Assembly: GCA_964495875.1 (NCBI GenBank)
Contig: CAZBWB010000001.1
Span: forward strand, 315,122 to 379,121
Origin: Candidatus Woesearchaeota archaeon
GTDB taxonomy: Archaea > Nanobdellota > Nanobdellia > Pacearchaeales > GW2011-AR1
Reading direction: 5' to 3'
Length of the DNA stretch: 64,000 nucleotides
Shown: positions 1-64,000 of the stretch, one piece after another
Position numbering within the stretch: the stretch's first letter is position 1
How the letters are laid out: every line of letters starts with the position of its first letter
Notes under the pieces: generated by a model
Database searches by the model: none
The model's input: the letters and a program-made list of their open reading frames with translations, nothing else
What the model was told of the DNA's origin: nothing
Program-made: the position numbers and the translations under genes

Positions 1-22
1 TTGACCGCTAGACTACGGGGCT
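1..22 (-). tRNA. 5' fragment of a tRNA running off the left edge (identity undeterminable)
   Basis: The reverse complement of 1-22 reads AGCCCCG-TA-GTCT-AGCGGTCAA. This gives a 7-nt acceptor strand, U8, A9, the D-stem start, A14 and the D-loop GG in canonical register. It is a GC-rich island in AT-rich DNA. The anticodon lies outside the window. Confidence 0.45.
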
Positions 23-42
23 ACAAAAAATTTAATCAATAA

Positions 43-831
43 TTATTTAAAAACCCTCTCATAATAGACTTCTCGATTGAGCTCGTGTCTTTTTGGTTTT
101 TGCTTAAAAAAATCCTTGAATCTTTTTTTCCTGTATTTCTCGCCAATTAATGTTGCTGCAAGTTTCTTATATTCGATACTTGCATCTGATTTTGGCTTAT
201 AGCTCGTAGAAGGTGTAAAATTAGACAAAGCCCTCAAAACATTGATATCATGAGGAATAACTGCCATCACAGGAATTTCTGCCATGTTTTCAATGTCCTC
301 AATATTCATTTCAAAATTTTTATTATGAACCTTATTAAGAACCAGCCCGATAATTGGTATTCCTCTTTGTTTTGCTATCTTTATCGCTTTAATGCTCATT
401 CTCAGAGTGGGATAATCAGGGGTTGTGACAACGAGAAGTCCGTCAGAAGCCAGTATCACGCCAAAAGCCTCTTCATTCAAGGAAGGTGGGGAATCAATAA
501 GAACCATATCATATTTCATCTTCAGCAACCTGATTCTGTTTCTGAGTTTAAGAGGATTTACAGGCATTCCTGTAATAGAAGCAGGAATTACATCAAAATT
601 TTCAAGTTTATAAATAGCCTTGGCAGCATTTGCTTTTCTCATAAGAACATGATGTATCGTTACTTCTGGGTCAATAATATTCAAATGCAAACCAAGATTT
701 GGAGCAGAAAAATTTCCGTCGATTAATAAAACTCTCCGTCCAAAACAAGACAGAGCATCTCCCAGAGCAGACACGACAGATGTCTTTCCAACACCTCCTT
801 TCAAACTCAAAACTCCTATCGTTATCCCCAT
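43..831 (-). CDS. MinD/ParA-family P-loop ATPase
   Basis: Deviant Walker A motif SLKGGVGKTS at the N-terminus, LLIDGN and LIDSPP motifs, and a basic C-terminal tail. Length (262 aa) is typical of archaeal MinD-like proteins. Confidence 0.8.
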   Translation of the reverse strand: MGITIGVLSLKGGVGKTSVVSALGDALSCFGRRVLLIDGNFSAPNLGLHLNIIDPEVTIHHVLMRKANAAKAIYKLENFDVIPASITGMPVNPLKLRNRIRLLKMKYDMVLIDSPPSLNEEAFGVILASDGLLVVTTPDYPTLRMSIKAIKIAKQRGIPIIGLVLNKVHNKNFEMNIEDIENMAEIPVMAVIPHDINVLRALSNFTPSTSYKPKSDASIEYKKLAATLIGEKYRKKRFKDFFKQKPKRHELNREVYYERVFK

Positions 832-909
832 TCATAAAAAAAACAAATATTATTTAAATAGTTTTACCAGCACAGGAAGGTTTAAAAGAATAAATTGCGA
901 TTTACTAAA

Positions 910-1251
910 ATGAATGTAAAAAAACAAGTCAAAAACAAGGAAAAATCAAAAAAATTAACTCAAAAAGAATTTGAGGAAAAAGTTTTGGAATTAGCCAAGA
1001 AAGGACTTATGAGTGAAAAGATTGGAGAAGAGTTAAGAAGACAGGGTATTCATCCAAAAAACTACAAAAAGAAAATATCTCAAATTCTGGAAGATAAATA
1101 TACTATTCCTGATATAAAAAACATTGAAACAAAATTAGGGAAAATAAGAAAGCATTTTGAAAAAAACAAAAAAGACAAAAGAGCAATGAGGGAAAGAGAG
1201 AGAATTGCTGCACAACTCAGAAGGGCTAAAAAATATTTCAAAAAATTATAA
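910..1251 (+). CDS. rps15: 30S ribosomal protein uS15 (S15P/S13e)
   Basis: Basic protein with GLMSEKIGEELRRQGIHP ... KIRKHFEKNKKDKRAMRERERIAAQLRRAKKYF, matching the conserved S15/S13e helices. The ORF-track start at 895 is TTG, so I prefer the ATG at 910. Confidence 0.8.
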   Translation: MNVKKQVKNKEKSKKLTQKEFEEKVLELAKKGLMSEKIGEELRRQGIHPKNYKKKISQILEDKYTIPDIKNIETKLGKIRKHFEKNKKDKRAMRERERIAAQLRRAKKYFKKL

Positions 1252-1262
1252 GTTCTTTTAAA

Positions 1263-2603
1263 ATGGAAAAAGAGGTTGAACCAAATAATTTAGAATCTGA
1301 AATTAAAAAAATTGCTGAAAAGTTTATTGAAAAAAGCAATGAAAAAGAAATATATGTTGTAAGTCATTTTGACACAGACGGCATTACCTCTGCTACAATA
1401 ATAATCCAGACATTAAAGAAACTTGATAAAAAATTTGCTGTCAAGATAATTAAAAGGCTTGATAAAAAATTTATAGACAAACTGCCAAGAGATAAACTAA
1501 TATTATTTTTGGATTTGGCTTCAGGAAGCCTGCATCATCTTGAAAAATCCGGATTAGAAGATGTTTTTGTAATAGACCACCATGAAATAATTCACGAAAT
1601 CCCAAAAAATGTCCATATGATAAATCCAGAATTAAGCGGAAAACAAAAAATGAGCAGTTCTTGTCTCAGTTATCTTTTTTGCAAAGAAATAATTCAGGAA
1701 AGTAAAGAACTGGCAAAACTAGCCATTTTAGGAATGATTGGAGACTGCATGGAGGATGAAATAAACAAAATCAACAAAGAAATATTGAATGACGGGGAAA
1801 TCAGAAGAAAAAGAGGGCTTCTCATTTATCCTTCAACAAGACCCCTAAATAGAACTCTGGAATACAGTTCAAATCCTTACATCCCCGGAGTTACAGGAAA
1901 TCCAGAAGGAGTTTTGGAATTATTAAGAGAAACAGGATTAAATTCAGGAAAAGAATCCAAAAGTTTAATAGAATTAAACGAAGAAGAAATGTCCAAGCTT
2001 GTAACTTCAATAATGCTCAGAAATCCAAGAGCCAGAGACAGAAAGATAGTCGGAGATATTTTTCTTATAAAATTTTTCAACAAATTAGAAGATGCGAGAG
2101 AATTAAGTGCTATCATCAATGCCTGTTCAAGATTAGAAAAAACTGATACTGCAATACAATTTTGCATGGAAAGTTTAAAGGCAAAAAAAGAAGCAGAAGC
2201 AATTCATGCAAGATACAAACAATTCATAATTTCTGGATTAAAATTTGCTTTGGAAACAGAAAAAATAGAGGGGCAAAATTTTGTAATAATAAATGCAGGA
2301 GACAATATAAGAGACACAATGATTGGAACAATTGCAAGTATCCTTTCAAAGTCCTCTATATATGAAGAAGGAACCATAGTAACAACCATGGCATATTATG
2401 ATGATAAAATAAAAGTCTCGTCCAGAAGTGTTGGAAAAAATACAAGAAACATACGGGAAATTTTAACAAAAACCATAGAGAAAACAGGCGGAGAAGTCGG
2501 AGGGCATAAATCTGCAGCAGGCTGCATGATTTCACAGGAAAAAGAACAGGAATTTATTGATTTATTAAAAAAGAATCTTGAAATTGAATTAGTTAAGGTT
2601 TAA
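1263..2603 (+). CDS. RecJ-like DHH/DHHA1 phosphoesterase (GAN/Cdc45-type)
   Basis: DHH motifs VVSHFDTDGITSA and VFVIDHHE, a GMIGD motif, and the C-terminal DHHA1 motif GGHKSAAG. Adjacency to uS15 is, to my recollection, a conserved archaeal arrangement for RecJ/Cdc45 homologues. Confidence 0.75.
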   Translation: MEKEVEPNNLESEIKKIAEKFIEKSNEKEIYVVSHFDTDGITSATIIIQTLKKLDKKFAVKIIKRLDKKFIDKLPRDKLILFLDLASGSLHHLEKSGLEDVFVIDHHEIIHEIPKNVHMINPELSGKQKMSSSCLSYLFCKEIIQESKELAKLAILGMIGDCMEDEINKINKEILNDGEIRRKRGLLIYPSTRPLNRTLEYSSNPYIPGVTGNPEGVLELLRETGLNSGKESKSLIELNEEEMSKLVTSIMLRNPRARDRKIVGDIFLIKFFNKLEDARELSAIINACSRLEKTDTAIQFCMESLKAKKEAEAIHARYKQFIISGLKFALETEKIEGQNFVIINAGDNIRDTMIGTIASILSKSSIYEEGTIVTTMAYYDDKIKVSSRSVGKNTRNIREILTKTIEKTGGEVGGHKSAAGCMISQEKEQEFIDLLKKNLEIELVKV

Positions 2604-2655
2604 TCTATCTCTAAATTATCACAACCTTTAAAACTCCAAATTTTCTTCTTAAAAC

Positions 2656-3375
2656 ATGACAAATTTAGAACCCGGAGATATAGTTATATGCACAGTTGAA
2701 AGAATAGTTGGAACTGTCGTATTTGTCAAAATACCTATGTTGGAAAAAGAAATTGAGGGAAGTATAATAATTAGTGAAATTGCTCCAGGAAGAATTCGTA
2801 ATTTGCGAGATTATGTAGTCCCGAAAAAGAAAATTGTTTGTAAAGTGTTAAGAATATCTCCAAAAGGAAATATTGAATTATCTTTAAGAAGAGTAACACA
2901 AAAAGAGAAAAAAGAAAAGATAGAAGAAGAAAGGCAGGAAAAGAGTTACATAAGCATATTAAAAAGTGTCCTGGGAGAAAAGGCAGAAAAGATAATAAAT
3001 AAAATAATAAAAGAGGAAAGTATCTATGATTTCTTTCAGGAAACCAAAGATAATTCAAAAAAACTGGAAAAATTAATCGGACAAAAAGATTCCAAAAGAA
3101 TATTAGAAATATTAAAAAGTCAAAAGCAAAAAAAGATTTCTATAAAAAAAGAAATATTCTTATCAACAACAAAGCCCGATGGTTTAGAACTGATAAAAGA
3201 TATTCTCACAAAAATTAAAGATGCAGAAATAAAATATATTTCAGCAGGCAGATATTCAATAAAAAAAGAATCCACAGACCCAAAAGAAACAGACCACAAG
3301 TTAAGAGAAATTCTTTTGAATGTAAATAAAATCTCTAAAGAAAAAGGGGCAAATTTTGAAATCAGAGAGAAGTAA
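2656..3375 (+). CDS. eif2a: Translation initiation factor aIF2 alpha subunit
   Basis: N-terminal S1/OB fold (GDIVICTVERIVGTVVFVKI ... EGSIIISEIAPGRIRNLRDYV ... KIVCKVLRISPKGNIELSLRRV) followed by a helical and a C-terminal alpha/beta region. This is the typical e/aIF2-alpha layout. Confidence 0.75.
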   Translation: MTNLEPGDIVICTVERIVGTVVFVKIPMLEKEIEGSIIISEIAPGRIRNLRDYVVPKKKIVCKVLRISPKGNIELSLRRVTQKEKKEKIEEERQEKSYISILKSVLGEKAEKIINKIIKEESIYDFFQETKDNSKKLEKLIGQKDSKRILEILKSQKQKKISIKKEIFLSTTKPDGLELIKDILTKIKDAEIKYISAGRYSIKKESTDPKETDHKLREILLNVNKISKEKGANFEIREK

Positions 3376-3442
3376 ATATTTTTCCTTTTACTATAATAAA
3401 GTAGAGCAAAAAGTTTAAAAACAAAGTTTATGATACAAAATT

Positions 3443-3862
3443 ATGATGAAAAAAGAACTGAAGGAAAAATTCGTTCCGATTTTGGTTGGAATAATCTTTG
3501 ACCCAAGTAAAAGAAAAATTCTGATTGGAAGAAGAGAAAATGACCCATTTGTTTCTGGATTAACTTGGTGTTTTCCTGGAAGAGAAGCAAGTTATAAAGA
3601 AGAATTAGAAGAGACATTAGAAAAAGAGATAAAAATTCAAACAGGGCTTAGAGTTAAAAGCCTTGGTGCAGTATATGCAAGAATATTCAAAGAAAAAAGA
3701 GACTTCTTAGTCATATACTACTTATGTGAGATAATCAATGGGGAAGAGAAAGCAGGAGGTTCAATTAAGGAACTAAAATGGGTTAAACCAGAAGAACTTG
3801 AAAAATATTTTACAACTTCTTTTCACCCCACATTAAAAGAATATATCCTAAATTTAAAATAA
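3443..3862 (+). CDS. NUDIX-family hydrolase (probable)
   Basis: 139 aa with an approximate Nudix box PGREASYKEELEETLEKEIKIQTGL (G-x5-E-x7-..E.E..G). The 3' end overlaps the convergent EndoQ-like gene by 9 nt. Confidence 0.5.
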   Translation: MMKKELKEKFVPILVGIIFDPSKRKILIGRRENDPFVSGLTWCFPGREASYKEELEETLEKEIKIQTGLRVKSLGAVYARIFKEKRDFLVIYYLCEIINGEEKAGGSIKELKWVKPEELEKYFTTSFHPTLKEYILNLK

Positions 3863-6166
3863 AGTTGATTGTTTTTCTTCTAATAAGGCTTCACCATAAA
3901 CTCCGTCATAACCTGGCTTAATCCTTATTCTCTTTTCCCTGTTTTTGATGATTAATTCAACAATTTTTTCATTTACTCCCTGCCTAATCAATTCTTCTCT
4001 TGAAACATTTAGTAAAATATTAAATTCATTTCCAAATAAATCAATGAGAGAGTTATAAACCTCCCATACTTTACCGCTTTGCATACTGCTTCCTATTACT
4101 AAAGAAATTAATTCATGTAATGGCAAAAGCTTGAAAAAAGGTTTGGCATTTTCTGACTTAAATCCTTTTGGATTTGTTGCTAATTGTTCTACTCTGTTAT
4201 CAACACCAATAGTGAGTGGTTTTTTGCAAACAGGGCAAATTCCATTAAGCTCTTTGCTTTTAGCAGGAGAACAAGAAAAATCGCAAATCCTATGTCCGTC
4301 CCAGTGATATTTGCCATAAGCAGGGTCTGTCTCAATTGTAGATATAAAAGTCTTGTTTCTTATCTGTTCTATGATCTCTGCATAAGAGTCTGTTTTCTTA
4401 AATATAGTTGCTTCTCTGCCAATTCTAAAAGGCCAGAAACTATGTGCATCAGAAAAACTAACAATTGCTTTACTTCCAAGTTCAGAAATTCTCCAGTTCA
4501 TCTCAGGGTCAGAGTTCCCGCACCAAACAGGAATTCCATTTCTCCGAACATAAATAACTCTATTAGGAACTGAAACACAATAAACAAAACCATCATAATT
4601 TTCCCAGCGTTCAATATATTTTTTCTTCAATGTGGAAGGCATAACAGTATGGATATTTTTTCTGATAAAATGAATACTCCAAGAATCTTCAGATTGTTTA
4701 TAACTTTTCATTTTAGCTTTAGGCAAAGAAGTAATCTGGGTTCCTTTTTTATTATGTAATTTATAATAAGCAGAAATTCCAATCTTTAAAGCAACTTCTT
4801 GCAAATCATCTCTCAAATGCTTGGAAATTGTCGTGGCAGATAATCCTTTTTTGTTTCTTCCGTATATATGCCCATCGCCTTTAATATAATAATCAAAAAA
4901 AATCTCCAAAAGTTCCTTAGACAAAAATTTTATTTCTTGAGGAATAAATTTTTTACTTGACTTCCCAAATTTATTCAAATAAGAAAACAATTGATAATCT
5001 CTTATTCTTATGGTTTTTAATCCTCGATTAATATAAACATAAGGTTGATAACCAAAACTAACAAGAATTTCTTTCATTTCTTTCATTAAATAGTTGTCTG
5101 AATTTGCGAGATAAACTCCATAATCACCATTTTTTCCCTCTGTAGTCCATCCCTCTGCTAACCAAAACCCAAAAAATTTTAACCACTTACCTATCTCAAA
5201 TTTTTTCTCTTTTTTATTCCTATCCCCAAAATGATACTTATTTCCATGCTTAATTTTAACAGAAGGTAAAATAAAAGATTTTTTATCTTCTCCAATCCAA
5301 ATTCCATCTTTCTTAAATCTTTTAGACTTTCCAATAATTTCTTCAGCTTTTTTCAAGATAAAAGAAGGAGTTTTTCTAAAATCACAATGACTAACTAAAA
5401 GATTATGATTGGGAGTTGCAAATAAATCAACCCTTTTAGTCTTCAGCCTGTACATCTTACCTTTGTAATCATATTTAAATAACTTAATTGGTTTTTGAAA
5501 CTCTATAAAGTCTTTATCAACATTCAGGGTGCAAATTTTGTCATATATCTCTACATCTGAAACTCTTTTCCATCCATTATTGGTTAGAACTTCTGTTTCT
5601 GAATCATAACAAGACATGCCGGTTTCAATTGCATGAATATTATCAAACTGCTCCTTAAAACATTCTCTTAAACTGTCAAATCCTGACATACTGCCAAATA
5701 AGCCAAACCAAGGTGTCCATATGTGTGCAGGAATAATCTCTATTTGTGAAGAAATGTTCATCATATCCTTAACAAACTCATCACCAGGAATCTTAAAAAT
5801 CGGTCTGCCATCATAATCTCTCCTCCCTTTAGTATCAAGATAAGAATTAATTTTCTCTGCAATCTCAATATTTGGAACTAGAATGACTAAATGAATTCTC
5901 CTTCCTTTATCTTGGGTGTAAAATAAAGAAATCTCGCCTGAAATTATAAATGGAAAATCCTGGAAATAATAAAACCCATTTTTCTCCACAAGTTTTTCTT
6001 TAATCTCGTTAAACCAAATGGGATGAGTAAAATCTCCTGTGCCGAGAAGATTAAGTCCTTTTATTTTTGCCCATTTAACAAGACTTTCAAGATCAATTTT
6101 GCTGCTGCATGCTCTTGAAAATCTGGAATGTATATGTAAGTCAGCAATCAGCCAGTTCTCTTCCAT
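3854..6166 (-). CDS. EndoQ-like PHP-domain endonuclease interrupted by an intein
   Basis: N-terminal PHP motif ADLHIHSRFSRA ... LLGTGDFTHP, and C-terminal Zn-finger-like H/C cluster YHWDGHRICDFSC ... CPVCKK. The host protein is 404 aa after removing residues 186-551, close to the characterised ~420-aa Pyrococcus EndoQ as I recall it. Confidence 0.7.
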   Translation of the reverse strand: MEENWLIADLHIHSRFSRACSSKIDLESLVKWAKIKGLNLLGTGDFTHPIWFNEIKEKLVEKNGFYYFQDFPFIISGEISLFYTQDKGRRIHLVILVPNIEIAEKINSYLDTKGRRDYDGRPIFKIPGDEFVKDMMNISSQIEIIPAHIWTPWFGLFGSMSGFDSLRECFKEQFDNIHAIETGMSCYDSETEVLTNNGWKRVSDVEIYDKICTLNVDKDFIEFQKPIKLFKYDYKGKMYRLKTKRVDLFATPNHNLLVSHCDFRKTPSFILKKAEEIIGKSKRFKKDGIWIGEDKKSFILPSVKIKHGNKYHFGDRNKKEKKFEIGKWLKFFGFWLAEGWTTEGKNGDYGVYLANSDNYLMKEMKEILVSFGYQPYVYINRGLKTIRIRDYQLFSYLNKFGKSSKKFIPQEIKFLSKELLEIFFDYYIKGDGHIYGRNKKGLSATTISKHLRDDLQEVALKIGISAYYKLHNKKGTQITSLPKAKMKSYKQSEDSWSIHFIRKNIHTVMPSTLKKKYIERWENYDGFVYCVSVPNRVIYVRRNGIPVWCGNSDPEMNWRISELGSKAIVSFSDAHSFWPFRIGREATIFKKTDSYAEIIEQIRNKTFISTIETDPAYGKYHWDGHRICDFSCSPAKSKELNGICPVCKKPLTIGVDNRVEQLATNPKGFKSENAKPFFKLLPLHELISLVIGSSMQSGKVWEVYNSLIDLFGNEFNILLNVSREELIRQGVNEKIVELIIKNREKRIRIKPGYDGVYGEALLEEKQSTLF
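4514..5611 (-). mobile_element. Intein (366 aa) with LAGLIDADG homing-endonuclease domain inside the EndoQ-like gene
   Basis: - Block A: CYDSETEVLTNNGW, starting at Cys186 (codon 5611-5609, verified on the DNA).
- Block B: TPNHNLLV.
- LAGLIDADG motifs: FFGFWLAEGWTT and FFDYYIKGDGHI.
- Block F: FVYCVSVPN.
- Block G: NGIPVWCGN, followed by the +1 Ser of SDPEMNW.
- The extein junction reads AIETGMS | SDPEMNW. Confidence 0.8.
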
Positions 6167-6226
6167 CAGATAAGAACACTAAAAACAATTAAAAAGATTT
6201 TGCTATTTTGCTACTAATAAAAATAA

Positions 6227-7930
6227 TTATTTCTTTCTCTTCTTAGCTGCAAATCCACCGCCAACAATCACTGCTACTAAGATAACACCAATTGTAATCC
6301 ATAGCCACAAAAGATTTCCTGCTGCAGCTTCTTCCTCTTCTTCATAACCTTTCTCTGCAATAGCAAAATAACTGAAACTTGTTAACTGAACATCATAATA
6401 GTAATAACTGTCATCTTCTTCTTTATATACTGTTGACAATTCATCCCACTTTCCTGCAGATTCATCAAATCTATACAGAGCAATATTAGCTTTGTCTATA
6501 TTATTATCCAATAACCAATCCTTCTGCACTTTAATTGTAAGTGTAGCTTTATCTAATTTATCTCCTAGATTTTCTGATTCAATTTGTAAATACTTATGAA
6601 CATTTCCTGCCTTTGAAACAGTAATTTCCTCTGGCTGAGTATCAAATTTCTTAACTGTAATTTTCACATTACTTGCTGCTTCTTTAACTGTAACTTTTAT
6701 CTCTTTTACTCCCATATCTTCTTGGAAATTAGATAGCACTACTTCTTCACCAGGAGTTGCAGCCGCTATTACATTTTTCTTTTCAACTGTTGTAGAAGGT
6801 CCTTCTACACCAGGACTACTACTATCACTACATGAAAGTGTAGAAAAACTAGTTGAATCTGAGTTCGAACTATGACCTACTTGATCATAACAAGTAACAA
6901 TATATGAATAAGATGTGCCACAATTTAATCCAGTATGGGTTAAGGTCTGAGTTCCTGTTCCTCTTCCAGTAATAGCAATATTAGAACCTCCAACAGTACA
7001 CTGATCAATCCCACTTCCATTTCCTGCCGCAGCATCAATAGCAGTAATTGTAATCACATTTTGAGTCTTTGTACTTCCCGTTCCACGAGTTAAAACAACT
7101 GAAGATGGAGCAGTATCGTCAATTGTTATTTGAATATATTCACTATTATTAAGATGAACTGCATTTGAAAGAGTATCATTCATGCTATCATTAGCATAAA
7201 CAGTGATATTATATTTTCCATCAGGATAATCTGTGACATTAATAGTAGTATTGTAAAAAACACCAATACTAGTCTTGTTTCGTGCTCTTGTCCAATTATC
7301 TTTTGGTGCTCGCCCACCACTTGAATTAGTAACATTAATATAAACAAAAGTAAAATTAACACCATAAACAACATCATATGCGCTCACATTTATGTTAATA
7401 TTTCCAGCATTCGCAGAAGTATAATTTCCATTATTAACTACAGAAGAAGTAGTGCTTGTAAAATTAACTGCTGGAGGAATGCTATCAAAAGTTACATTTT
7501 TAACAGATGTCCAATTTTGAGAACTTCCATTATTTGCAATACAACTAACATTATATAGTCTTCCAGATAAGCTACTAATATCTATTATACGAGTAAAATT
7601 TGTTCCATTTCCCCCAGCACTACCATTCCACATAACAGGCGTTAAATTACCAAAATTAGCTGTATTAGTCATATTAAGGTTCTCGATTGGTCCTCCACTT
7701 GCATTATAGAAACACGTTACATTAAAACTCGTTGCTGTAGAATTAAGTGCTGTTGTAAGATTTAAAACTATAGTTCCAGAATAATTTCCTCCATCTATTA
7801 AACTATCATTAAACTGAATAGGAGCACTAGTAGGTATTGCAGTAATAAACCAAGCACCCAAAACAATAACTAAGATTGTCCCAAAAAATATATTCATCAA
7901 AGTCTTTGCATCAAATTTTTTATTCACCAT
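6227..7930 (-). CDS. Surface (S-layer-like) glycoprotein with PGF-pre-PGF-like C-terminal module and TM anchor
   Basis: N-terminal signal/anchor, dozens of N-x-S/T sequons, and Ig-like repeats. The C-terminal module is VHKYLQIESENL ... WDELSTVYKEEDDSYYYYDVQLTSFSYFAIAEK, followed by a hydrophobic helix and KKRKK. This module is homologous to the C-terminus of the 3169-aa protein. Confidence 0.6.
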   Translation of the reverse strand: MVNKKFDAKTLMNIFFGTILVIVLGAWFITAIPTSAPIQFNDSLIDGGNYSGTIVLNLTTALNSTATSFNVTCFYNASGGPIENLNMTNTANFGNLTPVMWNGSAGGNGTNFTRIIDISSLSGRLYNVSCIANNGSSQNWTSVKNVTFDSIPPAVNFTSTTSSVVNNGNYTSANAGNININVSAYDVVYGVNFTFVYINVTNSSGGRAPKDNWTRARNKTSIGVFYNTTINVTDYPDGKYNITVYANDSMNDTLSNAVHLNNSEYIQITIDDTAPSSVVLTRGTGSTKTQNVITITAIDAAAGNGSGIDQCTVGGSNIAITGRGTGTQTLTHTGLNCGTSYSYIVTCYDQVGHSSNSDSTSFSTLSCSDSSSPGVEGPSTTVEKKNVIAAATPGEEVVLSNFQEDMGVKEIKVTVKEAASNVKITVKKFDTQPEEITVSKAGNVHKYLQIESENLGDKLDKATLTIKVQKDWLLDNNIDKANIALYRFDESAGKWDELSTVYKEEDDSYYYYDVQLTSFSYFAIAEKGYEEEEEAAAGNLLWLWITIGVILVAVIVGGGFAAKKRKK

Positions 7931-8100
7931 CTTTTTATGTACTCAAACTATATATGATAAATATAAAAATTTATCATTTATAAATCTTTTTCTTTTACCT
8001 CCAGTTTTCCAACTTAAACTTTTTTTGGAAAAAAAGATGATTTTGTATCGATAAAAATTAAAATGCTAATCTTTTTAAATTAAGAATAAATAAAAAAATA

Positions 8101-8580
8101 ATGGAAGAGCAAACTTTAGTTTTAATTAAACCTGATGGATTAATAAAAAGTTTAACAGGAAATATTATTACAACACTTTCAGAGACAAAACTTAAAATAG
8201 TCGGAGCAAAAGTCATCAATGTCTCCAGAGAACTCGCAGAAAAACATTATTCTAACTTAAAAGAAAAAATGATTGCAAAACACGGTGAAAAAAAGGGTTT
8301 GCAAATTTTTGAAAATACCCTTGAATATATTCAGGGGAAATTTCACACAAGCAGAGTCTTGGCATTAGTATATCAAGGAGAAGGTGCAGTAAAAAAAGTC
8401 AGGGAACTTGCAGGAGAAACAAATCCAGAAAAAGCTTCTCCGATTTCAATTCGTGGAAAATACGGAAGAATCCATTCTGAAACACAGGTTCTTGAAAATG
8501 TTATTCATTGTTCTGAAAATCCTGAAGAAGCAAAAAAAGAAATTGCATTATGGTTCAAACCAGAAGAACTTGTTGAATGA
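8101..8580 (+). CDS. ndk: Nucleoside diphosphate kinase
   Basis: TLVLIKPDG at the N-terminus, SIRGKYG, and the active-site region NVIHCSENPEEAKKEIALWF. Its stop codon abuts the stop of convergent radA. Confidence 0.9.
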   Translation: MEEQTLVLIKPDGLIKSLTGNIITTLSETKLKIVGAKVINVSRELAEKHYSNLKEKMIAKHGEKKGLQIFENTLEYIQGKFHTSRVLALVYQGEGAVKKVRELAGETNPEKASPISIRGKYGRIHSETQVLENVIHCSENPEEAKKEIALWFKPEELVE

Positions 8581-9555
8581 TTATTCATCAATAACTCCGG
8601 CATCGCTTAGGAAAAAAATTGTTTCGTTGTCAGGCAAGTCAGGACTATCCACTAATTTTGCAACCCTAGAATCTTTTTTTCCTCTTCGTAAATAAACTCT
8701 GTAAGTTGAAGCATGTCCGACGATGTGCCCGCCGATTGCTGTCGTTGGATCACCAAACAATTGTGCAGGATTTGCCATTACCTGGTTTGTTACATAAACA
8801 GCAAGATTGTGTTGCTCAGCGAGTTTCATTAAATTATGCATATACTTGTTTAATTTCTGCTGCCTGTCTGCCAGTTGTCCTCTACCCGCAAACTCTGCCC
8901 TAAAATGAGCAGTCAAAGAATCAACGATTAACAGTTTAATTGGCTCGCCTGATTTAATCATTTCAGAAATTTTATCCAAAAGCAAAATCTGATGGTCAGA
9001 ATTAAAAGCTCTTGCAACAAAAATATTTTTCAAAACTTTATCGGGATTTGCTCCGAGATGTTCTGTAATTTGCTTTATCCTCATTGGTCTGAAAGTTCCT
9101 TCTGTATCGATAAAGACACATTTCCCATTAACGCCCCCCTGCTCTAAAGGTAATTGAACATTAACTGCAAGGGTAAGTCCTAATTGAGTTTTTCCAGAAC
9201 CATAAGCACCAAATGCTTCAGTGACTGACCTGCTCTGAATTCCTCTTCCTCCTAAAAGTTCATTAAAATTTTTGCTGCCAGTTGTAATGTAAGAAATATT
9301 CTCGCGACGTGCAGCATACTCCACCCCGTCTGTAAAACCTAAATCAAGCATATTACGGGCAGCCTGAATAGCCTTTCTTGCAACAGCGACACTAACACCT
9401 GCAGTATCTCCGAGTTCTGTTGGTCCCATAACAGCCAGACTCATTAAATCATAAATCCCCGCACCCTCGAGTTTAGCAGCAACAGCAGGACCTATGCCTG
9501 GCAGATCTGTTAATTTAGGCTCATCAGGAATGTTCTCGTCAGACTTCTTAGCCAT
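8581..9555 (-). CDS. radA: DNA repair and recombination protein RadA
   Basis: N-terminal HhH (LPGIGPAVAAKLEGAGI), Walker A FGAYGSGKTQL and Walker B LLIVDSL. There is full-length similarity to the RadA/Rad51 core. Confidence 0.95.
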   Translation of the reverse strand: MAKKSDENIPDEPKLTDLPGIGPAVAAKLEGAGIYDLMSLAVMGPTELGDTAGVSVAVARKAIQAARNMLDLGFTDGVEYAARRENISYITTGSKNFNELLGGRGIQSRSVTEAFGAYGSGKTQLGLTLAVNVQLPLEQGGVNGKCVFIDTEGTFRPMRIKQITEHLGANPDKVLKNIFVARAFNSDHQILLLDKISEMIKSGEPIKLLIVDSLTAHFRAEFAGRGQLADRQQKLNKYMHNLMKLAEQHNLAVYVTNQVMANPAQLFGDPTTAIGGHIVGHASTYRVYLRRGKKDSRVAKLVDSPDLPDNETIFFLSDAGVIDE

Positions 9556-28226: not shown

Positions 28227-29303
28227 TTAAGCATCTCCTATATCTGTGATTCTCATGCAGATGAAGTGAACACCATTAATAGCGCAATCACCACTAGCAC
28301 CATCTTTACAGGATGATGCTGCTGTATCTGAATCAACAGGATAACTAGAACATATTTCTAGATTCGAAGGGATATCATAACACTCATTAGAAACGCCTGT
28401 TAGAATATAACCAGATGGACAGCTATCTTGAACGATCGATGAACTCCCATCTTCATCACAAGCCGCACCATTATAGCATGATAAATACTGAACATTCAAA
28501 CCAAGATTTTTTCCTGTGGATGCATCACCAATTTGTAAATCTGCTGTTGGTGTTGTTGTCCCGATACCCACATTTCCGCCATTGAAATAAGAATTTCCCT
28601 CAACATTGAACAGAATTCTATTGTTATCTTCAGCATCTTTTATTATGATGGTTTTATTATCCAAAGCATCAAAAATTAAAGAATTTAACTTATAACGGAT
28701 TCTTAAGGCATTTCCAGCCGCTCTCCAAATGCCAACCGCATCATTGTCTCCTGTTGAATTTCTGAAATAAAAATATTTGGCATTATCGAAAATAATATTT
28801 CCACCTGAAATATCTAACAACTGATTTGGGCTGTCTGTCCCAATTCCGACGTTTCCACCTTCTTCAAAGGTTACTCTTGGAGTTGAAGTATCATCTTCAT
28901 AAAAAATCAGGTCTCCATTATTCTCTGCTGCATTTCCAATATACCATTCAGGAGTTCCTGCAGTCTTAAATATAACTCTGTAATGGTTACCTTGTCCTGC
29001 TCTGTCAATATTGATACCTGCCCCACTCGTAGAATCTATAGTCAAACCATTGCCTGCCAAATTCCCTTCTATTTCAAGGAAATCATTTGGACTCACAGTT
29101 CCTATACCCACATATCCTACTGTAGAATTAACAAATAATACTCCGCTCGCATTGAAATTATCTCCGACTTCTAAAGCTCCTTCTTTAACAATAACATCGC
29201 TTGCAATAGCCATTGACAAACCAAGTATAAGAAAAATCAAAATACCGATTACTGGTTTGCTGTTTAATATATCCAAAACCTTCAACCCTCTTTTTCTTTT
29301 CAT
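28227..29303 (-). CDS. Secreted tail-fibre-like repeat protein with Cys-rich C-terminus
   Basis: N-terminal anchor KPVIGILIFLILGLSMAIA. Three copies of a G(Y/N)VGIGT-x-x-P-x-x-x-L-(E/D/Q)I-x-G motif (GYVGIGTVSPNDFLEIEG, GNVGIGTDSPNQLLDISG, GNVGIGTTTPTADLQIGD), which I associate with phage/bacterial tail-fibre-type proteins. The C-terminus has 8 Cys. Confidence 0.5.
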   Translation of the reverse strand: MKRKRGLKVLDILNSKPVIGILIFLILGLSMAIASDVIVKEGALEVGDNFNASGVLFVNSTVGYVGIGTVSPNDFLEIEGNLAGNGLTIDSTSGAGINIDRAGQGNHYRVIFKTAGTPEWYIGNAAENNGDLIFYEDDTSTPRVTFEEGGNVGIGTDSPNQLLDISGGNIIFDNAKYFYFRNSTGDNDAVGIWRAAGNALRIRYKLNSLIFDALDNKTIIIKDAEDNNRILFNVEGNSYFNGGNVGIGTTTPTADLQIGDASTGKNLGLNVQYLSCYNGAACDEDGSSSIVQDSCPSGYILTGVSNECYDIPSNLEICSSYPVDSDTAASSCKDGASGDCAINGVHFICMRITDIGDA

Positions 29304-29338
29304 TGTATATTTTTATTAAACTTTTATGTTATATAAAT

Positions 29339-32300
29339 TTATGGATTTGAATTTTCAAATAACCCACCAACTAAACATAAATCTCCATATTTATCTATAC
29401 AAATAACATTATCATTGGATGAATTCCTGTAAATAAATGCGTCTTCTGGATTTGTGTTGCAGGTTGCACTATAATCAGAGCAATCTCCTGTTTCAACACA
29501 CATATCTCCTGATGAATTTATGAATGCTACATTATCACCTGTTGAGTTTTTTACAATAAAACTATTTGATCCAGGAGCATCACAACTTCCTCCTGAAAAG
29601 CAACTTCCCTTCAGGACGATATTGCCCTCATTTCCAAGCCATGCAACAACATCTCCTGATGAGCTCTTGTGGTAAAATTTGTAGGTGTCGTTTGGAGGAA
29701 CGGTTATATTTATATTAAAACTAACTACTTCACTATAATTCTTATTTCCAATACTGTCTTCACAATAATAATTAACAAAATAATCTCCGTTACTCATGCT
29801 TGAATTAGTTGCGTTGAAATTTTTACTGTCTGTTGTCCCCATTGTATTATTTGTTACTCCACCATCAAGAGAATATTCACAAATTCCATATTCATTTAAG
29901 GTTATATTAAAATCAATTGAAGAAACATTGTATGTTTGATTTAATGGAGAGATTATATTCACATTCGGTGCAATATTATCCACAATAACTTTAAGACTCC
30001 AGTTTTCATCAGCAAAACTGCCTCTTGATTTATTATCATAAGCAAAACAATTCCAATCAAAGACTGTACCATTTGGAATATTACTAAGAGTAAAAATTGT
30101 GATATTGGATGTTCCACTTATACTTTTGGTTTGATTTAATTGCCAGCTTCCAGCAATATTATGATATAGACTAACATTCACAAGTTCATAATTATCGTCA
30201 GATTGACAAACTAAATCAACATCTCCTTGTGTGGTGTATGTTGAATTATCAGGGGGATAAAGCAGAGTCACTTCTGGAGGAGTGTCACAATAATATGTGC
30301 AACCAGTAACATAAAGGTCATCCCAACCGTCTGGTTTTTCACATACATTCCCAGAACCATGTTCATCAGTTGTAGCAGACATATAAATATCATAATTAGT
30401 GTTTGATGGACAAAAATTATTATCATAAAGTTGGATGCCATCTTGGTCATCTATGTAAATTCCATAGTTATTTCCAGAAAAATTGTTCCAACTTATTGTT
30501 TCCTCCAAATCATAATTAGACCCTTTAAGATATATGCCATAAGTATTATCTTCAAAAAGACTGTCAGAGATTTCATTTATACTACTCCTTGTGAAACGCA
30601 AGGCATATTCATTATTAAAAAAACTATCGTTATCAAACACATTGTTATTTGGGGAATATTCTTCTGTGCTATGAAAATAAGATCCTTCTTCCTCTGCATT
30701 AAGAAAAATACTGTCTTTGACATACAAACTTCCTCCATCACCACTTGCACTGCCATAAGATTCCAATCCTTTCTCTTCTACATCAAAAACATTATTCAAA
30801 AATTCATTTCTGTCACTATCTCCAGTAATATATATCCCCTTCGTTGAATTGAATATGCAATTAAGAATCACATTATATTCAGTATTATGAATGTGAATTG
30901 CCTCATAATCGCTTGTTATTGTAGCACCCTGACAATTTAGAAATACTTTGTCAGGGGTATTATTCATATTTACCCTCTCATCATATGTTCCTTCATCAGT
31001 AATTTTAATTATATCTTCTGTAAGAGCATTGTCTATTGCATCTTGGATTGTTGTATAATCGCATCCAGAAGAACAAACAGTTATCTCATCTCCTCCAACG
31101 CAGGTTTCATCATATTCACATTTAGTTTCACTATCACATCCAGAAGGGGTGCAACTACGAGTATATTGCCTCTGAATACTTGAACAATTTCCTCCTCCGC
31201 ATGAACCTGAGGACCAAGAGGTGCAGGTGCAAACAGTATCAATCGCTGCTGAAGCATTTATCCTTGGAAAACTCAAACCACTGCTTGGATCATAAGGATC
31301 TCCTATAAGTTTTCCCGTATCTTGCAAAATTTCTCTAATTTCCTTGGGAGTTAATGTAGGGTCTCTATCCAAAAGTAATGCTGCTACTCCAGATGCATGG
31401 GGGGCTGCCATTGAAGTGCCAGAACATCTCATGTAGTCTCCAGAACAAGTGCAAGTACCAAAACAGGAATTAGGATTCCATCTCAAGGACCATATGTTCA
31501 TACCAGGAGCCAATAGATCTAAGTTAGTTCCTCTATTTGTTAAAGATGCTAAAATATCATAATCTTTAAAAGATGCACCAACAGATGTCACATTTGCTGA
31601 ACAACCAGGATAACTTGTTCCATTGACATAATAATCATTCCCAGATATAGATATAATTGAAACATTATAAAACGTAGCGTTATTTATATCTTCATCAATT
31701 AGAGTTGGGCAAATTCCATCTTTACCAAACGGACCATATTCTCCATGATCATATATACTTATACTGATAACATTGGAACCTACACTAATACACCACTCTA
31801 TAGCCTTGCCAATATCTCCTAAAGTTCCTTCGTTATCAGAATTAAGTGATTTAACAGCATAAACATCTGCACCATATGCTACCCCTTTATAGACAGAATC
31901 TTGTGATGCGATTATCCCTGTTACATGGGTCCCATGACCACAATTATCTAAAGCAGAATTATTACCATACTCCTCAGAATTTCCATTGTAACAACAATTA
32001 GAACTTCCCCCCTCAGATGCAGAACAGAAACATGCTTCTTCAATGATTTTTCCTTGCAAATCTGCATGAGTTTTATTTACTCCTGAATCAATTACACAAA
32101 TTTTTACCCCAGTTCCATTATATCCTAAATTCCAAACATAAGGATCAACTCCAATAAAAGGAACACTTTGAGAAAGAGCCCCTTCAACAGGAGCATTAAA
32201 GTAGATTTCAGTTACTCTGCTATCATTAATCAATTTTTCAAATCCTTCTTCAGTTATCTCTGCATCTATCCGTGATGAATAAGGTGATTTATATAAATCT

Positions 32301-32524
32301 CTGATTTCATTTACTGAAAAATTAGAAAATACATTATCCATCTCTGAAATATCTTTCAAATCTATAAGAACAGCTACCCAATTAGAATTATTCAATTCTT
32401 TTATAATTCCCTGATCAATTATCTTAGCTTCTTCCGAAGAAATCATCTGGATTTGAAAAATAAAAAACAATATAAAAATACCAAATACAACTAATCCAAT
32501 TTTTCTGCCTCTTTTTTTCTGCAT
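29339..32524 (-). CDS. Subtilisin-like serine protease (S8) with propeptide, beta-helix and Ig-like C-terminal domains
   Basis: Catalytic triad motifs VIDSGVNKTHADL (Asp146, codon 32089-32087), GHGTHVTGIIAS and SGTSMAAPHASGVAALLL. Downstream are right-handed beta-helix-like repeats (NCIFNS, GIYI, NNVF ...) and Ig-like modules rich in N-x-S/T. Confidence 0.85.
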   Translation of the reverse strand: MQKKRGRKIGLVVFGIFILFFIFQIQMISSEEAKIIDQGIIKELNNSNWVAVLIDLKDISEMDNVFSNFSVNEIRDLYKSPYSSRIDAEITEEGFEKLINDSRVTEIYFNAPVEGALSQSVPFIGVDPYVWNLGYNGTGVKICVIDSGVNKTHADLQGKIIEEACFCSASEGGSSNCCYNGNSEEYGNNSALDNCGHGTHVTGIIASQDSVYKGVAYGADVYAVKSLNSDNEGTLGDIGKAIEWCISVGSNVISISIYDHGEYGPFGKDGICPTLIDEDINNATFYNVSIISISGNDYYVNGTSYPGCSANVTSVGASFKDYDILASLTNRGTNLDLLAPGMNIWSLRWNPNSCFGTCTCSGDYMRCSGTSMAAPHASGVAALLLDRDPTLTPKEIREILQDTGKLIGDPYDPSSGLSFPRINASAAIDTVCTCTSWSSGSCGGGNCSSIQRQYTRSCTPSGCDSETKCEYDETCVGGDEITVCSSGCDYTTIQDAIDNALTEDIIKITDEGTYDERVNMNNTPDKVFLNCQGATITSDYEAIHIHNTEYNVILNCIFNSTKGIYITGDSDRNEFLNNVFDVEEKGLESYGSASGDGGSLYVKDSIFLNAEEEGSYFHSTEEYSPNNNVFDNDSFFNNEYALRFTRSSINEISDSLFEDNTYGIYLKGSNYDLEETISWNNFSGNNYGIYIDDQDGIQLYDNNFCPSNTNYDIYMSATTDEHGSGNVCEKPDGWDDLYVTGCTYYCDTPPEVTLLYPPDNSTYTTQGDVDLVCQSDDNYELVNVSLYHNIAGSWQLNQTKSISGTSNITIFTLSNIPNGTVFDWNCFAYDNKSRGSFADENWSLKVIVDNIAPNVNIISPLNQTYNVSSIDFNITLNEYGICEYSLDGGVTNNTMGTTDSKNFNATNSSMSNGDYFVNYYCEDSIGNKNYSEVVSFNINITVPPNDTYKFYHKSSSGDVVAWLGNEGNIVLKGSCFSGGSCDAPGSNSFIVKNSTGDNVAFINSSGDMCVETGDCSDYSATCNTNPEDAFIYRNSSNDNVICIDKYGDLCLVGGLFENSNP
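32186..32400. repeat. 215-bp perfect direct repeat, copy 1 (inside the S8 protease propeptide region)
   Basis: Base-for-base identical to 32655-32869 by my manual alignment (offset 469 bp). The flanks diverge immediately on both sides. Confidence 0.9.
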
Positions 32525-32531
32525 TTTATCT

Positions 32532-32990
32532 TTACTTATTCTTGTTTCTTCTAATTATAATATACAAGATTATCGCTAAAGGGATAATCATTAATAAGAA
32601 TAACCAATAATATTTTTTTCTGTTTCTCCTTCCGCTTCCGTTATCACCTCCACTAACAGGAGCATTAAAGTAGATTTCAGTTACTCTGCTATCATTAATC
32701 AATTTTTCAAATCCTTCTTCAGTTATCTCTGCATCTATCCGTGATGAATAAGGTGATTTATATAAATCTCTGATTTCATTTACTGAAAAATTAGAAAATA
32801 CATTATCCATCTCTGAAATATCTTTCAAATCTATAAGAACAGCTACCCAATTAGAATTATTCAATTCTTCTAATATCTCATCATCATACTCAACACCAGC
32901 ATCACTGACCAACATTTCAGCTCTAATAATCCCCAACACACTCACAACTACCAAAACCATCAATACACCAAATATTATCTTATTTCTCAT
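32532..32990 (-). CDS. Stand-alone membrane-anchored copy of the S8 propeptide (I9-inhibitor-like) domain
   Basis: Signal peptide, then 71 aa identical to residues 43-113 of the S8 protease (ELNNSNWVAVLIDLKD ... TEIYFNAPV). This is followed by a Gly/Arg linker and the C-terminal TM YYWLFLLMIIPLAIILYIII. Confidence 0.6.
   Translation of the reverse strand: MRNKIIFGVLMVLVVVSVLGIIRAEMLVSDAGVEYDDEILEELNNSNWVAVLIDLKDISEMDNVFSNFSVNEIRDLYKSPYSSRIDAEITEEGFEKLINDSRVTEIYFNAPVSGGDNGSGRRNRKKYYWLFLLMIIPLAIILYIIIRRNKNK
32655..32869. repeat. 215-bp perfect direct repeat, copy 2
   Basis: Identical to 32186-32400. Confidence 0.9.
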
Positions 32991-33047
32991 ATCTTCTCAC
33001 CTCCTTTCATATTTTTAAACATATTTATAACTTCAAACATTTTTGAA

Positions 33048-33461
33048 TTATTCGTTACATCCTCCGCAATTTTCACTAACTTCTTCAGAAACTTGCTCTT
33101 TACCAAATAATCTTAAAAAGAAATTACTAATTCCATTAATTAAATTCGTAAAAACATTATCAGATTCTTTGTCGTCTTTTGATTTTTCCTCTGCCTCAAT
33201 CTCTGCCCAAGTTTTATCAACAACTTTTCTCTTAGAAATCTCAACATCACTATCTCTCCATTCGCTCCAGTTTAATCCTTTTGGTCTTAAACTTGTCTCA
33301 TATTTAACTCCATCACCATAACCATAGATTATTTTTCCATCAATAATCTTGTATTTCAAATCCATGCTATCATCATAGCTATATGGATTTGCAGAAATAA
33401 AAGAAAGCATACTTATGATAATCAAACATAATAACACACTTAAAATAACCCCTTTTTTCAT
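33048..33461 (-). CDS. Small secreted protein
   Basis: Signal peptide MKKGVILSVLLCLIIISMLSFISA. Charged mature part ending in CGGCNE. Confidence 0.45.
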   Translation of the reverse strand: MKKGVILSVLLCLIIISMLSFISANPYSYDDSMDLKYKIIDGKIIYGYGDGVKYETSLRPKGLNWSEWRDSDVEISKRKVVDKTWAEIEAEEKSKDDKESDNVFTNLINGISNFFLRLFGKEQVSEEVSENCGGCNE

Positions 33462-33529
33462 AAATTAATTAATGGAATTATCATTTAAAAAATCTCCTCA
33501 ATTTTGATATTAATCCCAAAACTCTCATA

Positions 33530-33829
33530 TCAAGACCAAATTAATCTAATATTTTTAAAAGAAAGACATTTAGAACATGTCTCGCAAAAAATCCCGCCGT
33601 CAGAAGAACCTGTAATAAAACATTTGGAATTATTCTGACATTCTCCCAATATTTCCAAGTTTGCACATTCTTCACTATCAATCTCCTCAAATATCCATCT
33701 CCCACATTTTTTGTAACAAGAATTAAATTTATTAAGAAACAAAAAACTGAAAAAAATAATAAACAAGATAAGAGTAACTAACAAACAAATCCCAATAATC
33801 TTTAAAAGCAACTTAATATCTTTGTCCAT
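33530..33829 (-). CDS. Small TM-anchored Cys-rich protein
   Basis: An N-terminal TM helix followed by about 10 Cys in 60 residues. Confidence 0.4.
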   Translation of the reverse strand: MDKDIKLLLKIIGICLLVTLILFIIFFSFLFLNKFNSCYKKCGRWIFEEIDSEECANLEILGECQNNSKCFITGSSDGGIFCETCSKCLSFKNIRLIWS

Positions 33830-33830
33830 T

Positions 33831-34196
33831 TTATGTTAAATCAACACATACAGGAATTTTTCTTAAAAAAAATGAAATGATAAAAATAAAAACATCAAAA
33901 ATAGGGATAATTTTTCCAAGAAAAATTTTATATTTAATTGAATAAATAAAACTCCAGATAATAAACCCCAAGAAAATTGGAAAAACTAAAAATAAAAAAG
34001 GATTAAACAAAGGATTTTTACAACTTACATCAAGAATAAAATAAACACAAAGCCACAAAACAGGAAGAAAAATCACACTAATAACAGAAAACAATTTTTT
34101 TCTGCTAAATTTTTTTCCAACCTTGACGACATCAATTACAAATAGAAAAAAGGACAAAAGAAAACTTGCAAAAATTAATAAATACAAAACTTCCAT
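33831..34196 (-). CDS. Small polytopic membrane protein
   Basis: Four hydrophobic segments. Its stop is 1 nt from the next gene's start. Confidence 0.4.
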   Translation of the reverse strand: MEVLYLLIFASFLLSFFLFVIDVVKVGKKFSRKKLFSVISVIFLPVLWLCVYFILDVSCKNPLFNPFLFLVFPIFLGFIIWSFIYSIKYKIFLGKIIPIFDVFIFIISFFLRKIPVCVDLT

Positions 34197-34299
34197 TTAA
34201 TTCTTTTAAAGATTTTCCCTTTTAAAACTTATCCATTTATTGGTAAAAATTTTTAGCAAAATCCCAAAAATTAATAAACTCCTTCAGCATTCTCCTTGC

Positions 34300-34629
34300 A
34301 TGCCAGACGGAACAAATCCTTATGAGGGGCAATTTTTAGGAGAAGCAAATGTAAAGTTGAGGGATTTGGAAGAAAAGCAGAGAATTCTCAAAGATAGATT
34401 GATTCTGATTGGACAAAATCTTATTGAGACGAGAGAACGAACGACTGAAAAAATACTGGAAATAAAAAAAGATATTGAACTGTTAAAACAAAACATGGAA
34501 CGAATGATTTCATTTTTAGAATCTGCGTCAGCAGAATTTTCCAAATTTGCAAAAAAAGAAGATTTGGAAATTCTTTACAAACAGGCAAAAATGTTCCAGC
34601 CATCAAAATATATGAAAGAAGAAGAATAA
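34300..34629 (+). CDS. Coiled-coil protein of unknown function
   Basis: The ORF-track start at 34240 is TTG, so I prefer the ATG at 34300 (MPDGTNPYEG...). Heptad-like E/K/L-rich sequence. Confidence 0.45.
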   Translation: MPDGTNPYEGQFLGEANVKLRDLEEKQRILKDRLILIGQNLIETRERTTEKILEIKKDIELLKQNMERMISFLESASAEFSKFAKKEDLEILYKQAKMFQPSKYMKEEE

Positions 34630-34848
34630 ACTCACATAAAAGGGAATTTTTATAAACATTCTTAGATTAAAAAAAGTATAAATGGTGACAAAAATTAAAT
34701 TAAATGTGTGGTATCCATCGGATTGCACGAAAAGATGCCACCCTTCAGAGCTTAGAGGAAGGAGCGAGGTTATTGGAAAGCGACAAAAATACCAAACTAA
34801 TAACGACTTTTCAATGGACGAGAAGAGAAGAACAAGGGGTGTCTTCGC

Positions 34849-35520
34849 ATGGGCGTCTTAGAACAAGTTTCACAATTAAAAAGTCAGAATGTGCCAGAAC
34901 AGGAAATTATCAATAGATTAAGACAACAGGGAATTTCTCCCAAAGATATCAATGATGCATTAAGCCAGTCACAAATAAAAAATGCTGTTTATACTCCGCA
35001 GGAAGTGGCACCGCCATCAGGAGAGCAAATTCCAATGCAAGAAAGAGAAGAAGCCGCATATATTCCACAAACAAGAGATATAGAACAACCAGGACCTGTT
35101 CCTCAGCCACAGGAATTTTACCCCCCCCAACCCCAAGAAGAATATGCTGCTCCCCAGGGAGTCTATCATCAAGAAGGATACGGATATCCTGAAGAAACGT
35201 ATGATTCTGGAATGATGGTTGAGATAGCAGAACAGGTTTTTGCTGAAAAAATAAAAAAAATGAAACAACAAATTGATAATATTGAAGAAACAATGACGCT
35301 CCTTCAAACTCAAACAGAACATATCACAGAAAGACTAAAAAGAACTGAATTAATAATTGATAAATTAGAAGTCGCTGTTCTTGAAAGGGTTGGTTCTTAT
35401 GGAAGAAATTTGGAAAGTATAAAAAAAGAAATGCAAATGATTGAAGATTCTTTTTCAAAAATAATTCCTGGTGCTAAAAAAATTTCTCATAGAACCAGAA
35501 AGACATCCAGAAGAAGATAA
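34849..35520 (+). CDS. Protein with small N-terminal helical domain, P/Q-rich linker and C-terminal coiled coil
   Basis: A GGGGTG Shine-Dalgarno-like element lies 7-14 nt upstream of the ATG. Sequence features are QLKSQNVPEQEIINRLRQQGISPKDINDALSQ, a PQPQEFYPPQPQEEY linker, and a coiled-coil C-terminus. Confidence 0.5.
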   Translation: MGVLEQVSQLKSQNVPEQEIINRLRQQGISPKDINDALSQSQIKNAVYTPQEVAPPSGEQIPMQEREEAAYIPQTRDIEQPGPVPQPQEFYPPQPQEEYAAPQGVYHQEGYGYPEETYDSGMMVEIAEQVFAEKIKKMKQQIDNIEETMTLLQTQTEHITERLKRTELIIDKLEVAVLERVGSYGRNLESIKKEMQMIEDSFSKIIPGAKKISHRTRKTSRRR

Positions 35521-36093
35521 TTATTTTCCTCCGCCAAATTCTCTGCCCCAGACAGATTTTGGAATCGGCATTTTGCCTTTTGCAGAACCTGCAATTACTG
35601 CAATGACCAATGCAATAATAATCACAACTCCGATAACTGTCACCCAATTATCCTGCCACCAGGTTCCGGTAGACCAGCCCACACTTCCTGCTGCCTGAAT
35701 TAAAACAACTACAAAAATAATCACACCAATCCCCACAAGAATCCAGGTCATAGCAGGATGCTCTGGATCTATGAAAAGTCCGACAAGAATAAAAAGTGCA
35801 AGTATAATTGCTAGAGCAATTCCTACTTTCGGAAATATTGCAGAGAAAAAAGTCGAGACTGTCTCAAACTGAATTGCTATTAGTCCCACGACCAAGGCAA
35901 TGATTGCATTTATCGCTTTATTTTCTTTAAAGAGTTTGACTTTTGTAAGAATTCCAAAAATCAGGGCAAAGATTAACAGAAAAGGCAGAAGATAACTGAA
36001 AAAACCAATCTCTTCCCATTTGCTGAACATATCTCCTAACCAGCCTTCTCCTACTTCTCCAACAGAAGCCAGAAATACCAACCCTTTTATCAT
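35521..36093 (-). CDS. Polytopic membrane protein, paralogue A
   Basis: Shares FFSYLLPFLLIFALIFGILTKVKLF ... AINAIIALVVGLIAI with the neighbouring gene (FSRFILPFLLIFFIVFAILEKTKLF ... LNALISFVIGLIFV). Confidence 0.5.
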   Translation of the reverse strand: MIKGLVFLASVGEVGEGWLGDMFSKWEEIGFFSYLLPFLLIFALIFGILTKVKLFKENKAINAIIALVVGLIAIQFETVSTFFSAIFPKVGIALAIILALFILVGLFIDPEHPAMTWILVGIGVIIFVVVLIQAAGSVGWSTGTWWQDNWVTVIGVVIIIALVIAVIAGSAKGKMPIPKSVWGREFGGGK

Positions 36094-36143
36094 AAGAGAA
36101 ATTATGCAAATATGTTTAAATATGTTTCGTTAAAAATTAAAAA

Positions 36144-36644
36144 TTATTCTTTCTTTTTCTGTGCCAAGATTAATGCTAGAGCAATTGCAATAACGATTAT
36201 AAAAGAGAAATTTGTCCAAAAGGTTTTGCTCCAGGACTGATGAAATAAAAATGTTCCAATATTCTCATAAAATCCTGTTGCCCAAACGAGCGCTATGATA
36301 AATGCAATACCCGCAACCACAGCCAAGACTATCTTCATCCAATTCGTTGGTTTAAATCCTTCTTTATCTCCAAAGATAAATCCCCAAAACAAAAGGATAA
36401 CAAAAATTGCCACAATTGCCACTGTCAAAAATAAAACCAAATTACTGACAACCAAGGTTGGATAGAGAACACTCACAAAAATCAAACCAATAACAAAAGA
36501 TATCAGAGCATTCAGTTGCTTTTTGCCTTCTCCGAAAAGTTTCGTTTTTTCAAGAATTGCAAAAACTATAAAAAAGATTAACAAAAAAGGCAGAATAAAT
36601 CTGCTAAAGACTGGATTTTGTAATATTGTTTCTTCATCAGCCAT
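36144..36644 (-). CDS. Polytopic membrane protein, paralogue B
   Basis: Tandem paralogue of 35521-36093. See the shared N-terminal motif above. Confidence 0.5.
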   Translation of the reverse strand: MADEETILQNPVFSRFILPFLLIFFIVFAILEKTKLFGEGKKQLNALISFVIGLIFVSVLYPTLVVSNLVLFLTVAIVAIFVILLFWGFIFGDKEGFKPTNWMKIVLAVVAGIAFIIALVWATGFYENIGTFLFHQSWSKTFWTNFSFIIVIAIALALILAQKKKE

Positions 36645-36648
36645 CTTG

Positions 36649-36927
36649 TTATATCAAATCTTCTGGGATTTCTTCCACCTCAGAATCAGGACTAGGCAAA
36701 GCAGATTTATTTATTATGAAAATATCGCTTATTGCCTTCACAAAATGGTGCGGAATTATAACTCCTTTTGCCCCTCCGATCAATGAAATGATGCTTCCTC
36801 CGACCCTGATTCTCCATCCTTCAATCTTGTTTTCAGCTAAATTCGCTTCTTCAACTTCTCCGAAAAAATCTCCAGAATCTGTATAAACCTTAATTCCAAT
36901 CACTTCTGTTACTTTTTTTATTCTCAT
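36649..36927 (-). CDS. PRC-barrel-like small protein
   Basis: From the internal ATG at 36927: MRIKKVTEVIGIKVYTDSGDFFGEVEEANLAENKIEGWRIRVGG, which fits the PRC-barrel pattern. The upstream part of the ORF overlaps the divergent gene's start region and is unlikely to be coding. Confidence 0.5.
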   Translation of the reverse strand: MRIKKVTEVIGIKVYTDSGDFFGEVEEANLAENKIEGWRIRVGGSIISLIGGAKGVIIPHHFVKAISDIFIINKSALPSPDSEVEEIPEDLI

Positions 36928-37032
36928 TTTGAGCCTCTGTTCTGTAATAAAAATTACCATATCTTCTTTAAATAATTTTCCATGATTAAAAGCAATAACA
37001 AATTTTATAAAAAACCCCTGCCTCAACATTTT

Positions 37033-37665
37033 ATGATAAATAAGAAAGAAATAATTCTTATTTTACTGGTAATTTTAATACTATCTTTTACCCTGAATTT
37101 ACTGGAAGACTGGAATGCATTTCTGTTGATTCTGTCATCTGTCTCAATTATTATCGTGGCAAATATATTTATGAAAAAAATTCTTGCATATTATCTCGAC
37201 TCAGAAATAGAAATAAAACTCTGGGGAATAAGAAGATTTGGATTTAAGGCAAGCCAGCATTTTAAAAGGGTTTTTCCTGCAGGAATATTTTTTCCGATTA
37301 TTTCCAAGGCTCTGCTCTTTCCGTTTAAAAATTTTATATGGCTGGCATCACTGGTATTTGATGTAAAGCCAAAAGTTTACAGAGCTGCGAAAAGACACGG
37401 GTCTTATTCATTTTCAGAAATAACAGAAGGACAAATCGGGATTATAGCAGCATCAGGAATTGTAATTAATCTAATCCTGGCAGTAATTGGTTATTTCCTC
37501 GGATTTCACACTTTTACACAGCTGAATATCTATTATGCATTTTTTAATATGCTGCCCATATCTGATTTAGACGGAAACAAAATATTTTTTGGAAACATCG
37601 TTTTGTGGATTTTCCTCGCAGCCCTTACCCTCATAGGATTTTTACTTTCAATCCTGATAATCTAA
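37033..37665 (+). CDS. M50/site-2-protease-like membrane protein lacking the HExxH motif
   Basis: The C-terminal S2P signature FFNMLPISDLDGNKIFFG and an AASGIVINLILAV segment are present. The position expected for HExxH reads FMKKILAYY. Confidence 0.5.
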   Translation: MINKKEIILILLVILILSFTLNLLEDWNAFLLILSSVSIIIVANIFMKKILAYYLDSEIEIKLWGIRRFGFKASQHFKRVFPAGIFFPIISKALLFPFKNFIWLASLVFDVKPKVYRAAKRHGSYSFSEITEGQIGIIAASGIVINLILAVIGYFLGFHTFTQLNIYYAFFNMLPISDLDGNKIFFGNIVLWIFLAALTLIGFLLSILII

Positions 37666-37697
37666 AACTATTTAAAAAACAATTCATAAAAAAACCT

Positions 37698-37907
37698 ATG
37701 GAAAAAGAAAATTTCTTCAAAAAGCCACTTCCCGCAGGAATAATTGGCATAATCGCATTAATCGGCGGATTCTATTTTTTAGGCAATAGTATGACTGGCA
37801 GAGTCATTACAGAGCACAATCTAAATTTTAGTCTATTATCAATAATCGGCTTGCTGTTGATTATATGTTCTTTTATTCTGATTATATATTCTGTAAAAAA
37901 AAGATAA
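37698..37907 (+). CDS. Small 2-TM membrane protein
   Basis: Internal ATG at 37698 (MEKENFFKKPLPAGIIGIIALIGGFYFL...). The upstream part of the listed ORF overlaps the previous gene. Confidence 0.4.
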   Translation: MEKENFFKKPLPAGIIGIIALIGGFYFLGNSMTGRVITEHNLNFSLLSIIGLLLIICSFILIIYSVKKR

Positions 37908-37908
37908 T

Positions 37909-39450
37909 ATGGAATTTTTGACAGGGATTAGTCCCAGAGAATATCAAAAAAAAATTTTTGAAACATGCAGAGAGAAAAATTGCTTAGTTGTGCTTCCGAC
38001 AGGCTTGGGAAAAACTCTGATAGCGTTGATGCTCACGATAGACAGAATGAAAAAATTTCCAAAAGAGAAAGTGGTTTTTCTCGCTCCGACACGCCCTTTG
38101 GCAGAACAGCATTTAAGAACTTTTATAAAATACCTACCGGAATTGTTTGCAGATATGCAGTTATTCACAGGAAAAGTTCCTGCCCAGAAAAGACAGGAAA
38201 TCTGGAAGACCTCAGACATAATTTTTTCAACTCCCCAGTGCGTTGCAAATGATTTAAGGAATAACCTCTATAATTTAGAAAATGTCTGCCTGCTCGTGGA
38301 AGATGAAGCCCACAGATGCATTAAAAATTACGATTATAATTTCATAGCAAGAAAATACCAAGAACAATCACAACATCAGCGGATTTTAGGACTCACGGCA
38401 TCTCCTGGAAGTGATAAATCAAAAATTAAAAAAATATGCGAAAATCTTTTTGTCAAAGAAGTCGAATTAAGAACTCGGGACAGTCATGATGTAAAGGATT
38501 ATCTGCAGGAATTAAAATTTGAAAAAGTAATAATTGATTTTCCTCTGGAATTTGAAGAAATCAGGCATGTATTAAAAAAAATTTTTGATTCATACATAGA
38601 TGAACTCAAGCACAGAAAAATCTTATGGGAATCTCCCTCAAAAACAGGGCTTATTAATCTTCAAAAAAAAATAACAGCAGCATTAGGAAGAGGAAATCGT
38701 AATTTTAATTATATGCTTGGAGCAAGTGCATGTGCTCAGGCGATAAAAATTCAGCATGCATTAGAACTTTTAGAGACACAGACACTAACGGGCTTTAACA
38801 AATATTTAAAGAATCTAATCGAACAGGCAGAAAAAAAACAAAGCAGGGGGGTTGTCAGGCTTGTATCCAAATCAGAATTTAATTTTATTTTCATGAGGAC
38901 AAATGAACTTTTAACAAAAGGATTCGAACATCCTAAAATCAATAAATCGATAGAAATAATCGAAAAAGAACAATCAAAAAATGAAAAAACAAAAATAATT
39001 GTTTTCACACAATTCAGGGATACTGCAAAAATAATTTCTGAGGAACTCAACAAGATTCCTGAAATAAATGCAAAAGTGTTTGTCGGACAGGCAAAAAAGG
39101 CTGACACTGGCTTGAGTCAAAAAGAGCAAAAGAAAATAATAGAAGATTTTTCCAGCGGAAAAATAAATGTCCTTTGTGCAACGAGTATTGGAGAAGAAGG
39201 CCTGGACATTCCTGAAGTAAATGCTGTTATCTTTTACGAATCAGTTCCTTCAGCCATAAGAAAAATCCAGAGAAGCGGACGTACGGCAAGATTGATGAAA
39301 GGAAAATTAATTATACTGGTAACAAAAGGCACCAGAGATGAAGCATTTTATTATGTATCCAAGGCAAAAGAAAGAAAGATGCATTCTGCAATACATTCGA
39401 TAAAAGAAGAACTGTCAAACACAAAAGAAAGACAAATCCAGCTAAAATGA
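37909..39450 (+). CDS. hef: Hef/FANCM-type SF2 helicase (helicase half only)
   Basis: REYQKKIFETCREKNCLVVLPTGLGKTLIA (motif I), DEAH box (LLVEDEAHRC), LGLTASPG, and motif VI QRSGRTAR. It ends with ATGA overlapping the next ORF. Confidence 0.8.
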   Translation: MEFLTGISPREYQKKIFETCREKNCLVVLPTGLGKTLIALMLTIDRMKKFPKEKVVFLAPTRPLAEQHLRTFIKYLPELFADMQLFTGKVPAQKRQEIWKTSDIIFSTPQCVANDLRNNLYNLENVCLLVEDEAHRCIKNYDYNFIARKYQEQSQHQRILGLTASPGSDKSKIKKICENLFVKEVELRTRDSHDVKDYLQELKFEKVIIDFPLEFEEIRHVLKKIFDSYIDELKHRKILWESPSKTGLINLQKKITAALGRGNRNFNYMLGASACAQAIKIQHALELLETQTLTGFNKYLKNLIEQAEKKQSRGVVRLVSKSEFNFIFMRTNELLTKGFEHPKINKSIEIIEKEQSKNEKTKIIVFTQFRDTAKIISEELNKIPEINAKVFVGQAKKADTGLSQKEQKKIIEDFSSGKINVLCATSIGEEGLDIPEVNAVIFYESVPSAIRKIQRSGRTARLMKGKLIILVTKGTRDEAFYYVSKAKERKMHSAIHSIKEELSNTKERQIQLK

Positions 39451-40223
39451 AGGAGATATTTAACATTTTTCTAAAACAAAAAGGAAGCTCAAGTAAAAAG
39501 CAAATTCAGAAAACAAAAATCATAGCAGATTACAGGGAAAGAAATTGTCTTGTTTCTTCAGAACTTATTCATTTAGGGATGGAAATAGAGTTCAGAGAAC
39601 TAAAAGTTGCGGACTATCTTGTAAATGATATTGCTATAGAAAGAAAAACAGTTTCTGATTTTATTTCCTCTATGATAAACAGGAGATTGATAAAACAGTT
39701 AGAGGAATTGCAGCAGTATAAAGATAAACTTTTGATCATTGAAGGAATCGATGAACAGGAACTCTATTCAGAAGAATATGCAAGAGAAGAACGTTTTCAT
39801 TCAGAGGCAAATAAAGAAAACGCTTTTCCGCATCAAGAGGGAAAATCGAAAAAAACCGCAGGTTGTTTTCAGGGTGTCCATCCAAATTCAATAAGAGGCT
39901 TCCTGCTTTCCATACTAATAAAACATAAGATTCCGATAATTTTTACAAAAAATTACAAAGATACTGCAAGTTTCATCTCTATTCTTGCAAAAAGAAAATC
40001 CAAAGAACTCTCGTTAAATGTTTCAAAAAAATCACTGAATAAAAAAGAAAGACTGCAGTTTATTTTAGAAGGTTTTCCAGGAATAGGTCCGAAAACTGCA
40101 AAAAAACTTCTAAAAAAATTTAAAACAATCAAAAACATAATTAATGCTTCAGAAGAAGATTTAAGGGAAACTCTTGGAAAAAAAGCAGAAATTATAAAAA
40201 AAATCATAGAGGACGAGTATTGA
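39447..40223 (+). CDS. ERCC4/XPF-type nuclease with C-terminal (HhH)2 (nuclease half of Hef)
   Basis: ADYRE ... VADYLV ... ERKTVSDFISSMINRRLIKQL (ERCC4 GDxnERKx3D core), then LEGFPGIGPKTAKKLLKKF HhH. There is a ~45-aa insertion (EEYAREERFHSEANKEN...). Confidence 0.75.
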   Translation: MKEIFNIFLKQKGSSSKKQIQKTKIIADYRERNCLVSSELIHLGMEIEFRELKVADYLVNDIAIERKTVSDFISSMINRRLIKQLEELQQYKDKLLIIEGIDEQELYSEEYAREERFHSEANKENAFPHQEGKSKKTAGCFQGVHPNSIRGFLLSILIKHKIPIIFTKNYKDTASFISILAKRKSKELSLNVSKKSLNKKERLQFILEGFPGIGPKTAKKLLKKFKTIKNIINASEEDLRETLGKKAEIIKKIIEDEY

Positions 40224-40479
40224 TATGTCTCAAAATTTCTTTTTCAATAAAATTATCTATACTAAAAATAAATGTTGATGGCTTCGTATTTCTCCTGTCT
40301 ATAAAATCATAAATTAATCTGGCAATTTCTCCTTTCTCATCTCCAATAAATGGATCAACAAACCTGCTCTTAAGATATTTCACGTCTATTTCCGGATTGG
40401 GATTATTATAAACCTCTTTAAAATTAGAGATAAGTTTCTTTATTTCTGCTTCATCCATTAAAATAGTATTAAATATCAA
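40204..40479 (-). CDS. Hypothetical small protein
   Basis: 91-aa ORF with no recognisable motif. It overlaps the convergent gene's end by 20 nt. Confidence 0.35.
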   Translation of the reverse strand: MIFNTILMDEAEIKKLISNFKEVYNNPNPEIDVKYLKSRFVDPFIGDEKGEIARLIYDFIDRRNTKPSTFIFSIDNFIEKEILRHINTRPL

Positions 40480-40565
40480 TGTTTTTTAAAAAATACTGTA
40501 TTGCAAAATATTCTTTACATCACAAAAGTTATATAAAACGAGAAAATCTTTCTTATTCATATTTT

Positions 40566-41087
40566 TTATTCTGAATTATATTTCTCTATGTCTTCATATA
40601 CAGGACCTTGCTCTGTTAGAGTTGATTTTTTTAATCTAAAATCATTAACTATAAATTTTATTTGAGGAATTTTCATTTTTTGTATTTTGACTAAAAATTC
40701 CTTTCTGTCCTTAACTGCCTTGACTCTCGCAATAGTCAAATGACTCATAAATCTGTTTTCTGGATTGAATAAATCCTCTAATTTTCTATCTATTTCTTTT
40801 TGCAACTTATCACATTCAGAAAGATGCAGCCAAACGATTCTGATGAATTTTTCAGAAAAAACCCCTATATAATCTATCTCTGTTTCAAATTTCTTAAATC
40901 TGATTTCTCCTAATCTATTTTTTACTTCTTCAATTTTTCCCTCATCGGTTTCTCCTAAAAATTTCAGAGTCAGATGCAGATTTTCAGATTCTGTTTTCTT
41001 TCCAAAAAATTCCGGAAGCTTATCCTGAATTCTCTTTATCTCTCTACGAACCTCTTCAGGAATATCAATTGAAATAAAAGTTCTCAT
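40566..41087 (-). CDS. thpR: RNA 2',3'-cyclic phosphodiesterase / 2'-5' RNA ligase (2H family, LigT/ThpR)
   Basis: Two HxT/S motifs, HLTLKFLGE and HLTIARV, at the spacing typical of 2H phosphoesterases. 173 aa. Confidence 0.75.
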   Translation of the reverse strand: MRTFISIDIPEEVRREIKRIQDKLPEFFGKKTESENLHLTLKFLGETDEGKIEEVKNRLGEIRFKKFETEIDYIGVFSEKFIRIVWLHLSECDKLQKEIDRKLEDLFNPENRFMSHLTIARVKAVKDRKEFLVKIQKMKIPQIKFIVNDFRLKKSTLTEQGPVYEDIEKYNSE

Positions 41088-41094
41088 TTTTACT

Positions 41095-44000
41095 TTATTT
41101 TTTTCTTTTCCATTTATAAAACTTTTCTCCCCTACCTGTTCCCACTTTTTCTCCTTTTCTTCTTTTTAACAATACAACGATGCCTGTAATAACTAAAACA
41201 GCACTTCCAATACCAATCAAAATCCATAACCAATAAGATTTAATTATCTCAACAAAACTGTTTAGTATTTTTCCAGTTTTTTCAAATATTTTCTCTTTAA
41301 CTTTTTCAGGCTCTTCGATAATCTTTCCAGCAATTACAAAATAACTAAATGAATCTAATTCAAGATCATAATAATAGTATCCATCATCTTCACTAATATA
41401 ATTAGTTTCCAGCACTTCCCACTCTTGAGAAGATTCATTAAATCTCAATATTTCAATATTGTCTCTCTCAATTTTATTCTCAGAAAGCCAGTTTTTCTCA
41501 ACCCAGATGATTATTACACTTTTTTCCAAGTTCTTTTCTAAATTTTCTGTCTCAATTTGAAAGTACTTATAGACTTTTGCCTCAATTTCTTTTTGAACTT
41601 CTGTCAATTTGCTGGCATGACTGATAACAGTTATTCTAGCGTTTTGTGTTTTATTTTTAACCTCAATTTGAATCTGTTTTATTCCGATTTCTGTGTCAAA
41701 ATTCTTCATTATTTCTATATCTCCAGGAGTAATTAATGGAAATAAGTGAGTATTGTTTTCTGCTGCAGATATTTTTGTCTCTCTCCCTCCTCCGCCGCCC
41801 CCTCCCCCACTGACAGGGCTAGTATAGGCAACAGTTAAGTTACGAGTTGAAGAATTTCCCATATTTCCTGAGAAATCAGTGCAATTGACACTCCAGTTAT
41901 AGGGGGCATTAGACAATGATCTTGTCAATGTCTGTGTTGTATCTCTTGTTACAGAACTCTCTGTATAACTTATATTGCTGTTTAATATCAAACTGCAATT
42001 AGATATACTATTCTCATCAGTAACATTATAACTGAAAGTAACTGTTGAACTTGATGTCCATCTTGACCCACCACTAGGAGAGACCAGACTTACTACAGGA
42101 GAAGTAGAATCAAGGATACTTAAATTATAAACTAGAGAAGTTCCTATATTATTATTGGAATCAGTGCAATTGACACTCCAGTTATAATTTCCATTAGCAA
42201 AAGTCTGGACAAATGTCTGATTTACATTTCTTGTTACAGAAACATTTGTCTGGTTTATTATATTATTAATTATCAAAGAACAGTTGTCTATAGAACTTGC
42301 ATCAGTCACGTTATAGATGAATGTGACTGTACTTGTAGAACTTGCTGAATTATTCCCAGGATAAGTTAAATTTATTGTTGGTGCTGTTGAATCAATAGTA
42401 AAGAATATTGTTGATGAATTTTCATTGCCAAGAGTATCATTAGCCCAAACAGTTACATTATGACTTCCCTCACTCCATGTCACACCAGTAATATTAGTTC
42501 CACAATTTGCTAATGAAACATTAACTTCCTTAGTATCATTGTGATACCAACAATATGCCAGATTAGTATCTGAAACACTATAGTTTACATTCAATCCAGT
42601 ATTAGAATGATTAGAAGCATTTGTTGGATATGTTATATTGATATCAGGATTTACTGAATCAATCATAAAAAACACTATTGAACTATTCTCATTTCCCACA
42701 GTATCATTAGCCCAAACAGTTACATTATGCTCTCCTTCACTCCATGTTACTGTTGTGATATTAGTTCCACAATCTGCCAATGAAACATTAACTTCCTTAG
42801 TATCATTGTGATACCAACAATATGCCAGATTAGTATCACTCACACTGTAATTTACATTAAGATTAAGATTAGAAGAGTTTGTATTATTAATTGGATATGT
42901 TATATTAATATCAGGATTAGTTGTATCTATATTAAAAGTCATATTAGTCGAGTTAGAATTTCCTAAGGTATCATTGCAGTATACTGTCCAAGTGTTATTT
43001 CCTTCTATAGAAGATAATCCTGTCCAATTAGTTCCCATTGCCACAGGAGATGATTTTGTAGCTCCGCTATCATTAGACCACTGACAATATCCGGGATTAC
43101 TTTCAATATAAGTGTAATTAATGGCAGTAACTTCTGCATTATATGATATATTTGAAGGATAGTCGAAGGTAATTTCAGGATTAATTGTATCTATCATAAA
43201 GAACACTATTGAACTATTCTCATTACCAGCAGTATCATTACACCAAACCGTAGCATTATGCTCTCCCTCTGACCATACTACAGAAGTTACATTTGCACCG
43301 CTTGATAAGGTTGTATTCTTTGAATTTGTATCATTCGTATACCAGCAAGATGCCAGGTTTGTATCTGAACGACTGAAATTGATATCCAAGTTTACATTAG
43401 AAGAGTTTGTATTATTAATTGGATAAATAATATTGATATCAGGATTAAAATTATCCTGGAAATATGTTACACTTGTAATTCCAGGATTATCCAGAGTATC
43501 ATTACAATATAAAGTTAAATTATTTGAACCCTCAGCAGAGTTGATATTTGTAAAGTTGGTTCCCATTGCCACAGCGGTGGAATTGGTTGTTCCACCATCC
43601 AGACTCCACCAACAATGTCCTGGATTTGTCTCAACATAAGTATAATTTAGTTTAGTTATATTTACATTATAAGTCTGATTAGCAGGATATGCTATTGTCA
43701 TTGAAGGAATTGAAGAATCTACAAAAAATGTAACAGTTTCTGAATTATTTATGTTATCTGAGGTATCGTTACAATAAAAGACTGCTGTATTAGAACCCTG
43801 TGATGCTGTTCCTGTCGCATTCCAGTATGTTGGTGAAGTTGAAGCATTTGTCATAGTATGGTTTGTATTTCCTGAATCAAGTGAATACAAACATGTGCTC
43901 ATTCCTGTCTCATCTACAGCAGTAACATTGAATGTGATTGTAGCATTTGTATATGTTGTATTACCAGGAGTGTTGATTGTTACATTTGGTGCTATTGCAT

Positions 44001-47000
44001 CAGTTATACTCAGAGTATAATTGCTATCTCCCCAATCACTATTGCTATCATTATCATAAGCTAAGCAATTCCAAATATAAGTTCCTGTAGATAAATTCTT
44101 AATAAAAGTACTTTCATTAGATGTCCCTGTAACATTACTTGTCTCATTCAAATGCCATCCATCACTCCAGTTTCCATATAAGCTTATGTTCACTAAACCA
44201 GAATTATCAATTGCTGAACAATTGAATGTTATTGAAGTTGATGAAGTTGAATTTCCATTAGCTGGGGAATTTAGTGTTACAACAGTATATTGAGATACTG
44301 GGTTATATTCATATGCTCCTATATCCCATTCTGCACTTCCATTGCTATCACCATCTATTGGTCTAACCACACCATTAAAACTTGTATTAAAAATATTGGA
44401 AAGGTCTGTTCCATTGTCAATTGCTGGAGAGTTGACTGTTAAAGTTGTTTCAGTTGAACTATATTCTCCAGAAGGGATAGCTTGCCATAAAGGATTTCCA
44501 TCAAATTCACCAGTTCCCAAAGTTACGCCCCTAGAACCAGAGGGGAAATAATATTGATTATAAATATGTGTTGCATAATTTGCATCTACATTCAAACATG
44601 ATCCATTGCCTGCTTGGTAAAATATATTGTTTTTCATATCTACAAGTTCATTAGACGTCATAGCCAGGCTTGTCCCTAAAATGTAATTGCTATTATCAGC
44701 ATAAATGGAATTATGATAAAATTTGATATTTAAATTGTCTTCAGAAGAATAGAAAAATATAGGTATACTAGAATTATATATAAGATTGTTATAAATCTCT
44801 ATATAATTTGATGTACTATTCATACCATTAACTGTTAAAAGATACGGCCTTCTGGTATCTGGATTATCTCGTATTAAGTTTGAATAGATTTTCCCATAAC
44901 TAGATGAGCCTCTAATTTGAAGAAGAGCATTGTGATCCCAACCAGCATCATCAGAAAAATAATCTTGTTGAATAGAATGATGAAACTCATTATGGTGAAT
45001 AGAGAAGTTTGGAGAATATCTTAGTTCATTTCCCCTATGTGCATATCCAACAATATTATATCTAACAGTTAAGTTGTCATTATTTTGACTTGCATCATCA
45101 GCTGCAAAATCTAAACAATAATTATTCCCTCCCCAACTAAAGTTGCTTGATATGCCATTCCAATATCCACACTCATCAACATCACACCATTCAACAATTG
45201 CATTATCAGAATCATCTGCTATTTTAATTCCTTTGTTATAAGTATGTTTTGAATTACAATGAAAAAGCCAAGCACTTTGTGCTGGAGTTCCATTATATCC
45301 TTTTATATGAATATTACCATCTTCATCACCATCAGCAGAACAATTATAAAAATCCATGTCAATAAGGTTTAAATATTGGCCCATCCCACTGTAGAACCCT
45401 CTACCACCAGCATTTTGAACTCTTAATCTTTGAAGAGTCACGTATTCTTTTTGAGTAGCACTAAAGCAGATACTTCCCCCTTCAGAAGCATTTATAATTG
45501 GCCGTTCTTGATTATAACCAACAAGAATAAATCTACTAGTGTCATTAGTTCCAGAGGGCAAACTAAAGCTATATTCATTATAAATTCCATCCCAACCACC
45601 ATGTGCTCCTCTTATTATAATAACTTTATCTCCTGAGACTGCTTGAGTTAGTGCATACCCAATAGTCGCGCAAGGAGAACCAAAAGTCTGACAATCTCCT
45701 GTATCAACCCCATCTTTCCCGTCAACATAATATTTTGTTCCCAGATAATAAGTTTTACCATTTGGATATTCATCATTTTTAATACTATAACTAGTTGTAT
45801 TCTCATTTATTGGAAAAGGAGTTGCATTAAAAATCCCTGCAGGTTTTCCATACCTATCAATACGATCATCCCATGAGAAATAATCTCCAGCACTAAAAGT
45901 GAGCAGACTAATATTTCTAACTTCTGAAATATTTGTATTAGTTCCATCTGAGCAATTAATCCACCATGTATAATCATCATTTCCCAGACTTGCATTTGCA
46001 GTAATTGTTGTTGAAGTAGCATTAAGAACAGATGAATTGTTTCCATAAGCCATATCACTTCCATTATTCAACCACAACAAACAATCGAGGATTGAAGCTG
46101 TTTCATCTGTTACATTAAATACAAAATCAGGAGTGTTGTCAGTAGTATTCAAGGTATTATTTGCAGGAGATTCTAAATAAACACTTGGTGCTGTTGTGTC
46201 TCCTGCACCGGTTATATTCAATGTATAATTAGCTGTTCCAAACCTGCAGTTGTTCTCATCATCACAAACATAACAGCTCCATTCATAATTTCCAACTGAC
46301 AAGCCACCAACACTGAAATTTGTTTCATTAGTTGTTCCTGTCACATTATTAGTTCCCTCAACACCCCACGCTCCTGACCAATTTCCATACAAACTTATAT
46401 TCACCAAACCAGAACTATCAATTGCAGAACAATTGAATGCAACAGTTGTACTGTTAGTTGAATTCAGATTTGACGGAGAATCCAAATCTACTCCCGGTAT
46501 TCCTGAAATCAATGGGTGTGGATAGTAATAAGGTTGATATAATTTTCCTGTAATAGTTTGTCCAATTGGATTAGTAAGAAAATAATTAGTATCCTCAACG
46601 ATATAAGAAGCGCATGATTCATTATTTAACTGAAATGTCACTGGATCACCATTTACCGTATTATTGTAAAAATATGTATCCTCAATTGGATCATAAGAAG
46701 TTGAATATTGGAAATCTATTCCTGTCTCCCATGTAATGTAGACATCAGGAACAATTTCTGTAATTTCCCAATAGTCAGTCCAATTTGCACCAGTCCCTGG
46801 TTCAGAATTTGCTGTTGATGTGTGATCCTGTAGACAAATATACTCTTCGCCGCCATGAGTACAAATAGCCGGAATCAGATAGTCATCGTAGACATCGTAT
46901 TCACTGAGCAACACATATGATGCTGGCGATCCTCCGGTGAGCGTATTGTTATACATCAACAGCCGTCCACCTCGCATATTTATCCATACGTGACTAGATG

Positions 47001-50000
47001 GACGGTTTGTTTCGAAAATATTATTATATATCTCTCCAGTCATGACAGCACGCGCCTGTGTATATCCTGGAATAACTGGATCATGATTATTTCCATGTTG
47101 GTTGATGATAACTGATTCAGTTAATCCCGTAAACGTGTTATATCTAACAACATATCGAGCACCATTACTATTTTGGAATAATGTTGATGCTCCGCTGTAA
47201 GTATTATCTTCAAAAAAGAAGGTATGTGAAGTACCATATTCGGGAGTAAATGTGTCATATGTAGTTTGATCAAGTCCGAGCACTTGTAAATCATCCGTAT
47301 TATTAACAAACTGATTATGATCAGCCACGCCATAAATTGAACCAACAACATCAATCCCTTGAAAATTCCCTCGTGTTATATAACAATTATGTACTCTAAT
47401 TTGAGTAATTGGAGTAGTAGTAGGATTATATAACTTTATACACTTCGAAATATCCGCACCATCTAATCTAATATTGCTCAAGACAAATAGTTCATCATTG
47501 GCTGGCGTTGACGGATAATAATAAATCAATGCACTAGTTTTGCTGTTTATGCCGCTTGTGATGATCGTATTTGCTACACCACTACCGGTAAGATACATTC
47601 CCTTGTCAATAGTTAGTGTATTACTCCACGTACAATTTCCAGCAGGAACCATTACTGTCATCCCACTCGTTGCATTAGCTACAGTAATATTCACATTTTC
47701 ATATGAACAACTGCATGCCTGCAAATGCGTTGAATTAATCCTAGTAAAATTCCCTGTGCAAATACTCAAACTTCTAATCTCACTAATATTTGTATTAGTT
47801 CCATCTGAGCAATTAATCCACCATGTATAATCATCATTTCCCAGACTTGCATTTGCAGTAATTGTTGTTGAAGTAGCATTAAGAACAGATGAATTGTTTC
47901 CATAAGCCATATCACTTCCATTATTCAACCACAACAAACAATCGAGTATTGAAGCTGTTTCATCTGTTGCATTGAATATAAAATCAGGAGTGTCATCCGT
48001 AAAGTTCGTTGTATCGTTTGCAGGAGATTCTAGATAAATACTGGGTGCTGTTGTATCACTTGTTATAGTAACACTCCTCTTTTCAGTATAATTCATATTA
48101 GAAGCATTATCCACTACATATGCCTGGTATGTATAAGTGCTATTTGAGAGTCCTTGAGTTGAATTAAATGATTGATTAACATACAAACTCCATTTGTCTG
48201 TATCATATTTTCTGAGATTCATGAAATAGAGTTGCTGAACTTCAGTTTCACTTAAACTTCTGTTCCAAACCATTATTTCATCTAAGGCATCCTGTAAATC
48301 ATTGCCTGAATTTCCTTCTATTCCGATAAGCATTGGCTGATTTGGATTAGAAATCACTTGCCCGATTGTAGGTTCTGTGGTGTAATCTATTCCATCTACA
48401 TAAATAGTTGCTGTAGTCCCCTCAATTACACCTACAATAAAATGCCACTCTGTATCTAAATTATAAGTTGCGAGAGCATAATCAGAACCACCCCCATACA
48501 ATGCGATATTATCACTTCCTGGATCATGATTAAATCCGAATCCTGCTGCATCCTCCCAACTATTTGCTTTTGAAATTATATCTGTCCAACTACTATCTTC
48601 GGGGTTATTAATTTTCATCCAGACAGCCATAGTCAGATTAGTGATCAAATCAAGACTTGTATCATTTGAGCAATTAATATATGTTCCTGAACCTGTGAAA
48701 TTTAATGCTTTTCCATATCTTCCCTGCATAGAGTTAGGGCATGATGCTCCATAACAAACTCCATCATTTCCATAACTGCTGATATCAGCAAAATTAGTAT
48801 CATTCTCTCCAATAGCAGACACATTGTCAAAATTCATCATTAAAACCAGAGAATTATCAAAAACAGAATAATTGGTTCCATTCCAGTTGAATGTTATATT
48901 CCCGACATCAGTAGCATTTGTTATTGAAACATTGATTTCTACACTCGTCTCTGATTGAGAGCTTCCATTATTTGGTGTTGGTGGAACAAAACTAAGATTA
49001 TAAGCTGATGCGGGATCAACAATATAATCAACCTCTATTGAATCACCAATGATCTTCAAATCAAAAACATCCTGTGTTCCCATTAAATCAGCCAGATAAA
49101 CCTTGTACCATGCTTCATCATTTATATTATCAAAAGTTGCTATCAGTTCATCTTCATCCTTTTCATAAACTTCAATACTTGAACTTTGATCAGCTCTTGC
49201 ATAAAGGGTTATATCTCCCTCGCTAGTTAAATTCTTTTCAAAAACAATCCTAACATATTCTCCTTCTTTGATTGGTTCACTCCATATGTCATCTTTGGCT
49301 TTTACTTCATCATAAATATCTGAAATAAATACTCTATTCTCATCGAGATGCTCTGCTTTTGTTATTTCTATAACCAACTCATAACTCTGGCTACTCAAAC
49401 TAGGAATAATCCATTCAATAGAATCAATCAAAGAATTGTTGTTAATATCTATATAATCAACAATCTCAACTGATTCTTTGATACCTCCAGTAGTTCTATA
49501 CAGCTTAACAGCATTTTTGGGAGCTTCTTTTGGCAGCTCTGTGAATGCCAGAACATTTTCATAATGGATATCATCAGGACCAACAATAGTTATTAACTTC
49601 TTATCTTTCTGCTCTTCTTCAACTGAATAAGGTGCAGGAGTTTCATATTCAATTTCCACTTCTTCAACAGCTCCTTCAACATCAACAACAATGTTTTCTC
49701 TGCTTTCAATATTTTCTACAAGAAATAATCCAGTAAATCTTATTATATTCCTAAACCACCCCATAACAGAAGATGTTTTTGTATTTTCTCCCACAATATT
49801 TCCTGTAATATCAATTTTGATTCCTTGTTCTGTTATATTAGTCTCTTTCTCTCCAATCTCTTCAGTTTCATTAACATCAATCTCGGCTGTTTCATTAACT
49901 TCTTCTGTAACATTAATCTTGCTTTCCTTTGTATCATTAATCTCTTTTGTAAACTCATTTTCCTCTGTTACATTTCCAGGAACTGTTATATTAACTTCTT

Positions 50001-50604
50001 CTGTTATATTACTCTCTTTTTCGTTAGTACTTTCATTAATTTTTTCTATCACATCTTCAGGTTCTTCAATCTTTTCTGTAATTTCTGTTGTTTTTTCAGA
50101 CTTCTCTTCTTTTGCAACATTAATCCCTTCTTTTTCATCTCCGGTAATTTTCACAACAGAAATATTTGTTGCAATAGAAGGTAGTTCAACAGAAATATTT
50201 GCAGGTTCTGATAATTTTATATTTTTCTTCCATTGAACAGGTTTTCCAAGCACTGCTCCATACTGAATTGTATCTATTTTAATTTCAGGAGTTTCATCAA
50301 TTTCCGCCTGTTTTTCAACAAAAGCCTTTTCTGCTGTTACATTTGTAGTATTGATATCACCCATATTTAATATCGTTTGTCCTGTAAAGTTTAAATTAAG
50401 AAAAAAGACTAAAGATAAAGCTAAAATAGCAATTAATATGGGTAAGGTAAAAGATATTTTGAAAAATTTTTTCCATTTATTTTGATTACTTTCTGCTTTT
50501 CCGAGATATTCTGTAATTACCTTTCCATTCTCTTTTCTGTTATGATAACGATATGGGCCATAAAGCTTATCCCCCCTTTTTACATACTTCTCGTATACCA
50601 TCAC
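41095..50604 (-). CDS. Giant (3169-aa) membrane-anchored surface protein/adhesin
   Basis: One uninterrupted ORF with, in order:
- a basic N-terminus (YVKRGDKLYGPYRYHNRKENGKVITEYLGK) and a TM helix;
- an E/T/N-rich low-complexity stalk;
- a LamG/ConA-like lectin segment (ALNFTGSGTYINCS ... LDEIMVWNRSLSETEVQQLY, about 48220-48780);
- two right-handed beta-helix regions;
- many Ig-like repeats rich in N-x-S/T;
- a poly-Gly hinge (about 41786-41809);
- a PGF-pre-PGF-like module, a C-terminal TM and a basic tail. Confidence 0.8.
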   Translation of the reverse strand: MMVYEKYVKRGDKLYGPYRYHNRKENGKVITEYLGKAESNQNKWKKFFKISFTLPILIAILALSLVFFLNLNFTGQTILNMGDINTTNVTAEKAFVEKQAEIDETPEIKIDTIQYGAVLGKPVQWKKNIKLSEPANISVELPSIATNISVVKITGDEKEGINVAKEEKSEKTTEITEKIEEPEDVIEKINESTNEKESNITEEVNITVPGNVTEENEFTKEINDTKESKINVTEEVNETAEIDVNETEEIGEKETNITEQGIKIDITGNIVGENTKTSSVMGWFRNIIRFTGLFLVENIESRENIVVDVEGAVEEVEIEYETPAPYSVEEEQKDKKLITIVGPDDIHYENVLAFTELPKEAPKNAVKLYRTTGGIKESVEIVDYIDINNNSLIDSIEWIIPSLSSQSYELVIEITKAEHLDENRVFISDIYDEVKAKDDIWSEPIKEGEYVRIVFEKNLTSEGDITLYARADQSSSIEVYEKDEDELIATFDNINDEAWYKVYLADLMGTQDVFDLKIIGDSIEVDYIVDPASAYNLSFVPPTPNNGSSQSETSVEINVSITNATDVGNITFNWNGTNYSVFDNSLVLMMNFDNVSAIGENDTNFADISSYGNDGVCYGASCPNSMQGRYGKALNFTGSGTYINCSNDTSLDLITNLTMAVWMKINNPEDSSWTDIISKANSWEDAAGFGFNHDPGSDNIALYGGGSDYALATYNLDTEWHFIVGVIEGTTATIYVDGIDYTTEPTIGQVISNPNQPMLIGIEGNSGNDLQDALDEIMVWNRSLSETEVQQLYFMNLRKYDTDKWSLYVNQSFNSTQGLSNSTYTYQAYVVDNASNMNYTEKRSVTITSDTTAPSIYLESPANDTTNFTDDTPDFIFNATDETASILDCLLWLNNGSDMAYGNNSSVLNATSTTITANASLGNDDYTWWINCSDGTNTNISEIRSLSICTGNFTRINSTHLQACSCSYENVNITVANATSGMTVMVPAGNCTWSNTLTIDKGMYLTGSGVANTIITSGINSKTSALIYYYPSTPANDELFVLSNIRLDGADISKCIKLYNPTTTPITQIRVHNCYITRGNFQGIDVVGSIYGVADHNQFVNNTDDLQVLGLDQTTYDTFTPEYGTSHTFFFEDNTYSGASTLFQNSNGARYVVRYNTFTGLTESVIINQHGNNHDPVIPGYTQARAVMTGEIYNNIFETNRPSSHVWINMRGGRLLMYNNTLTGGSPASYVLLSEYDVYDDYLIPAICTHGGEEYICLQDHTSTANSEPGTGANWTDYWEITEIVPDVYITWETGIDFQYSTSYDPIEDTYFYNNTVNGDPVTFQLNNESCASYIVEDTNYFLTNPIGQTITGKLYQPYYYPHPLISGIPGVDLDSPSNLNSTNSTTVAFNCSAIDSSGLVNISLYGNWSGAWGVEGTNNVTGTTNETNFSVGGLSVGNYEWSCYVCDDENNCRFGTANYTLNITGAGDTTAPSVYLESPANNTLNTTDNTPDFVFNVTDETASILDCLLWLNNGSDMAYGNNSSVLNATSTTITANASLGNDDYTWWINCSDGTNTNISEVRNISLLTFSAGDYFSWDDRIDRYGKPAGIFNATPFPINENTTSYSIKNDEYPNGKTYYLGTKYYVDGKDGVDTGDCQTFGSPCATIGYALTQAVSGDKVIIIRGAHGGWDGIYNEYSFSLPSGTNDTSRFILVGYNQERPIINASEGGSICFSATQKEYVTLQRLRVQNAGGRGFYSGMGQYLNLIDMDFYNCSADGDEDGNIHIKGYNGTPAQSAWLFHCNSKHTYNKGIKIADDSDNAIVEWCDVDECGYWNGISSNFSWGGNNYCLDFAADDASQNNDNLTVRYNIVGYAHRGNELRYSPNFSIHHNEFHHSIQQDYFSDDAGWDHNALLQIRGSSSYGKIYSNLIRDNPDTRRPYLLTVNGMNSTSNYIEIYNNLIYNSSIPIFFYSSEDNLNIKFYHNSIYADNSNYILGTSLAMTSNELVDMKNNIFYQAGNGSCLNVDANYATHIYNQYYFPSGSRGVTLGTGEFDGNPLWQAIPSGEYSSTETTLTVNSPAIDNGTDLSNIFNTSFNGVVRPIDGDSNGSAEWDIGAYEYNPVSQYTVVTLNSPANGNSTSSTSITFNCSAIDNSGLVNISLYGNWSDGWHLNETSNVTGTSNESTFIKNLSTGTYIWNCLAYDNDSNSDWGDSNYTLSITDAIAPNVTINTPGNTTYTNATITFNVTAVDETGMSTCLYSLDSGNTNHTMTNASTSPTYWNATGTASQGSNTAVFYCNDTSDNINNSETVTFFVDSSIPSMTIAYPANQTYNVNITKLNYTYVETNPGHCWWSLDGGTTNSTAVAMGTNFTNINSAEGSNNLTLYCNDTLDNPGITSVTYFQDNFNPDINIIYPINNTNSSNVNLDINFSRSDTNLASCWYTNDTNSKNTTLSSGANVTSVVWSEGEHNATVWCNDTAGNENSSIVFFMIDTINPEITFDYPSNISYNAEVTAINYTYIESNPGYCQWSNDSGATKSSPVAMGTNWTGLSSIEGNNTWTVYCNDTLGNSNSTNMTFNIDTTNPDINITYPINNTNSSNLNLNVNYSVSDTNLAYCWYHNDTKEVNVSLADCGTNITTVTWSEGEHNVTVWANDTVGNENSSIVFFMIDSVNPDINITYPTNASNHSNTGLNVNYSVSDTNLAYCWYHNDTKEVNVSLANCGTNITGVTWSEGSHNVTVWANDTLGNENSSTIFFTIDSTAPTINLTYPGNNSASSTSTVTFIYNVTDASSIDNCSLIINNIINQTNVSVTRNVNQTFVQTFANGNYNWSVNCTDSNNNIGTSLVYNLSILDSTSPVVSLVSPSGGSRWTSSSTVTFSYNVTDENSISNCSLILNSNISYTESSVTRDTTQTLTRSLSNAPYNWSVNCTDFSGNMGNSSTRNLTVAYTSPVSGGGGGGGGRETKISAAENNTHLFPLITPGDIEIMKNFDTEIGIKQIQIEVKNKTQNARITVISHASKLTEVQKEIEAKVYKYFQIETENLEKNLEKSVIIIWVEKNWLSENKIERDNIEILRFNESSQEWEVLETNYISEDDGYYYYDLELDSFSYFVIAGKIIEEPEKVKEKIFEKTGKILNSFVEIIKSYWLWILIGIGSAVLVITGIVVLLKRRKGEKVGTGRGEKFYKWKRKK
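45928..46089. repeat. Intragenic 162-bp perfect repeat, copy A (continues at lower identity to about 46200)
   Basis: Identical to 47785-47946 (offset 1857 bp). Encodes DETASILDCLLWLNNGSDMAYGNNSSVLNATSTTITANASLGNDDYTWWINCSDGTNTNISE in both copies. Confidence 0.85.
47785..47946. repeat. Intragenic 162-bp perfect repeat, copy B
   Basis: See copy A. The first mismatch is at 46090/47947. Confidence 0.85.
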
Positions 50605-50617
50605 ACCCTCTTATTTT

Positions 50618-50722
50618 TTATAAAAAGGGTAGTACAACTATTTAAGGTTATTGTTTTTATACTTTTTATCTTCTCTATCTTTTAAATTTATAAAAAAAGG
50701 TAGTACAACTATTTAAGGTTAT
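50618..50722. promoter_or_regulatory. Duplicated TATA-like plus 24-bp element upstream of the giant gene
   Basis: GGTAGTACAACTATTTAAGGTTAT occurs twice (50628-50651 and 50699-50722, 71 bp apart). Each copy is preceded by TTATAAAAA(G/AA). Copy 1 lies 24-47 nt upstream of the ATG at 50604 on the coding strand. Confidence 0.35.
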
Positions 50723-50819
50723 ATTTTTTACCCTCGCTATTTTTTAAATTTTTCAATTTTTTTCCAAAATACTCTTTTAGTCTTGCAATATAGTCTTGAT
50801 AACCTAAAAACAACGTTTA

Positions 50820-51629
50820 TCATAATAATTCTCCTAAAATTTTAGCTCCTAACTGAACAGTCATATTATCTCTGTCTTTGTCAGGATTAATTTCAACAAT
50901 ATCTATTGCTTTTAATTTTTTAATCTTGTTTATTCTCTGGATGAGATAAATAAATTGTCTACTCATCAGCCCTCCTGGTTCTCTGTGACCTGTTCCAGGA
51001 GCAAAAGCTGGGTCAATGACATCTATGTCAATTGAAACATAAAGCTCTTTTCCTGATGCAAACTCCATAAGAGTATCACAAGCATCTTCTATATTAGATA
51101 AAAAATGATTAATGTTAAGAGTTCTGATATTATGTTTTTTTAAAAATTCAATCTCATCTTTCCATACATTTCTCAATCCTACAATTAACACATTTCTGGC
51201 AGGAAAGCCTTCTTCAATTAACTTGCTCAGCCATTCTTCATGTGTAGGCTCTTTCATGGGTTGCATACAATCTGGATGAGAATCAAAAACAATCAAGCAA
51301 GGTTCTTTATCTGAATTTTTGCAGTAGTCTAAAAATGCCTTTGTAGTTGAATAACTAATCGAATGGTCTCCTCCCAGAAAAATTGTTTTTGGTTTTGTCT
51401 CAAAAATCTTCAAAGAATTTTTATAAATTAAATTATTAGACTCTTCAATATTGTTGTTATCTAAATGAATCTCTTCTAAATCCAAAAGTCTTATGTCAAT
51501 CGGGATTCCCTGCTCATTTGCATGAATGTTTTTAATCTCATTTAAAACAGCATTAGCTGCTTTCTCGCATCCTTTTGTTTTTCCTAACCCGTTTATTCCA
51601 GGAATCTTTACGATAAACATAAAAATCAT
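50820..51629 (-). CDS. speB: Agmatinase/arginase-family ureohydrolase
   Basis: Mn-binding motifs LGGDHSISY, VFDSHPD and SIDIDVIDPAFAPGTG, plus EINPDKD. Confidence 0.8.
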   Translation of the reverse strand: MIFMFIVKIPGINGLGKTKGCEKAANAVLNEIKNIHANEQGIPIDIRLLDLEEIHLDNNNIEESNNLIYKNSLKIFETKPKTIFLGGDHSISYSTTKAFLDYCKNSDKEPCLIVFDSHPDCMQPMKEPTHEEWLSKLIEEGFPARNVLIVGLRNVWKDEIEFLKKHNIRTLNINHFLSNIEDACDTLMEFASGKELYVSIDIDVIDPAFAPGTGHREPGGLMSRQFIYLIQRINKIKKLKAIDIVEINPDKDRDNMTVQLGAKILGELL

Positions 51630-51676
51630 TAAAAAAAGAAGTTTTTAAGATTATTTATACACCCGAAGCCAAATAA

Positions 51677-52024
51677 TTAAACAATAGAATAAAATTCTTT
51701 CTTTACTTTTTTAAAAATTTCTTGATTCAATTTAGCGATTTTCTTTATAACAATTGATTTTTCTATAGTAAATAATTTGTCTATTTTAATTAAACTTTTA
51801 ATTGGAATTTGTCCAAAAAGGAGATTATGGTTTTCTATTGCTACAGAATGTTCTTTATCTCTTAAATTAGAAGTAATGCCGCAAATAATTAAATCTTTTG
51901 AATTTTTATTATCTTTGTTATTTGATAAAATTAAAACAGGTCTCCTTTTTATATTGCTTAAATCAGAAAAGGGAAAAGGAACTATTAAAATTTCACCTTG
52001 TTCATACTGTATCCCAAATTTCAT
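51677..52024 (-). CDS. PemK/MazF-family toxin
   Basis: GEILIVPFPFSDLSNIKRRPVLILS is a MazF/PemK N-terminal signature. 115 aa. It overlaps the upstream antitoxin gene. Confidence 0.7.
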   Translation of the reverse strand: MKFGIQYEQGEILIVPFPFSDLSNIKRRPVLILSNNKDNKNSKDLIICGITSNLRDKEHSVAIENHNLLFGQIPIKSLIKIDKLFTIEKSIVIKKIAKLNQEIFKKVKKEFYSIV

Positions 52025-52235
52025 CTTCCTTATTGTCCCATAATTTTCTTGCTACATCCTCGGAATATTTTAATAAATCGCTAAAATCATCTTTTTTTAT
52101 TTTTCTCAAGATGATTGATTCATTTGTGTGTGTCAAGATTAAATTATCTCCTTTCAAAATATTTAAAGAATTCCTGATTACAACAGGCAGAGAAATTTGC
52201 CCTTTGTTAGTAACTTTAATTATTTTGGCTTCCAT
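52002..52235 (-). CDS. AbrB/SpoVT/MazE-type antitoxin
   Basis: IIKVTNKGQISLPVVIRNSLNILKGDNLIL is a swapped-hairpin (SpoVT-AbrB) motif. 77 aa, with a 23-nt overlap with the toxin gene. Confidence 0.65.
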   Translation of the reverse strand: MEAKIIKVTNKGQISLPVVIRNSLNILKGDNLILTHTNESIILRKIKKDDFSDLLKYSEDVARKLWDNKEDEIWDTV

Positions 52236-52305
52236 AAAAAAGTAAGAATTTCCTTACTTATAAATTTTTCTTTTTATCGGGCATGACTCAAATTTAAAGG
52301 AGAGT

Positions 52306-53511
52306 TCATTCAGGAACCAAAGCAAAAAAACTGTAATTTTTTATCTTTGCCAAATTCTTGACATCTTTAAGATTAACATCACTGATGTTTTTCACAAAAT
52401 TATAGAACTCTCCTGCATTTCCGTCTATTTCATACAAGAGCAAATTAACCAGTTGTATCTGAGAATCTTCCATGTAAATATGATAATTGCCTATCAACTG
52501 CTCTTTGACCTGCTCTAATTCCTCTCCTCTCAATCCCTCTGCAACTTTTTTAAATTCATCTAAGATAATTTTTTTAATCTTTTCAACATTTTCTCTGGTT
52601 GTCCCGACATATATCACATTATGGGCAAAATATTTATTGATATTAGATTCTCCTTTAACAGCATAAGCCAAATTCCTCTTTTCCCTTATTTCTGCAAAAA
52701 GTCTTGAAGACATTCCACCAGCCAGTAAAGTTCCTAAAACCATTGCAACATAACTTTTTTTATCTCCTGCAAGAGGAACATGATAAGCAAAAATCAAATT
52801 TGCCTGGTCAATTCCTTTTCTTTTTTCAAGTCTTGATTCATTTTTAATCGAAATCTTTGGTTTTCTGATTTTCCCACGAACATCCCCAAAATTTCTTTCA
52901 GCAAATCTGATAATCTCTTTAAAGTCTGCATCACCAACAACTCCCAAAATCAAATTATTTGGCTGATATGCTTCTCTGAATTTCTTAATGATTTTTTTTC
53001 TGTCAATAGAATGCATCGTGTCATAGGTTCCAATCAGATTCATTCCCAAAGAACCTTTATACAAATAGCTCTGAATTTTATCAAGAACATATATCCTGGG
53101 ATTGTCTTTCCTCATCTTAATCTCCTCAAAAATAACTTTTCTTTCTTTTTCCAGTTCTTTTTCATCAAAAACAGGATTCTTAACCATATCAGATAAAACA
53201 TCAAGAGCAAGATTCAGATGCTTGCTTGGCATTTTACACCAATAAGCAGTTAGTGTCTCATCTGTAAAGCCATTTAATTCTCCCCCGTTTCCTTCTATCT
53301 CATCTGCAATTTTTTTTGCATTTCTTGTAGGAGTTCCTTTGTAAAGCATATGCTCAATAAAATGTGAAATCCCTTTTTCATTTTCAGATTCATTAATTCC
53401 TCCATGCCTTACAGCAAAAGCCACACAAACAACAGGAATGTCTCTTTTTTCAAATAAGATTGTCATTCCATTTTTCAGAACTTTTCTATGAAATGTCATT
53501 TTTTCAGCCAT
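52306..53511 (-). CDS. M16-family (pitrilysin-like) zinc peptidase
   Basis: Inverted zinc motif HFIEHMLYKGT (HxxEH) and a downstream Glu (EL). 401 aa in a two-lobed arrangement. Confidence 0.8.
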   Translation of the reverse strand: MAEKMTFHRKVLKNGMTILFEKRDIPVVCVAFAVRHGGINESENEKGISHFIEHMLYKGTPTRNAKKIADEIEGNGGELNGFTDETLTAYWCKMPSKHLNLALDVLSDMVKNPVFDEKELEKERKVIFEEIKMRKDNPRIYVLDKIQSYLYKGSLGMNLIGTYDTMHSIDRKKIIKKFREAYQPNNLILGVVGDADFKEIIRFAERNFGDVRGKIRKPKISIKNESRLEKRKGIDQANLIFAYHVPLAGDKKSYVAMVLGTLLAGGMSSRLFAEIREKRNLAYAVKGESNINKYFAHNVIYVGTTRENVEKIKKIILDEFKKVAEGLRGEELEQVKEQLIGNYHIYMEDSQIQLVNLLLYEIDGNAGEFYNFVKNISDVNLKDVKNLAKIKNYSFFALVPE

Positions 53512-53589
53512 TTTCTATAAAATTCAAAAGAGTATATAAAGATAACCTGTTCAAACTACAGTTATTAATCTTCTTTTAAATTGTCTGTT

Positions 53590-53751
53590 TTAAAGAAGCC
53601 AAAAATATATTCCAGCACCCACAAGAATAACTGCTAAAACTATTATCAACCACAACCACCATTTTGTTTTCTTCTTAGGCGGGGATTGTACAGTTGACTG
53701 CTGTTCTTGAGTAGAACTCTGTGCTGTTTCTTCTTTCATCTCTTGTGCCAT
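53590..53751 (-). CDS. Unlisted 53-aa tail-anchored micro-ORF
   Basis: My translation is MAQEMKEETAQSSTQEQQSTVQSPPKKKTKWWLWLIIVLAVILVGAGIYFWLL. It is in frame for 162 nt and fills an otherwise empty 270-nt gap. Confidence 0.3.
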   Translation of the reverse strand: MAQEMKEETAQSSTQEQQSTVQSPPKKKTKWWLWLIIVLAVILVGAGIYFWLL

Positions 53752-53780
53752 TTTTATATAAAATAATAAATATCTTTTTC

Positions 53781-54557
53781 TTATAAATCTTGCTTTTCCT
53801 CAAAAACAATATAATTCTCTCCGCCAAATTCAAAATCATCTGTTATTTTAAAATTTTCATTAATAAAATTAATTAGCCAGCTTCTCTTTGCCCTGAATCT
53901 TGTTTTCTTTCCCATGCTCCTGGTTGCAAAACTCACAACAATTCTGTCAACTAAAGGAACAAGTTCAGAAATCAGTTTTGTGGAATAATCTTTTTTCAGC
54001 ATTTCCAGAGAATCTATCGTCTTAAATAAAAAAATAACCCTTGGTTTCTTTTGTTTTCTTATTAATTCCTTAACTTTTTTAATATCAAACAAGCTAAAAT
54101 GAAATGCTTTTCCAAGAATTTTCTTCTTCTTAAAATAATCATTCATTAAATCAACTAACTGTCCTATTGCCTCTACTGCAATATATTTCCCTGCTCTTCC
54201 TTCAAAAAATTCATAACTAAATCCATTGACTCCTGCACCCAAATCAATAATATTTATCTTTTTACCCAAACCTTTCAAAATCCTTGCATAAATATTCCTG
54301 TAATAAGGCAGTCTCTCTCTTGTCGAAAGATGCTTTCTTAAAATCCATTCCTCATTTTTGTTTTTCAGAGACAAAAGCTTCTGGCTTATAAAACTCGAAA
54401 AAACCTTTCTCAATAAATCACGGGTTAATTTAACTTTCTCTTCATCGAGATATTTATCAGCATGAAAATTTTCAAATGCAGCCTCAACATCTTTTTTCAA
54501 AAGTTGTGAATACTCTTTTTTTGCAGTTATTTTTTTTATTAATTCTTGTTTATTCAT
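53781..54557 (-). CDS. FmrO/ArmA/Rmt-like 16S rRNA (guanine-N7) methyltransferase homologue
   Basis: 258 aa. From memory it is collinear with ArmA/RmtB-type enzymes:
- N-terminal KKITAKKEYSQL
- HLSTRERLPYYRNIY (HxSTxERL motif)
- SAM motif IIDLGAGVNGFSY
- VIFLFKTIDSLE
- IVVSFATRSMGKK. Confidence 0.55.
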   Translation of the reverse strand: MNKQELIKKITAKKEYSQLLKKDVEAAFENFHADKYLDEEKVKLTRDLLRKVFSSFISQKLLSLKNKNEEWILRKHLSTRERLPYYRNIYARILKGLGKKINIIDLGAGVNGFSYEFFEGRAGKYIAVEAIGQLVDLMNDYFKKKKILGKAFHFSLFDIKKVKELIRKQKKPRVIFLFKTIDSLEMLKKDYSTKLISELVPLVDRIVVSFATRSMGKKTRFRAKRSWLINFINENFKITDDFEFGGENYIVFEEKQDL

Positions 54558-54590
54558 AATATTTTTAATCTATTCATGTTTAAAAGTTAT

Positions 54591-55514
54591 ATGCCAATTA
54601 ACGCCTCTCCCCATTATGAAAGAGCTGAAAGAGAATATTTAGCAGCAGAAACAACAGAGCAAAAGATTCGTGCCTTAAAAAAAATGCTATCCCTTGCCCC
54701 AAAACATAAGGGAGCTGAAAATCTAAACGCACAATTAAAAAGAAGACTTGCAAAATTAAGATATACTAAAGAAAAAGAGATTAAACAAAAAAAAGGAGGG
54801 AAAGTAGGAATAAAAAAGGAAGATATGCAGGCAGTAATTATCGGAGAAACAAACACTGGAAAATCTTCTCTTCTTTCTATGCTGACAAATGCAAAACCAG
54901 ATATTTCTCCAACAAACTTTTCAACAAAACAGCCAGTGGTAGGAATGATGGATTACCAGGGAGTTCAGATACAAATTATTGAAAATCCTGCAATAGAATC
55001 AGAATATTATGACAAAGGTTTAACAAACAGCGCAGATATTTTGCTGATTATTGTTACAGACTTAGAACAGATAGAAAAAATAAATTTTGAAACTAAAACA
55101 AGCAAGGCAAAAAGAATAATTGTTTTTAATTTAAAAAAACCTATGGACAAAAGAAAACTCGAAGCAACATTAAGAAGCAAAAAATATAATTTTGTTATTA
55201 TCAACTTATCTTCAGGGGAGGGAGGATTGGGAGGTAGAGGAAGGACAGATAAATTAAAAGAAAAAATTTTTCAGAGTTTTGACAAAATCAGGATTTACAC
55301 AAAAGAGCCTGGAAAAGATGTTGAAAAAGACAAGCCAATAGTCCTTAATTCCGGAGAAACTGTAAAAGATGCTGCTGAAAAAATTCTGCATGGATTTTCA
55401 GACAAAATCAAAGAAACCAAGATATGGGGCCCGAGTTCAAAATTCCCAGGACAAAAAGTAGGATTAAGCCACGAATTAAAAGATTTAGATGTTGTGGAGT
55501 TTAAGACGAGGTAA
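54591..55514 (+). CDS. DRG/Obg-family GTPase with C-terminal TGS domain
   Basis: N-terminal helical region (ERAEREYLAAETTEQK ... LKRRLAKLR), G1 motif GETNTGKSSLL, and a TGS-like C-terminus (RIYTKEPGK ... VVEFKT). G3/G4 motifs look degenerate. The start is set at the ATG of MPINASPH. Confidence 0.65.
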   Translation: MPINASPHYERAEREYLAAETTEQKIRALKKMLSLAPKHKGAENLNAQLKRRLAKLRYTKEKEIKQKKGGKVGIKKEDMQAVIIGETNTGKSSLLSMLTNAKPDISPTNFSTKQPVVGMMDYQGVQIQIIENPAIESEYYDKGLTNSADILLIIVTDLEQIEKINFETKTSKAKRIIVFNLKKPMDKRKLEATLRSKKYNFVIINLSSGEGGLGGRGRTDKLKEKIFQSFDKIRIYTKEPGKDVEKDKPIVLNSGETVKDAAEKILHGFSDKIKETKIWGPSSKFPGQKVGLSHELKDLDVVEFKTR

Positions 55515-55562
55515 TTTGACAGCGAGAAAAATAGTGACTTTCAAGTTATCTAATAGAGATAA

Positions 55563-56585
55563 TCAAGAATAAGCAGCCCTATAAAGATATTTTAACTTTT
55601 TATCTTTTCTAAATTTTCTTAGTAAAAAATTAATTTCTTTAGCAACAGCATTTTTTAAATCTAAAGGGTGTAATTTTTTCGAAATGAAATCTTTTTCAAT
55701 CTCCTTATAATTAGAATATTCTAAATTTCCCCCATATTTTTCATCTCTCTCGATAACAAATTTCTCTTTATTATCTTCCTTCAAAACCATAATCAAGTAT
55801 TTTAATAATTCCATTATCCCATTTTCAGGATTTCCTGCAATACAATCTGCCTTCTTAATTTTCCTTTTAACTATTTCTTCACTATCTAATAAATCTATTT
55901 TACTACTCTCAACACTTGAACTCATTTGTTTACCAACCAACCCCCTTATCATAGGAGTCATTAATTCAATTCTTTGCTTGTAATTTATTTTTGGAAGAAA
56001 CTCTCTTGCATAAACTAATATTTTTCTTTGATCAAGACCTGCAAATTGTGCATCTACTTTAAGATACTCTTCATCAAGCGCTTGCATTAAGGGATATATT
56101 AATCCTGCTAACTTAGGATTCTCCCTTGCGGTTTTTACGGCTTCTGAAGCAGAATGCTTTGCTTTGGCCATTGTTGTAAAAGTGCTCAACTTTAACAAAT
56201 CATGAAGATAATCTTTATTCAATTGTAACTCACTTCCCTTAACAAATTCTAATTTCTTTGTATCTGTTCCAATTGTTTGTAAAATGAGTTGAATTGCTCT
56301 TTCATAATATTTATATCTTTTTTCTAATAAATCCCATGGAACTCCATCCAATGCAGCATGTAAATCAGCCAATAAAATCTTTACTTTTACTCCTGCTTTT
56401 AAAAAATCTGAAATCTTAAGCATTGGAAAAAAATATGCAAAAGAAACAGCCCCGGTAGGCATGGTCCCCCAATAAAGAGAAAATTCCTTTCCAGATTTTA
56501 ACTTCTTATCTAATTCTTTTTCCCCCACAATTTCCTGTAAATTCCTTTTTACCAAATCTATTTTTTCTTTTGTATTCATAACCAC
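55563..56585 (-). CDS. tyrS: Tyrosyl-tRNA synthetase (archaeal/eukaryote type)
   Basis: LYWGTMPTGAVSFAYFFPMLKISDFLKAGVKVKILLADLHAALD closely parallels the eukaryote/archaeal TyrRS N-terminus. KMSKS-equivalent is GKQMSSS. The HIGH-equivalent reads SFAY. Confidence 0.8.
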   Translation of the reverse strand: MVMNTKEKIDLVKRNLQEIVGEKELDKKLKSGKEFSLYWGTMPTGAVSFAYFFPMLKISDFLKAGVKVKILLADLHAALDGVPWDLLEKRYKYYERAIQLILQTIGTDTKKLEFVKGSELQLNKDYLHDLLKLSTFTTMAKAKHSASEAVKTARENPKLAGLIYPLMQALDEEYLKVDAQFAGLDQRKILVYAREFLPKINYKQRIELMTPMIRGLVGKQMSSSVESSKIDLLDSEEIVKRKIKKADCIAGNPENGIMELLKYLIMVLKEDNKEKFVIERDEKYGGNLEYSNYKEIEKDFISKKLHPLDLKNAVAKEINFLLRKFRKDKKLKYLYRAAYS

Positions 56586-56621
56586 ACAAATAAATATTAA
56601 TTATTAAATGTTTCTTTGTCA

Positions 56622-57809
56622 ATGCTGCTTGAGATTGTTATTGCCTTAGTTATTGGCATTCTGGCAGGCACAGTCACAGGCTTAATCCCGGGAATCCATA
56701 TAAATCTCGTTGGAGTTTTTCTTGTCTCTATATCTGTTTCTTTATTCAGTTCACTGAATTCTGTTTATCTCGTGGTTTTCATTGCATCCATGGCAATTAC
56801 CCACACTTTTCTTGACTTTATCCCTTCAATATTCCTGGGCTGTCCTGATACAGATACAGAACTTTCTATTTTGCCTGGACATGAATTTTTAAAAAAAGGA
56901 AATGGATATCAGGCAATAATCTTAACATGCTACGGAAGCCTAGCCTCTGTCTTTGTCTTAGTCCTTATCTCTTTTCCTTCTGTTTTATTCATTTCAAAAA
57001 TCCCTGATTTCCTGCCTGTATTGATTCCTGGGTTGCTTATAGTTGCTTCGCTTTTTATCATATCCACAGAAAAAAAGAAACTGCCTGCCTTGTTTGTTTT
57101 TCTGCTCACAGGAATTCTAGGTTTGTGTGTTTTAAATTTGCCTTCACTAAACCAGCCTCTACTGCCTTTGCTCACAGGACTTTTCGGAGGTTCAATGCTA
57201 ATAACCAGCATTAAAAACAAAACCAAAATTCCAAAACAAAAAATAATAAAACCAAAAATAAAAATCCTGAAACCTCTGCTCGGAGCAATAATTGCATCTC
57301 CTTTATGCAGTTTTCTTCCAGGACTCGGAAGCGGACAAGCAGCGATTATAGGAAACACGATTTCAAAAACAGACAGAAAAGGCTTTCTTGTTTTGCTGGG
57401 AGCAACAAACACTCTTGTCATGGGATTTTCATTTATCTCGCTTTATGCAATTTCAAAAACCAGAACAGGAGCAGCAGTGGCAATTCAGGAACTGATTAAT
57501 ACTTTTTCGTTAAAATTTTTCATACTCATCCTGATAGTTATATTTATCAGTGGAATAATCTCTTTTTTCTTAACAGCTTATCTCGCAAAGTTTTTCTCCC
57601 AAAAAATAACGAAAATAAAATACACTACTCTTTCAGTAATAACATTAATAATCCTCGGAATAACAATTCTTCTTGTCTCTGGATTTTCGGGATTAATTAT
57701 CCTCATTGCATCAACACTGACGGGAATTTACTGCATATCCTCAAATGTCAGAAGAACAAATATGATGGGATGCCTTCTCATCCCAACAATAATTTTGTAT
57801 TTAGTCTAG
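56622..57809 (+). CDS. TctA/DUF112-like polytopic membrane protein
   Basis: About 10-12 TM segments with GLIPGIH and LPGLGSGQAAI motifs, reminiscent of tripartite tricarboxylate transporter TctA-family proteins. The ATG at 56622 is preferred over the TTG at 56616. Confidence 0.45.
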   Translation: MLLEIVIALVIGILAGTVTGLIPGIHINLVGVFLVSISVSLFSSLNSVYLVVFIASMAITHTFLDFIPSIFLGCPDTDTELSILPGHEFLKKGNGYQAIILTCYGSLASVFVLVLISFPSVLFISKIPDFLPVLIPGLLIVASLFIISTEKKKLPALFVFLLTGILGLCVLNLPSLNQPLLPLLTGLFGGSMLITSIKNKTKIPKQKIIKPKIKILKPLLGAIIASPLCSFLPGLGSGQAAIIGNTISKTDRKGFLVLLGATNTLVMGFSFISLYAISKTRTGAAVAIQELINTFSLKFFILILIVIFISGIISFFLTAYLAKFFSQKITKIKYTTLSVITLIILGITILLVSGFSGLIILIASTLTGIYCISSNVRRTNMMGCLLIPTIILYLV

Positions 57810-57849
57810 AATGGATAATTTTATAAATTAAAAAATTATGTAAAAAATT

Positions 57850-58968
57850 ATGAATTTAGAGGATACAACAACAAAAACGAAGACTAATCTAAAAAGAATA
57901 TTCAGAACAGCATTCTTCATAGCTTCAATGTCTCTCATATCGGGATGTATTACTGGAGGATCTTTCTTCGGGAATAAACCAACAGAATCAAAAATAATTT
58001 CCAGTTCTCTCCCAGAAAAATGTTCAAACATAAAAAATGCAGAATTGATAATTGACAATCTCAGTGTACAACAAGAAACGTCAGAAGGATACGTAAAAAT
58101 AAAAGGGAATGCTATATGTTCTTATGATTTGACTGAATGGGAAAAATGGACAGAAATATGGGAATTTACTGATTATCATGTATATGGTATCATAGCAAAA
58201 AGAGAAGTAGAAAGAGAGGAAGCAGGTCCTATAAAAACAAAGCATATTGAAGATACACCATCGCTTCTTGAGGTTTATATTAATGGGCTTAATTATCCTG
58301 GAAAATTAGCAATGGTAAATGCAGATGGTTCATTTGAAACCGTGATTACCCATCCGAAATTAAAAAAACCAAAATCTTGGAGATATTATAATCTTTGGTA
58401 TAATCAATTGGATGTAAGGGCAAAAGTTAGCAGAGAGGATACAAAAATACCTGAAAAAACCTATCTCTACTCTACTGGAAACTCAGTAAAAATAGGGGAG
58501 GTAAAAGTAAATTATGAACATAAACCAGATAAAGAAGCTATAAGAGAATTTGTTGATTCAGAAATTAATTCAAACATCTTTTTGACAGTTATAAATAGCA
58601 AGGATCAAATCACACATCTCCCCGTGAGTTCAAAAATTGAGATTGAATGTGTTAATTCTCCGGATATTTTTTATGAATTAAAAAGGGAATTTCAAGATGA
58701 GATGCTATATAATATTGCAAAAGAGTATGTCAAAAAATGTTTAACAGAAGGAGAAAAATATGAAATAGAAGGACAAACTATCTCATTTAATACAATACAA
58801 AATGCCCAATATATGATACAAACTTTTAATCCCAATTATCATTATTTTCGGGCTATTTTTACAGCTGACAAATCCTCAAAAGAAAAAACCATACTATTAG
58901 TTGAAAAAGGAGAAAAGGTAAGAATTGATACAACAAAAGAAGGAGAAGGTATGTTAATAAATGAATGA
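57850..58968 (+). CDS. Putative lipoprotein of unknown function
   Basis: Signal peptide with lipobox-like SLISGC. No recognised domain. Confidence 0.5.
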   Translation: MNLEDTTTKTKTNLKRIFRTAFFIASMSLISGCITGGSFFGNKPTESKIISSSLPEKCSNIKNAELIIDNLSVQQETSEGYVKIKGNAICSYDLTEWEKWTEIWEFTDYHVYGIIAKREVEREEAGPIKTKHIEDTPSLLEVYINGLNYPGKLAMVNADGSFETVITHPKLKKPKSWRYYNLWYNQLDVRAKVSREDTKIPEKTYLYSTGNSVKIGEVKVNYEHKPDKEAIREFVDSEINSNIFLTVINSKDQITHLPVSSKIEIECVNSPDIFYELKREFQDEMLYNIAKEYVKKCLTEGEKYEIEGQTISFNTIQNAQYMIQTFNPNYHYFRAIFTADKSSKEKTILLVEKGEKVRIDTTKEGEGMLINE

Positions 58969-58973
58969 ATTTT

Positions 58974-61900
58974 CTAAAACCAACTCTCCAGTTTTTCCTG
59001 TTTCTCAAGTTCCTTCCCGAAAATACTGTCAATGTTATCTTTGATTAACTGCAAATTCTGTTTTATATAAAGAGACAAATTATATTTATTTGCCAAATCC
59101 AGTGCAGGTTCCAGATATTTTTTAATCCCCCCTTCATTAATTGTAAAGATTATTTTTCCTCCGCATCTTGGACAAACACCTTTCAAAGGAGGGCGTCTCA
59201 TAATCTCATTACAAACAACGCATCTAAAACCCTGCATAGAAAATCTTCTCAAATTACCTTTCATATCACGAATAAAATGTCTGTCAATAATTAATTTAGC
59301 AGTGTCAGAAGTATCTGCAGCCCTGATTTTTTCAACCAATTCCATCTGATGCTGAACTTTCTCCTGCATTGTTGCTAAAAGTTTATAAGAAGAGCAAATA
59401 ATCCCGTCATTAAAATTAGAAGTATCATGAGTAAAGCCAAAATTGACAAAAGGATTTTTTCCTTCATTTAAAACTGACCTGACATTATATATATTAACTT
59501 CAGAAGAATGTTTCCCTTGCTCAGCTGCTTGATAAAGTTCCAGAGGATATTCATTTACAAATTCAAAATCCAGAATTTGGTCATCTACTTCTCCGGCATC
59601 AATTTTCCCATTCAACACCAGCGGAGCATCCTGGGTTCCTCCCCGATGATTTGGCAAAAACTCCTTTGAAAAATTAATTAAGACATCTCCCAGCAGCATA
59701 ACTGCCGCTTCATCTCCGTCACAATCTCTTCTTATTGCTGCATGCATATAAGGTGAAGCAAACAGTCCAAGAGTATTTGAAAAACCAATAAATCTGCAAA
59801 TAACTCCTGCACAATTATGCGGAGCCATACAAACTCCAAAATGTCCGATTAAATCATCTCTTTTTCTCACATTATAAAATGGATTCAGTCCATAAAACCT
59901 AACCAAAAGTTCGTCTACAAAATTACACACCTTAATAAAAATATCATCTGCTCTCTCATCAAGAGACTCAAAAGAACTTGGTAAAATAATATCGTGAGGC
60001 ATTAATTCCAATATCTGATCTCCACTCATCAAATCATTTCCATATATATCTTTATCATAGCCTAATTTTTTTAATTTATTTATACTTACTGAAATTTCTT
60101 TTGGTTTAAATGAAACTAACGGCAACTCAGTTGAGTCAAATCTGATAGTTCCATCCTTATTCACCTGCAAATCATAACTTGCTCTCAAAAAACCTTTAGC
60201 AAGATGCTCCATTTGGTGATTTTCTGAAGAGGTTCCTCTAACCCCTTTGATTAAAAGAGGATACTCATTTTCACTCAGCCCTAATTTTTCAGCAGCTTTA
60301 TTAAAATAATGTTTTATATCAATATCTCTGGTGTAAAAAGAAATGCCAATGTTGTGTTGGTGGCATTTTCCAGAATAATTTTGACCACATTCAGGACAAT
60401 AAAAGAATTTTTTGCACTTGCCCCCGCAATCTTCGCAAATTAAATAAATCGTCTCTTTTTTGCATTGTTCGCAATAATAAACCGGAAAAGCACTTCTTAC
60501 TTTTCCTTCTTCATAAGCAGCCTGAATACTTCTCAGCCTTCCGCCTTCTCTTCCAACAGGAAATAAAATATTCGGGCTTCCAACCAATTTTCTGAGTTTC
60601 GCTTTCTCAGGTCTTCCCATTCTTGCACCGATAAACTCACCTGCTTTATCTTTGATTTTAAACTTTGAAACAGAATTAATAATCTCCAAAACATTCTTGT
60701 CTAAATTATATTTTTTTTCATCAATAATATCCTTAAGCAAACCTCCTTTATTCAAAAACCTCAAATCAATTCCCAAATTAGAAAACAGTGCTTTGGCATT
60801 TTCTTCATTAATGATTACATTTTCCACTGTAACAGAATGCTCGATTCCCAAAAGTTCCAGCGCTCTCTTTCCTGATTCAAACTTTTCCTGAATTTCTTTG
60901 TAATATGGAAAGATAATTTTCTTATCTGCTACGACAGATTCATTAAGCCATTTGATTAAACCTAAAAATTCATCTTTTGAAATTTGTGTCCAGTAAAAAA
61001 TAAATATTGGATGCAGCGGAACTTCATATTTCTTGCTAAATTCAACAGCTTCATCAAATGAAATCTTAAAAGGATTTACTTTAATTCCTTTTTCTTTAAG
61101 CTCTAGCCCCCACCACTCTTCAACATAACCTGGCTTTAGCAAATTGAAATTCCTGTTTACCAAATCACTAAAAGGAAACAAAATATCTCCAAGATAAATT
61201 ATTTCTTCAACATCCGGATAGATTTTCTTAGCCTCTTTTTTTGTTTTCAATTTTTTAACACTTCCATTAAAAAGTTTTACTATCGGTCCGTCGATAGAAT
61301 CACAAACAGTAACAGCGCACCCTTTTGTGGGTTTTTCTATTTTAAGCTGAGTTCCTATTGCTATAAAACCATCTGTAATAGCCATTGTCGCGGGATGCAA
61401 TGATGCGGCACTAAACCCAGAAACTCTTCCCCTGCCATACCTAAACCTGAATCCACCTGATTTTGAAGGATGTCCGAATACAGGTCTGCCGGCAACCAGG
61501 TCCTTGATATATGTCGGAGAATCATCTGTCTTTCCCTCGTCCCTCTTTTCGTGCAATTTAATATAGTCTTCTAAAAAATCAAAACCAGTTGATTGGATTC
61601 CATCTGCCTTAGATTTATTCAGCAATCTCAATCCCTTTGCCGCCTTTTGCGCAAGTCCTTCTGAAAAGACAAGACATGCCCCTCCCCTAATAAAATTAGT
61701 TTCAATTCTGGGCAAATTTTTATAATTAGAAACCTCTAATTTTTCTGTTGGGTCTCCGGAAACCTGAACCGGCATGTTCCTCGCCAAAAAATCCAATTCC
61801 TGCTCTGTTCCAATATACTGTAAGTTAGTAATCCTCTCATGATAATCATAACATTCAGTAACAATTCTCTTAATCTCTTCCTCTGTAGGGTCATATTTCG

Positions 61901-62423
61901 CATAACCAAAAGTTTCCCTAAGATAATCTGCAAGCATTAAAACAACACATGATGCAGTTGTTCCTGCACTCCGAATCGGTCCTGAAAAATAAACAATAAA
62001 ATAATCTTTCCCGTCCCTTGTCTTCCCTAACTTCAGTTCAGTAAATCCTTCAATCGGAGAAGAAACAACCCCTAAAGTTGCATATGCAAAACCAATTCTT
62101 ATTCCTGCCCCAATTGCTTCAAGTAAACTCGCGAATTTGCAAAATTTCTGTCTTGCAACTTCCTCAGCAATCTTAAACACAACCGTTGAATCCAGCTTCC
62201 CATATTCTTTCTCTAATTCCAAAATTCTCTTATCAATCCCGCATCCGCTCATCTGCGGATAAATCGTGGCAATCAATTCAGCACACTTCTCTGCCATTGT
62301 CTTCGCCAGCGGAATCTCAACTTTATTGACAGGATCCAGTCCCTTGGCTCTTGCCTCATTTGCCACAGAATAAACTTTCTTAATTCCTCTCTCAAGATTT
62401 TTGAAATATAATTGTGTGTTCAT
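58974..62423 (-). CDS. polC: DNA polymerase II (PolD) large subunit DP2
   Basis: 1149 aa with the DP2-typical N-terminus (YFKNLERGIKKVY ... AKGLDP), several CxxC zinc modules (CEQCKKETIYLICEDCG, CPECGQ, CVVCNEIM ... CPRCGG) and a catalytic-region motif MAPHNCAGVICRFIGF. No intein. Confidence 0.9.
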   Translation of the reverse strand: MNTQLYFKNLERGIKKVYSVANEARAKGLDPVNKVEIPLAKTMAEKCAELIATIYPQMSGCGIDKRILELEKEYGKLDSTVVFKIAEEVARQKFCKFASLLEAIGAGIRIGFAYATLGVVSSPIEGFTELKLGKTRDGKDYFIVYFSGPIRSAGTTASCVVLMLADYLRETFGYAKYDPTEEEIKRIVTECYDYHERITNLQYIGTEQELDFLARNMPVQVSGDPTEKLEVSNYKNLPRIETNFIRGGACLVFSEGLAQKAAKGLRLLNKSKADGIQSTGFDFLEDYIKLHEKRDEGKTDDSPTYIKDLVAGRPVFGHPSKSGGFRFRYGRGRVSGFSAASLHPATMAITDGFIAIGTQLKIEKPTKGCAVTVCDSIDGPIVKLFNGSVKKLKTKKEAKKIYPDVEEIIYLGDILFPFSDLVNRNFNLLKPGYVEEWWGLELKEKGIKVNPFKISFDEAVEFSKKYEVPLHPIFIFYWTQISKDEFLGLIKWLNESVVADKKIIFPYYKEIQEKFESGKRALELLGIEHSVTVENVIINEENAKALFSNLGIDLRFLNKGGLLKDIIDEKKYNLDKNVLEIINSVSKFKIKDKAGEFIGARMGRPEKAKLRKLVGSPNILFPVGREGGRLRSIQAAYEEGKVRSAFPVYYCEQCKKETIYLICEDCGGKCKKFFYCPECGQNYSGKCHQHNIGISFYTRDIDIKHYFNKAAEKLGLSENEYPLLIKGVRGTSSENHQMEHLAKGFLRASYDLQVNKDGTIRFDSTELPLVSFKPKEISVSINKLKKLGYDKDIYGNDLMSGDQILELMPHDIILPSSFESLDERADDIFIKVCNFVDELLVRFYGLNPFYNVRKRDDLIGHFGVCMAPHNCAGVICRFIGFSNTLGLFASPYMHAAIRRDCDGDEAAVMLLGDVLINFSKEFLPNHRGGTQDAPLVLNGKIDAGEVDDQILDFEFVNEYPLELYQAAEQGKHSSEVNIYNVRSVLNEGKNPFVNFGFTHDTSNFNDGIICSSYKLLATMQEKVQHQMELVEKIRAADTSDTAKLIIDRHFIRDMKGNLRRFSMQGFRCVVCNEIMRRPPLKGVCPRCGGKIIFTINEGGIKKYLEPALDLANKYNLSLYIKQNLQLIKDNIDSIFGKELEKQEKLESWF

Positions 62424-62987
62424 TTAATTTAATAAAAGCATGACTGCTTCGTATTTTGGTTTGATTATATTTCTGGATTCTTCCAAGCACAGTTGATTCC
62501 ATTTTCTCTGAAGTTTTTCTCTTACAGAAATTTTTGCTTCTCCCTGAGTTAGTCCCTCATAAACAAATGCTGCCTTAAAAAGACCAGGAATATTATCAAA
62601 AGAACTGATGGCATCAGCATCAGAAATAATCTGCTCTTCTAAACTAACTCTGTGATTATTTACAGAACCCCTGTGATTCAATATGCAATATTTCACTTTT
62701 CTTATCTTCTCTTCAGGATATCCTAACTCTCTCAATTTCTCCTGGGCAATTTGAGCTCCGGTTATATGGTGGTTTTCTCTTCCATATACTACAGAACCAA
62801 TATCATGCAACAGTGCACTTAAATGAACAATTTCAATATCTGCATTATATCTCTTTGCCAAAATAACAGCACGATCTCCTACAGGTATAAAATGATATTT
62901 ATAAGGTTCGCAACCATACTTAGCACTAGGTTTCTTGGATTCCTCTTCTACAAATTTCCTAATCTCTTCAACAATATCGACTTTCAT
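62424..62987 (-). CDS. HD-domain phosphohydrolase
   Basis: H ... HD signature LSALLHDIGS, plus a downstream ILNHRG. It is wedged between DP1 and DP2 with a 4-nt overlap upstream and zero spacing downstream. Confidence 0.7.
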   Translation of the reverse strand: MKVDIVEEIRKFVEEESKKPSAKYGCEPYKYHFIPVGDRAVILAKRYNADIEIVHLSALLHDIGSVVYGRENHHITGAQIAQEKLRELGYPEEKIRKVKYCILNHRGSVNNHRVSLEEQIISDADAISSFDNIPGLFKAAFVYEGLTQGEAKISVREKLQRKWNQLCLEESRNIIKPKYEAVMLLLN

Positions 62988-64000
62988 TCAAAATCCAAAA
63001 TTTTTACTTGTCTTGTTTTTAGATTAAACATGGGAATCTTGCAAAAATCAGGTTCATTGCCCATTTTCTCCTGATATTCTGTTTTAGCCTCCCAAGAAGA
63101 TATTGAAATCATTAAAATATTATTATAATAAGAAATGGCACTTTTGTGTGTGTGTCCTGAAACAAAAATATCTGGAATTTTTTTTATTATAAGATAGTCT
63201 TTCTCGTGGGGGAAATACTGGACAGAGGCATGTGTCGGAGCCAGATGCCTGTTTTTTAACAAATAAGCCATAATTTTATCAGGAGAATTAAGAGCATCAT
63301 TAGTGATTAAACTTGGAATTGTGTTTGCATAAAAAGAAAAAGAAAAACCATGATAAGTCAAGACATTAAAACCACCAAAGTTTTCCATTGCTCCGATATT
63401 AACACAAGAAGGATTTTTAGTTAAAATAACATTATCCAAATCATATAAAGCCCAGGCATATTTTTCTTCCAGCAAAGGTTGTGGCTCCATCAGTCTAACG
63501 CCGTCATGATTTCCAGGAGAAATAATTATTTTTATATCTTTTCTGATTTTTTTTAGAAGCTCGGCAAATCCCATGAATTGTTCTTCAATATCCTTAATTT
63601 CCAAATCTCTTTCCTGGGTCGGATAATTCCCGACGCCTGCAATCAAATCACCAACTATAAACAAATATTTTACTTTCAGTGATTCAGGAGTATTTGGAAA
63701 TTTTCCGTTTAAATAATCGATAAGTTTCAAAAAATTCTTTTTCAAAAAAAGTTTGCTTCCAAAATGAATATCCCCGATAAACAAAGCATATTCTTCAACA
63801 GGTGATTTTTTTCTTTCTGATAAATAAGAATCAGGAAAAATAATATCATTTACAAAAAATATTTCCTCATTTCCTGAACCCACGAATCCCAAAACAGAAT
63901 CCAGAGTTATTTCCATCCCCTCTTTGTAAAGTTCTGGTTTATTTTGATTTACCAAAACCTTGATTTTCCCGGTCAGGTCTTCAACCTCAAGTAAAATATT
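62984..64000 (-). CDS. polB: DNA polymerase II (PolD) small subunit DP1 (5' end outside the window)
   Basis: Calcineurin/Mre11-like phosphoesterase motifs FIGDIHFGS, FIVGDLIAGVG, ISPGNHD and SGHTH. The frame stays open from the listed TTG at 63955 to the window edge (NILLEVEDLTGKIKVLVNQ, an OB-fold region), so the gene is truncated by the window. Confidence 0.85.
   Translation of the reverse strand, partial: NILLEVEDLTGKIKVLVNQNKPELYKEGMEITLDSVLGFVGSGNEEIFFVNDIIFPDSYLSERKKSPVEEYALFIGDIHFGSKLFLKKNFLKLIDYLNGKFPNTPESLKVKYLFIVGDLIAGVGNYPTQERDLEIKDIEEQFMGFAELLKKIRKDIKIIISPGNHDGVRLMEPQPLLEEKYAWALYDLDNVILTKNPSCVNIGAMENFGGFNVLTYHGFSFSFYANTIPSLITNDALNSPDKIMAYLLKNRHLAPTHASVQYFPHEKDYLIIKKIPDIFVSGHTHKSAISYYNNILMISISSWEAKTEYQEKMGNEPDFCKIPMFNLKTRQVKILDFE

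What the first reader, a model, noticed from the sequence alone, without database searches (positions are those of the whole stretch)
3854..6166. LAGLIDADG intein inserted in an EndoQ-like DNA repair nuclease
The 770-aa ORF is a PHP-domain, Zn-finger protein of the EndoQ type, interrupted by a 366-aa intein (residues 186-551, DNA 4514-5611). The intein sits within the conserved ETG(M/L)S|SDP stretch, which is consistent with the intein preference for active-site motifs.

All splicing blocks are present: Cys1, TPNH, two LAGLIDADG motifs, and a terminal Asn followed by +1 Ser. The penultimate residue is Gly (WCGN) rather than the usual His. I do not recall EndoQ being listed as an intein host.
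Basis: partly seen in the sequence, partly recalled or inferred. Interest (0 to 1): 0.6.

Follow-up and report, generated by a model that had tools for sequence, protein, structure and literature searches.

The report
Homing intein splitting EndoQ repair nuclease
A DNA-repair nuclease gene (endonuclease Q) of a tiny DPANN-type archaeon is interrupted, right beside its damaged-base pocket, by a self-splicing, self-spreading protein insert (an intein with its own homing endonuclease); the call is correct, but the same insert at the same site is already common in public metagenome data, so it is an ordinary example.

Summary
ORF 3854-6166 (-) encodes a 770-aa precursor, and residues 186-551 (DNA 4514-5611) are a 366-aa intein (Cys1, TPNH, two LAGLIDADG motifs, ...WCGN|S).

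- **Host gene:** with the insert removed, the 404-aa extein aligns without a break to Pyrococcus EndoQ (E 1e-45). The predicted fold matches it at TM 0.86.
- **Insertion site:** it corresponds to Pfu S171|A172, at the end of the lesion-pocket loop E167-L170.
- **Empty site:** four same-genus genomes keep the same gene order and an uninterrupted IETG(M/I)S|SDPEMNWR site.
- **Family features:** all 120 best database homologues carry this intein at the identical site, and all end GN|S. Penultimate Gly is therefore a family trait, not decay.
- **Mobility:** carriers include DPANN archaea and CPR bacteria, one on a contig with bacterial-type genes. Inteins are more alike (mean 67%) than their exteins (52%), and the intein tree rejects the CPR host clade (AU p 0.0014). 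This points to cross-domain mobility.
- **Known host family:** Methanocaldococcus relatives (MJ0043 type) carry an unrelated intein at a different site (PAH|C).

This scan has flagged EndoQ inteins on other DNA at least 38 times. Verdict: real, probably active, a new member of a known kind.

The parts
3854..6166 (-). Whole precursor gene: EndoQ homologue with in-frame intein (770 aa plus stop)
   Evidence: ORF list. The gene order aIF2alpha-(NUDIX)-EndoQ-surface protein is kept in same-genus relatives.
5612..6166 (-). N-extein, residues 1-185. PHP-domain half carrying metal ligands H11, H13, E78, H92 and H148, and the lesion-pocket loop E181-T182-G183-M184-S185
   Evidence: Alignment to PfuEndoQ. 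Ligand and pocket residues come from PMC5961232. These positions are invariant or nearly invariant in 96 homologues.
4514..5611 (-). Intein, residues 186-551 (366 aa): HINT splicing domain with a nested LAGLIDADG homing-endonuclease domain
   Evidence: AF2 model mean pLDDT 88.9. Foldseek matches to 7qsu, 7qst, 1ef0, 2cw7 and 1dq3.
3854..4513 (-). C-extein, residues 552-770 plus stop. Holds +1 Ser552, the SDAHS motif (D573, H575), the Zn ribbon and the C-terminal helical domain
5609..5611 (-). Block A nucleophile Cys186 (intein Cys1)
   Evidence: Cys in 117 of 117 aligned inteins.
5405..5416 (-). Block B T-P-N-H, residues 251-254 (Thr B:7, His B:10)
   Evidence: T, P and H are present in 117 of 117; N in 115 of 117.
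4751..5194 (-). Homing-endonuclease domain, approximately residues 325-472
   Evidence: Secondary structure of the model. I-DmoI matches at TMt about 0.66 over 187 columns. LAGLIDADG_3 matches in two stretches.
5144..5182 (-). LAGLIDADG motif 1, LKFFGFWLAEGWT (residues 329-341), with the acidic residue Glu338
   Evidence: Position 338 is E in 113, D in 3 and G in 1 of 117.
4868..4900 (-). LAGLIDADG motif 2, FFDYYIKGDGH (residues 423-433), with the acidic residue Asp431
   Evidence: Position 431 is D in 112 and N in 5 of 117.
4547..4591 (-). Block F, GFVYCVSVPNRVIYV (residues 526-540). F:4 is Cys530. F:13 is Arg536, which is His in most relatives
   Evidence: Position 530 is C in 106 and S in 11 of 117. 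Position 536 is variable: H 69, K 18, Q 16, R 10.
4511..4540 (-). Block G plus the +1 residue: NGIPVWCGN|S (residues 543-552). Penultimate Gly550, terminal Asn551, +1 Ser552
   Evidence: G550 and N551 are present in 117 of 117; C549 in 116 of 117. All 120 homologues end GN|S.
5717..5731 (-). Unoccupied second intein site of the family: P-A-H|I-W (residues 146-150; His148 corresponds to Pfu His139)
   Evidence: This site is occupied in Methanocaldococcaceae (GPAH|CVPP...TLHN|CFTPW). It is also occupied in the two-intein proteins P0019, P0088, P0114 and L065.
4226..4294 (-). Zn ribbon, H625-x2-C628 ... C644-x2-C647. PfuEndoQ has four Cys here
   Evidence: Alignment to 5zb8. H625, C644 and C647 are invariant and C628 is at least 90% conserved.

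Best explanation
This is a functional, class-1-type bifunctional intein sitting in the native EndoQ gene of a small-genome DPANN archaeon.

What is shown:
- The gene is an in-frame fusion of N-extein, intein and C-extein.
- The intein carries Cys1, Thr/His of block B, a C-terminal Asn and a +1 Ser.
- The two extein halves together make a complete EndoQ.

Inferred splicing mechanism:
1. After translation, Cys186 makes a thioester at the Ser185-Cys186 bond.
2. [quoted passage not shown]
3. Asn551 cyclises and releases the intein, without help from a penultimate His. Gly550 is fixed in the whole family, so other residues must assist; candidates are the conserved Cys549, Cys530 and Asn535.
4. An O-to-N shift gives a 404-aa EndoQ with the restored ...ETGMS-SDPEM... 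loop.

Inferred effect on the host enzyme:
- The insert separates metal ligands H11, H13, E78, H92 and H148 and the pocket loop from D573 and H575.
- The precursor should therefore be inactive until it is spliced.

Inferred mobility:
- The released intein is a LAGLIDADG endonuclease with both catalytic acidic residues, E338 and D431.
- It should cut intein-less alleles at the ETGMSSDPEM-coding DNA and copy itself in by double-strand-break repair.
- The sporadic distribution among close relatives and the discordance between intein and extein trees are what such homing, including transfer between bacteria and archaea, would produce.
For: - **Anatomy and coordinates:**
- **Contiguous extein:** it matches PfuEndoQ (E 1.6e-45, query 8-398 against chain 5-384) and TIGR00375 (positions 2-373 in one stretch).
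- **Fold:** the AF2 precursor model has pLDDT 88.9, with low confidence only at the two junctions, one internal loop and the C-terminus. The extein halves superpose on 5zb8 at TMt 0.86-0.87. The insert matches HEN-bearing inteins at TMt 0.62-0.65 (7qsu, 7qst), and the endonuclease core matches I-DmoI at about 0.66.
- **Site:** the insertion follows the residue equivalent to Pfu S171. The lesion pocket comprises H139, T142, E167, L168, G169, L170, N191 and D193 (PMC5961232).
- **Empty site:** 26 of 30 relatives, including all four same-genus genomes, have an uninterrupted 404-435-aa frame. Same-genus exteins are 77-82% identical, with IETG(M/I)S|SDPEMNWR intact. The central 30 bases of the site are 23-27 of 30 identical. 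Gene order is kept. The window's extein nests among the intein-less same-genus sequences.
- **Purifying selection:** splicing and endonuclease residues are conserved over 117 inteins.
- **Decoupled evolution:** intein identity stays flat at 65-70% while extein identity runs from 35 to 80%. Between close hosts the intein is the more diverged part, and between distant hosts it is the less diverged part. The CPR extein clade has 100% support on the extein tree and is rejected on the intein tree (AU p 0.0014).
- **Bacterial carrier:** the P0104 contig carries sigma-70, DksA and peptidoglycan-binding genes.
- **Non-His penultimate residue:** inteins that splice without His G:6 are cited in the review PMC4031507, which also says Cys is the second most common F:4 residue.
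Against: - No experiment shows splicing or DNA cleavage for any member of this allele.
- Two assisting residues usually present are missing in this copy: His G:6 is Gly and His F:13 is Arg.
- The nearest intein in the databases is only 73% identical, so no recent donor is visible.
- Transfer is inferred from trees and identity patterns only.
- The 120 homologues were selected by similarity to the whole precursor, which may bias the intein and extein identity comparison.
- Only 16 of these sequences carry organism names, and those come from metagenome bins.
- The extein scores below the curated TIGR00375 cut-off (189.7 against 326.6 bits), so it is a divergent EndoQ whose substrate range is not known.
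Confidence: 0.85

Rival explanations
1. The intein still splices, but its homing endonuclease is dead or no longer has targets. On this reading it is a fixed passenger, kept only because imprecise loss would destroy EndoQ. The conservation of the intein would then reflect the need to splice, not mobility.
For: - The nearest relative of the intein is only 73% identical, so there is no sign of a recent move.
- On the intein tree, the window's copy groups with copies from the same host family, and the AU test does not reject that clade (p 0.32). This fits local vertical descent.
- In the phylum sample only 2 of 401 genomes carry a copy above 60% identity.
Against: - The endonuclease motifs are as conserved as the splicing blocks: E338 in 113 and D431 in 112 of 117. 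The endonuclease domain has not been lost in any of the 120 carriers, whose inteins are 361-371 aa long.
- Carriers and empty sites interleave within one genus and family.
- The CPR host clade is rejected on the intein tree.
Confidence: 0.2
2. The intein is a conditional switch. Splicing, and therefore EndoQ activity, would be gated by conditions such as redox state, for example through a disulfide between Cys186 and the conserved Cys549 or Cys530. The element would then be partly domesticated as a regulator of repair.
For: - Cys549 (G:5; 116 of 117) and Cys530 (F:4; 106 of 117) are conserved next to the catalytic centre, and the usual His G:6 is absent in all copies.
- The insert splits the active site, so the precursor should be off until spliced.
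- The intein sequence is more conserved than its host.
Against: - Nothing here tests this reading, and no model coordinates were available to measure Cys-Cys distances.
- Most close relatives do without the intein, which argues against a needed regulatory role.
- The same WCGN family sits in unrelated host genes: an aminotransferase, PurD-like proteins and NrdD. The Cys residues are therefore a family trait, not an EndoQ-specific adaptation.
Confidence: 0.1
3. The intein is decayed and no longer splices, so the EndoQ gene is in effect inactivated.
For: - This copy has a non-canonical Gly at G:6 and Arg at F:13.
- This is a reduced genome in which repair genes can be lost: 4 of 30 relatives showed no EndoQ match.
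Against: - The 2313-base frame is open with no stops.
- All nucleophiles are present.
- Gly G:6 is invariant in 117 of 117 copies, so it is not a lesion of this copy.
- All extein catalytic residues are intact.
- A review cites inteins that splice without His G:6 (PMC4031507).
Confidence: 0.05

Closest known systems
'Mja hyp1' intein of Methanocaldococcus jannaschii MJ0043 (the name is from my memory of InBase and Swiss-Prot). Tested here on five unnamed Methanocaldococcaceae genomes.
   Same: - The host family is the same (TIGR00375; Pfam PF27218 'MJ0043_C').
- It is the same kind of element: a roughly 390-aa LAGLIDADG intein in the PHP active-site region, with Cys1 and a terminal Asn.
   Different: - The site differs: GPAH|C, after the metal-ligand His equivalent to Pfu H139, against ETGMS|S here.
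- The ending is canonical, HN|C, against GN|S here.
- The two inteins are only 21% identical.
- In those genomes the window's site is intact (VELGLSADTDM).
- That G037 is M. jannaschii itself is inferred from its 1.7 Mb size and the gene's position near 43 kb, not shown.
The same EndoQ ETG(L/M)S|S intein allele in public metagenome-assembled genomes (P0001-P0120). NCBI annotates these as 'LAGLIDADG family homing endonuclease' or 'hypothetical protein'; JGI annotates them as 'PHP family Zn ribbon phosphoesterase'.
   Same: They share the identical insertion site, a length of 361-371 aa, the GN|S ending in all 120, and 58-73% intein identity.
   Different: - The hosts range from the window's own family to Micrarchaeota, Aenigmatarchaeota, Bathyarchaeia-type archaea and CPR bacteria.
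- None is a near-identical copy.
- I found no paper that describes the allele.
Solved homing-endonuclease inteins: TliVMA (7qsu, 7qss), PhoVMA (7qst), PI-SceI (1vde, 1ef0, 1lws), PI-TkoII (2cw7), PI-PfuI (1dq3)
   Same: They share the architecture of a HINT domain with a nested two-motif LAGLIDADG domain. Foldseek gives E 1e-15 to 2e-10 and TMt up to 0.65.
   Different: - Sequence identity is 11-17%, and there is no sequence-level hit in the PDB.
- Their host proteins are different.
- Penultimate Gly replaces the usual His G:6 (residue conventions from PMC4031507).
Pyrococcus furiosus endonuclease Q (5zb8, 7k30-7k33)
   Same: - The extein shares the PHP domain, Zn-binding domain and C-terminal helical domain.
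- All Zn ligands (H8, H10, E76, H84, H139, D193), plus R114 and H195, have equivalents.
- E is 1.6e-45 and TMt 0.86.
   Different: - Pfu has no intein.
- The Zn ribbon here is His-Cys3, not Cys4.
- Pocket residues L168 and L170 are Thr and Met here, and N191 is Phe.
- The score is below the TIGR00375 cut-off.
- The cited paper limits EndoQ mostly to Thermococcales and some methanogens, whereas here it is common in DPANN (27 of 31 genomes).
Inteins that splice without a penultimate His (Chen, Benner and Perler 2000, cited in PMC4031507)
   Same: The residue at G:6 is not His, while the other class-1 nucleophiles are present.
   Different: That paper was not readable here. My recollection that one of its inteins has Gly at G:6 is memory only.

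Membership tests
Intein (class 1, HINT superfamily) | In-frame insertion in a conserved host protein that is absent from orthologues, with the exteins contiguous once it is removed | tested here: met
   - The extein aligns as one stretch to PfuEndoQ and TIGR00375.
- 26 relatives have the uninterrupted gene.
- The empty site is shown at protein and DNA level.
Intein (class 1, HINT superfamily) | N-terminal Cys or Ser nucleophile, and block B Thr-x-x-His | tested here: met
   Cys186 and T251-P-N-H254 are invariant in 117 aligned copies. intein_Nterm scores 26.6 bits, above the 24.5 cut-off.
Intein (class 1, HINT superfamily) | C-terminal Asn followed by Cys, Ser or Thr at +1 | tested here: met
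   Asn551|Ser552. All 120 homologues end N|S.
Intein (class 1, HINT superfamily) | Penultimate His (G:6). This is common but not obligatory | tested here: not met
   Gly550 is present in 117 of 117 copies. The review PMC4031507 calls His G:6 an assisting residue and cites inteins that splice without it.
Intein (class 1, HINT superfamily) | HINT fold | tested here: met
   AF2 model with pLDDT 88.9. Foldseek matches to 7qsu, 7qss, 7qst, 1ef0, 2cw7 and 1dq3 at probability 1.00. The Pfam Intein_splicing match is weak, 24 bits against a 35.8 cut-off.
Intein (class 1, HINT superfamily) | Autocatalytic protein splicing | not testable with these tools
   This needs expression of the precursor and detection of ligated extein and free intein.
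Class 3 intein (Trp B:12 / Cys F:4 / Thr G:5, no residue-1 nucleophile) | WCT triad and lack of Cys1 or Ser1 | tested here: not met
   Cys F:4 is present (C530), but B:12 is Leu256, G:5 is Cys549 and Cys1 is present. Class definition from PMC4031507; the exact B:12 and G:5 positions of the triad are from my memory.
LAGLIDADG homing endonuclease (single-chain, two-motif) | Two LAGLIDADG helices, each ending in a catalytic acidic residue | tested here: met
   The motifs are ...FWLAE338GW and ...YYIKGD431GH. LAGLIDADG_3 matches at E 2e-14 in two stretches. The acidic residues are conserved in 116 of 117 (E or D) and 112 of 117.
LAGLIDADG homing endonuclease (single-chain, two-motif) | Fold of the endonuclease core | tested here: met
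   Matches to I-DmoI (2vs8, 4ut0 and others) at TMt 0.62-0.68 and to I-Tsp061I (2dch).
LAGLIDADG homing endonuclease (single-chain, two-motif) | Site-specific cleavage of the intein-less allele | not testable with these tools
   Candidate targets exist: the same-genus empty sites are 23-27 of 30 bases identical to the joined flanks.
Endonuclease Q (TIGR00375 / Pfam MJ0043_C family) | PHP-domain Zn ligands and essential residues (Pfu H8, H10, E76, H84, R114, H139, D193, H195) | tested here: met
   The equivalents are H11, H13, E78, H92, R121, H148, D573 and H575 (alignment; residue roles). All are invariant or at least 90% conserved in 96 homologues.
Endonuclease Q (TIGR00375 / Pfam MJ0043_C family) | Score over the curated family cut-off | tested here: not met
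   The spliced extein scores 189.7 bits against a 326.6 cut-off. Only 1 of 31 genomes in the window's order-level sample passes. The model looks skewed towards methanogen sequences.
Endonuclease Q (TIGR00375 / Pfam MJ0043_C family) | Three-domain fold (PHP, Zn-binding, C-terminal helical) | tested here: met
   TMt 0.85-0.87 and rmsd 3.2-3.5 A to 5zb8 and 7k30.
Endonuclease Q (TIGR00375 / Pfam MJ0043_C family) | Cleavage 5' of dU, dI or abasic sites | not testable with these tools
   Biochemical assay needed.

The most novel reading that the evidence does not exclude
The ETG(L/M)S|S intein is an undescribed EndoQ insertion allele that circulates between CPR bacteria and DPANN archaea. Its fixed, unusual catalytic set (Gly at G:6, Cys at G:5 and F:4) would make splicing conditional, for example redox-gated. 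The selfish element would then double as an on-switch for uracil and hypoxanthine repair in ultra-small cells.
Probability: 0.08. Interest if true: 0.6.

Novelty: new member of a known kind. Interest (0 to 1): 0.27.

Why it matters
In itself it matters little. It is one more intein in a replication and repair gene, which is where inteins cluster, and the host family has carried a catalogued intein since the M. jannaschii genome was sequenced.

Three things are modestly useful:
- **Annotation:** public records call these precursors 'LAGLIDADG family homing endonuclease' or 'hypothetical protein', which hides a complete EndoQ.
- **EndoQ distribution:** EndoQ is far more widespread in DPANN and CPR genomes than the EndoQ literature I read states. 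All lie at the active site.
- **A test case for intein transfer:** this allele is shared by bacteria and archaea, and the inteins are more alike than their hosts. That makes it a clean data set for studying cross-domain intein transfer among co-occurring ultra-small organisms. It is also a natural example of an intein family that works without the penultimate His.

Tried and rejected
- **Sequence search of the intein against the PDB:** no hit at E 0.1 or below. Only the fold comparison linked it to solved inteins.
- **Literature:** searches for EndoQ+intein, MJ0043, COG1379, 'Mja Hyp-1', 'hyp1 intein', and inteins+DPANN/CPR found no paper describing an EndoQ intein.
  - The two 'EndoQ+intein' hits mention the terms separately.
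  - Perler's 1997 compilation and the InBase paper are not held under the PMC ids I recalled.
  - No supplements are held for the Novikova survey.
- **Viral vector:** no relative of the intein was found in viral contigs.
- **Class 3 intein:** considered because of Cys at F:4, and rejected because Cys1 is present and the Trp and Thr of the triad are absent.
- **Same element as the Methanocaldococcus (MJ0043-type) intein:** rejected. The site differs and identity is 21%.
- **Recent acquisition judged by composition:** intein GC is 0.289 against 0.338 for the extein, and GC3 is 0.219 against 0.264. The difference is too small to interpret.
- **Antisense ORF 4184-4573 (+), 129 aa:** it has no support and lies inside the gene, so I treat it as spurious.
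Full report
**1. The observation**

The minus-strand ORF 3854-6166 encodes 770 residues. The insert runs from Cys186 to Asn551, which is 366 aa and DNA 4514-5611. The junctions read ...HAIETGMS|CYDSETEV... and ...IPVWCGN|SDPEMNWR....
- Pfam finds LAGLIDADG_3 twice (E 2e-14) and a weak Intein_splicing match.
- NCBIfam intein_Nterm passes its cut-off on the excised insert (26.6 against 24.5 bits).
- On the precursor, TIGR00375 matches in two pieces (profile 2-166 and 166-373). With the insert deleted it matches as one stretch (profile 2-373).

**2. The host protein**

The 404-aa spliced extein hits only endonuclease Q in the PDB (5zb8 and 7k30/7k31; E about 1e-45; query 8-398 against chain 5-384). 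The alignment runs straight through the junction: ietgmS|Sdpem against lelglS|Adsdm.

Counting along that alignment places the insertion between the residues equivalent to Pfu S171 and A172. The structure paper describes the damaged-base pocket as lined by His139, Thr142, Glu167, Leu168, Gly169, Leu170, Asn191 and Asp193. It gives the Zn ligands as His8, His10, Glu76, His84, His139 and Asp193, with Arg114 and His195 also essential (PMC5961232).
- In the window these are H11, H13, E78, H92, R121, H148, E181-T-G-M184, D573 and H575.
- All are invariant or nearly so in 96 homologues.
- The intein therefore sits one residue after the pocket loop. It separates five metal ligands and that loop from D573 and H575. 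That the precursor is inactive is my inference.
- The Zn ribbon is His-Cys3 rather than Cys4.
- The extein is below the curated TIGR00375 cut-off (189.7 against 326.6 bits), as are nearly all DPANN copies.

**3. Structure**

An AlphaFold2 model of the whole precursor, built with a 96-sequence alignment, has mean pLDDT 88.9. Stretches below 50 lie at the two splice junctions, in one internal loop (511-514) and at the C-terminus. Foldseek against the PDB gives three sets of matches.
- PfuEndoQ comes first, at TMt 0.86-0.87 and rmsd 3.2-3.5 A, with the alignment spanning the insert.
- Homing-endonuclease inteins follow: TliVMA 7qsu (TMt 0.65), PhoVMA 7qst (0.62), PI-SceI, PI-TkoII and PI-PfuI.
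- The free-standing LAGLIDADG enzymes I-DmoI (about 0.66) and I-Tsp061I come next.

The architecture is therefore HINT plus a nested two-motif LAGLIDADG domain inside a complete EndoQ.

**4. Empty sites in close relatives**

The window lies in a 632-kb, 5-contig, 88%-complete genome.
- In 30 relatives of the same genus, family and order, 26 have an EndoQ match. In 25 it is a contiguous full-length match in a 404-435-aa frame; G008 gave only a partial one. Only the window's genome has a split match.
- The four same-genus proteins are 77-82% identical to the window's extein. They read IETG(M/I)S|SDPEMNWR without interruption.
- At DNA level the central 30 bases of the site are 23-27 of 30 identical to the window's joined flanks.
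- The neighbours (aIF2-alpha homologue, surface protein, sometimes a NUDIX gene) are the same.
- On an extein tree the window nests among these intein-less sequences. Intein-bearing metagenome proteins (P0001, P0003, P0007) interleave with intein-less genomes of the same family.

The host gene is thus native, and presence of the intein is sporadic. This is the pattern expected from a homing cycle of gain and loss.

**5. The allele is common in public data**

A search with the precursor returned more than 5000 significant proteins. The best 120 are all about 763-830 aa, apart from three two-intein proteins of about 1150-1200 aa and one partial.
- Every one has the intein at the identical site, is 361-371 aa long and ends GN|S.
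- Over 117 aligned inteins:
  - Cys1, Thr, Pro and His of TPNH, Gly550 and Asn551 are invariant.
  - The catalytic acidic residues of the endonuclease are kept: position 338 is E in 113 and D in 3; D431 in 112.
  - Cys549 (G:5) is kept in 116 and Cys530 (F:4) in 106.
  - The F:13 position is variable: His in 69, and Arg in the window.
The review PMC4031507 lists His G:6 as an assisting residue, cites splicing without it, and says Cys is the second most common F:4 residue.
- It is not a class 3 intein, because Cys1 is present and the Trp and Thr of the class 3 triad are absent.

**6. Mobility, including across domains**

Named carriers include Pace-, Woese-, Micr- and Aenigmatarchaeota and a Bathyarchaeia-type archaeon. 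They also include the CPR bacteria Nealsonbacteria, Wolfebacteria and Patescibacteria, and an Omnitrophica bin. The contig of P0104 (Nealsonbacteria) also carries sigma-70, DksA/TraR and a peptidoglycan-binding protein, so it is bacterial.
- Identity to the window's intein stays at 58-73% while extein identity falls from 76% to 44%.
- Over all 6786 pairs the inteins average 66.9% and the exteins 51.9%. Intein identity is almost flat (64.8 to 69.8%) across extein bins from 35 to 80% (Spearman 0.37).
- For 8 of the 10 best hits (P0001-P0010), whose exteins are the most similar to the window's, the intein is more diverged than the extein. Between distant hosts it is less diverged. A slower clock alone does not explain that crossing; horizontal movement does.
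- The seven-member CPR clade has 100% support on the extein tree. It is rejected as a clade on the intein tree (delta lnL 48, AU p 0.0014). The window's own family group is not rejected (p 0.32).
- Caveats: the set was selected by similarity to the whole precursor, few sequences are named, and the trees are quick searches.
- No copy was found on viral contigs.

**7. What was already known**

By my memory, and in several earlier notes of this scan, MJ0043 of M. jannaschii carries the 'Mja hyp1' intein. I tested this.
- The Pfam family precomputed on these proteins, PF27218, is named MJ0043_C.
- The control line says M. jannaschii matches TIGR00375.
- 5 of 17 Methanocaldococcaceae genomes have the gene in a 785-807-aa frame.
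- One of them (a 1.7-Mb genome, gene near 43 kb) reads ...GPAH|CVPPDTLL...TLHN|CFTPWTSLY..., with intein_Nterm and intein_Cterm matches.
- That intein sits after the metal-ligand His (Pfu H139), ends with the canonical HN|C, and is only 21% identical to the window's intein. The window's site is intact there.
- The same PAH|C site is also filled in the two-intein proteins P0019, P0088 and P0114 and in locus L065. In the window it is empty (PAH|IW).

The host family is therefore a long-catalogued intein host, while the ETG(L/M)S|S allele is a different element at a different site. I found no paper describing it, but it is abundant in databases. This scan has flagged EndoQ inteins on other DNA 38 times in at least 30 genomes.

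**8. The wider intein family**
- A search with the intein alone, against one representative per 50%-identity cluster of the library, gives 1402 proteins at E 1e-30 or below. Their lengths run from about 400 to 3700 aa, often with several inteins per protein.
- In a 401-genome sample of the phylum, only the window's genome and one other (64% identity, a two-intein EndoQ) carry this allele.
- Sixteen more genomes have 30-41% relatives in frames of other lengths. The four I read lie in an aminotransferase, two PurD-like proteins and an anaerobic ribonucleotide reductase.
- Those four also end WCGN, followed by Ser, Thr or Cys.

**9. Verdict**

- The most likely mechanism is ordinary class-1 splicing that restores the EndoQ pocket loop, with Asn cyclisation occurring without His G:6. 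Homing by the LAGLIDADG domain would follow. These steps are inferred; none is shown.
- The finding is a new member of a known kind.
- Its mild points of interest are the undocumented insertion site, the His-less block G fixed across a large family, and the evidence for exchange between bacteria and archaea.

Noticed in passing
L066 (G091:C4), L067 (G326:C72), L069 (G155:C55), L068 (G210:C5): Relatives of this intein (34-41% identity) sit in other host genes of the same phylum. The hosts are a class-III-type aminotransferase (FHGR|CYDEQ...AWCGN|SYG), two PurD-like ATP-grasp proteins (GEMG|CYDDK...WCGN|TSM) and an anaerobic ribonucleotide reductase (LQGE|CYSED...CWCGN|CAG). The host identities were read by eye from the translations, not searched. 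All four keep the WCGN ending with penultimate Gly.
   Followed up: partly
L052 (G037:C1:42755-45112) and four other Methanocaldococcaceae loci, L053-L056: The TIGR00375 profile (positions 1-374) matches residues 386-763 of the MJ0043-type ORF at 742 bits. That stretch includes about 136 residues of the intein's C-terminal part. The model seems to have been seeded with a piece of this protein that contains intein sequence. This may explain why intein-less DPANN EndoQ proteins fall far below its cut-off.
   Followed up: partly
Own genome outside the window: G000:C3:43334-43549 (-), G000:C1:398066-398248 (+), G000:C1:230784-231041 (-): There are three more LAGLIDADG_3 matches in this 632-kb genome. 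One lies in a 1004-aa open frame and is probably another intein-bearing gene. Two lie in 298-aa and 238-aa frames and are probably free-standing endonucleases.
   Followed up: no
window 3443-3862 (+): A 139-aa NUDIX hydrolase gene converges on EndoQ and overlaps its 3' end by 9 bases (3854-3862). It is present at this position in some relatives (L010, L016, L008). It is absent between the aIF2-alpha homologue and EndoQ in three same-genus genomes (L011-L013).
   Followed up: partly
window 6227-7930 (-): A 567-aa predicted surface protein with very many N-x-S/T sequons, a weak Ig-like match, an acidic stretch and a C-terminal membrane anchor ending KKRKK. It is 46-58% identical in same-genus relatives, so it evolves faster than its neighbours.
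   Followed up: no
P0019, P0088, P0114 and L065 (G214:C6): Some EndoQ genes carry two inteins at once, one at PAH|C and one at ETG(L/M)S|S, only about 30 extein residues apart. This resembles the neighbouring-intein situation studied in haloarchaeal MCM (PMC10643990; title and abstract seen only).
   Followed up: no
P0044 against P0035: The extein of the Omnitrophica-labelled protein P0044 groups with an Aenigmatarchaeota protein rather than with the CPR clade. This is either a mis-binned contig or a transfer of the whole gene.
   Followed up: no

Follow-up and report, generated by a model that had tools for sequence, protein, structure and literature searches.

In this work, we analyzed a 64-kb window of genomic DNA from a Pacearchaeota (DPANN) archaeon and found in it a two-gene locus in which a small membrane protein and a secreted pro-subtilase carry the same subtilase propeptide domain. 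The first gene encodes a 152-residue protein, hereafter the anchor, built of a signal peptide, a EMLVSDAGVEYD motif, an I9 domain, a linker, a transmembrane (TM) helix and a basic tail. The second encodes a 1061-residue protein with a signal peptide, an I9 propeptide, an S8 catalytic domain, a NosD beta-helix, Ig-like modules and a Cys-rich C-terminal module. We hold it to be very likely that the shared segment is a true I9 propeptide and, at the same time, that its two copies are homogenized by gene conversion. The locus as a whole is probably best explained as a two-gene operon whose first product would be a non-cleavable, membrane-tethered inhibitor or dock, kept matched to the protease by conversion. 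The features of the locus are collected in Table 1.

Table 1. Features of the anchor and pro-subtilase genes, with positions in the 64-kb window
Feature	Position	Strand	Basis
Anchor upstream leader, with putative TATA-like box GTTATAAATA and putative Shine-Dalgarno sequence GGAGGTGA	32991..33047	-	sequence
Anchor gene: 152-aa stand-alone, membrane-tethered I9 propeptide paralogue	32532..32990	-	ORF; family membership; AF2 model
Predicted signal peptide of the anchor, residues 1-24, MRNKIIFGVLMVLVVVSVLGIIRA	32919..32990	-	AF2 helix 2-19; family-conserved VSA/EML junction
Conserved N-terminal motif EMLVSDAGVEYDDEILE, residues 25-41	32868..32918	-	family alignments
Repeat copy of the anchor: I9 domain, residues 42-112	32655..32869	-	repeat comparison
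Asp116 of the anchor, equivalent to the protease P1 Leu	32643..32645	-	alignment of copies
C-terminal TM helix, residues 127-146	32553..32612	-	AF2 helix 123-150; hydrophobic tail in all anchors
Basic tail RRNKNK after the TM helix	32535-32552	-	sequence; K/R ending in all anchors
7-nt spacer AGATAAA, from anchor stop to protease ATG	32525..32531	-	sequence
1061-aa secreted pro-subtilase	29339..32524	-	Pfam PF00082 9.3e-46, PF05048 2.3e-16
Repeat copy of the protease: I9 propeptide, residues 43-113	32186..32400	-	repeat comparison; profile matches to prosubtilisins
Leu117, predicted P1 of the autoprocessing site (EGAL/SQSVPF)	32174..32176	-	conservation; junction in model
S8 catalytic domain, residues 137-404; Asp146, His197, Asn296, Ser371	31313..32116	-	Pfam; conserved columns; Foldseek

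The two copies form an exact direct repeat of 215 nt. The match is maximal, as the next base already differs on either side, and the flanks diverge at once; both copies are read in the same frame and encode the same 71 residues (ELNNSNWVAV...TEIYFNAPV). These points agree with the preliminary description of the locus. No other repeat of 80 nt or longer in the window is 100% identical, the remaining long ones reaching 63-90%. Only two copies of the I9 domain are present in the 632-kb genome. We judge that an exact match of 215 nt cannot have arisen by chance in DNA of 33% GC.

The assignment of the shared segment to the I9 family, proposed from its place between signal peptide and catalytic domain, is supported at family level by several lines of evidence. 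In the protease, the segment precedes an invariant Leu117 and Ser120 and the PF00082 domain. A profile of 24 domain copies matched the prosegments of subtilisins BPN'/E (1spb_P, E=1.4e-5), as well as 1scj_B (2.5e-5) and 3bgo_P, and weakly the inhibitor POIA1 (1v5i_B, E=0.04). The suggested search for PF05922 gave matches in 16 of the 24 homologous copies (best 2.1e-10), but none at E<=1 for the window copy taken alone. The AF2 model of the domain (pLDDT ~96) has the order beta-alpha-beta-beta-alpha-beta (strands 49-55, 73-78, 84-89 and 103-108, helices 58-64 and 91-98), and the expected structural similarity to subtilase propeptides was found: its low-rmsd Foldseek matches are prosubtilisin chains, namely 3cnq_P (probability 0.99, TMt 0.71, rmsd 2.7) and 8c4x_B (rmsd 2.1), with 2z58_B and 1spb_P also among the prosubtilisin matches (probability 0.89-0.99). 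The corresponding E-values, 0.04-0.2, do not reach significance, owing to the small size of the domain and to a fold that is common. Besides, when protease residues 1-430 were modelled with AF2, the prodomain did not take up its canonical docked position (rmsd ~16.6 A to the pro-forms 3afg, 3whi and 2zwo), so that the binding mode considered below is assumed from homologues.

The 1061-residue protein gave the only PF00082 match in the genome and is thus its only S8 protease. The catalytic triad (D146, H197, S371) and the oxyanion N296 are invariant or nearly so across 50 homologous proteases, L117 and S120 are invariant in the same set, and the catalytic domain superposes on subtilisins in Foldseek with a TM-score of 0.9 and an rmsd of ~2.2 A. 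The model shows a low-pLDDT junction at residues 112-115, and EGAL/SQSVPF aligns with the junction HAY/AQSVPY at the mature N-terminus of subtilisin. The 7-nt spacing to the anchor gene, indicating an operon with near translational coupling as far as gene layout can tell, has counterparts in other genomes: the two genes are 1 nt apart at locus L001, equally tight at L003, L005 and L045, and overlapping at L044.

The anchor ORF encodes the I9 domain but no catalytic domain, and has its own start, stop, putative Shine-Dalgarno sequence and TATA-like box. Its AF2 model (mean pLDDT 85.7, ~96 across the I9 domain) contains an N-terminal signal-like helix and a TM helix followed by the basic tail, confirming the architecture that had been read from the translation. 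The signal peptide is predicted to be cut after (V/I)-x-A, and the VSA/EML junction is conserved throughout the family. The best-conserved portion of the family is the EMLVSDAGVEYDDEILE motif, which lies outside the conversion tract; E25-D36 are invariant except for A31 in one alignment (A1), and in another (A3) hardly any variation is seen at E25 and Y35.

We assigned the anchor to a family of 41 proteins; at E<=1e-30, 84 representatives (50% identity) were matched, for which Pfam and NCBIfam have no separate family. Signal peptide, motif and TM helix are kept across 41 to more than 84 members, a hydrophobic tail with a K/R ending is present in all anchors, and the number of I9 domains per anchor varies from one to four. 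The same arrangement, with an anchor directly upstream of an S8 protease, was found at 13 further loci (L001, L003, L005, L013-L019, L024, L044 and L045). The adjacent copies have diverged at L014 (30% amino acid identity) and L016 (66%). Six orphan anchors (L012, L023, L025, L040, L041 and L043) do not lie beside a protease, and the rest of their genomes, which are 85-89% complete, contains no near-identical partner; a strict one-to-one cognate function is thus not universal. Truncated protease stubs lie beside the anchors of L004 and L042, the anchor of L051 is frameshifted, and a chimeric ORF, P0039, is present in the database.

This last ORF shows that joins across the repeat do exist in public data, as would be expected if an assembler had collapsed, copied or chimerically joined the repeat. 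However, the two copies in the window are in frame, belong to different genes and have different surroundings on a contig of 401 kb, and the same arrangement recurs in at least 13 independent assemblies (NCBI, ENA, JGI and Logan) with tracts of 99-341 nt and 72-100% identity, which leaves an assembly artefact hardly credible.

The preliminary description had offered either a very recent duplication or ongoing gene conversion as the source of the identity. The comparison of loci speaks for the second. Beside the 215 nt at 100% in the window, tracts shared by anchor and protease of the same locus measure 208 nt at 99.5% (L001), 222 nt at 96.4% (L003), 305 nt at 88% (L005), 99 plus 62 nt at 100% (L013), 303 nt at 99.7% (L015), 220 nt at 72% (L016), 341 nt at 100% (L017), 159 nt at 95.6% (L018), 178 nt at 100% (L019), 217 nt at 99.5% (L024), 208 nt at 100% (L044) and 314 nt at 99.4% (L045), so that same-locus identity reaches 95-100% in 10 of the 13 further loci. 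Between the window and L001, which represent two genomes of one genus, the I9 domain is only ~37% identical, as against 71% for the anchor N-terminus (residues 1-42), 45% for the catalytic domain and 64% for the C-terminal part of the protease. In a tree of the domain, copies cluster by locus and not by gene type, with 10 strongly supported sister pairs of anchor and protease from the same locus plus one pair of identical sequences, and a single anchor clade is rejected (p-AU 1.5e-54). Genome G211 carries two pairs; in both, the anchor shares 95-100% identity with the adjacent protease copy and 36-37% with that of the other pair.

The tracts themselves have sharp borders, beyond which the sequences are unrelated or 23-30% identical. 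Those of L018 and L019 are confined to the 3' portion of the domain and that of L013 is split in two, a pattern that conversion predicts and a duplication of the whole domain does not. Tracts covering part of the domain, together with the grouping by locus, point to recurrent gene conversion, and within-genome copies that are more alike than between-genome orthologues are, at the level of the sequences, concerted evolution. A one-off recent duplication was rejected on the high same-locus identity at most further loci, the low identity of the domain between genomes and the partial tracts. Nor was the small gene recently created by the duplication, as had been thought: it belongs to an old and conserved family, and its I9 domain has been repeatedly overwritten. 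The identity ends at, or a few residues from, the invariant Leu of the protease; this 3' end may simply be where homology ends, its position being mechanical rather than selected.

The presence of stubs, of a frameshifted anchor and of the chimeric ORF could suggest that the small ORF arose when the protease 5' end was partially duplicated in tandem and is now decaying, passively homogenized and without function. We regard this as very improbable, given that dozens of divergent anchors retain the signal peptide, the EMLVSDAGVEYD motif and the TM helix with its basic tail, that the anchor-specific elements are only 23-30% identical to the protease N-terminus, that dN/dS lies below 1 (0.12-0.61 in the older pairs) and that orphan anchors are intact. 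Judged from these substitution patterns, the anchor is under selection, and we have good confidence that it is functional.

What this function may be is suggested by the residue at the processing site. The P1 residue of the paired proteases is Leu in 14 of 14 cases (the 13 converted pairs plus L014), whereas 11 of the 13 pairs have Asp or Glu at the equivalent position of the anchor, residues that account for 26% of the linkers otherwise; the binomial probability of this acidic excess is 1.6e-5, although the 13 pairs are not phylogenetically independent. The acidic residue could partly mirror the acidic composition of the linker. In the window, P4-P1 reads SGGD in the anchor against EGAL in the protease, and in several loci (L001, L013, L017 and L024) P4-P2 of the anchor is identical to the tail of the protease's own propeptide.

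In our view of the locus, the I9 domain of the anchor is repeatedly overwritten by, or exchanged with, the propeptide of the neighbouring protease through non-reciprocal recombination between direct repeats ~470-820 nt apart, with tracts ending where the propeptide ends. Such gene conversion explains why the two copies of one genome remain identical even as the domain changes quickly from genome to genome. With Asp or Glu in the place of P1, the anchor would present the cognate propeptide on the cell surface in a form that is presumably not cleavable. Once the protease's own propeptide has been degraded, the anchor copy would bind the mature enzyme and hold it inhibited or docked at the membrane of the producer, for self-protection or for spatial control of a secreted hydrolase. 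That the anchor acts as a tethered cognate inhibitor or dock is, going by sequence features, somewhat more plausible than the sum of other functions.

Two further roles deserve consideration. As mesophilic subtilisins need their I9 propeptides as folding catalysts and variants of POIA1 can act as chaperones (PMC10580911; bioRxiv 10.64898/2026.05.05.722857), the tethered copy might be mainly an intermolecular chaperone at the membrane, for instance for newly secreted catalytic domains that have lost their propeptide; its identical sequence would make it a perfect template, and the anchor comes first in the operon. The protease, however, already has a complete propeptide in cis, and a non-cleavable P1 residue and a membrane tether would be of no obvious use to a foldase, so that this role seems unlikely to us. 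The anchor might instead retain the protease on the surface of the archaeon, active or readily activated, to be turned on host or prey cells, any inhibition being incidental. The protease has neither a TM helix nor a recognizable anchor and the small protein supplies one; moreover, Asp or Glu at P1, and SGGD for EGAL in the window, could make the active site less fully occupied and still permit docking. Against such a display function, the protease's conserved Cys-rich C-terminal module could itself provide attachment, and at the four loci where P4-P2 matches the protease tail, docking without inhibition is unlikely because that tail fills the substrate cleft in known complexes. We consider surface display improbable as the main role.

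The reading as a tethered inhibitor or dock finds parallels in known systems. To our knowledge, independently encoded propeptide-like subtilase inhibitors have been characterized in fungi and plants only. The anchor resembles the stand-alone I9 inhibitors of MEROPS (yeast PBI2, Pleurotus ostreatus PoIA1/2, Trichoderma TrI9 and plant SPI-1) in being separately encoded and consisting essentially of an I9-type domain, and the binding and inhibition of subtilases known for PBI2, PoIA1, TrI9 and SPI-1 would be expected of it by analogy. Those inhibitors are small, soluble proteins of eukaryotes, their genes are not linked to that of the protease, and they represent old paralogues that have diverged. 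In contrast, the anchor is archaeal (DPANN), combines a signal peptide with a C-terminal TM helix and basic tail, is encoded 7 nt upstream of the protease in a putative operon, comprises one to four I9 domains across its family, is kept identical in nucleotide sequence to the cognate propeptide by conversion and bears an acidic P1-equivalent. By this analogy it would work like a membrane-tethered variant of the same kind of inhibitor. Independent encoding of I9 inhibitors has been described in fungi and plants (bioRxiv 10.64898/2026.05.05.722857), and an archaeal propeptide can inhibit its cognate subtilase tightly and highly selectively (PMC10580911). With the cis-acting propeptides of subtilisin BPN'/E, Tk-subtilisin, Tk-SP and pernisine, the domain shares family, fold and, in the protease copy, position, and the protease junction L/xQSVP has the same tail and junction as Y/AQSVP of prosubtilisin; the anchor differs from them in being a separate chain, with a linker and TM helix in place of the catalytic domain and without the hydrophobic P1.

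Among cysteine proteases, the gene of the propeptide-like inhibitor Spi adjoins the protease gene speB in Streptococcus pyogenes, and the cathepsin-propeptide-like I29 inhibitors include CTLA-2 and BCPI. The common concept is a small propeptide-homologous inhibitor gene beside a protease, protecting the producer, but the proteases belong to another clan (C10/C1), and Spi is cytoplasmic and has no membrane tether. We know of no report of concerted evolution for Spi.

Altogether, the locus defines a so far unannotated archaeal family, with at least 84 representatives at 50% identity, of membrane-tethered proteins coupled in an operon to a protease. Recurrent conversion that keeps an inhibitor-like domain identical to a fast-evolving propeptide is an unusual evolutionary solution: specificity would never be lost, whereas a pair co-evolving step by step could lose it. 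The systematic acidic P1-equivalent may represent a design rule for a non-cleavable propeptide inhibitor. It is tempting to speculate, if only tentatively, that conversion itself is selected because it keeps a tethered "immunity" inhibitor matched to a rapidly diversifying secreted protease, in analogy to toxin-immunity modules; if so, the change from Leu to Asp or Glu at P1 would make the tethered propeptide uncleavable, and anchors with two to four I9 domains would be immunity arrays against several protease variants. For the biology of DPANN archaea, these results suggest a way in which cells of minimal envelope could shield themselves from the hydrolases that they secrete towards hosts, or keep these enzymes in position.

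The window carries a 215-nt sequence in two copies that are identical at every position (215/215); one base further at either end the match is lost, and the flanks are unrelated from there on, as the preliminary description of an exact 215-bp duplication had it. The two copies are read from the minus strand in one and the same frame and, also in line with that description, encode the same 71 residues, in one case within a 1061-aa S8 pro-subtilase (hereafter the protease) and in the other within a 152-aa protein (hereafter the anchor) whose gene directly precedes that of the protease. Among the remaining window repeats of at least 80 nt, none is more than 90% identical; the internal repeats of a giant surface-protein ORF are 63-90% identical, which shows that the window's other long repeats have not been homogenised to 100%. 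The genome (632 kb, 5 contigs, 88% complete) contains only these two copies of the domain and a single S8 protease. An origin of the repeat from a mobile element or hairpin was rejected, the only inverted repeats being weak ones (~72% complementary) inside the repeat itself, and no Rfam families were found in the window.

Features of the window discussed in the text
Feature	Position	Strand	Details
Protease, secreted pro-subtilase	29339-32524	-	PF00082 9.3e-46 (residues 137-404); NosD 2.3e-16
Cys-rich C-terminal module of the protease	~29339-29700	-	~110 aa, triple repeat (YKFYHKSSSGDVVAWLGNEGNIVLKGSCFSGGSC...GDLCLVGGLFENSNP)
Repeat copy in protease	32186-32400	-	residues 43-113 of the 1061-aa protein
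Anchor	32532-32990	-	152 aa
Repeat copy in anchor	32655-32869	-	residues 42-112 of the 152-aa protein
Motif (A)EMLVSDAGVEYD of the anchor	32868-32918	-	right after the predicted signal-peptidase site
Anchor, signal-peptide-like helix	residues 1-24		AF2 model and sequence
Anchor, motif	residues 25-41		EMLVSDAGVEYDDEILE
Anchor, domain common to anchor and protease	residues 42-112		
Anchor, linker	residues 113-126		SGGDNGSGRRNRKK
Anchor, hydrophobic helix	residues 127-146		
Anchor, basic tail	residues 147-152		RRNKNK
Secreted protein directly upstream of anchor	33048-33461	-	137 aa (ANPYSYDDSMDLKYKIIDGKIIYGYGDGVKYETSLRPKGLNWSEW...)
Giant surface-protein ORF, internal repeats	45907-46205 / 47764-48062; 42352-43447		

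The protease residues Asp146, His197, Asn296 and Ser371 show no or almost no variation among 50 homologues, and the AF2 model of residues 1-430 (pLDDT 90.8) reaches a TM-score of 0.9 against subtilisins. In the anchor, the two terminal helices are consistent with the signal peptide and C-terminal TM segment that had been proposed for this ORF. Only 7 nt separate the anchor stop codon from the protease ATG, and a TATA-like box and a GGAGGTGA Shine-Dalgarno sequence lie 5' of the anchor gene; the two genes thus look like one operon. A scan for sigma-70 promoters and terminators, which is not applicable to archaea, gave matches at shuffle level. The secreted protein encoded upstream has syntenic homologues in three related loci of other genomes (L001, 124-519; L004, 3586-4173; L040, 4766-5170), no Pfam match and only a sub-threshold NCBIfam match, and perhaps belongs to the module as a third component. 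The Cys-rich module of the protease, without a Pfam family, also ends the L005 protease and a second, otherwise different S8 protease of L001 (8118-8459), and begins at the cut end of a papain-like protease in L004; it is possibly a common element for sorting or attachment.

The preliminary description took the shared segment for a subtilase propeptide, and we can assign it, at the family level, to the I9 type. The Pfam search with the window proteins alone gave no I9 match, so that the expected PF05922 match failed for the window copy, but 16 of 24 homologous copies from related loci (alignment A2) match PF05922 individually (best 2.1e-10). The profile of these 24 copies matches the prosegments of subtilisins BPN' (1spb_P, E=1.4e-5) and E (1scj_B) as well as 3bgo_P and a pro-S8 peptidase (8jmw); matches to POIA1 (1v5i_B, E=0.04), cucumisin and Tk-subtilisin propeptides were non-significant (E 0.04-0.9). 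The AF2 model of the anchor, built from a 29-sequence alignment (pLDDT 85.7, ~96 over the domain), has the order beta-alpha-beta-beta-alpha-beta. When the whole 152-aa model was compared with the PDB by Foldseek, the low-rmsd, high-probability matches were prosubtilisin chains (3cnq_P, TMt 0.71, rmsd 2.7; 8c4x_B, rmsd 2.1; 3afg_A; 2z58_B; 1spb_P), which we judged by rmsd and probability because the E-values were not significant, as the fold is short, common and ferredoxin-like and the model carries two terminal helices. Canonical prodomain docking was not reproduced in the protease model (rmsd ~16.6 A to pro-forms), and the I9 binding mode is therefore assumed from homologues.

The anchor belongs to an old gene family and is not the result of a one-off duplication. 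A word-indexed search returned 41 homologues with the same architecture, and an exhaustive search 84 representatives at E<=1e-30 and 397 at E<=1e-10, the best 150 of which are mostly 150-500 aa long, some with up to 4 I9 stretches; named sources were Candidatus Pacearchaeota and, for the proteases, Nanoarchaeota. Profile matches occurred in 69 of 401 sampled genomes of the same order, and a bona fide anchor (an ORF of <=401 aa with a hydrophobic, K/R-ended tail) in ~15 genomes. Loci in which an S8 protease gene immediately follows the anchor gene are L001, L003, L005, L013-L019, L024, L044 and L045; L020 (two proteases) and L037 (truncated contig) were set aside. This is a sizeable, unannotated DPANN family, on which the listed titles and abstracts of the literature on Pacearchaeota subtilisins contained nothing. 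Its best-conserved part is the motif (A)EMLVSDAGVEYD, which lies just outside every conversion tract, that is, the near-identical DNA common to the anchor domain and the adjoining propeptide. Some anchors have two to four I9 domains (L003, L013, L019, L024; P0165, P0192), of which only one is homogenised with the adjacent protease, and domain 1 of the L024 anchor is sister to a protease propeptide from another genome (L033), which hints at arrays of differing propeptide types. The 265-aa anchor of L045 (4001-4798) has an extra ~90-aa Cys-rich domain that separates the signal peptide from the (V)LISDAGVEYD motif. In the L004 region 4170-8211, the anchor gene precedes a decayed protease stub of 113 aa, which by eye shares ~50% identity with the anchor I9 domain; after this come a DUF333 protein and then a papain-like (C1) protease with an S8-type NosD/Ig C-terminal architecture, an apparent swap of the catalytic domain.

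When orthologous loci are compared, as the preliminary description proposed, anchor-protease pairs share near-identical tracts in most of them, L014 having none.

Conversion tracts and the anchor residue equivalent to protease P1
Locus	Tract (nt)	Identity	Remark	Anchor P1-equivalent
Window	215	100%		Asp
L001	208	99.5%		Asp
L003	222	96.4%	second of two I9 domains	Glu
L005	305	88%		Val
L013	99 + 62	100%	split	Asp
L014	no tract	30% aa		
L015	303	99.7%		Asp
L016	220	72%		Thr
L017	341	100%		Asp
L018	159	95.6%	3' half only	Glu
L019	178	100%	3' part only; first of two domains	Glu
L024	217	99.5%	third of three domains	Asp
L042	182	98.4%	partner is a truncated protease stub	
L044	208	100%		Asp
L045	314	99.4%		Glu

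Between the window and L001, which belong to the same genus, the anchor N-terminus (residues 1-42) is 71% identical, the I9 domain 37%, the catalytic domain 45% and the C-terminal part of the protease 64%; within each of these genomes the N-termini of anchor and protease are only 23-30% identical. In a maximum-likelihood tree of 47 domain copies, ten same-locus anchor and protease copies are strongly supported sister pairs, with one further pair of identical sequences; the supported branches force at least 12 switches of gene type, and holding all anchors as one clade makes the best tree 1013 log-likelihood units worse (p-AU 1.5e-54). The genome G211, with two pairs, serves as an internal control: there, either anchor matches its own neighbour at 95-100% identity, but the other pair at 36-37%. 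Taken together, the identical synonymous sites, the sharp borders, the variable length and age of the tracts, the partial-domain tracts and the anchor-specific flanks orthologous across genomes argue for recurrent gene conversion between adjacent direct repeats. Repeated new duplication does not fit these five features. Nor does an assembly artefact, the rival explanation for the exact identity, and the assemblies come from NCBI, ENA, JGI and Logan. Of the two origins first offered, very recent duplication or ongoing gene conversion, the locus-wise pairs and partial tracts favour conversion, and the age of the family speaks against a one-off duplication. A search of their own genomes (G399, G222 and G129), in which S8 proteases are present, gave no near-identical partner for the orphan anchors (L012, L023, L025, L040, L041, L043); homogenisation thus goes with adjacency. 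We found no literature report of gene conversion in a subtilisin propeptide.

Both copies are under purifying selection, with dN/dS between copies of 0.12-0.61 in pairs diverged since their last conversion. That the anchor is a functionless remnant has to be weighed against this, against the signal peptide, motif and TM tail kept across dozens of divergent members, and against the intact orphan anchors; there are decayed cases too, namely proteases cut down to stubs (L004, L042), an anchor with a frameshift (L051) and the chimeric ORF P0039. The last, a database protein of 160 aa, combines the N-terminal part and I9 domain of another database entry, protease P0038, with the linker and TM tail of its matching anchor, P0013; it arose either by genuine unequal crossing-over or through an incorrect join across the repeat.

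The shared sequence ends at or shortly before the predicted processing site. Aligning EGAL|SQSVPF of the window protease with the mature subtilisin N-terminus, Y|AQSVPYG, places Leu117 at P1; all 50 homologues keep Leu117 and Ser120, and residues 112-115 are the sole low-confidence stretch of the protease model. Identity in converted pairs runs exactly through P2 in several and in all of them is over by the P1-equivalent residue. This residue is Leu in the protease and acidic in 11 of 13 anchors (L051, rearranged and frameshifted, left out), against 26% D+E at the other linker positions (binomial 1.6e-5), an enrichment to be read with the pairs being mutually related and the homology ending at this point anyway.

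The comparisons establish the operon arrangement, the homology to I9 at the family level, purifying selection on both copies, recurrent conversion and the acidic P1-equivalent; what the anchor does can be proposed by analogy. In I9 propeptides the sheet contacts the mature enzyme and the C-terminal tail occupies S4-S1, and an acidic P1 is a very poor fit for the subtilisin S1 pocket. The tethered copy would therefore not be clipped from the anchor at the canonical site. Given its sequence identity, the I9 binding mode and the fact that archaeal propeptides can bind their cognate enzyme with extreme tightness and selectivity (PMC10580911), the tethered copy, identical as far as P2 or nearly so, would bind the mature protease once the protease's own propeptide has been degraded. 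Conversion tracts would maintain the cognate match while the propeptide diverges quickly. The likeliest role of the anchor is thus that of a cognate inhibitor or dock at the surface of the producer, for self-protection or spatial control; its rivals are an in-trans foldase and a display tether that preserves activity.

A conceptual parallel to such an inhibitor or dock is Spi, encoded beside speB in Streptococcus, although that protease is of a different clan. The nearest kind is that of the independently encoded I9 inhibitors PBI2, PoIA1/2, TrI9 and plant SPI-1 (bioRxiv 10.64898/2026.05.05.722857); a literature search on stand-alone Inhibitor_I9 itself found nothing. In contrast to these inhibitors, the anchor is archaeal and membrane-anchored, is predicted to be co-transcribed with its target, has several domains in some relatives, and is homogenised with the propeptide of its target and altered at P1. 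Altogether, the locus is a clear case of concerted evolution and provides a testable P1 rule.

Follow-up and report, generated by a model that had tools for sequence, protein, structure and literature searches.

How does an archaeon with a genome of only 632 kb make use of a gene of 9.5 kb, and what controls such a gene? For the attachment of DPANN archaea to the cells on which they live, giant surface proteins are the leading candidates; to our knowledge, none has been characterised in Woese- or Pacearchaeota. The gene studied here lies at 41095-50604 on the (-) strand of the window, i.e. of the whole stretch of 64,000 nucleotides that was analysed, and all features below are given in window coordinates on that strand. 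It is the largest open reading frame in the genome of a Pacearchaeota (DPANN) archaeon (32% GC, completeness 88%), where the runner-up encodes 2006 aa. We propose that its product is probably a giant surface fibre, anchored in the membrane and heavily N-glycosylated. The class is already known, and what is new in this locus is the apparent tie between a short N-terminal module, which we call YGPY, and a promoter word, GTTRYMCTAC.

Architecture and likely function of the giant protein

A single frame of 3169 codons runs unbroken from a GTG, without internal stop. Translation most likely begins one codon later, at the ATG at 50601, because codon 2 is an ATG and MVY opens the database copy as well as every relative. 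This gives a protein of 3168 aa, against the 3169 of the initial annotation, whose single giant frame otherwise stands. A Shine-Dalgarno-like run, AAGAGGGTG, lies immediately 5' of the start. Scans of the 64-kb window for tRNAs and Rfam families gave no matches. In the predicted layout, a basic 35-aa head would lie in the cytoplasm and a first membrane helix would lead to about 3,050 extracellular residues; the second membrane helix would bring the chain back to the cytoplasm, where it would end in a basic tail of 21 aa. The outer part would run from an acidic stalk through a tandem beta-sandwich and a LamG domain to two beta-helices, each between Ig-like modules, and then through about nine Ig-like modules and a Gly hinge to a PGF-pre-PGF domain near the membrane.

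The stalk (aa 76-285, 49750..50379) is of low complexity, rich in E (18.6%), I (12.9%), T (11.9%), K (10%) and N (9.5%), and it carries sequons. Next comes an unnamed membrane-proximal module (aa 285-565, 48910..49752), two tandem beta-sandwich domains after an 'xITGx' strand, which AlphaFold2 models as two all-beta domains with a pLDDT of 80. It has no Pfam match, its fold matches are weak and of the CBM32 or galactose-binding-like kind, and we found no description of it in the literature. Yet this is the family-defining module: it is present in 36 of the 89 giant relatives and in 143 of the 301 genomes sampled in the phylum, about half, nearly always within open frames of large size (some hundreds to ~10,000 aa, a few of them ended by contig edges). 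The LamG/ConA-like lectin region (aa 566-810, 48175..48909) contains a match to Laminin_G_3 (PF13385) at aa 638-790, spanning profile positions 2-151 of 151 (5.5e-18, 66 bits vs a cut-off of 27.6), a unit that recurs as repeats in many relatives.

Internal repeat comparison delimits Ig-like modules before the first beta-helix (aa 811-944, 47773..48174) and between the two (aa 1366-1554, 45943..46509). About nine more follow as an array (aa 2101-2932, 41809..44304) that repeats roughly every 89 aa (267 nt), with a Cys pair in most modules and 9-11 sequons per 100 aa. HMM matches to these parts are to Big_13, Big_7 and, weakly, PKD. Residues 856-950 and 1475-1569 are 91% identical (299 nt at 90% identity in the DNA), a likeness that marks an apparently recent internal duplication or recombination, and aa 1361-1484 are 52-57% identical to aa 2098-2217. 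The array ends in a hinge of eight Gly, evident from the sequence (aa 2933-2940, 41785..41808), and the PGF-pre-PGF domain (TIGR04213) follows at aa 2972-3093 (41326..41691; 1.2e-20, 74 bits vs a cut-off of 28). The protein has 174 N-x-S/T sequons against 70.4 ± 6.9 in shuffles, dense in the Ig-like parts and sparse in the beta-helices. Composition, HMM matches and sequon counts hence agree with the initial annotation on the stalk, the lectin region, the Ig-like modules, the hinge, the PGF-pre-PGF domain and the dense sequons. Its overall reading, a glycosylated adhesin or a surface fibre active on carbohydrates, is consistent with this domain inventory and with the AglB/STT3 oligosaccharyltransferase encoded in the genome.

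What might such a fibre do? It would bind polysaccharides on a substrate or on a partner cell, and perhaps cut or modify them. From the folds we infer both adhesion and enzyme activity, which would make it a fibrillar adhesin with glycan-acting heads, and the types of domain suggest a role in host contact. As in bacterial fibrillar adhesins, a tandem Ig-like stalk (~13 modules matching Big_13, Big_7 and PKD) is combined with adhesive 'business' domains, here LamG and beta-helix, and with an anchor. Unlike those, the protein is archaeal, N-glycosylated instead of wall-linked, has membrane helices at both ends, and its adhesive modules are interleaved with the stalk modules and not confined to the tip.

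The 89 giant relatives, where named, come from Pacearchaeota, Woesearchaeota or Nanoarchaeota. Their modules are common to many, but the full architecture is not, and no full-length orthologue of the giant was found. Giant membrane-anchored surface proteins rich in LamG, PKD and Ig domains are known from several DPANN lineages, i.e. Nanohaloarchaeota, Undinarchaeota and Woese-/Pacearchaeota (PMC10266531, PMC7414124). The protein resembles these in being huge in a tiny genome, in its LamG and Ig-like repeats, its membrane anchoring, its strain-specific architecture and its proposed role in host or glycan attachment. It differs from them in its two beta-helices, its PGF-pre-PGF domain, the tandem beta-sandwich module and the YGPY head. 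SPEARE-type nanohaloarchaeal giants include a VirB4/TraG-like ATPase or protease part (PMC10266531). We rejected a kinship with them, since the protein has no ATPase part: there was no Pfam or NCBIfam match to a VirB4/TraG-like ATPase or protease anywhere in the 3169 aa.

A conserved head and its promoter word

The N-terminus had been taken for just a short basic cytoplasmic stretch. It is indeed basic and predicted cytoplasmic, but aa 2-36 (MVYEKYVKRGDKLYGPYRYHNRKENGKVITEYLGK, 50497..50601) form a conserved module of 35 aa with a linked promoter word. Positions M1, Y6, K12, G15, P16, Y17, Y32 and G34 are invariant in this YGPY module. It always starts at residue 1, most of its carriers exceed 1000 aa, and it is found in 21 of the 89 giant relatives and in 38 of the 301 genomes of the phylum (10/13 in the window's own family). 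Two genes of this genome are headed by it, the giant and, at C1:175957-176994, a gene for a 345-aa protein.

Upstream of the giant gene lies a 24-bp repeat that occurs at two places only in this genome, both of them 5' of this gene. The distal copy (ATAACCTTAAATAGTTGTACTACC, 50699..50722) has a TATA-like TTAAATA box and, directly after it, the word GTTGTACTAC at 50700-50709; the proximal copy (50628..50651) is exact and carries the word at 50629-50638, 36 nt 5' of the ATG. On the sense strand upstream of module-headed genes, the strict form GTTRYMCTAC is present in 16 of 31 (shuffle mean 0.08, maximum 2 in 1000 shuffles) and a looser form in 27 of 31 (shuffle mean 6), counts made partly on the same data on which the word was defined; the independent checks are the genome-wide scans and three loci added later. 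Of the 7 occurrences of the strict word in this genome, only 3 are intergenic, and all 3 stand before the two module-headed genes. Exact GTTGTACTAC has 10 copies in five other genomes (about 5.5 Mb), 8 of which are at the 5' end of a module-headed gene. Three more metagenomic giants, examined after the rule had been set, have the word in 3/3 cases at -31 to -38, and in the set enlarged by these three the strict word is present in 19 of 34 module-headed genes.

The word takes two discrete places, either touching the TATA box or lying some 27-38 nt downstream of where that box starts, and four promoters have identical inverted copies on both sides of the TATA box. The sole module-headed gene without a promoter of its own, L012, has no word. 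Paralogues of one genome differ in their variants of the word, and orthologues in other genera retain theirs. The word of the giant's paralogue in the same genome is GTTACCCTAC; in L019 and in L026 the variant GTTCTCTTAC occupies both arms. At the level of sequence association, we show that word and YGPY module form a conserved 5' cassette across many genomes, a short head and a 10-base promoter word travelling together over dozens of them. The transcription start is unmapped, and the word may fall in the 5' untranslated region in some promoters.

Some other identities of the word were considered and rejected. It is not a general promoter or initiator element, since it is absent upstream of the other ~770 genes in the genome. 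Its copies are not the arms of an invertible (phase-variation) promoter, since most promoters have single or direct copies and the arms lie 34-86 bp apart. Nor is it a recombination site for cassette exchange, since it sits at the promoter and not at module borders.

Why should the head of a surface protein be linked to a word in its own promoter? A plausible answer, which we put forward tentatively, is that the cytoplasmic YGPY head binds this word and represses its own gene. Whether still nascent or already anchored in the membrane, the head would bind GTTRYMCTAC beside its own TATA box and so repress the promoter, each paralogue with its own variant of the word, much as ToxR-type transmembrane transcription regulators are arranged. 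Perhaps, then, the head is an undescribed mini DNA-binding domain and the adhesin a one-piece, membrane-tethered autoregulator: the surface fibre would set the transcription of its own 9.5-kb gene, possibly in a way coupled to outside contact. If the head does bind the word, it would constitute a minimal DNA-binding module of a new kind, and a surface fibre would be wired directly to its own gene. Like ToxR, TcpP and CadC (PMC10269533), the protein has a basic N-terminal domain predicted to be cytoplasmic, a single membrane helix after it, an extracytoplasmic part and a candidate promoter word, here that of its own gene. Unlike them, it has a head of 35 aa that matches neither the winged helix nor any known DNA-binding family, and its binding is putative. 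Moreover, its outside part is a 3,000-residue adhesin and not a small sensor, and a second membrane helix follows.

Searches with the YGPY head returned from Pfam only DUF4326 and DUF6788, both below threshold, and from PDB profiles nothing significant, with no solved DNA-binding domain matched. We found no description of the head in the literature, and literature searches on pacearchaeosortase, DUF6788 and the autoregulation of DPANN adhesins yielded nothing relevant. Small N-terminal domains of the form 'KKYYY...YLG' head ProRS, another synthetase, a Fic protein and a 152-aa protein in this genome, and each of these genes has its own inverted repeats around the TATA box. In the PDB profile search, the WW-domain-like matches of these heads had E > 0.1. 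Their profile similarity to the YGPY head is weak (hhalign P 3.5e-4, probability 37%), and the kinship of the YGPY head with these heads of soluble enzymes is only suggestive. On the autoregulation reading, promoter, word and head would make up a 5' cassette that is portable and akin to the self-marked heads of the tRNA synthetases and the Fic protein.

One may also think, with slightly more doubt, of the head as an export or membrane-insertion leader for a huge cargo, an archaeal parallel to what autotransporters have in their extended signal-peptide region and Gram-positive surface proteins in their YSIRK leaders. In this case the word would be bound by a separate regulator or be a special promoter element, and the protein would have no contact with DNA. 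The invariable position at residue 1 and the size of most carriers speak for such a leader, as does the lack of a significant match to a known DNA-binding fold. A membrane helix follows the module by ~10-55 residues in 21/21 full-length giant carriers and in the 345-aa protein, which would also fit a leader for secretion or insertion. Yet a single separate regulator should need one word, and the variants are specific to paralogues and kept in orthologues. Judging by the intergenic occurrences of the word, a separate factor would have only two target genes in this genome, and we found no regulator gene conserved among the neighbours of module-headed genes. Finally, a secretion leader does not explain why related heads stand on soluble enzymes with palindromes of their own.

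Two beta-helices

Pfam Beta_helix (PF13229) has no direct match to either of the two right-handed beta-helix regions that the initial annotation had proposed. Both regions hold up even so, the first by its model and Foldseek matches and the second by homology, and the checked domain map thus includes two beta-helices missed by standard annotation. The AlphaFold2 model of the first (aa 945-1365, 46510..47772) has a pLDDT of 84 and a pTM of 0.82. Its best 50 Foldseek matches in the PDB are all right-handed beta-helices, nearly all of them carbohydrate-active enzymes or phage tailspikes, and the named top matches in a viral library are beta-helix proteins. The fold matches include alginate epimerases and lyases, PL6, GH87, pectin methylesterase and phage depolymerase tailspikes, at low TM-scores (0.3-0.46). 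By profile, the region matches a PL6 alginate lyase in the PDB (1.5e-5) and the ChiA1 chitin-binding domain (0.48). The PL6 alignment pairs the N-terminal cap with BcAlyPL6, and the E-value of 1.5e-5 is that of the full sequence, the individual stretches being weak. A CBM5/12-like loop, of the chitin-binding type, is inserted at aa 1236-1273, and the region has a C-terminal motif, PYYYPHPL.

The family of this domain is large and unnamed. It has 2539 relatives in a representative library, mostly free-standing proteins of 400-500 aa, and shows an enzyme-like conservation, with near-invariant E, R, H, Y and N on successive coils. It is rare in DPANN (5 of 301 genomes), and a single-sequence search of the genome contigs gave no close relative. 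The domain resembles the mannuronan C5-epimerases AlgE4 and AlgE6, PL6 enzymes (chondroitinase B, alginate lyases) and tailspike depolymerases in its fold and in the polar residues on its coils. It differs from them in its identity of 9-15%, the lack of a family-level HMM match, its own PYxYPHPL motif and its being embedded in a giant protein.

The second beta-helix (aa 1555-2100, 44305..45942) ends in a choice-of-anchor Q or 'DIGAYEY' cap, the choice-of-anchor Q HMM matching aa 2054-2101. A phmmer search of the PDB gave nothing useful. Residues 119-546 of the segment align (1e-7) to residues 2773-3198 of the relative P0007, a piece that itself matches Beta_helix (2.2e-18) and NosD (1.5e-15), and the profile of the segment matches the GH120 beta-helix xylosidase 3vst (3.4e-7). 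The predicted fold rests transitively on this homology to P0007 and on the GH120 match. Relatives of giant length are only two.

Do these domains point to feeding and not to attachment? The fibre might serve to display enzymes, the beta-helices being lyases, hydrolases or epimerases that act on external or host-envelope polymers, with LamG and Ig-like modules only positioning them. A family made mostly of free-standing proteins, its conserved coil residues, the enzymes among the fold matches, the inserted chitin-binding-type loop and the xylosidase match of the second beta-helix would all suit this. Nevertheless, we consider it rather unlikely. Membership in a CAZy family is not demonstrable, the TM-scores are low, the conserved polar residues have no catalytic assignment, and many beta-helix surface proteins are adhesins only. 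A display of enzymes would, besides, be compatible with adhesion.

Membrane topology and the two ends

Exactly two segments exceed the Kyte-Doolittle threshold. The first membrane helix (aa 47-75, 50380..50466) is followed by a recurrent L/I-T-G-x motif, also seen in relatives, and the second (aa 3124-3148) by the basic tail of 21 aa (41098..41235 for helix and tail). The N-terminal segment has 12 K/R against 5 D/E and the C-terminal tail 10 K/R against 2 D/E. Hydropathy and charge predict that both termini are cytoplasmic, because both are basic and the positive-inside rule applies. The two helices with basic ends were foreseen in the initial annotation, which called this topology unusual and added that both ends would be embedded unless one was processed. 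Neither of these qualifications is supported. Hydrophobic helices near both ends are present in 40 of the 89 giant relatives, with cytoplasmic tails of 0-1168 aa, and processing is not needed: a tail of 21 aa is long for a sortase signal, and PGF-CTERM and archaeosortase A were not detected. A juxtamembrane motif near the C-terminus, FVExxKxYW, is common to the giant and P0007.

The genome does encode a pacearchaeosortase (NF033505, 217 bits), whose gene adjoins that of a putative PACE-CTERM S-layer protein (414 bits). This enzyme could in principle remove the C-terminal helix and basic tail, leaving a mature C-terminus linked to lipid or S-layer on a protein that would not span the membrane twice. 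Apart from the presence of its gene, this would agree with the PGF-pre-PGF domain, which usually precedes an archaeosortase signal, and with the Trp-rich start of the terminal helix, YWLWILIG in the giant and NWPIWVIG in the neighbouring target of the sortase. We find it improbable all the same. The PACE-CTERM model, which gives the neighbour of the sortase its 414 bits, does not match the giant's C-terminus, an HMM search found no PGF-CTERM motif there at E <= 0.1, and a search of the genome, at 88% completeness, did not find archaeosortase A (ArtA, TIGR04125). We hence rejected a PGF-CTERM or PACE-CTERM signal. Moreover, among relatives with the giant's juxtamembrane motif, the closest has a tail of 109 aa, more than one expects of a sorting signal, and tails in the class reach 1168 aa. 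The protein is like the substrates of PGF-CTERM/archaeosortase A, i.e. the S-layer glycoproteins of haloarchaea and methanogens, in that PGF-pre-PGF immediately precedes a helix and a basic cluster at the C-terminus; it is unlike them in having no PGF motif in a genome where no ArtA was found and where the pacearchaeosortase has a dedicated neighbour of its own.

Integrity of the frame

The longest repeat within the gene at the DNA level is the one of 299 nt at 90% identity, which makes an assembly collapse unlikely. Tandem and dispersed repeats might still raise the thought of an assembly artefact, or of a decaying gene left open by chance, but this can practically be set aside, since 9.5 kb stay open at 32% GC, where stop codons are common, the internal repeats do not exceed that length and identity, each segment has homologues or a confident fold, and the giant and its relatives have an ordered N-to-C architecture in common.

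The giant gene and its genome

On the minus strand, window positions 41095-50604 form one open frame of 3169 codons from a GTG, with no break, as the initial annotation had held of this single 9.5 kb ORF. The real start almost certainly lies at 50601, giving a predicted product of 3168 aa, because codon 2 is an ATG, the database copy and all relatives start with MVY, and a AAGAGGGTG run stands directly upstream of the start; residues in the domain map are nonetheless numbered from the GTG. The window belongs to contig 1 of a genome of 632 kb in five contigs (88% complete, 32% G+C), of which the giant is the largest gene, occupying 1.5%, the runner-up encoding 2006 aa. Its neighbours are a LigT-type phosphoesterase gene, beginning 7 nt past the stop, and on the other side an arginase-family (agmatinase-like) gene (50820-51629, minus strand), which together with a MazF/PemK-type toxin gene (51677-52024, minus strand) lies just upstream of the giant's promoter region.

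A pacearchaeosortase gene (NF033505, 217 bits, cut-off 80) adjoins that of a PACE-CTERM putative S-layer protein (NF033506, 414 bits) in this genome, and the giant's relatives, where named, are Pacearchaeota, Woesearchaeota or Nanoarchaeota. By these sequence markers the source organism belongs to the DPANN archaea and is of Pacearchaeota type. The sortase (189 aa) directly follows the S-layer protein (560 aa, ending in ...GGITGGIISEGNWPIWVIGAVNVVLIFIIILVALKVAKK) at C2:52240-55170 of this genome.

Architecture of the giant

The protein begins with a head conserved among relatives (aa 2-36) and a membrane helix predicted from hydropathy (aa 47-75). The stalk that follows (aa 76-285) had been described as E/T/N-rich; it is present, and its composition is E/I/T/K/N-rich. 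Next come an unnamed tandem beta-sandwich module (aa 285-565) and a LamG region (aa 566-810), the latter bearing out the proposed lectin with a Laminin_G_3 match at aa 638-790 (5.5e-18). Ig-like modules recognised from internal repeats flank a first beta-helix (aa 945-1365) at aa 811-944 and aa 1366-1554, and a second beta-helix, with a choice-of-anchor Q cap, spans aa 1555-2100. The many Ig-like modules anticipated are clearest at aa 2101-2932, where about nine units of some 89 aa recur periodically and match Big_13, Big_7 and, weakly, PKD. Eight glycines (aa 2933-2940) correspond to the suggested hinge, and the PGF-pre-PGF assignment was recovered by HMM at aa 2972-3093 (1.2e-20). A membrane helix (aa 3124-3148, hydropathy) and a tail that is basic by charge count (aa 3149-3169) end the chain.

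The membrane-proximal module (aa 285-565) is common to 36 of the 89 giant relatives and matched no family by HMM. AlphaFold2, run on a 19-sequence alignment, gave two all-beta domains (pLDDT 80), for which Foldseek returned weak galactose-binding-like or CBM32-type matches only (TM about 0.2-0.3). In a six-frame search of 301 sampled genomes of the phylum, 143 had it, from 112 of 225 genera; the relatives' genomes are samples, and absences hold for those searched. It lies nearly always within large open frames, which range from a few hundred to roughly 10,000 aa and in some cases are truncated at contig ends, and its halves also occur apart. A second giant of this genome (C1:280005-285527, plus strand; 1840 aa) has the module as well. 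Its head differs, being helical, about 90 aa long (MRRTRIARDRLEEL...) and followed by a helix, and it ends in a pair of HTH-like repeats (PF08281). This type accounts for 10 of the 89 relatives, in which no second membrane helix passes the hydropathy threshold.

Pfam called no beta-helix in either region, and yet we accept both as right-handed beta-helices, as initially proposed, the first from its model and profiles and the second from homology. The AlphaFold2 model of beta-helix 1 (pLDDT 84, pTM 0.82) has this fold in all of its best 50 PDB matches, of which all but a few are carbohydrate-active enzymes or phage tailspikes. Among viral proteins, the named matches are pectate-lyase-superfamily tail proteins and others of similar beta-helix type. 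Its profile matches BcAlyPL6, an alginate lyase of family PL6 (1.5e-5); weaker matches are to the phi29 pre-neck appendage, adenovirus LH3 and AlgE4. An inserted loop has a very weak match to the ChiA1 chitin-binding domain (E 0.48), with which sub-threshold CBM_5_12 matches agree. Among 1.84 billion representative proteins we found 2539 relatives (E <= 0.001), most of them free-standing and 400-500 aa long. Several have N-termini that are hydrophobic and signal-like, and this large unnamed family falls outside all Pfam and NCBIfam models. In a 16-sequence alignment E188, R210, N212, H226, E247, Y249, N251, R267 and N276 (segment numbering) are near-invariant, and a C-terminal PYxYPHPL motif is conserved. 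Enzymatic activity is plausible for beta-helix 1. Since the family occurs in only 5 of 301 genomes of the phylum, beta-helix 1 is an accessory "head" of the giant, probably acquired. Further motifs conserved in the family (window 46510-47772, minus strand, and relatives P0092-P0252) are FFEDN, RYNT, HGN, E.Y.N and RGG.

Beta-helix 2 is closely related to a single sequence, the N-terminal portion of another giant, P0007 (2e-91). It also aligns to P0007 2773-3198 (1e-7), a region with Beta_helix (2.2e-18) and NosD (1.5e-15) matches; its profile matches the GH120 beta-helix xylosidase 3vst (3.4e-7), and its C-terminal cap is of the choice-of-anchor Q / DIGAYEY kind. The Ig parts around the two helices resemble one another: aa 856-950 and 1475-1569 are 91% identical (90% over 299 nt of DNA), and aa 1361-1484 and 2098-2217 are 52-57% identical. 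These repeats delineate two "Ig - beta-helix - Ig" cassettes with common flanks and unrelated cores, which looks like the outcome of recent recombination between Ig modules. Assembly collapse at the gene is unlikely, as no DNA repeat is close or long enough to favour one.

Topology and surface exposure

Only aa 47-75 and aa 3124-3148 pass the hydropathy threshold. There are 12 K/R and 5 D/E in the first 46 residues, and 10 and 2 in the last 21, the opposite flanks of both helices being acidic, so that the positive-inside rule predicts both termini to be cytoplasmic and about 3,050 residues to lie outside. The dense sequons noticed initially are real: N-x-S/T occurs 174 times against 70.4 ± 6.9 in shuffles, at 9-11 per 100 aa in Ig-like parts and 0-3 in the beta-helices. 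The genome has an STT3/AglB gene.

The PGF-pre-PGF domain usually stands before a PGF-CTERM sortase signal, which gives some ground for sortase processing of the C-terminal end; we consider this a minor alternative, as an HMM search found no PGF-CTERM match in the giant, the 88% complete genome yielded no archaeosortase A, and the PACE-CTERM model matches the sortase's own neighbour and not the giant's C-terminus. P0007 shares the giant's juxtamembrane motif FVExxKxYW, helix and basic tail, which in P0007 runs to 109 aa, and helices occur at both ends in 40 of the 89 giants, with tails of 0 to 1168 aa. The predicted two-ended topology therefore stands, but it is not unusual as first thought: on these grounds it is widespread in the class, and the reading we favour is a stable double anchor. 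The window encodes another PGF-pre-PGF protein (6227-7930, minus strand; 567 aa; TIGR04213, 85.6 bits), which has an Ig-like part, a C-terminal LLWLWITIG helix and a KKRKK tail like the giant's anchor, likewise without a PGF motif.

LamG/PKD/Ig-rich giant surface proteins of DPANN archaea are candidate attachment factors (PMC10266531; PMC7414124). As an adhesin the giant would belong to a kind already known, with an architecture of its own: even its best relatives align over no more than 17-26% of its length, with 35-44% identity, and unlike SPEARE-type giants it has no ATPase part by HMM search. The literature searched held no description of the aa 285-565 module, nor of the head-plus-word cassette, and the new part of the finding is this association of the head with a promoter word.

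A conserved head and a promoter word

The N-terminus had been taken for a short basic segment only. Instead, aa 2-36 form a conserved module, MVYKKYIKRGGKVYGPYxYHSRKVNGKVxxEYLGK, which, followed by a membrane helix, starts 21 of the 89 giants. Within the phylum, 38 of 301 genomes carry it, and within the window's own family 10 of 13, each in one to three copies, mostly heading frames above 1000 aa. In this genome it also heads a 345-aa membrane protein (locus L011; C1:175957-176994, minus strand). The gene before it, conserved and of about 350 aa, is found beside the L011 orthologue of another genus too (L013). In two unrelated samples, module-headed giants (P0004, P0033; loci L042, L043) share one spot, directly after the aIF5B/IF-2 and ribosomal protein S6e genes; the window's giant sits elsewhere.

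Upstream of the giant are two exact 24-bp repeats, ATAACCTTAAATAGTTGTACTACC, 71 bp apart and without other copies in the genome. A comparison of the sequences preceding 31 module-headed genes, taken from about 25 genomes, yielded a common word, GTT[AG][CT][AC]CTAC. In 16 of the 31 the strict form is found in sense orientation no more than 200 nt upstream of the start (shuffle mean 0.08, maximum 2 in 1000), the motif having been first defined on part of the same data; a looser form is found in 27 (shuffle mean 6, maximum 13). Independent checks come from genome-wide counts and from three metagenomic giants fetched later. This genome has seven strict copies against 8.5 expected from composition; four are intragenic, and the only three intergenic ones all precede the two module-headed genes. 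Five other genomes, about 5.5 Mb together, contain ten copies of the exact word GTTGTACTAC; eight are at 5' ends of module-headed genes, and in two of these genomes the copy at such a gene is the sole one. In all three later giants the strict word stands at -31 to -38, immediately behind a TTTAAATA box. L012, the one module-headed gene with no gap after the preceding gene, lacks it. We are highly confident that the word is real and specific to module-headed genes.

The word either abuts the TATA box or begins about 27-38 nt past its start, which should be near the expected start of transcription, and four promoters have the TATA box between two identical copies of opposite orientation. From general knowledge of archaeal promoters, these positions and inverted pairs are probably those of a repressor operator. 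In G204 (C1:158994-159366) and G246 (C5:8230-8583) one or two extra exact GTTGTACTAC copies, besides the pre-start copy, are placed on the other strand, 120-350 nt into the 5' coding region of the module-headed gene; they may be auxiliary sites.

What might bind the word

Paralogues of one genome differ in their variant of the word. Here they carry GTTGTACTAC and GTTACCCTAC, the latter 17 nt before the start of the 345-aa L011 gene, and G300, G106 and G241 have two or three variants each. Orthologues of different genera retain the same variant: loci L019 and L026 have GTTCTCTTAC on both arms, with unrelated DNA in between. Because the variants are gene-specific, we argue for a binder that is gene-specific too. 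Among the module-headed loci compared there was no shared neighbouring regulator gene, and the most economical choice is the basic head that the gene itself encodes. It is possible, if somewhat short of probable, that the head binds the promoter word of its own gene. The giant would then have a layout similar to that of ToxR-type transmembrane transcription regulators (PMC10269533), with an adhesin as its outside part. A plausible advantage of such binding would be to curb re-initiation on a 9.5-kb gene with a product that has to be threaded across the membrane.

A head serving as a secretion leader also fits. It is always membrane-linked in the 21 full-length giant relatives, and it matched no known DNA-binding fold in Pfam and PDB profile searches, which counts against binding. 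On the side of binding by the head, we count as weak support the head's resemblance, at profile level, to a small N-terminal domain of the form KKYYY...YLG (hhalign P 3.5e-4, probability 37%), together with the inverted repeats that each of four genes headed by this domain has of its own, flanking or following the TATA box.

The four genes of this genome headed by the KKYYY...GKKV...YLG domain encode a putative ProRS (C1:258277-259911, plus strand; 544 aa), a 152-aa protein (C1:157490-157948, plus strand), a class II synthetase-like protein (C1:278148-279866, minus strand; 572 aa) and a 286-aa protein with a Fic-type HPFxxGNGR motif (C3:50488-51348, minus strand). The Fic gene is preceded by the inverted repeats ACGTACCATTAC...GTAATGGTAACGT, the synthetase gene by TTGTAGTGCCTACAA.
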